Shown one piece after another: positions 1 through 24,446 of a DNA stretch of 24,446 nt (its first letter is position 1; the number at the start of each line of letters is the position of its first letter). This DNA is from a virus. Taxonomy: Duplodnaviria > Caudoviricetes. Made by a program: the position numbers and the translations under genes. The notes beneath the pieces are model-generated. The model was not told where the DNA came from and did not search any database. It saw only the letters and a program-made list of their open reading frames with translations. The stretch spans positions 1 through 24,446 of IMG/VR virus record IMGVR_UViG_3300025387_000072; one strand, given 5' to 3'.

Positions 1-111
1 CTTCGTGGGTGCTTTCAGGTGATGGCCCTCAGCGCGGGCAGACTGCCTGCCCTTTTCATTAAGTCCACCAGATGGCGATTTACCTTCTTTGCGTGTCCAA
101 GCAGCAGTCAT
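1..111 (-). CDS. Conserved small basic phage protein (DUF6321-like), partial, runs off the window start
   Basis: Not in the ORF track. Manual translation from ATG at 111 gives MTAAWTRKEGKSPSGGLNEKGRQSARAEGHHLKAPTK, preceded by AGGGG. It matches the recalled phage motif AWxRKEGKxPxGGLNxKGR; the family name is from memory. Confidence 0.75.
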   Translation of the reverse strand, partial: MTAAWTRKEGKSPSGGLNEKGRQSARAEGHHLKAPTK

Positions 112-126
112 GGTAATCCCCTATGG

Positions 127-151
127 AGAAAGGGGGAGCCGAAGCTCCCCC
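127..151 (-). terminator. C(UUCG)G hairpin, possible weak terminator
   Basis: Minus strand reads GGGGGAGC-TTCG-GCTCCCCC followed by TTTCT, just after the stop of 158..535. Confidence 0.55.
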
Positions 152-157
152 CGACTT

Positions 158-535
158 TTAGTGCTCTTCTGGCTCGTAGGACTTGTGAGCCTTTGGCTCG
201 CTGCCCTTATGAGCTGAAGAAAGCGGGTTCATGTCAGCGCCAGCGCGACCGCCCGACTTGCGGGGCTTACGGTCGGCGCGATGATGCGCGTGATGACCTT
301 CGTGATGGCCAACATGGTGCTTGTGTTTCGCCGCGCCGCCATGCTTCCGCTTTTTGGCTTCCTTAGCCACGTTTGAGTCTTTGCCTTCATAGACGTCTGA
401 AGGCGACTCGTCGTGATCCCAATGACCTTCCATTGGTGACTCGACCTTACCACCCTTCTTGTGCTCCGCACGAGGGTGCTTGTGATGTACACCAGCATGC
501 ATAACGCCGTGGTGATGTCCTTTGTGACCCTTCAT
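158..535 (-). CDS. His/Lys-rich low-complexity protein with KxGG motifs, putative virion-internal protein
   Basis: About 24 His in 125 aa. Motifs HKKGGKV, RKHGG, RKSGGRA. AAGGAG RBS; lies in the structural operon. Confidence 0.8.
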   Translation of the reverse strand: MKGHKGHHHGVMHAGVHHKHPRAEHKKGGKVESPMEGHWDHDESPSDVYEGKDSNVAKEAKKRKHGGAAKHKHHVGHHEGHHAHHRADRKPRKSGGRAGADMNPLSSAHKGSEPKAHKSYEPEEH

Positions 536-545
536 GGTTCACTCC

Positions 546-1742
546 TTAGAAGTTGCTGTACTGAGTGAGGCCAAACAAGCCAGTCGTCAACTGGACATTG
601 TACGGCGGAGGCGACTGACGAACGATCAGCTTGTTCGCACCGGTGCTGGAAGTGAAACCAGCATAAGTGCCACGAACGTCACCGGTTGTAGCGGTAGCGG
701 TCGTGCGATCAGCATTCACGTAGCTTGTAGCCGCCGTGATAAGCGTCGTCTGTTCAAGAGACGAAGCATCGTTGATCAGAATGTCACCAAAGGTGTCAGA
801 GCGGAGTGGCAACCCAAACACATCGGTCGTGTCGACCGAATATGCGTGGGTAGCATCGGCTGCATTCAACACAACTGAGTAGATGTATTTGAATGCCTTC
901 TTGCCCGATACTTGGTTACCAGCAGAGATCGTGATGTTCTCTTGCATTGGGTAGCCATAAATATCAAAGCCCGAAACCGTTGCTGTAGTCGCAGTAGCAC
1001 TCGCAGCAGCAGTAACTGCCACGGCGCGGCCAACGAGAGCCATCGGGTTCCAAAGATAGATGCCCGGTGTCTGAGCGTTGTTCGGGATCGCGCATTGCTG
1101 CACATTCTGGAACGCAAGCGTTACCGTGCCAGACGTAGCAGTCAAGTTGCTGTTGGTCTGGTAAGTGCCGGTGTAACCCTGACCAACCGTCGTATATGTG
1201 CCGGTTGTCGTAAGTTGCGAGACAATCTGAACGCCAGCCGCCGTGCCTTGCGACACAGTTCCTGATGTCGTCAACACCACCATGCCGGGTGAAATTGGCA
1301 TGCCAGAGTTGGCTGTGATTGTCATCACACCGTTGCTGAACGAGGCCGTCACCGATGCATAAGCATCGAGAGCAAGCACGTTCGTTTGGACCACAGTGTC
1401 GGAACGAACGAAGTTCGTGTTGTTATAATACACGCCCGTCGTCGCCGAGTTCGTCGTGACAAGTGTCAACGTCGCACTGGTTGCGTTTGCAGAAGCGACA
1501 ATCGCGCCCGTCGCCTTGGAATAAGGAACAATGCTAAGGGTGTTAACATTGTCAAAACCAAGCCACCCAAAATCCTGTTGGGCCTGAGCCTCACCAGGGT
1601 TGTAGGTGAACGGGATGCGAGTGTCGAGGAAACCCGCCCCTGAAGCAAACAGGGACGAGCCACCAATGTCGGGATTGTAATCAAGACCAACGGAGCTCTG
1701 CCCGAAAGTAATGATTGGACCTGAGAAAGCGTCAATCGCCAT
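546..1742 (-). CDS. Virion structural protein (Thr/Ser/Gly/Ala-rich, beta-rich)
   Basis: 398-aa ORF directly downstream of MCP with an AAGGAGG RBS; composition typical of decoration or tail-associated proteins. Confidence 0.7.
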   Translation of the reverse strand: MAIDAFSGPIITFGQSSVGLDYNPDIGGSSLFASGAGFLDTRIPFTYNPGEAQAQQDFGWLGFDNVNTLSIVPYSKATGAIVASANATSATLTLVTTNSATTGVYYNNTNFVRSDTVVQTNVLALDAYASVTASFSNGVMTITANSGMPISPGMVVLTTSGTVSQGTAAGVQIVSQLTTTGTYTTVGQGYTGTYQTNSNLTATSGTVTLAFQNVQQCAIPNNAQTPGIYLWNPMALVGRAVAVTAAASATATTATVSGFDIYGYPMQENITISAGNQVSGKKAFKYIYSVVLNAADATHAYSVDTTDVFGLPLRSDTFGDILINDASSLEQTTLITAATSYVNADRTTATATTGDVRGTYAGFTSSTGANKLIVRQSPPPYNVQLTTGLFGLTQYSNF

Positions 1743-1754
1743 GGTTATTCCTCC

Positions 1755-2669
1755 TTACGAGGTTGGGAACGAACCGTAGATCGCCCGCCAGTTGTAATAG
1801 CCGAACGAGTAACGCTCATAGCCCTTGACGAGAAGGTTATCAGTCACGAAGTCGACTTGCATGTCGGTTTCAAACTTCACGCGCTCCATGTAGGCAAGGC
1901 CGTCGATGTTCGTGAGCAAGAACCAAGCATAAGACGAGGTCAAGAAGTCGTTGACCATGTAGCCTTCAGGCAACCCACCGGCAGTGGTCATGATCGCGTT
2001 AACATCATTATCTGCTGTGCCTGGGCGGAGTTCCGTCTTCAAAAGACGAATAGCAACCGGCTCAAGAGCAGGTGGGATAATGAGCTTGCGACCGCGAGCA
2101 AACACCTTCAGGCCAGCCTGATCGCGGAAGTTCGTGCGGATTGCGATCATCGCATTCAGCAACGAGGCTTCGTTGAGGTCAATCTGGGTTGTTGGCGTGT
2201 TTGCAACCGAACCACCGTCAATCGGATGCGAGGTGGAGCAGAGAGCAACACCGTCACCGCCGACTGCAGCATTGTAGGTCTGCGCCGTGTTCAGGATGTT
2301 CGCGCCATAGATTTCCTTGGTCTGCTGGAATGATTCCACCAAGCCGAGGTTGGAAGGCGTGAACTGGGTCTTGTAGAGGTTGTCGTCGATTGCCTTGCGG
2401 GTAATCGCGTAACCGAGAGCGATTTCAGTGTGCTCTTGGTTGTACACGAAACGCTCACCAGCGCCCGAATCAAAGGAGGTCTGGCCACCTTCGGTCTTGA
2501 GCTGGGCGAGGCCGAGGTAACGCATTTCAGCGGTACGCTCAAGAGCCATCTTTGAGTCGTGCTTCGTGAAGATTTTGTCGTACTGAGACGGAATCTGCTC
2601 GTACTTGCCTTCAACACCACGGAGTCCGGGGAGGAGAAGGTCTTTGATCTGTGAGAGATTAACAGCCAT
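1755..2669 (-). CDS. Major capsid protein (HK97 fold, Mu gpT-like family)
   Basis: 304 aa with recognisable motifs LLLPGL, EIALGYAITRKAIDDNLY, GGDGVALCSTSHP, KLIIPPAL, AWFLLT and ERYSFGYYNWRAIYGS. AAGGA RBS; expected position after scaffold. Confidence 0.92.
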   Translation of the reverse strand: MAVNLSQIKDLLLPGLRGVEGKYEQIPSQYDKIFTKHDSKMALERTAEMRYLGLAQLKTEGGQTSFDSGAGERFVYNQEHTEIALGYAITRKAIDDNLYKTQFTPSNLGLVESFQQTKEIYGANILNTAQTYNAAVGGDGVALCSTSHPIDGGSVANTPTTQIDLNEASLLNAMIAIRTNFRDQAGLKVFARGRKLIIPPALEPVAIRLLKTELRPGTADNDVNAIMTTAGGLPEGYMVNDFLTSSYAWFLLTNIDGLAYMERVKFETDMQVDFVTDNLLVKGYERYSFGYYNWRAIYGSFPTS

Positions 2670-2684
2670 TGTTCCTTACTCCTC

Positions 2685-3341
2685 TTACGAGATGCCGGTC
2701 GGGCCAGCACCGTTCGTGCGCCAGACTTCGTTGTTGAAGCCGACAACAAGATTGCAGTACTGCGTTGTGGGATCGCCGCCGTTGCCGAACGAAACGGCGT
2801 AGTCGACGATAATGAAGGGGTCTGTGACAGTCGTGTTGACAGCATTGACATAAGCCGTCGAGCGGCCTGTGGCATTGTTGCCGCCGTTGGAGTTACCCGA
2901 GGTAGCGCCAGTGGTGGAGTAGGCGAACGTAGCATACTGGCCTTGGACGCCAGAGGTCTGCGACGATGCCGTACCAGTGACAGGGAAGGCGGAACCAGAA
3001 GACTGCACGATGAAACGAGCATTCGGATCATCAATGACGTATGCCGTCACGTCGCCGGTTGCATCGGAGCCGGGCCAGTAGCTGGACCAGACAACGCGCT
3101 TCTGAGACGTGGACAGATATTTACAGCCAACAAAGATACCGGCGAGGACGGTCGAGCCGCCAGCCGTAGCTTGGGTGATATAACCGGTTGCGGAGCCGGT
3201 AACAGGCGATACAGGGTCGCCAGTGAAGATTGGCGTCGTGTTGCCAGACGCAATCAAGCGGGGGGATTGTGCGAACGTCGGAGCGCCGCCTGCACCGCCC
3301 TGAAACTGCAAGAAACCGCTGGGCGCAAACGTATTGGCCAT
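2685..3341 (-). CDS. Capsid-associated (cement/decoration-type) protein
   Basis: N-terminus MANTFAPSGF, then IFTGDPV, GIFVGCKY and VIDDPNARF, a pattern I associate with the gene just upstream of MCP in this phage type. AAAGGAG RBS. Confidence 0.7.
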   Translation of the reverse strand: MANTFAPSGFLQFQGGAGGAPTFAQSPRLIASGNTTPIFTGDPVSPVTGSATGYITQATAGGSTVLAGIFVGCKYLSTSQKRVVWSSYWPGSDATGDVTAYVIDDPNARFIVQSSGSAFPVTGTASSQTSGVQGQYATFAYSTTGATSGNSNGGNNATGRSTAYVNAVNTTVTDPFIIVDYAVSFGNGGDPTTQYCNLVVGFNNEVWRTNGAGPTGIS

Positions 3342-3372
3342 GACGGGATTCTCCTTTCAGAGAGTTCCATCA

Positions 3373-3431
3373 TCGCACACCGGGGCGACTAAGAAACGGG
3401 AATTGTTAAAATCTCCCACGCCGGGGGGAGA
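3373..3431 (-). promoter_or_regulatory. Two hairpins with near-identical loops in the leader of the capsid genes
   Basis: TCTCCC-CCCGGCGT-GGGAGA (3412-3431) and TCGC-CCCGGTGT-GCGA (3373-3388). Confidence 0.45.
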
Positions 3432-3460
3432 ACGAGAATCGCACTATTGCATAGTTTGAT

Positions 3461-3492
3461 AGAAAAGAAAAGGGGGCCGAAGCCCCCTTTTC
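3461..3492 (-). terminator. Rho-independent terminator with UUCG loop
   Basis: AAAAGGGGGC-TTCG-GCCCCCTTTTCTTTTCT downstream of 3510..4013. Confidence 0.8.
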
Positions 3493-3509
3493 CCGTCCTA
3501 GCAGACGAC

Positions 3510-4013
3510 TTACTGTTCAGGAACAAAGAAATTGTGGTCCTTGGACACTTTTGGCCGCACTTGGGCGTCCTCGCGGCTGATAATACCGCCACGGCCCTTC
3601 GGATCAAGCTGGCCTTCTTTGGTCCGCACCTGATTCCGCGCGTTCTGGAGGTCTTTGGCCTGCCGTTCTTGTGTGATTACCAGTGGGCGCTCGCAAAGGA
3701 GCTCGCCTTCGCGCTCGATCGCCCCGACATAACCCTTCGGCATCATCTCGGGATGGCGCTTCACGTCGACCGGCTCCCAACCACCCATGGAAATGCGGTT
3801 ATAGTGGGCTGGGTCTTCCCAACCGTTCACCGACTTCATTTTCCACTCATACGACCAACCGGGTGGCGGGGTAGGGGTGGCAAATTTGTCAACGCCTTCG
3901 TCGAGGTTGGCATTATTGTGGTTCCGCAGCTCGGCAATACGCTTTGCAAGGCGGTCGTCTTCTACTTCTGGGCGCATTTCGGGGCGCAAACCCATACGAT
4001 CTGTCGTCTTCAT
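3510..4013 (-). CDS. Conserved phage head-module protein
   Basis: Motifs PPPGWSYEWK, GWEPV and IEREGELLCERP; lies between scaffold and capsid genes. ATG at 4013 with AAGGA RBS (the track uses TTG at 4019). Confidence 0.75.
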   Translation of the reverse strand: MKTTDRMGLRPEMRPEVEDDRLAKRIAELRNHNNANLDEGVDKFATPTPPPGWSYEWKMKSVNGWEDPAHYNRISMGGWEPVDVKRHPEMMPKGYVGAIEREGELLCERPLVITQERQAKDLQNARNQVRTKEGQLDPKGRGGIISREDAQVRPKVSKDHNFFVPEQ

Positions 4014-4029
4014 GTTCAATTTTCCTTAA

Positions 4030-4908
4030 TTAACCGGCCAATTTGCCTTCTTTGATCAACGCCATTTTGTTTGCGGCGTATTCTTTTGGCGTCAGGCCCA
4101 TATCGCGAGCCGCTTCTTGCTCGGCGCGTGACAGGGTGACGACGTTTGACCGACCGCCAGTGCCTGTGCCCGAACGAGACACCGGTGCTGCGGGCGGGGC
4201 AGCGGCGCGACGGCCCGCTGTCGACGAGGATGCTTCAGACAATGCTGACTCCTGCTGCTGTGATTCAGCGCGAGGGCTGATCCGAAGACGATCTTCAACG
4301 TATTTGAAGTATTCTGGGGTGTCCGCCACAAGGCCATCGTCCAAAGCGTCCTCATGGGCGCGGCCCATGCGGCGTGTAAGGACAGGATCGCGAGCATATT
4401 CAGGGTGAGCCCTGACCCATGCAGCCGATTGTGGCGTCAAACGGGCCGCCAGAGCCTCAACAGGATCAGAAGGCTGCGTTTTGACAGTCGCCTCATACTG
4501 TTGTTTGCCCGCAATCAGCTTCTCGTGATCCATCTGGGTCTTCTGGATCGACATCAGGATTTCAGCCTGAGCGTCCGCGTCCCCAGCGGCCACCGCATCG
4601 CGGAGATTCTGTCTCAAAATCTCCTGATTGCGCTTCACCGTCTCAATTGCGTTGTCGATCATCCGCATATTGCTGTCAGCGGCGTCGGTTTTGGCCGCCG
4701 TCGCTTGCTCATATGCTTCTTTAGCACGGCGTTCCGCATCTTCGCGGGCGCGGCGCTCTTCCTCAAGTTTTGCCTTGAGCTCGTTGATGCCATCTTCAAC
4801 AGAAAGTTGAGGCTTTTCCTCAATTTTAATGTCTTCCGGCGCTTCAACGATTTGGATTTCGTCCTCGTTAGGTTCCAATTCTAACTGGATTTGATCTTCA
4901 TCTGCCAT
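4030..4908 (-). CDS. Putative capsid scaffolding protein
   Basis: Acidic N-terminus, long coiled coil, C-terminal VTLSRAEQEAARDMGLTPKEYA helix-turn-helix; upstream of MCP. Start moved to ATG 4908 (AAAGGA RBS). Confidence 0.75.
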   Translation of the reverse strand: MADEDQIQLELEPNEDEIQIVEAPEDIKIEEKPQLSVEDGINELKAKLEEERRAREDAERRAKEAYEQATAAKTDAADSNMRMIDNAIETVKRNQEILRQNLRDAVAAGDADAQAEILMSIQKTQMDHEKLIAGKQQYEATVKTQPSDPVEALAARLTPQSAAWVRAHPEYARDPVLTRRMGRAHEDALDDGLVADTPEYFKYVEDRLRISPRAESQQQESALSEASSSTAGRRAAAPPAAPVSRSGTGTGGRSNVVTLSRAEQEAARDMGLTPKEYAANKMALIKEGKLAG

Positions 4909-4918
4909 GTTATATCCT

Positions 4919-5311
4919 TTACCAAACAATATCAGGTGATTTGACGCGACCGCGAACGGCTACGTCATCAAGGATGCGGCAACGCTTGCTGTTAATGTCG
5001 ATTGCCCACCCATCAGAGGGCCGGAAAACCACCCAGTCACCGACCTTGATCTTCATATTCTTGAACCATTTGCCCGTCTCGTCGACAAAAGCATCCGGCC
5101 CCATCTTCAATACCAAGCCGACTTTGCCTTGGTATTTGTCTTCGTCGATTGTCTTGTCGGTCAGAATGATGCCCGAGGCGGTTTTCTGAGGACGAATATA
5201 GACGCCGACCAAGATTTGGTTGTTGAAAATTTCAACTTCCTTGATGTCACCAATCTCGTCCAAGATTTCCTTCTTGGGGTCGACGGCATGTTTCATTTTC
5301 ATAGGAGGCAT
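4919..5311 (-). CDS. groES: GroES-like co-chaperonin (Cpn10)
   Basis: NQILV...KTASGIIL mobile loop, GLVLKMGP, IKVGDWVVF and RILDDVAVRG all match the GroES pattern. Confidence 0.88.
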   Translation of the reverse strand: MPPMKMKHAVDPKKEILDEIGDIKEVEIFNNQILVGVYIRPQKTASGIILTDKTIDEDKYQGKVGLVLKMGPDAFVDETGKWFKNMKIKVGDWVVFRPSDGWAIDINSKRCRILDDVAVRGRVKSPDIVW

Positions 5312-5508
5312 TAGCGTTTCTCCGCGTTGGTTTGAGCTACTTCCATGAGTTCCAGAGCGATACGCAGGCCGGAGATCGTTCCGATGCTGCGTTGATAGTC
5401 TGCATAGTCATGTGCCGAACCGCCTGCGAGGTTATCGCGAATGCGCTCATACTCCTGTTCAATCAATTTACGCAGTTCTGCTGCGTATTTAGACGCTGTT
5501 GTTAACAT
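5311..5508 (-). CDS. Small helical hypothetical head-module protein
   Basis: 65 aa containing DYADYQRSIGTISGL; 1-nt TAATG overlap with groES; GAGGG RBS. Confidence 0.75.
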   Translation of the reverse strand: MLTTASKYAAELRKLIEQEYERIRDNLAGGSAHDYADYQRSIGTISGLRIALELMEVAQTNAEKR

Positions 5509-5520
5509 TGTGCCCTCTTT

Positions 5521-5614
5521 AACCCCTTGAATTGATGGTCAGACCGGACGCCCCAAGGGGCTGGAAAGGCGTCCGGCCTTCCTCTCATCTGGGCGAGGGG
5601 AGAGCTCGCCCAGA
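5521..5614 (-). promoter_or_regulatory. Structured intergenic RNA: hairpin plus candidate H-type pseudoknot
   Basis: 10-bp hairpin TCTGGGCGAG/CTCGCCCAGA, then a 12-bp stem (5568-5579 with 5541-5552) whose loop AGCCCCTTG is complementary to downstream CAAGGGGTT (5521-5529). Confidence 0.55.
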
Positions 5615-5621
5615 GAAATTG

Positions 5622-7190
5622 TTACCGGCCCTTCAGACCGTAAGCCTTGATCTTCTCAAGCCGCGCTTCACCGCCGCCCGATCCCGAATCAATCGGATAA
5701 CCGGTGCGGCCACCCGACTTGCGAGGCATTGGCATGCCGCCCTGCGGAGGCATTTGCGGTGGCATTTGCGGAGGCATACCGCCACCCATTGCCGGAGAAG
5801 GCATCGGGACGCCAGCAGGGGGACGAGGAGGCATCACAGGCGCGTTTGGCATTGGCTGTTGTTGGCCGTGCCCTGCCCCAATGATGATATTCACCTGCGT
5901 CTTGCCCTTCGTGCGGCCACCCTTGGCATGCGCCGAACGACCGCCGGTTGCGCCAGGCACTTTCTTTTTGCTGTCGCCGGAGAACACGTTCCCGCCGCGA
6001 GCATAGTTGTCCATGTCTGGGCCATCATTGCGGCCTTCTGCCATTGCCTTCTGGCGCTCTGGTGCCATTTGGCCGGTGCGGCGGCTCTTCAAATATTCGC
6101 CGTGCTTCCGACCCAAATCACCCACTTCGTCCAGCATGATTTGCGAGAACGATTTGCCTGGGTTTGCGGCCTTTTTAGCGGCGATTTCTTTGGCAGTTTC
6201 CTCGCGCCGCTTCATCCAATTGGCGTGAGAATCATGGTCATCAGACATGCCGCCCATGGCCTTTTGCGACCGAAGGGCCTTCGGCTTCACCATCTTCTTG
6301 ATGAGCTTCTTGTCCTCGGCCTCGTCAGGATGGCGGCTGGCCTTGCCACCCTTCTTGTAGCCTTCTGGGTTCTGGTTCACGTAACCTTCGCCAGATTGAT
6401 AAGCAGGCTGTTTAGGAGGGTTGTTTGGGTTTTTGGCCGCCGGACGATATGGATACGGATTGTAATCCTTGTCGCCCTTGCGCGGAGGAACCGGAACCGG
6501 ACCGCCGTCATCGCGATGAACCTTGCCGCCGTGCTTCCGCATACCGGCTGCCTTGCCCATCTGCTCGGATTGTGCCGACACAGGGTTTTGGCCAACGCCG
6601 CCGCTGAATTTATGAGCACGACCGCCTGACTTTTTGCCATTAGGTTTTGGCAAACTGTTCATTAAATTGTGCCGACCGTTAACAATATGTTCAGGAACTT
6701 TTTTTCCTTCTTTTTCAAAAGAAGAAATTTTATTGCTCATTGAATTGTATGCGTCAGCAAATTCCGGGGTGGCGATAGCGCCATTCCACATGCGTTCTCC
6801 AGCTTTTACTTTGCCGCCTTCAGCGCGGCGCACCTTGCCGCCCTTTTTGAACGCGCCGACATGCTTCGTGCCTTCACGGACGTCATTTGCCATGCGGACG
6901 TCGCGGTTGATCAAGGTGTCGGGGGTCAGGCTGGTAGCGCGGCCACCGGCTTTGCGCGGCTTGCGGTCGGGCCGCTTCATGGCCTCGCCGCCTTCGCACT
7001 TGCCAACAACCTTGCCGCCCTTTTTGAATTGGCGCTTGGAAAGCGGGCGAGCGCCGGTTTTCACACCAGCGTTCTCGGCTTCAGGGGGTGTCCAAGTCGA
7101 GCTGTCGACTTTGGTGTGCGGGTCAGCCGAAGTCAGGCGCTTGGCCTTTTCCTTCATGGCATTCCGCGCTGTTTTTGCGGTCTCAGACAT
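5622..7190 (-). CDS. Basic low-complexity protein with about 13 xxGG motifs (putative internal virion protein or polyprotein)
   Basis: 522 aa, Lys/Gly/Pro-rich. Repeated FKKGG, RKAGG, RAEGG, KKSGG, RKHGG, YKKGG, YARGG, HAKGG, RKSGG. GGAG RBS. Confidence 0.8.
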   Translation of the reverse strand: MSETAKTARNAMKEKAKRLTSADPHTKVDSSTWTPPEAENAGVKTGARPLSKRQFKKGGKVVGKCEGGEAMKRPDRKPRKAGGRATSLTPDTLINRDVRMANDVREGTKHVGAFKKGGKVRRAEGGKVKAGERMWNGAIATPEFADAYNSMSNKISSFEKEGKKVPEHIVNGRHNLMNSLPKPNGKKSGGRAHKFSGGVGQNPVSAQSEQMGKAAGMRKHGGKVHRDDGGPVPVPPRKGDKDYNPYPYRPAAKNPNNPPKQPAYQSGEGYVNQNPEGYKKGGKASRHPDEAEDKKLIKKMVKPKALRSQKAMGGMSDDHDSHANWMKRREETAKEIAAKKAANPGKSFSQIMLDEVGDLGRKHGEYLKSRRTGQMAPERQKAMAEGRNDGPDMDNYARGGNVFSGDSKKKVPGATGGRSAHAKGGRTKGKTQVNIIIGAGHGQQQPMPNAPVMPPRPPAGVPMPSPAMGGGMPPQMPPQMPPQGGMPMPRKSGGRTGYPIDSGSGGGEARLEKIKAYGLKGR

Positions 7191-8145
7191 AGGTATCTCC
7201 GGAGGGTTTAGAGCGGGCGTCCCCGCTTGCCACAGGGGATGGGTTCAGGGCTGGTGGCGGAGCGCTGACCTTTGTGAGCACATGCTCGACAATTGCGGGA
7301 TTATGAAGTTTGGCTGGTGATTTTGCAACCGCGCCGCCTTGCTCGTACTTGCGCCTGACTTTCACGCGGTTGTGATCAAAGACAACATAGTTGCGCGTTT
7401 GTTGCTCATTTGAGCCACGGCTACCCGCGTCAAAATACTTGATACCGTGCAGGCCATGTTTATCCAGCAATCCTGCAGCCATCGGCAATCCGTGCTTGGC
7501 CGTTAACTTCTCGTGCAGCTTCTCGCCGGTGAACCAACCGCGATCAACCAAATCAGCAAGCTCGTTCCTAAACGTGGGATGCAGATACCGGTCGGCCACA
7601 AGATTAGACACAGCATTTTTAGCATGCTCTGACTGTCCGTTTATTGGCTTATCCCAATCCAAAAAGTGATCAGGATGCGCGTCGATGGCGACCTCGTACA
7701 TGTGGCCGGGGTCTTTTTTCCATTCAATTGTTTTGCCGCGAAAAGGCAAAATTGTTTCGGCCCATTTTTGAGCTTTTTCCGCTTCCATTCTTTTATAATA
7801 ATCTGGATGCGATAAATTAGGTTTTAACTTTTCTGAATTACGCAAATCATAATCAATAGCTTGATCTGCTGTATGACCAAGTTGATACATATGATTTGCA
7901 AGACGATAAATGTGTTCTGTTGATGGGTCTTCTTGCGTAGGCGGCGCTACACGTTTTCCATCAATATGAACAACTTCATCCGTTAAAGCATTTTTGTATC
8001 CTTGGGCCACAGGCTCATGCTCGGCAAAATACAGACCATGACCATAAGCCTGTGCGCCTTCGCCCGTGCCGATCTTGGACGTGTCAAACTGTTCAAAGTC
8101 GTGCGGTGAGCCGTGGTAGGCGGTGATGGGCGCGTCGTCTGTCAT
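7183..8145 (-). CDS. ADP-ribosyltransferase-like protein (ART-PolyVal type)
   Basis: N-terminal AYHGSPHDFEQFDTSKIGTGEGAQAYGHGLYFAE, then GHMYEV, LDWDKP and GIKYFD...NYVVFD, a pattern recalled from phage polyvalent-protein ART domains. Confidence 0.7.
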   Translation of the reverse strand: MTDDAPITAYHGSPHDFEQFDTSKIGTGEGAQAYGHGLYFAEHEPVAQGYKNALTDEVVHIDGKRVAPPTQEDPSTEHIYRLANHMYQLGHTADQAIDYDLRNSEKLKPNLSHPDYYKRMEAEKAQKWAETILPFRGKTIEWKKDPGHMYEVAIDAHPDHFLDWDKPINGQSEHAKNAVSNLVADRYLHPTFRNELADLVDRGWFTGEKLHEKLTAKHGLPMAAGLLDKHGLHGIKYFDAGSRGSNEQQTRNYVVFDHNRVKVRRKYEQGGAVAKSPAKLHNPAIVEHVLTKVSAPPPALNPSPVASGDARSKPSGDTYV

Positions 8146-8387
8146 AACTTCCCCGTGAACGTAGGTTCGCCGACTTCAGCCGTGTCGATGTGAAGGCCGG
8201 GAATATGATGCGGGCGATGCACTGCGCCGCCGCGTTTGAAATGAAACGGTTGCCCAGTATGTTGCTCAGGAAGACCTTCCATAAGCGTATGCCAGTCTGG
8301 GCGTTCGTAGCCCTCAGCGGCCATGACATGCTCTTCATTGCGCGGGAATTGGGCGTAAAAATTTTCTTTATTAAGAGTTGGTTTCAT
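8142..8387 (-). CDS. Hypothetical protein with FKRGG motif
   Basis: 81 aa; overlaps both neighbours (ATGA with the ART gene); GGAG RBS. Confidence 0.7.
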   Translation of the reverse strand: MKPTLNKENFYAQFPRNEEHVMAAEGYERPDWHTLMEGLPEQHTGQPFHFKRGGAVHRPHHIPGLHIDTAEVGEPTFTGKL

Positions 8388-9663
8388 TTGGATTCTCCAT
8401 TTGGTTGTTGTTATTCAAATCGGGCGTCATTTTGTTTTGTTGCGGCGGGATGACAACTTGCGTGTTTGTCACTTTTGTCGCGCCGAGCTTTGGTTTGCCC
8501 GATGGCCCGAGCTCAGTCGATTCTTCACGTTCATATGTTCCTTTTGGAGTTTTGACACGACCCGGATCATACTTCACAAAAAATCCTTTGGATTCTTTGT
8601 GCGCTTCACCGACCTTGCCAAATCCTTTTTTGTTTTTCAGCCCGACAATCACACCATTGGACCCCTCTGGTTGCATATCAAGAGGCCTAAAGTCATGCGT
8701 ATCGCCGTTCACAACGCGATATGCTTTGCCTGTTTCCTGATCGTGCACCGTCTCGGGAAGGTGTTCCTTATCCGTAAACGCCATTGCCACGTTGTCGCCC
8801 TTGTCCAACCGGCGGCGCATCTGGTGCCAGTTCGTGTGCGGGTTAACAACGTCAGGCTGCGACACACCGGTTGACGAATATGTGTAGTGGTGATTGCTCG
8901 CCACCGGCTCATATTTCATTTTCGTGTAGTCATAAAACGAGACGTCAGGGAATGACTTGATGATTGACTGATGAATGCGGGGGTTGATGTCTGACAAGAC
9001 ATTCAAACGAACGCCGAGATGGTTTCCGTTGCCTTCCGCTTCGTGCCTTGCCGCCGCGATCTCGTCATACAAGCGTGTCGCAAACGCGCCTGGATGGTTC
9101 ATCATAAAAAGCGTCTTGTTTAAGCTATTGAGACGAGGCCCCTCAAATGCAGACAAGTCTTGGCCGCCACCAACTTTGAAGTAATTGCCTGATGTTTTGC
9201 CAAGACATTCGTCTTTGCACGATGCGTGATTAGGGCATGTGTTGAAACCGCCCATCTCAAATGCCGGTGCAAGAGGTAACCCTGTCGTCTCGACGCCACG
9301 GCCATCGGGGAGCTTAAGAGGTTCTTCGCCTTTGTATCCCTTCTCGCTTTTCAAAAGTTTTTCGTTCTTGCCGAGCAGGCTGGAGATTTTCATCTTCTTC
9401 ATGATCGCCTTCGCCGCTTGGCTATTGGCAATGCGGTCCGCGCGATCAAGCGATTTGTGGTGGGCAATAGCGTCGTCAAACGCTGTCGCCAAACTCATGA
9501 TGTTGATTTTATTCGGGTCAATCGTGGAAAAAGGGCGCACGGGCCCAGACACGCTTCCGCCTTGCGGCTGGATTTGAAACTTCTGATTTTTGGAGCCGCC
9601 GTCGGCCAACTTCACGCGGACGGCGGGCTTGATTGAACGGGCAATGCCGAGAAGGTCTCTCAT
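8371..9663 (-). CDS. GP88-family-like Cys-cluster protein
   Basis: LPLAPA, TCPNHASCKDECL, VRLNVLSDI, FYDYTK, NVAMAF, GDTHDFRPLD and IVGLKNK match the recalled phage gene product 88 pattern. ATGA-coupled to portal. Confidence 0.7.
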   Translation of the reverse strand: MRDLLGIARSIKPAVRVKLADGGSKNQKFQIQPQGGSVSGPVRPFSTIDPNKINIMSLATAFDDAIAHHKSLDRADRIANSQAAKAIMKKMKISSLLGKNEKLLKSEKGYKGEEPLKLPDGRGVETTGLPLAPAFEMGGFNTCPNHASCKDECLGKTSGNYFKVGGGQDLSAFEGPRLNSLNKTLFMMNHPGAFATRLYDEIAAARHEAEGNGNHLGVRLNVLSDINPRIHQSIIKSFPDVSFYDYTKMKYEPVASNHHYTYSSTGVSQPDVVNPHTNWHQMRRRLDKGDNVAMAFTDKEHLPETVHDQETGKAYRVVNGDTHDFRPLDMQPEGSNGVIVGLKNKKGFGKVGEAHKESKGFFVKYDPGRVKTPKGTYEREESTELGPSGKPKLGATKVTNTQVVIPPQQNKMTPDLNNNNQMENPNETNS

Positions 9664-12011
9664 TGTGCCGTCCCCCGCGTGATCGCAGGAATGACGTTGC
9701 CGAGAAGATTGCGGACAACTTGCTCGCTCTCAGGGTGCACAGCGATGTTTTGGGCGAGATCAATCATTTGAATGTTCTCTTTGGCCCGCATCTCCTGCTG
9801 CTCCATAGCGTTGTCCGCCTCGTCCTTCTTCATTGTCGCAGCAAGTTGCGCCGCCTTGATCTTGGTGTCTTGCACCTTGGCGTCGGCGAGCTTCTCTTTA
9901 ATGATCAAGTCAATCGCGTCGACCTTCTTCTCGTGGTCGGACTTCTCTGCCGGTGCCACGAGGCCGCCCTGCTGGCTGTCCTGATGTGCCTTTGCAAAGT
10001 CAAGCGCGACCTTCGCCTTGCCGACCATTGCCTTGGTATCGCTGTCCTGCTTCTTGATTTGGAGCTCGGCCATCTTGGCTTGCGCCTCGGGGCTCTGCTG
10101 CGGGCCGAGCGCTTCTGGCGGCACCATGAATTGCTCGGGGTTGCTCCAACCCACAGCCTGCAGCGCCATGCGGTCGACCGCAATCGGGTCATACAGCGCA
10201 GGGTTTGCCGACTGGATTTGTTTCAGCGCCATCACCTTCATCAGGCGCTGCGTCTGGCTCGCCGTGTTTGGGTCTGCCTGCGGCACAAGGTCGGCCTGAT
10301 CAAGAGCCCGCGTGAAGGTTTGCTGATCCCATTTGCGGGCCGGACGCTTGTTTTGCTGCCAAAACGCTTCAGGATTTTCACGGAAGCATTTGACAAGTAA
10401 CGCAAATTCTTCCGATTGCGCCGAGTGCATGCGTTTGTGGACCGCGTTCAGGACTTTGGTCGCTTGGTCGATCAACGCAATCGTGGTGCCGACCGGCGCG
10501 TCTTGCTTGCCTTCGCCGACTGCTTGCTCGGCTGTGCCGCCAATACGCATGCCGGTTTGAGCCATGTTGTCGACGAGCGCCATGAGAGCCTGCGACGGCT
10601 CTTTGTATGGGAGCGGCATGACAGCCTGATTGATCGGCAGGCCGCCGGTCTTGACCAGAGCGCCGCCGCCCGGCGGGACACGGAAGATGTTGGTGTTCTG
10701 CCGCGCACCGGCATCCGAGTAGAGGAAGCCTGGGAAATTGGCATACATGCCCGCATCGAGCAGCTCGCGCCATGCGGCTGTCACCGCGTTGGTCGTGTTG
10801 CCTAAGATGTGGAGGAGACCAATGTCATAAAAGCCCATGCCCGGCACGAAGGTATATTTGACAAAGTTCTGGCGAGCTTCAGGAAGGTCTTTTGTATCTT
10901 CGTCATAATTTCTCACAATCGACAGGATTTCATGGGTCGATGCGTCAATCGTGACGCGATACGGGATTTCAAGGCCGGTATCTTTGCCATTGTGGCGGTG
11001 CTCAAACCCACGGATGTCGAGCTCGCAATAGCATTCATAGATTTCACGGTCGCGGTCTTCAGGGTTGAACGACGATGTCGAGATGCCCTGCTGCGCCATC
11101 TTCTCGCGCTGGGCAGCGTCCCACTTGATCATCTTCGGGTCAGACAGGTCGATCTCGCGATACACGCCAAGGATTTGCATCCGCTTGACGGTCGACGACC
11201 TCATATAGATGCGGTGGGTGATACGCTTCGCGTTACTGAGATCGGTTGCGGAGTTGTTGACGATGAGATCGTCAGCGTCGACGCTTTCGGAGACCGGGCG
11301 GTTCCGCAATGGGCAATAGTACACCTTCTTGAAGGCTGTCCCGCCAAACCCGAGCATGAGCAGCATACGGTCGGTGTCAGGGTAATACTCTTTTGCAGTA
11401 GATGTGAGATAGTGGTTGAGGTCGTTCTCAAGGTCGTTGGCCAAGGCGTCGGACTGAGAATCAGAGTTGTTGTTGTCCTCGCGGATTTTCACTGGCCCAT
11501 CAGTCGGGAGCAACTCGCTTCGTGCGTTAGCTTGGAAGCGGAGCACTGCTTCAAGCAGGAGAGGGTGTCGTACACGCGACATTCCTTCCACAGGCGCACC
11601 GTCTGCCGCTCCGGCAAGTCCAGGGATTTCAACCTTAAGCCCAAGGAGCTTAATTCCTTGCGCCCGATCCTCAATCCATTCCTTACGAGAGTCGAGGTCA
11701 TCCTCAATGCCTTTCATGAGATCGTGCGCGATCCGGCCCAACTCGGTCTGCTCAATCTCCTCCACAAGATTGTCAAACCATCCGGTCTTGCGCCCTTCCG
11801 CACGCTCAAGGGGCGACCCGTCGAGGGAAAGTGTGATCGAGCCGTCAGGCAGCTCGATGGTCATGATGTTGCCGTGCTCGTCCAATTCTGTTTTCGGCCC
11901 GCCCTCGTCGGCGTCTTGGATGATGATCTCGGAGCTGTCCTGAAATTCAGACGGCTGTTCGTCCTCATTGCCGAGGCGGATGTTGGGGCTCAAACCGGGG
12001 ACAAGGGCCAT
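9660..12011 (-). CDS. Portal protein (P22-like)
   Basis: 783 aa directly after terL. Motifs SRKEW, HPLLLEAVLRFQA, GTAFKKVYY, GFYDIGLLH and APVGTTIAL; C-terminal coiled-coil barrel. Confidence 0.9.
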   Translation of the reverse strand: MALVPGLSPNIRLGNEDEQPSEFQDSSEIIIQDADEGGPKTELDEHGNIMTIELPDGSITLSLDGSPLERAEGRKTGWFDNLVEEIEQTELGRIAHDLMKGIEDDLDSRKEWIEDRAQGIKLLGLKVEIPGLAGAADGAPVEGMSRVRHPLLLEAVLRFQANARSELLPTDGPVKIREDNNNSDSQSDALANDLENDLNHYLTSTAKEYYPDTDRMLLMLGFGGTAFKKVYYCPLRNRPVSESVDADDLIVNNSATDLSNAKRITHRIYMRSSTVKRMQILGVYREIDLSDPKMIKWDAAQREKMAQQGISTSSFNPEDRDREIYECYCELDIRGFEHRHNGKDTGLEIPYRVTIDASTHEILSIVRNYDEDTKDLPEARQNFVKYTFVPGMGFYDIGLLHILGNTTNAVTAAWRELLDAGMYANFPGFLYSDAGARQNTNIFRVPPGGGALVKTGGLPINQAVMPLPYKEPSQALMALVDNMAQTGMRIGGTAEQAVGEGKQDAPVGTTIALIDQATKVLNAVHKRMHSAQSEEFALLVKCFRENPEAFWQQNKRPARKWDQQTFTRALDQADLVPQADPNTASQTQRLMKVMALKQIQSANPALYDPIAVDRMALQAVGWSNPEQFMVPPEALGPQQSPEAQAKMAELQIKKQDSDTKAMVGKAKVALDFAKAHQDSQQGGLVAPAEKSDHEKKVDAIDLIIKEKLADAKVQDTKIKAAQLAATMKKDEADNAMEQQEMRAKENIQMIDLAQNIAVHPESEQVVRNLLGNVIPAITRGTAQ

Positions 12012-12014
12012 GTA

Positions 12015-13664
12015 TCAAATCCCGTACAAAGGTTGCGGCGAGCCTCCGGTATGGAGCCTGCTCTGCTCGTAGTCGTCCTGCACTTCGTCCGGCCTTAAGA
12101 TAAATCCGGACTGGCGCAGGTATCTCATGGCCATCGAGACCGTGTCGACAAGGTCGTCGTGCTTAGCTTTCGGAAAGCGCATGCACTGATTGATGACCTC
12201 GTCGGCCCAGTCCTTATCGGGGCAATACACCAGCCCCTCTTCAAAAAGGTGCTGCACCGAGTAAAGACGCGCCACTTTGTCAATCGACCCGGGATCAACG
12301 AGCTGAACGCCAAAGTGCCTTCCTGAATACATCCTTCTGAGCTCCCGCGCAACTGGCAACCCTACCGTCTTGTTTTCAATCAGAAGTTTGGACACCTGCC
12401 ACCGGATGCAGGTCTGCCCGACCTTATCGACCAGCTCCGGCATCTCGAGATTTGCCTGCCATCCATGCATCATCATGATACGTGGCGGGACTTCCCGCTC
12501 GTCGTATGTCCTGACGACATGGGTCATGTGGCCGTCTCGGGCCATCATGCGGGTCGCGTGGGACTTGGGATCATCGGTCCAGACGCCCCAGACGGTCATG
12601 GCAGACGGGTCGTTCTCGGTCTTCTCGGTCATCGCGGTGTCGAGACTGGCGATGATGTAATCAAATGGCGGGTATTGCGGCTCCTCCCAGAGCTGCCAGT
12701 GCTTGCGCTTGATGATGCCGCCGTCGTCTGGGGTTGGCTGCTGCTGGAACTGGCCGGAGACGGCATATTTGCCCATGATCCGCTTGTCGCGCTCGACGAC
12801 GTGCTTGGGGAAGCGCTCGGGGAACAGGAGCTCGCCTTTCTCCTCGCGTGGGTCTTCCCAGCCGAGCAGGGTCGGGCCCGCGCGGTCGGGATCGTATTCC
12901 ATCGGTAGCATGATGTGGTCGTAACCGAGGCGCTTCTCGATGATCAGGCCGGACACGTCCTCCTCGTGCAGGCGCTGCATGATGACGACGATGGCGGATC
13001 GGTCGGGCCGGTTCAGGCGGGTCGGCACCGCTTGCTCAAACCAGTTCTTTGTCGTGTCGCGCATGGCATCGGACGCAGCCGATTCCACCGAGTGCGGGTC
13101 GTCGATGATGACCCTGTCACCGCGAGCACCAGTGATTGAGCCCGCAGCGATGGCCTGCCGGAAGCCGGTCGCGGTGTTTTCAAACTTTGTCTTTGCGTTT
13201 TGGTCGCCCGTCAACACAACGCGGTCGCCCCATCGCTCCTGATACCACTCGGACTGGATCAGGCGGCGCATCTTGGTGCTGTCGCGGACGGCGAGGTCCA
13301 TGCTGTGCGAGGCGCAGACATAGCGCATCGAGGGCTTGTTGCGCGGTCCCCATTCCCACGACGGCCAGAAGACGCCGACAATGAGGGACTTCATCGCGCC
13401 TGGCGGGACGTTGATAAGCAGGCGGTTGTAGTAGAGCTCGCGCTCCTCCTCGTCGTAGTCGATGACCATCTCGTCGGTGATCGCCGTGAGATGGGCGCAG
13501 ATCATGTCGATGTGCCAATTGTGGACATAGTCCGCGCCAGGCTCGACGACGTGCCATGCCTGCTTGATGTACTCGACCAAAGAAAGCTCGGCGAGGCGCT
13601 TCTCCACCTTGAAGCGGGACGCCTCGACGTTGATCTTCTTTCCGTCGAGCAACAGGAAGGTCAA
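12015..13664 (-). CDS. terL: Terminase large subunit
   Basis: Walker A-like LLINVPPGAMKS, ITGARGD, Walker B VIIDDPH, IMQRLHEED, and nuclease acidic motifs SLDTA, NDPSA, HDDLVD. TTG start overlaps the upstream stop. Confidence 0.95.
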   Translation of the reverse strand: MTFLLLDGKKINVEASRFKVEKRLAELSLVEYIKQAWHVVEPGADYVHNWHIDMICAHLTAITDEMVIDYDEEERELYYNRLLINVPPGAMKSLIVGVFWPSWEWGPRNKPSMRYVCASHSMDLAVRDSTKMRRLIQSEWYQERWGDRVVLTGDQNAKTKFENTATGFRQAIAAGSITGARGDRVIIDDPHSVESAASDAMRDTTKNWFEQAVPTRLNRPDRSAIVVIMQRLHEEDVSGLIIEKRLGYDHIMLPMEYDPDRAGPTLLGWEDPREEKGELLFPERFPKHVVERDKRIMGKYAVSGQFQQQPTPDDGGIIKRKHWQLWEEPQYPPFDYIIASLDTAMTEKTENDPSAMTVWGVWTDDPKSHATRMMARDGHMTHVVRTYDEREVPPRIMMMHGWQANLEMPELVDKVGQTCIRWQVSKLLIENKTVGLPVARELRRMYSGRHFGVQLVDPGSIDKVARLYSVQHLFEEGLVYCPDKDWADEVINQCMRFPKAKHDDLVDTVSMAMRYLRQSGFILRPDEVQDDYEQSRLHTGGSPQPLYGI

Positions 13665-14107
13665 GGTTTATATTCCTTGATGACGTGGCCGGTAATCTTG
13701 CCGCGACTGTCGGTGCTCTCGTAGAACCGCTCCATCTGGTCACGGCCTGCAAGCGTCTCAGAGAGCTGCTCGCGGTGCCTCTTGTTGATCTCCCCCATCC
13801 GGAGCATCTCGCGCTCCGTCCACGCCTCGTTCTGCATGGTGGAGTTCCAATTGATCATGTCCTCCAGAAGGGCGAGGATTGTTCGGGCGTCGGCGACGTC
13901 CGGATGCTTTGGGCTCGCCTTGAACAGGGAGATCATCAGGCGCTCGATCATGCTCTGGCAGATCGACATGCTCTTGAGAACCGCGTCATGGTCGCGCCTC
14001 GGGACGCGGAGATCGCGGAAAAACCGCGTTTCGTTAAGCTCCCTGAGCAATTTGCTGTTGGTTACTTCAAGCTCGGCAATTCGGTTCATCATCTCTTGCT
14101 TATTCAT
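13661..14107 (-). CDS. Hypothetical helical protein between terS and terL
   Basis: ORF overlapping both neighbours; likely ATG at 14107. Confidence 0.7.
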   Translation of the reverse strand: MNKQEMMNRIAELEVTNSKLLRELNETRFFRDLRVPRRDHDAVLKSMSICQSMIERLMISLFKASPKHPDVADARTILALLEDMINWNSTMQNEAWTEREMLRMGEINKRHREQLSETLAGRDQMERFYESTDSRGKITGHVIKEYKP

Positions 14108-14591
14108 CTTCCACCTCTGTGTAATCTGCATCTTCCACGGATTGATCAGTCAATTGCAGGGCGTCGCGCACTGCCATGAGCTGATCGACATCAAGGGCGT
14201 CGGCGTCGATGACAGTCCCCTCAATTTGCATTTTAGCGTTCACGTCGACGTCAATCTTGTCGCCATAACGGAAACGCTGCAGACGAATCGCAAACCACCG
14301 GCGGTCATTCACCAGCTCTCTCGCCCGCTCAAATTCAATGCCTTGAAATTCGCCCCTTCCAAGGATGATGTCTTCAGTTTCTGACATTTTGATCTCGATG
14401 GCAATTTCGCGCGCGCGGGCATAATTTGCCATAAAAACAGGGTCTCGCGCCATCTCACGATAGACAGTCCGCGATTCCACGCTGATTTCATCCTTCGCGA
14501 TCATCTCTGTAAGCGCTCGCCCAGCGGCGATCTGCTCGCAAATATAATCCTTCTCGTCCTGAGTCATTAACCTCGGAGGGCCTTTTACCAT
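14100..14591 (-). CDS. terS: Terminase small subunit (Sf6 gp1-like)
   Basis: ICEQIAAGRAL...TVYREMARDPVFMANYARARE HTH pattern and RYGDKIDV; upstream of terL; GGAG RBS. Confidence 0.82.
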   Translation of the reverse strand: MVKGPPRLMTQDEKDYICEQIAAGRALTEMIAKDEISVESRTVYREMARDPVFMANYARAREIAIEIKMSETEDIILGRGEFQGIEFERARELVNDRRWFAIRLQRFRYGDKIDVDVNAKMQIEGTVIDADALDVDQLMAVRDALQLTDQSVEDADYTEVEDE

Positions 14592-14712
14592 TTCAAATCT
14601 CCACCAGCCTTCAATGACATAGCCTTTCTGGCCATAAAATGCAAATTTGGTATTGAAAATATAAAAAATAATTTTTACATTTTGTCATTGTTTTAATTTA
14701 ACGGAGAACGTT

Positions 14713-14916
14713 ATGACACATGAAGACCAATTTCCAGAAGACGCTCGCAATGATTGGCCATTCAAAAAAATGGAAATTAACGAGATGGTAAAAATCCACG
14801 AGCCAGAACTTGCGTATCGTGGACAGATTTACGTTCACGCTTATGGGGGCAATTCAGGGAAAAAATTCAAAACCAGAAAGGTTCGTGGCGTTTTATATGT
14901 CAAAAGGATCGCTTAA
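14713..14916 (+). CDS. Small basic hypothetical protein, divergent from terS
   Basis: GGAG RBS, WPFKKME...KKFKTR...YVKR pattern, followed by a terminator. Confidence 0.75.
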   Translation: MTHEDQFPEDARNDWPFKKMEINEMVKIHEPELAYRGQIYVHAYGGNSGKKFKTRKVRGVLYVKRIA

Positions 14917-14934
14917 TCATTGAAATATAACAAT

Positions 14935-14962
14935 AAAACCCGCCCAAGTGGCGGGTTTTTTT
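14935..14962 (+). terminator. Rho-independent terminator (possibly bidirectional)
   Basis: AAAACCCGCC-CAAGT-GGCGGGTTTTTTT. Confidence 0.85.
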
Positions 14963-15009
14963 ATGGAAAAGATACTTAGCGCTTTAAGTAGTGCTTTAAC
15001 ACTATCCTC

Positions 15010-15022
15010 TAACCCATTGATT
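15010..15022 (-). promoter_or_regulatory. IHF consensus site
   Basis: AATCAATGGGTTA is an exact match to WATCAANNNNTTR, within AT-rich DNA. Confidence 0.55.
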
Positions 15023-15206
15023 TTTCGTCTCTAATAAAGAATTATAATATTGAATTATTAATAATTTTAATTTGAAGAGAATATAAGAAAGAGCAAAAAG
15101 GGTGCATAAGACTACCTGTGTAGATATACCTTTATCAGTGAGTAAATGAATGAGTGTATATATCTCTAGGGACATTTTTCATTCTAACTAGACATTTATT
15201 GAATAA

Positions 15207-15219
15207 AATCAAATACTTA
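15207..15219 (+). promoter_or_regulatory. IHF consensus site
   Basis: AATCAAATACTTA is an exact match to WATCAANNNNTTR. Confidence 0.55.
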
Positions 15220-15267
15220 AAGCAAAATATGAGCCCTACCCTTATTTTATGCATCACTACCTATAAC

Positions 15268-15295
15268 TTTCAAAGACCCGTCACAATGCTATGAT
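15268..15295 (+). promoter_or_regulatory. Putative sigma70 extended -10 promoter
   Basis: TTTCAA-16 nt-TATGAT with TGn directly before the -10, upstream of 15332. Confidence 0.45.
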
Positions 15296-15331
15296 CAGCC
15301 TTGTCGGCCCTAACTAAGGAGATTTCATCCA

Positions 15332-15667
15332 ATGATCGTTTCCAATTTCAACTTCGCAATTCTGAACCTCAACTCCGAAAGGCAGCCCACAATGAACTTT
15401 GATTATCGCGTGATTTATCTCCCAAGCGACGAGATGGAATTTTTCGTCATCCGTGAAGTGTTCTACAACGACGACGGCGAGATCGTCTTCTGGTCCACAG
15501 AAGATGCCGTCCCGACCGGCGAGACTTTTGAAGAGCTCTGCGACGAATTTGACGCCATGGCCGAGGCTTTTGAGAAGCCGATCCTCATGCTCACAATCGA
15601 CGAAGACGGCAATGAAGACCTCGTCGAGATCGACGACGAGGAAGAAGAAGAATTAGACGCCGAATAA
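15332..15667 (+). CDS. Acidic hypothetical phage protein
   Basis: AAGGAG RBS before 15332 (alternative start 15392). FDYRV...IREVFY...GETFEEL...AFEKPIL pattern and a very acidic tail. Confidence 0.8.
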   Translation: MIVSNFNFAILNLNSERQPTMNFDYRVIYLPSDEMEFFVIREVFYNDDGEIVFWSTEDAVPTGETFEELCDEFDAMAEAFEKPILMLTIDEDGNEDLVEIDDEEEEELDAE

Positions 15668-15673
15668 TCAATT

Positions 15674-15703
15674 AGGGCCTCGCCTGACCGGCGGGGCCCT
15701 TTT
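15674..15703 (+). terminator. Terminator between convergent genes
   Basis: AGGGCCTCGCC-TGACC-GGCGGGGCCCT-TTT. Confidence 0.7.
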
Positions 15704-16635
15704 CACAAGACATATTGACCCCTGAACACTGGCCGACCGTATACGACCTCGCAGATTTCAGGCGGCATCAAATTCCCATCCTCATCGTAAGACAGCACCA
15801 CAAAGCCGCACTGGGCCCGATTAGGAGCCCCCTCAGTGTATTCAAACTGCGGCCCGAACGGATCAGCCATCATGCCGGTCTCGACGCCCCAGCGGCTTCC
15901 TCTGCGGTCCCTAATCGCCGTCACCTGCAATTGGTGGGTGTGGCCGGTCACCGTGCTGATACCGGCAGCCATCGAGGACGAATAGCCCGAATGAATGCCT
16001 GACCGGAACCGGTGCCGTACTTCTGTGTTGGAATTGATCTCAAACGCCCAAGAGATTTCCCAGTCGCGGAAATGATCCTGCAGAGACATGATATAGCCGT
16101 CGAGCTCGTTGGCATTGGCGGCAATGTAGTTGTCGATCCGGATGTCGTGGTTGCCCATAGTCCAGAGCTTGTGCTTGACGGTCGGCAACATGCGGAGCCA
16201 CGTCTTGGCTGTCTCAATCTCTTTCTCAATTTTGGGAGCTTTGAAGCCGCGCACGGGCGGGTGTCGGGAGACGCGGGCACCGTCGATGACGTCGCCATTG
16301 AGAATGATACCGTCGACCTTTAGACTTTTGGCTAATTTGACGAAAGCTTTGTAGATCAGTGTGGGTTCTCCGTCCCAGATATGAAAATCGGACCCGATGA
16401 TCCATTTTGTGTTGGGTGCCTCCTTGGATACCATCCTCGGGTAGGCCCAGCGGCCCGATTGTGGCCGCTCTTCTTTTGACTGGGGGAAGCGCTCCTTGGC
16501 ACGATAAAGACGATTCTGAAACGTCTGAGGCGGGATGCCGAGCAATCTGGCTGCGCCGTAGCAATTGCGGTTGTTCTCCTCATACACCCTTAAGGTGTCG
16601 AGGAGAACGTCATCACTCAATGGGGCCTGCGCCAT
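15703..16635 (-). CDS. Calcineurin-like metallophosphoesterase with N-terminal HTH
   Basis: SDFH, NGDVID, GNHD and GHTH motifs; N-terminal YGAARLLGIPPQTFQNRL Fis-like HTH. Start at 16635 by GGAG spacing (the track uses 16665). Confidence 0.88.
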   Translation of the reverse strand: MAQAPLSDDVLLDTLRVYEENNRNCYGAARLLGIPPQTFQNRLYRAKERFPQSKEERPQSGRWAYPRMVSKEAPNTKWIIGSDFHIWDGEPTLIYKAFVKLAKSLKVDGIILNGDVIDGARVSRHPPVRGFKAPKIEKEIETAKTWLRMLPTVKHKLWTMGNHDIRIDNYIAANANELDGYIMSLQDHFRDWEISWAFEINSNTEVRHRFRSGIHSGYSSSMAAGISTVTGHTHQLQVTAIRDRRGSRWGVETGMMADPFGPQFEYTEGAPNRAQCGFVVLSYDEDGNLMPPEICEVVYGRPVFRGQYVL

Positions 16636-16703
16636 GATGAGATTCTCCATGCGTCGGCCCCTCATACCATTGATATCATGTCAGTTTTGCGTCTGCAAAT
16701 TGA

Positions 16704-16958
16704 TCAGATTATTGAATCCTCATAATATGCCTGCTGAAAGGCGAATATGGCGTCCATGCGGAGGCGGCGTCCCTCTTTGATTTTGCCGTTGTAGCAGAAG
16801 GCGAACAGGCGGCCTCTCTCGTAGTGCCACGCGTCTTTCCCCACAAAACCATCGGAGTTCAATGGCAGGCCTTTTTTGGCCTCCTCATAGCCCTTCTTAA
16901 AAGCGGCGGTTTTCATGATCGACCGAGAGGTAATCCGGCGTGTTGATGCGTTAGCCAT
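16704..16958 (-). CDS. Hypothetical basic protein
   Basis: MANASTRR...AFKKGYEEAKKG...WHYERGRLFA; start 2 nt after the upstream stop. Confidence 0.7.
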   Translation of the reverse strand: MANASTRRITSRSIMKTAAFKKGYEEAKKGLPLNSDGFVGKDAWHYERGRLFAFCYNGKIKEGRRLRMDAIFAFQQAYYEDSII

Positions 16959-16960
16959 GG

Positions 16961-17254
16961 TCAAACCTTCCCTGTAAGAATGGATTTCCTGATATCCGCC
17001 ACGGATGCCCAGATCTGGCTTGGTCCGATCTTCTCCCACAAAAGCTTGGCCAAAACCTGTTTTACTGGATTTGTGATCTCATAAATCGTTTCAGTTGGAA
17101 GATGGATATCTCTTTCCTTGTCAAACAAGCCATCCTTTTTCAAACTGTACGTCCGAATAAACCCGTTTCTGACCGCGCCTACTTTGGCCAACTCAAACCC
17201 GCGTTCGGATTCAATGACGCAAATATCGTGGCGTCTTGGGGCATCGCTTGCCAT
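16961..17254 (-). CDS. Hypothetical protein
   Basis: Likely start MASDAPRR at 17254, adjacent to the upstream stop at 17257. Confidence 0.65.
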   Translation of the reverse strand: MASDAPRRHDICVIESERGFELAKVGAVRNGFIRTYSLKKDGLFDKERDIHLPTETIYEITNPVKQVLAKLLWEKIGPSQIWASVADIRKSILTGKV

Positions 17255-17256
17255 GA

Positions 17257-17517
17257 TCAATACCCCTGTTCCAATAAAAACGCGTCGTACTCGGCTTTCA
17301 CCTGCGCTAGCTGGGCCTCCACAGCCCGCTTGTCGTCGACGGCCTTGGCGTAGGCTCTCTGCGTCACCTTGAGCTCGGTATACAACGACCGCAGGCCGTC
17401 CAAAAAGCCCCGCTCCCATGCGGTACGGGAGCCAGTGCCGTTTGTGTATGGATTATCGGTAGGCAGGCCGCCTGTGCGGGCATGATATGCTGCTTCTGCG
17501 CGTATGGTATCTAACAT
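17257..17517 (-). CDS. Hypothetical protein with Rmf/CrpP-like NPY...AWxxGF motif and coiled coil
   Basis: GGAGG RBS before ATG 17517; DNPYTNGTGSRTAWERGFLDG. Confidence 0.7.
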   Translation of the reverse strand: MLDTIRAEAAYHARTGGLPTDNPYTNGTGSRTAWERGFLDGLRSLYTELKVTQRAYAKAVDDKRAVEAQLAQVKAEYDAFLLEQGY

Positions 17518-17518
17518 T

Positions 17519-17704
17519 TTAATCCTCCAATTTATAACGAAGATAAATATTTTCAAAAAGGTTTTCTATGGCTTCGTCTTCGGTACTACCCCAGCCTATC
17601 GTGCCGTCTTCGCCATCCTCATGGGCATAATACTGCCAAACACCTTCTTGGTACTCATCAATATCGGTTGTAAATTTAATTCCGTTAATTTCATGCTTTT
17701 CCAT
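17519..17704 (-). CDS. Small acidic protein with HicB-N-like motif
   Basis: GWGSTEDEAIENL; GGAG RBS. Confidence 0.7.
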   Translation of the reverse strand: MEKHEINGIKFTTDIDEYQEGVWQYYAHEDGEDGTIGWGSTEDEAIENLFENIYLRYKLED

Positions 17705-17745
17705 CTAAAATCTCCATCTAGTGAGGGGTGGGGGCCGAAGCCCCC

Positions 17746-17904
17746 TTATTTGCAATGTTCTGCAATATAGGCATAAGCGCCCATCTGTGTGTTGAAGGTC
17801 GGTGCGTCCCAAGCAAAATCACGCTCGGCTTGGGTGCCTTGATTGGTCTTAACTTCAATGCGGAAGCCATACTGATCTTGGTACACATAAAACACATTTT
17901 GCAT
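17746..17904 (-). CDS. Hypothetical protein (52 aa)
   Basis: MQNVFYVYQD... with GGAG RBS. The longer track version crosses a terminator and a promoter. Confidence 0.65.
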   Translation of the reverse strand: MQNVFYVYQDQYGFRIEVKTNQGTQAERDFAWDAPTFNTQMGAYAYIAEHCK

Positions 17905-17947
17905 CTTCACTCTCCATCTAGCGGAGCACCGCGCCCCGACAAGAATC

Positions 17948-17975
17948 ACCATACAGATATTCTCGGGCCTTGCAA
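17948..17975 (-). promoter_or_regulatory. Putative sigma70 promoter
   Basis: TTGCAA-16 nt-TATGGT with an upstream T-rich tract, just after a terminator. Confidence 0.45.
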
Positions 17976-17997
17976 ACAAAAAAATGTATGTCTGGAG

Positions 17998-18024
17998 AAA
18001 AAAAGAAACCGCCCGAAGGCGGCT
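17998..18024 (-). terminator. Rho-independent terminator with UUCG loop
   Basis: CCGCC-TTCG-GGCGG-TTTCTTTTTTT. Confidence 0.85.
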
Positions 18025-18161
18025 CAAGTCTTGTTGTTGGAGGAAAGCTCACGGTGGAGATTGCGGATCGCTTTGTCAAGTTTCTCGACGCGCTTTTTAT
18101 TGCCGTCCTTCTGCGCGAGAATTTGCGCCTTGACGAGCTGCAGCATGGTGGGCTTCTTCAT
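18024..18161 (-). CDS. Small basic hypothetical protein (45 aa)
   Basis: MKKPTMLQLVK..., ATGA-coupled to the upstream gene. Confidence 0.6.
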   Translation of the reverse strand: MKKPTMLQLVKAQILAQKDGNKKRVEKLDKAIRNLHRELSSNNKT

Positions 18162-18361
18162 TTTCCCGTTCTCTGCATCATTGAGAAGTTCTTCTGCAAT
18201 TTGACTTGTGGGTTCGGGAATGTCCAGCACTCGCCGGTGTCGTCTTGGAAACACACCCAGAGCAGGTGATGCTCCTGACCATAGTCGATCAGGAAGTGCG
18301 CCTTGGCGGCCCCCTTGGGCGTGTCCAGCGGGATCGTCGGGTTGAGTTGGATCATCATCAC
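18158..18361 (-). CDS. Conserved hypothetical phage protein
   Basis: QLNPTIPLDTPKG...LIDYGQEHHLLWVCFQDDTGECW; coupled on both sides. Confidence 0.75.
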   Translation of the reverse strand: MMMIQLNPTIPLDTPKGAAKAHFLIDYGQEHHLLWVCFQDDTGECWTFPNPQVKLQKNFSMMQRTGK

Positions 18362-18612
18362 GCAGTCCTCTTCAATGCGATGTTTGCTACTTTGACCATC
18401 TCTGTAATTATTTTGGCGCAGTCTTGTTTATCCATGTGCGTCAAATCATCCAAACTTGGTTCAAGATCAATTATTTGCCAAAATTTTATTCGCAAACTCT
18501 CAATCGTATTGGCGGCTTCATGAAGCCTTTTGCTTCTTTCAGAAACAGTATCCCATTCTTCGCAAACTATTTGTAACCTTAAGTCACACAGCAGTTCAAT
18601 AATATCCATCAC
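18358..18612 (-). CDS. Hypothetical protein, diverged DIVERLR-family paralog
   Basis: MDIIELL...EAANTIESLR...ANIALK. Confidence 0.7.
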   Translation of the reverse strand: MMDIIELLCDLRLQIVCEEWDTVSERSKRLHEAANTIESLRIKFWQIIDLEPSLDDLTHMDKQDCAKIITEMVKVANIALKRTA

Positions 18613-18971
18613 TCCCCCTCCTTCAGTGCGGCACGGGCAATTTCTTGCATGTTGTCACATTCTCCTTGACAACCGCATGTGTCACTTTGTTCAATCTTAC
18701 GCAACGCTTCCCGCAACCGCTCGTTGTCTGCGTAAAGTTCCCCTCCCCATTCATTCGCGTCATCTAACGCCTGACTGAAAATTTCTCGCTCACGCCGCAA
18801 ACGCTCAATCTCCATCTGATAAAAAGCATTCTCAGATTCCACTGCGGCAAGTGCGTCTAACTTATCTTCTCGCAACCGCTCAATCTCATCGGCGGCTTCG
18901 CCCATCATATCCGCTGCATAGCCTGATAATCCATCGGCGTAATCACGCAACCGTTCAACGATGTCCATCAC
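18609..18971 (-). CDS. Ead/Ea22-like coiled-coil protein (DIVERLR family)
   Basis: MDIVERLR...EAADEIERLR...ARAALKEGE. Confidence 0.75.
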   Translation of the reverse strand: MMDIVERLRDYADGLSGYAADMMGEAADEIERLREDKLDALAAVESENAFYQMEIERLRREREIFSQALDDANEWGGELYADNERLREALRKIEQSDTCGCQGECDNMQEIARAALKEGE

Positions 18972-19201
18972 TTTCCCTCCTCATAATCATCGGCATCGAC
19001 CGCCGTAAGGTAATCCTCTTCTTCTGGATTAAAAGATTCAAGCCTTTCAAGCGTCAAATCCGTCGGCATCTTAAAAAACGATTTGCAGTACGGGCATTGA
19101 ATGACATACGCAAACAACCCATCAAAATGCGACCCGCGTCCACAATCGCAATGAAAGTCCATGCACAGATCAGTGCCTTTGTATTGGACGTTGGTCTGCA
19201 T
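18968..19201 (-). CDS. Zinc-ribbon hypothetical protein
   Basis: KGTDLCMDFHCDCG...IQCPYC; start at 19201 or 19204, coupled to the upstream stop. Confidence 0.75.
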   Translation of the reverse strand: MQTNVQYKGTDLCMDFHCDCGRGSHFDGLFAYVIQCPYCKSFFKMPTDLTLERLESFNPEEEDYLTAVDADDYEEGK

Positions 19202-19542
19202 CACTCGCCCCCCTTCAGTGCGGCGCGGGCAAAATCGGCCACGCATTCCGCGCATTCGTCATACATTGCTATTCCGTGATTGCACCGATCCATTTTGCTT
19301 GGGATTCCATCGGGTCGATACCGTTGAGCAACTGAACGATCAATGTCCAATTCCGCAATTTTCTTCAACGATTCCTGCAACCGATCTTTAATTTCAAACA
19401 ACGATTTTATTGTCTGGTCATCAAAATGCACTTCATCCCGCAACCGCTCGATCTCGTCGGCGGCTTCTTTCATCCACTCATACATCACAAATTGGATGTT
19501 TGGCGGGGACGGATTACGTAACCGTTCAACAATGTCAGTCAT
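19201..19542 (-). CDS. Ead/Ea22-like protein (DIVERLR family) with Cys/His cluster
   Basis: MTDIVERLR...EAADEIERLR...CNHG...CAEC...ARAALKGGE; ATGA overlap at 19539-19542. Confidence 0.75.
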   Translation of the reverse strand: MTDIVERLRNPSPPNIQFVMYEWMKEAADEIERLRDEVHFDDQTIKSLFEIKDRLQESLKKIAELDIDRSVAQRYRPDGIPSKMDRCNHGIAMYDECAECVADFARAALKGGE

Positions 19543-19757
19543 TTTGCGTCTCCATTCCATTTTTCCGCCAATGCTACGGCAAACCATTTTGGCACAAGTA
19601 TCGGCGTCGTCCGATCTTCTCGCCATCCGCCGAGATCGGTCAAATAATTCTGAATGCCGTCTGGGCCCGCGACATACCACGCGGGCCAATCATCCGTTTT
19701 GTCAGAAGCAGACCGCGCGATATACGGGCCGGGCTTGGTTGGTTTTCTAATCTCCAT
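19539..19757 (-). CDS. Hypothetical protein
   Basis: 72 aa, coupled on both sides. Confidence 0.65.
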   Translation of the reverse strand: MEIRKPTKPGPYIARSASDKTDDWPAWYVAGPDGIQNYLTDLGGWREDRTTPILVPKWFAVALAEKWNGDAK

Positions 19758-20020
19758 CAGTGCCTGCCCTTATTCAGTGCTTCTTTCAGATGGACAGAAG
19801 TGATCATGTAATTGACAGCGTCTTGGATTGTTTCCTCGCTCTCCCCTGCCTTGACGACAGAATGAATAGAAAACATCAGCGACGTGCGGATCAAGACACC
19901 CATCACATCAGGTTGATCATAGTCCTCAAATTCCTTAAGCGATGCAAGCATAGCCTGGGCCATTGCATTGAAGCATGTGTCAAAAATCTCTTGCTCAACT
20001 TGCTCTGTAACTTCTTTCAT
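19757..20020 (-). CDS. Hypothetical protein
   Basis: MKEVTEQVEQ...; ATG 20020 overlaps the stop of 20017..20178. Confidence 0.7.
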   Translation of the reverse strand: MKEVTEQVEQEIFDTCFNAMAQAMLASLKEFEDYDQPDVMGVLIRTSLMFSIHSVVKAGESEETIQDAVNYMITSVHLKEALNKGRH

Positions 20021-20178
20021 TGGTCGACCCCTTGTTGAAAATTCTCGACCGACCCACCATGGGACGGACGCAATACCCACCGTTGTTTGAAGAAAATATA
20101 GCCCAGATCGTGAAGCTCTGAGGCCGTTATAACCAAGCTGCCCCGTAGCCAGAGACCGTCATCATCCTGCCAATTCAT
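20017..20178 (-). CDS. Hypothetical protein (53 aa, not in ORF track)
   Basis: MNWQDDDGLWLRGSLVITASELHDLGYIFFKQRWVLRPSHGGSVENFQQGVDQ; GGAG RBS; ATGA-coupled downstream. Confidence 0.65.
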   Translation of the reverse strand: MNWQDDDGLWLRGSLVITASELHDLGYIFFKQRWVLRPSHGGSVENFQQGVDQ

Positions 20179-20224
20179 CTCAATCTCCATTTAGAGGGCA
20201 CCATCGCCCTGCCAGACGGTTATT

Positions 20225-20431
20225 TCACGATTTGCGGCCTATTGCAAACACTTTTTTGTTGTCCTTGAAAACATAATTTACAAGGTCATAGGGCAGCTCG
20301 ACGGTGGCCCAAGTCTGGCCGCAGGACCGGCATTGCCGCCGCCGGTGGAGGGCATTTGCTATTGAGCTCTTGCGGGTCTCGACCACGGCTGACGCCCCGC
20401 CACAATCACATTTCATCCCGACCGCTGACAT
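20225..20431 (-). CDS. NrdR N-terminal-like zinc-ribbon protein
   Basis: MKCDCGG..VVETR....HRRRQCRSCGQTWATVE; no ATP-cone domain; alternative start 20416. Confidence 0.75.
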   Translation of the reverse strand: MSAVGMKCDCGGASAVVETRKSSIANALHRRRQCRSCGQTWATVELPYDLVNYVFKDNKKVFAIGRKS

Positions 20432-20579
20432 TGTTAATTTTCCTCTGCCGTTTCCAGAATTTGCGTTTGATTTTTTTCACAATCTTGCTGCGACCGAGAT
20501 AGATATGAACCCTTCTAGCAACCCGGTGAAAGGCATCGTATTCATCGCCGCCCTTCAACTTTGCGCGATGCCCCATCAT
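20406..20579 (-). CDS. Small basic protein (57 aa, not in ORF track)
   Basis: MMGHRAKLKGGDEYDAFHRVARRVHIYLGRSKIVKKIKRKFWKRQRKINNVSGRDEM; the KGGDEYDA motif is recalled from other phages. Confidence 0.7.
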   Translation of the reverse strand: MMGHRAKLKGGDEYDAFHRVARRVHIYLGRSKIVKKIKRKFWKRQRKINNVSGRDEM

Positions 20580-20582
20580 CTC

Positions 20583-20678
20583 TCACATCCTCGTCATAAA
20601 GAACGCAAATCCCAAAAGCCCGAGCATAACGAAACACAGCTCAATTGCCTGTGATAAGTTTGGTCCGATCTCGATCAT
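20583..20678 (-). CDS. Small single-pass membrane peptide (31 aa, not in ORF track)
   Basis: MIEIGPNLSQAIELCFVMLGLLGFAFFMTRM; ATGA-coupled; GGAG RBS. Confidence 0.6.
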   Translation of the reverse strand: MIEIGPNLSQAIELCFVMLGLLGFAFFMTRM

Positions 20679-20860
20679 TTTGCTTCTCCCCAATTAATCT
20701 GACCGCGCATTGTTTTTTCAACCGCTTGCTTCTTGCGCCATCGCTCTTGTTCAGATTGCGAACGAACATAAGTGACTTTCACCATGCAATTGGCATCGTT
20801 GACAGGTTTGAATCGTTTGCCCTGCACTCTTTTCGTAACGTCAAAAACATTGATGGTCAT
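20675..20860 (-). CDS. Hypothetical basic protein
   Basis: MTINVFDVTK...; ATGA overlaps at both ends. Confidence 0.65.
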   Translation of the reverse strand: MTINVFDVTKRVQGKRFKPVNDANCMVKVTYVRSQSEQERWRKKQAVEKTMRGQINWGEAK

Positions 20861-21048
20861 TGCGATTTTCCTTTGAACAACAATGGCAAATAAAATTCGT
20901 GCCATTTATTTCTTTTCCAAAAAACACAGATCGTCATAGACGCGCGATCAATTTTTGGACGGTTGCGACGATGCATAACAAAGATATCATATTTTGAAAA
21001 TATGTGATGCAAATATACATGCATCGACAAATCTGGATTGAATATCAT
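20857..21048 (-). CDS. Hypothetical protein
   Basis: MIFNPDLSMH...; ATGA overlaps at both ends. Confidence 0.55.
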   Translation of the reverse strand: MIFNPDLSMHVYLHHIFSKYDIFVMHRRNRPKIDRASMTICVFWKRNKWHEFYLPLLFKGKSQ

Positions 21049-21239
21049 GGCATCGTCCCATGATGACCGGGCAGGATTGCCCCAAGTTTTATGTCTTCGC
21101 GACCTTTGAAGGCTTGCTCGGCATTTTTGTATGCCGACAGTAAATCTTCCGCCTCTGTCCAAAAAACTGTTCGGGCGCGAAACTTTTTGCCATCATCTTT
21201 TGATGCGTCATAAGTTACTTGTATCGTCCACTTTTTCAT
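21045..21239 (-). CDS. Hypothetical protein
   Basis: 64 aa; ATGA overlaps at both ends. Confidence 0.7.
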   Translation of the reverse strand: MKKWTIQVTYDASKDDGKKFRARTVFWTEAEDLLSAYKNAEQAFKGREDIKLGAILPGHHGTMP

Positions 21240-21505
21240 AACACCCCCTCAAACAAACGATTTTGTATTTCTTCCATCCTGATCAAGCCCAGACTGTCCG
21301 GCCTATACAAGGAACGGTACAGATTGTGATTAACCACCGCGCGGACTGCTTTATAACCCATGCTGATTTCAACGTAGGCATCACGCGCGATGTCATACTC
21401 GACCAGCGCCACGGGCTTCACCGGCATGATCGGCGCAACACGCAGCACCGCAGGTGCAGCAACGAGGCTGACAAGCCCTTGAATGAATCCTCGGCGGTTG
21501 ATCAT
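21236..21505 (-). CDS. Tat-like leader fused to MCP(82-110)-like segment
   Basis: NRRGFIQ plus a hydrophobic stretch; residues 46-74 align ungapped to MCP 82-110 with 12/29 identities. Confidence 0.8.
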   Translation of the reverse strand: MINRRGFIQGLVSLVAAPAVLRVAPIMPVKPVALVEYDIARDAYVEISMGYKAVRAVVNHNLYRSLYRPDSLGLIRMEEIQNRLFEGVL

Positions 21506-21753
21506 TTTGAAAACTCAGAAAACAATAATGGGTATTGCGACGGCATGGAGTAATGTTTTCCCTGTATCGCCCGAAGCCCCGGCAACAAAAGTTCTTGAAT
21601 TGCATTGAGACCAATTCCGCTCCGTTGGACGGCCACTAGAACTTCTTCAGGCGGCATAACTTTGACCGGCATGATTGTCGTCACGCGGATGACTGCTGGA
21701 GCTGCGACGAGGCTTGCAAGCCCTTGGATAAATCCTCGGCGGTTGATGATCAT
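21502..21753 (-). CDS. Tat-like leader fused to MCP(5-34)-like segment
   Basis: NRRGFIQ plus a hydrophobic stretch; residues 49-78 align ungapped to MCP 5-34 with 16/30 identities. Confidence 0.85.
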   Translation of the reverse strand: MIINRRGFIQGLASLVAAPAVIRVTTIMPVKVMPPEEVLVAVQRSGIGLNAIQELLLPGLRAIQGKHYSMPSQYPLLFSEFSK

Positions 21754-21929
21754 TTTGGCGGCTCCGGTAATGGTAATATTTCAATTGTAATTTTCATCTG
21801 ACCCAACAATTCACGCTGATAGTTCCCTTCAGCATCTTTGTAATATTTCCATCTTTGCAAAATGTCTGATTTTTCTGGGTTCATGCTGATGTTGCATAAA
21901 ATAAACCACATATTATCATCAATGGTCAT
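21750..21929 (-). CDS. Hypothetical protein (59 aa, not in ORF track)
   Basis: MTIDDNMWFILCNISMNPEKSDILQRWKYYKDAEGNYQRELLGQMKITIEILPLPEPPK; ATGA overlaps at both ends. Confidence 0.65.
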   Translation of the reverse strand: MTIDDNMWFILCNISMNPEKSDILQRWKYYKDAEGNYQRELLGQMKITIEILPLPEPPK

Positions 21930-22144
21930 TTCTGCATCTCCGGTAATGGCGTCCAGCCGGTAGGATCGTCGTTTTCAAGCGAGCAACAATCACAACCATG
22001 AATAGGAAGTTTCACGACGTTCCATTTATGGTCCTTATACCACTCATCGTATTCATACCATCCTTCTATGGCCTTGTTTTCAACGAGCAGGATAATGTGT
22101 GTCCCGTCCTTGGGCGCAGTTTCAATTGGTTGCCAATCAGTCAT
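21926..22144 (-). CDS. DUF551-like protein
   Basis: WQPIETAPKDGTHIILL...PTGWTPLPE signature. Confidence 0.8.
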   Translation of the reverse strand: MTDWQPIETAPKDGTHIILLVENKAIEGWYEYDEWYKDHKWNVVKLPIHGCDCCSLENDDPTGWTPLPEMQK

Positions 22145-22377
22145 ACATTTATTCCCTTTGAAAACAGATGATATTTTCCTTCAAAATCATCAGGCTCTGC
22201 ATCACGAATTATGTATGACGATTTAATATCATCATTGCATTTTGCCCAGTGATCTTTAGCATCCCTATTGCTTAACAGGCATTTCCTAAAATTCCCTTGT
22301 GTCGTCGTGTATTCAACAACGAGCCAATCCGGCTGAGGAACTTGTTTAATTGTTTGTGGTTCAATGCCGCCACTCAT
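22141..22377 (-). CDS. Hypothetical protein
   Basis: 78 aa; ATGA overlaps at both ends. Confidence 0.65.
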   Translation of the reverse strand: MSGGIEPQTIKQVPQPDWLVVEYTTTQGNFRKCLLSNRDAKDHWAKCNDDIKSSYIIRDAEPDDFEGKYHLFSKGINV

Positions 22378-22457
22378 GACCGCACCATCCCGCCATAACC
22401 CGGTCTTGGTCCTACACTCATGACTGCACCATAATGCGGATTGTCGGTCATTGTCAT
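22374..22457 (-). CDS. Micro-ORF (25-27 aa, not in ORF track)
   Basis: MTMTDNPHYGAVMSVGPRPGYGGMVRS; AGGAG RBS; ATGA overlaps at both ends. Confidence 0.5.
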   Translation of the reverse strand: MTMTDNPHYGAVMSVGPRPGYGGMVRS

Positions 22458-22942
22458 TCTCCTAATTTTACAAATTTCAATATGCTTGGACTGCAAACAT
22501 AAAATGTTTCTATGTTCCCAGTATTCTTCGCCAGAATCTTTTTTTCTGACCATTCATTTTTTGTTTTTGAATATACAATTCCTCCATGTGTCATGGATTT
22601 ATTCACAAGGACATATGCTACAGGCAAAGGGTCGGCTCGGTCAATTGCATTTTTATTTGAAACGATGACGGTCCTAAACGGCCACTTGCCGCTTTCATCA
22701 AATTCAAGGCTGACATGCTTGACCTCAACCCTCATCCAATCGGCATCGTTCGGCTTCTTAATAAAGAGATCGCCCTCGTCGACGTGCTTCAAGTGCTCAC
22801 TGGCGTAGTCTGCATAAGAAATGCTCGGGACTTTTATCGTGAACCCCTGACGATGCAGCCACTCCGCAACCTTAAAAACGGAAGGGCGCGATGCGTCCAA
22901 CCGCTTCAAGAAACGGGCATGCTGATCGTTTGCTTCAATCAC
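22454..22942 (-). CDS. Putative PD-(D/E)XK nuclease-fold protein
   Basis: VDEGDLFI...RVEVKH motif spacing. Confidence 0.6.
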   Translation of the reverse strand: MIEANDQHARFLKRLDASRPSVFKVAEWLHRQGFTIKVPSISYADYASEHLKHVDEGDLFIKKPNDADWMRVEVKHVSLEFDESGKWPFRTVIVSNKNAIDRADPLPVAYVLVNKSMTHGGIVYSKTKNEWSEKKILAKNTGNIETFYVCSPSILKFVKLGE

Positions 22943-23172
22943 TGAGGCGTATCCCCATTTTGATCCGATGCGATAATCGTATAAAACCGCATCGCGGCAT
23001 CGGCGCGGCCCTCCGGCGTCATTTGTGACAGCAAGTGCGCCACAAACGCTGACGTGATGTGCAAAATCGTCCCGACAGTCAAGCCGTCCATCGCCTTCGC
23101 CATGGCATCGTAAGCCTTGATGTGCTTCTGCTGCGTTTTCTTTTTCATATGCTCATTAAGATCAATCGTCAT
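22939..23172 (-). CDS. Hypothetical protein
   Basis: 77 aa; ATGA overlaps at both ends. Confidence 0.7.
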   Translation of the reverse strand: MTIDLNEHMKKKTQQKHIKAYDAMAKAMDGLTVGTILHITSAFVAHLLSQMTPEGRADAAMRFYTIIASDQNGDTPQ

Positions 23173-24446
23173 TTCCGTGCCTTTTTATAGCGTTTCACAA
23201 CAGTTCTGCGACGAGGATGAACGCTCTCCTCAACGATGACGAAACCGCGCTCGACGAGCTTGTCGAGAACTTTTTCAACATTCTCTTTTTTGTGTGGCCG
23301 AAGGCGGTTCAACAGGACGCCAAGCGTCTCGCCATCGTCACCCAACAAATTTTGAATGCGCGACACAATCGCGTCTTCAGGTGAATCCTTTTGCCGATCA
23401 TTACCGATCACAACGCGGGCCTTGGTCTCGACGTCGTTCTTAACCAACGCGTACGCCCACCGGACGTGCTCGACCGTCCTGATGCCTTCCGGCACGGCCA
23501 GGATGAATGACACCTTCGCCACAAGCTCCTTGCCGCGCAAGAACAAAGCCTCCAGCCCCGTCCTCTCGGCTTGATCCTCAGCAAGATTGTGGAGAGCCGC
23601 GCTCGTCTTCTTGAGCATCGCCAAAGCGTCGTCGGTCGTCGGAATTTCAATCTTATCGGCAGAGCTCTCAATGCGCCCAAGATCAAGGACGTCATACGAT
23701 CCAGCCATATAGATTTGCTTCAACGTGTTGGCCATCGCGTCGGGCATAGAACGAGGCTTGAAGTCCAGCTTCTCTTGCGGGACGGTTTTTGTTTCAATGA
23801 AGAGAAGCGACCGGCCAATGAACCCATTTGTGGCGTTCTCGTAGTCGACCGAATCATCAAAATTTGAGTTCGTGGTGTATCCGATCAATGACAGGAACGG
23901 ATTTTTGATCCCGCTATTGATCTGCTCCAGCGATGTGGCCAACCGGTCGCGCTTTGCTTCAAAAATGGGATTTGGGCCATCTTCAAGTTGGCGCTCAATC
24001 TGGTTGATCTCCTGAAGAATTGCCTTGCGGATTTCCTTCTTGACGTCGCCCGAGATCAGCAGGGTGCCGCTGGCCTTTGAATAGATCGACATGATGATGC
24101 CGATGATAGCTTCAAGGTAGGATGCGCCGCCCTTTGTCTGGGCTGACTTGATCTTCTTGAGCAGGAAGCCCACTTCGTCGATCATGTAGAACGACGCCTG
24201 ATGCTCGACGAGATTGCGGACGATTTCCTGCTCCGATTTGATCGTGCCATATGCCGCGCGTTGCAGCTCGACCGTCTCAAGGACCTTGGTGCCGCCACGC
24301 AGAATGCTTTCCTTGCCGGTGGCCGAGGCGGCCACACAGAACCCGATCAGGTTTGACGTCGTGTCACGTATCGGGTCGCGATACTTAAGCCCCACGACGT
24401 TGCCCATTGAGATCAGGGCGGTGCCCATTGCGATTGTCTCGCGGAC
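23169..24446 (-). CDS. P-loop ATPase/helicase domain (DUF3987-like) of a probable primase-helicase, 5'-truncated by the window
   Basis: Frame is open to the window end. Walker A AASATGKE, Walker B YMIDEVG, LSLIGYTT, NGFIGR and a C-terminal winged-helix-like segment. Confidence 0.75.
   Translation of the reverse strand, partial: VRETIAMGTALISMGNVVGLKYRDPIRDTTSNLIGFCVAASATGKESILRGGTKVLETVELQRAAYGTIKSEQEIVRNLVEHQASFYMIDEVGFLLKKIKSAQTKGGASYLEAIIGIIMSIYSKASGTLLISGDVKKEIRKAILQEINQIERQLEDGPNPIFEAKRDRLATSLEQINSGIKNPFLSLIGYTTNSNFDDSVDYENATNGFIGRSLLFIETKTVPQEKLDFKPRSMPDAMANTLKQIYMAGSYDVLDLGRIESSADKIEIPTTDDALAMLKKTSAALHNLAEDQAERTGLEALFLRGKELVAKVSFILAVPEGIRTVEHVRWAYALVKNDVETKARVVIGNDRQKDSPEDAIVSRIQNLLGDDGETLGVLLNRLRPHKKENVEKVLDKLVERGFVIVEESVHPRRRTVVKRYKKARK

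What the first reader, a model, noticed from the sequence alone, without database searches (positions are those of the whole stretch)
21236..21753. Two tandem mini-genes fuse a twin-arginine leader to different fragments of the phage's own major capsid protein (candidate capsid-mimic/decoy system)
Seen: the two ORFs share a 29-aa leader with 25/29 identities (INRRGFIQGLxSLVAAPAVxRVxxIMPVK), then diverge completely. Each tail matches a different part of the MCP encoded ~19 kb away. The 83-aa ORF has LNAIQELLLPGLRAIQGKHYSMPSQYPLLF versus MCP 5-34 LSQIKDLLLPGLRGVEGKYEQIPSQYDKIF (16/30, no gaps). The 89-aa ORF has EISMGYKAVRAVVNHNLYRSLYRPDSLGL versus MCP 82-110 EIALGYAITRKAIDDNLYKTQFTPSNLGL (12/29, no gaps). 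Both sit in the early/accessory cluster, not the structural operon. Established: some defence systems are triggered by capsid protein (Lit by the Gol peptide of T4 gp23; CapRel SJ46 by MCP), and satellites interfere with capsid assembly. Inference: this is a modular 'leader + capsid epitope' family. It could titrate or relocalise capsid-sensing immune proteins before late expression, poison assembly of co-infecting relatives, or tether procapsid assembly to the membrane. I know of no described system like this.
Basis: partly seen in the sequence, partly recalled or inferred. Interest (0 to 1): 0.95.

Follow-up and report, generated by a model that had tools for sequence, protein, structure and literature searches.

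The report
Export-tagged mimics of phage capsid pieces
Two small neighbouring phage genes each join a twin-arginine leader of the bacterial export-signal type to a different, selection-maintained piece of the phage's own capsid protein, and they belong to a large family in uncultured phages that likely serves as bait to pull capsid-sensing host immune proteins to the membrane, a role that is still untested.

Summary
Observation confirmed. The two ORFs share a leader (25/29). Their tails match the window's HK97-fold major capsid protein (MCP) far beyond shuffles (0 of 20,000 each).
RR precedes the leader core in 112 of 113 cases, though the search did not ask for it. In 49 phage genomes, 12 of 58 tails match a protein of their own genome (shuffles 0 of 348), across four capsid families. 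All 13 profile-assigned tails match a family their genome carries (1.7 expected). Tails are under purifying selection (dN/dS 0.12-0.39). Portal and tail pieces also occur; no tail hit a replication-gene profile.
Limits: most tails remain unassigned, the genes are accessory (4 of 13 relatives), and expression, export and partner are untested.
Best guess (0.38): Tat-directed bait for host sensors of virion proteins. Close rival (0.30): it binds capsid or portal subunits.
This scan noted the same family before on other genomes (8 notes). My seven literature searches for it found no paper describing it.

The parts
21502..21753 (-). ORF A, 83 aa: twin-arginine leader plus a piece like the MCP N-arm
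   Evidence: orthologues P0001-P0003, L001, L002
21661..21753 (-). Leader of ORF A (aa 1-31); V instead of the family's A at the presumed cleavage position
   Evidence: PF10518 15.7 bits vs cut-off 22.7; TIGR01409 15.2 vs 16.7; family alignment A3
21520..21609 (-). Capsid-like segment of ORF A (aa 49-78), matching MCP 5-34
   Evidence: 16/30, 0 of 20,000 shuffles; predicted docking on MCP 37-304
21236..21505 (-). ORF B, 89 aa: twin-arginine leader plus a piece like the MCP strand and the start of the spine helix
   Evidence: orthologues L001, L002, L014, L015, P0004-P0008
21416..21505 (-). Leader of ORF B (aa 1-30)
   Evidence: 25/29 identical to leader A, codon positions 26/28/14
21284..21370 (-). 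Capsid-like segment of ORF B (aa 46-74), matching MCP 82-110
   Evidence: 12/29, 0 of 20,000 shuffles; dN 0.053, dS 0.44 vs the L015 tail
1755..2669 (-). Major capsid protein, 304 aa, HK97 fold; source family of both tails
   Evidence: PHROG 371; Foldseek to SU10, T5 and HK97 capsids; 43% to Pelagibacter phage HTVC023P capsid protein
2568..2657 (-). MCP codons 5-34, counterpart of tail A
2340..2426 (-). MCP codons 82-110, counterpart of tail B

Best explanation
The two genes are members of a large accessory phage family that joins a conserved twin-arginine leader to short, selected copies of conserved pieces of the phage's own virion proteins, and they likely act as bait: the piece would bind a host immune protein that senses virion proteins, and the leader would drag the complex to the Tat translocase, where it is held or exported. 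Shown by computation: intact coupled ORFs, conserved RR-x-F/L leader, capsid origin of both tails, own-family matching across unrelated capsid types, purifying selection, modular exchange of leader and tail. Inferred: expression, Tat targeting, the host binding partner, and the anti-defence effect.
For: (1) Cargo is virion-specific. The 41 profile hits from 273 tails fall in 9 of 230 gene clusters, 31 of them in four MCP clusters; none of the 17 clusters annotated as non-virion among the 60 largest was hit. In 150 proteins picked by leader alone, 25 of 149 tails hit virion clusters (17 MCP, 6 portal/adaptor, 2 tail) vs 0 of 298 controls. (2) Cargo is of the phage's own type: 12 of 58 own-genome hits at >=30 bits vs 0 of 348 shuffles and 50 of 2,784 non-self pairs; 13 of 13 profile hits lie in a family the genome carries, 1.7 expected. 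(3) Matching is at family level (own genome first for 6 of 12), as expected if conserved features are copied. (4) Single tails mix 20-40 aa motifs of different proteins, e.g. P0295 and P0275 with MCP plus portal; such strings cannot form a capsid domain. (5) Tail dN/dS 0.12-0.39, leader mostly 0.03-0.13. (6) The leader fits the Tat pattern (PMC6708511 passages). (7) MCP, portal and tail proteins are documented immune triggers, and Lit and CapRel detect MCP through short motifs (10.64898/2026.01.04.697583).
Against: No host, sensor, transcript or export datum exists. Avs7, 8 and 10 bind the folded MCP A-domain through broad interfaces, while all 27 tail domains at >=8 bits on this MCP lie in residues 2-154 or 272-304 and none in 155-271, the inferred A-domain. 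Polymerase, helicase and annealing proteins are also sensed but are not copied. A trigger mimic could activate rather than block. Tail A keeps residues predicted to pack on the MCP itself, which fits the first rival. 45 of 58 tails are unassigned at >=14 bits. Seventeen GTDB loci, mostly alphaproteobacterial, carry the leader with a tail that matched no virion profile. The window's leaders score below both curated Tat cut-offs.
Confidence: 0.38

Rival explanations
1. The tails bind virion subunits themselves. Each piece would slot into folding or unassembled capsid or portal protein, and the leader would take the subunit to the membrane or out of the cytoplasm. This would poison assembly of co-infecting relatives of the same type, or clear the phage's own premature monomers.
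For: Tail A (aa 42-83) co-folded with MCP 37-304 scored 0.75 vs best control 0.00; the mark was reached by 116 of 157 solved complexes and 2 of 215 mismatched pairs; runs agreed in >=87% of contacts; partner pLDDT >=74. This is complementation of a split protein and may pass by likeness: it shows that the packing residues are kept, not that binding occurs. The predicted contact surface (MCP 94-126, 238-290) overlaps the region that tail B copies. The N-arm hydrophobic pattern is kept across 94 tails. Own-type matching fits equally well. Avs and DSR2 sense monomers.
Against: A poison of the phage's own capsid type would cost the carrier unless tightly timed. There is no allele-level tracking: tail A has 16/30 identities to its own MCP and 15-18/30 to MCPs 85-98% identical. 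Mixed MCP-plus-portal strings and tail-collar pieces are hard to fit to one assembly step. A required assembly tether is unlikely because relatives lack the genes.
Confidence: 0.3
2. The leader is the working part, for example by occupying or jamming the Tat translocase or stressing the membrane. The tail is interchangeable cargo that only needs to be short and partly hydrophobic.
For: The leader is more constrained than the tails, and their histories are decoupled: window vs L001, leader dS 0 and tail dS 1.34; L001 vs L002, leader dS 1.13 and tail dS 0.02. 88 tail clusters among 143 tails; most are unassigned. L054 has almost no tail. A short hydrophobic stretch stops Tat export of unstructured cargo (PMC6708511). 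The leader also occurs in bacterial genomes with a non-virion tail.
Against: It does not explain why assignable cargo comes from virion genes of the phage's own type and not from replication genes. It also does not explain why motif residues such as P, G and Y persist while synonymous sites turn over.
Confidence: 0.17
3. The genes are recombination debris: capsid gene scraps captured behind a mobile leader and now decaying.
For: Phage accessory regions are mosaic (general knowledge). Alleles of ORF B differ by internal deletions or swaps (alignment).
Against: dN/dS is below 1 in every tail family tested. Tail A vs MCP is identical at 24 of 30 second but only 6 of 30 third codon positions. Frames are intact in the homologues examined. 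Own-capsid pieces occur in 12 of 58 leader ORFs but only 3 of 6,721 other small ORFs, a set that includes spurious frames; one of the three has another twin-arginine start.
Confidence: 0.04

Closest known systems
Twin-arginine (Tat) signal peptides (Pfam PF10518, TIGR01409; review PMC6708511)
   Same: RR followed by F/L then L/I, an uncharged 12-16 residue hydrophobic stretch, a basic residue before a V-R-A site, about 30 aa
   Different: Phage-encoded; followed by a conserved MP(V/I) motif; cargo is 30-130 aa of virion-protein pieces, not a folded periplasmic protein. The window's two leaders fall below the curated cut-offs and have V at the presumed -1 position.
DSAD1, phage inhibitor of the tail-tube sensor DSR2 (PMC11087589, abstract)
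   Same: A small phage protein that competes with a virion protein for a host sensor: the logic of the best explanation
   Different: The abstract describes competition at an overlapping site, not a copied piece of the trigger and no export leader. Here the bait is copied from the virion gene, varies with capsid type, and no target is known.
Capsid-triggered defences: Lit, CapRel (short motifs); Avs7, 8, 10 (folded A-domain) (10.64898/2026.01.04.697583)
   Same: They define MCP, portal and tail proteins as immune triggers, the classes copied here
   Different: These are host sensors, not phage mimics. The pieces copied from this MCP avoid the inferred A-domain that Avs7, 8 and 10 bind.
Satellite and prophage assembly-interference proteins (e.g. 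Rcm of SaPIpT1028, PMC12409344, listing only; others recalled)
   Same: Small proteins acting on capsid assembly: the logic of the first rival
   Different: They are encoded by a parasite against a helper phage. Here the gene lies in the phage that owns the capsid type and carries a Tat-type leader.

Membership tests
Tat signal peptide | Twin arginine in an S/T-R-R-x-F-L-type motif | tested here: met
   RR in 112 of 113 distinct viral leaders found by a pattern that lacked it (the other has KR); background 6%; F or L follows at the F position in 110 of 112
Tat signal peptide | Uncharged, moderately hydrophobic h-region | tested here: met
   12-16 residues, no charge in 102 of 112, mean Kyte-Doolittle 2.2; window ORFs 1.9 and 2.0
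Tat signal peptide | A-x-A-type signal peptidase site | tested here: inconclusive
   The family consensus V-R-A was fixed by my search pattern, so it is no independent test. The window ORFs have V at that position and may be uncleaved anchors (inference).
Tat signal peptide | Score above the curated Pfam/NCBIfam cut-off | tested here: not met
   PF10518 15.7 and 13.1 vs 22.7; TIGR01409 15.2 vs 16.7 for ORF A, no hit for ORF B
Tat signal peptide | TatABC-dependent targeting or export | not testable with these tools
   needs an experiment
Major capsid protein (HK97 fold) paralogue | Complete fold with A- and P-domains | tested here: not met
   Only about 30 of 304 residues match per ORF; no tail domain in 155-271
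Phage anti-defence competitor (DSAD1-like) | Binds a host sensor and blocks its activation | not testable with these tools
   Host and sensor are unknown; no co-fold with a sensor was run
Capsid assembly-interference protein | Binds capsid subunits and alters assembly | tested here: inconclusive
   Co-fold of tail A with the N-arm-less MCP passed (0.75 vs 0.00) but may pass by likeness; effect on assembly untested
Decaying gene remnant | dN/dS near 1, broken frames | tested here: not met
   Tail dN/dS 0.12-0.39; codon-position pattern

The most novel reading that the evidence does not exclude
Phages keep a modular library of self-epitope baits: short conserved pieces of their own capsid, portal and tail proteins, shuffled behind one Tat leader. 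The baits capture the host proteins that sense virion parts and deport them through the host's own Tat translocase, with Tat's folding check as the gate. The thousands of tails would then be a natural map of the virion epitopes that bacterial immunity reads.
Probability: 0.25. Interest if true: 0.97.

Novelty: categorically new. Interest (0 to 1): 0.85.

Why it matters
A phage cannot easily mutate away the conserved parts of its capsid, portal and tail, and bacteria sense exactly these proteins. A widespread family (2,193 clusters at 50% identity with E<=1e-10) that copies those parts, matched to each phage's own capsid type and kept by selection, points to an undescribed use of self-mimicry. 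Under the bait reading it is a new anti-defence principle and a ready-made peptide set for finding unknown sensors. Under the first rival it is a natural library of assembly-inhibiting peptides. Either way it would be a phage use of the Tat pathway for which I found no paper.

Tried and rejected
PHROGs gave no family for either ORF. Among 125 tails it gave 21 hits at E<=0.05: 13 virion, 5 unknown, 3 non-virion (amidase, helicase, methyltransferase; E 0.001-0.05), with about 6 expected by chance.
No cultured phage with the leader was found: ORF A and three leader queries against 50,697 annotated phage records gave only one MCP match; short hydrophobic queries are insensitive there.
The search for shorter MCP relatives listed 120 of 376 hits, all high-identity partial MCP sequences, and was uninformative.
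My by-eye idea that the L008-type tails derive from the gene next to the MCP was not supported, and three tail families found no source among 70 clusters by profile-profile comparison (one search failed on input).
Both AlphaFold models of the MCP were weak (mean pLDDT 54 and 38), so domain borders are inferred from topology. A PDB sequence search gave no real match. The ESM Atlas named no family.
Allele-specific tracking of the own MCP was tested and not seen.
An RNA- or DNA-level element was rejected: third codon positions and arginine codons vary freely.
A required assembly role was rejected as unlikely.
Expression was left untested.

Full report
Observation. The window is a 24.4-kb piece of a tailed-phage genome whose annotated genes lie on the minus strand: primase, small accessory genes, terminase, portal, a GroES-like gene and the capsid gene. 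They sit in a chain of 4-base stop/start overlaps. Their leaders share 25 of 29 residues, and codon positions 1, 2 and 3 agree at 26, 28 and 14 of 29, so the leader is conserved as protein. Tail A matches MCP 5-34 (16/30, score 95) and tail B matches MCP 82-110 (12/29, score 77). No shuffle reached these scores: 0 of 20,000 against the MCP, 0 of 300 against the window's other six-frame ORFs. The donor is an HK97-fold capsid protein, 43% identical to that of Pelagibacter phage HTVC023P. The host is unknown.

Family size. A profile of 12 relatives found 822 proteins at E<=1 among 8,000 scored candidates. A 75-leader profile found 12,103 clusters at E<=1e-3 and 2,193 at E<=1e-10 among 1.84 billion representatives; the looser count may include ordinary Tat signals. 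The best 150 have a median length of 89 aa. In GTDB the pattern gave 58 matches, 32 with an in-frame RR and an open tail, mostly in Alphaproteobacteria. Seventeen of these form one family whose tail matched no virion profile. Of 8 of its neighbourhoods examined, 6 showed no phage hallmark, one a terminase and one a primase-polymerase. That profile test is insensitive: it also missed the capsid-type tail of L360.

The leader. The pattern did not contain the arginines, yet RR stood 10-14 residues upstream in 112 of 113 distinct viral leaders, against 6% background. It is followed by F/L and L/I and an uncharged stretch. This fits the Tat consensus in PMC6708511 (passages read). The window's leaders score below the curated Tat cut-offs and have V where the family has A at the presumed cleavage position, so they may stay anchored (inference). 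The conserved MP(V/I) after that site is unexplained.

The tails. I fetched the 48 of 49 leader-bearing records of 40 kb or more (the 180-kb G020 was left out for budget; gaps of up to 1.5 kb remain in six records) and added the window. They hold 58 leader ORFs. Twelve tails match a protein of their own genome at >=30 bits, against 0 of 348 shuffled or reversed tails and 50 of 2,784 tail-genome pairs from other genomes. Eleven of the 12 targets are capsid proteins of PHROG 371, 283, 212 or 9953; the twelfth is unannotated but shares its motif with a PHROG 9953 protein. A T4-type case (PHROG 138) appeared in L049. With profiles of the gene clusters, 13 of 58 tails hit at >=14 bits, and all 13 hit a family present in their own genome, 1.7 expected. 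The profiles include the own-genome member, which favours own hits, but no tail hit an absent family. Own-capsid pieces are tied to the leader: 3 of 6,721 other small ORFs had one (one target presumed, not annotated). Hits concentrate on virion genes: 41 hits in 9 clusters, 31 in MCP clusters, none in the 17 non-virion clusters among the 60 largest. In the set chosen by leader alone, 25 of 149 tails hit (17 MCP, 6 portal/adaptor, 2 tail) against 0 of 298 controls, and some mix MCP and portal motifs. About four in five tails remain unassigned. Matching is at family level: the own genome ranked first for 6 of 12, and tail A is as close to related MCPs as to its own.

Selection. Nei-Gojobori estimates give tail dN/dS of about 0.12 (window B vs L015), 0.24 (window A vs L001) and 0.22-0.39 pooled within four groups; leaders give 0.03-0.13, with 0.53 in one single-pair group. 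Pairs are few and not independent. Leader and tail distances are decoupled, which indicates exchange of modules. Ninety-four A-type tails keep the hydrophobic and aromatic pattern of the MCP N-arm; the PG anchor was fixed by my search. The genes are accessory: 4 of 13 records chosen by MCP similarity carry a leader, 0 of the 2 near-complete ones.

Structure. On this MCP, 27 tail domains at >=8 bits among 298 tails (0 in shuffles) lie in residues 2-154 and 272-304, none in 155-271; many come from one clade. By HK97 topology on a weak model these are the N-arm, E-loop, spine helix and P-domain; the A-domain is avoided (inference). Tail A co-folded with the MCP lacking its first 36 residues scored 0.75 against a best control of 0.00 (116 of 157 solved complexes and 2 of 215 mismatches reach the mark; contacts agree >=87%; partner pLDDT >=74). 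This is a split-protein pair and may pass by likeness. The predicted contact surface includes the helix that tail B copies, so A and B reproduce two parts that touch in the folded protein.

Mechanism. Shown: selected, modular fusion of a Tat-type leader to own-type virion pieces. Inferred: the piece is bait and the leader takes the catch to the Tat translocase. Tat passes short unstructured hydrophilic cargo but stalls on hydrophobic stretches (PMC6708511), so an unbound tail would sit at the membrane, and a bound partner could be held or co-exported. I put host sensors of virion proteins first (0.38), because tails copy conserved motifs at family level, mix proteins, and cover classes known to trigger immunity (10.64898/2026.01.04.697583: abstract, passages, sections 11 and 12 read). 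Against it, the best-characterised MCP sensors bind the folded A-domain, and sensed replication proteins are not copied. Binding to capsid or portal subunits is close behind (0.30). A leader-only role gets 0.17 and debris 0.04; the remainder is for readings I have not thought of.

Comparison and novelty. The leader works like a Tat signal by sequence but fails the curated cut-offs, and export is untested. The ORFs are not capsid paralogues. DSAD1 (PMC11087589, abstract read) is the nearest functional precedent. Seven searches of the held library (listings only, apart from the papers named) found no description of this family; subscription papers are not covered and no supplements were read. 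This scan has noted the family on at least 8 other windows; those notes are not independent evidence. Verdict: real, selected, widespread, undescribed in the papers searched, function open. Interest 0.85.

Noticed in passing
window 18358-18612, 18609-18971 and 19201-19689 (all -): Three small ORFs in the same accessory region share a short DIVERLR-like motif, two at their start and one internally: possibly a second modular leader family.
   Followed up: no
L297:734-1414 (+), genome G045: A different twin-arginine start precedes two pieces of the genome's own capsid protein, so more than one leader type may carry capsid pieces.
   Followed up: partly
L371 (Bradyrhizobium erythrophlei), L315, L331, L348 and 13 more GTDB loci: The same leader heads a conserved family of about 100 aa in mostly alphaproteobacterial genomes, in varied and mostly non-phage neighbourhoods, with a tail of unknown origin.
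   Followed up: partly
P0250, P0258, P0275, P0295, P0300, P0334, P0337, P0363, P0374, P0381: One short portal/adaptor motif (PHROG 332 around positions 260-310) recurs in many otherwise unrelated tails: a candidate hot epitope.
   Followed up: partly
L053:9953-10324 and 10387-11685: A leader gene with a P22-type coat piece lies directly upstream of its own coat gene; position in the genome varies across the family.
   Followed up: partly
L305 and L303 (G047): Four leader genes in one genome; two adjacent ones together carry three pieces of the P22-type coat.
   Followed up: partly
window 4919-5311 (-): Phage-encoded GroES-like co-chaperonin in the head module.
   Followed up: no
window 7183-8145 (-) and 8371-9663 (-): A protein with an ART-PolyVal ADP-ribosyltransferase domain and a GP88-family protein lie between portal and head genes.
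   Followed up: no
L028, L052, L065, L077, L091, L140 and L008, L012, L035: Two leader subfamilies with long conserved tails (dN/dS about 0.27 in the first) that match no known or local family.
   Followed up: partly
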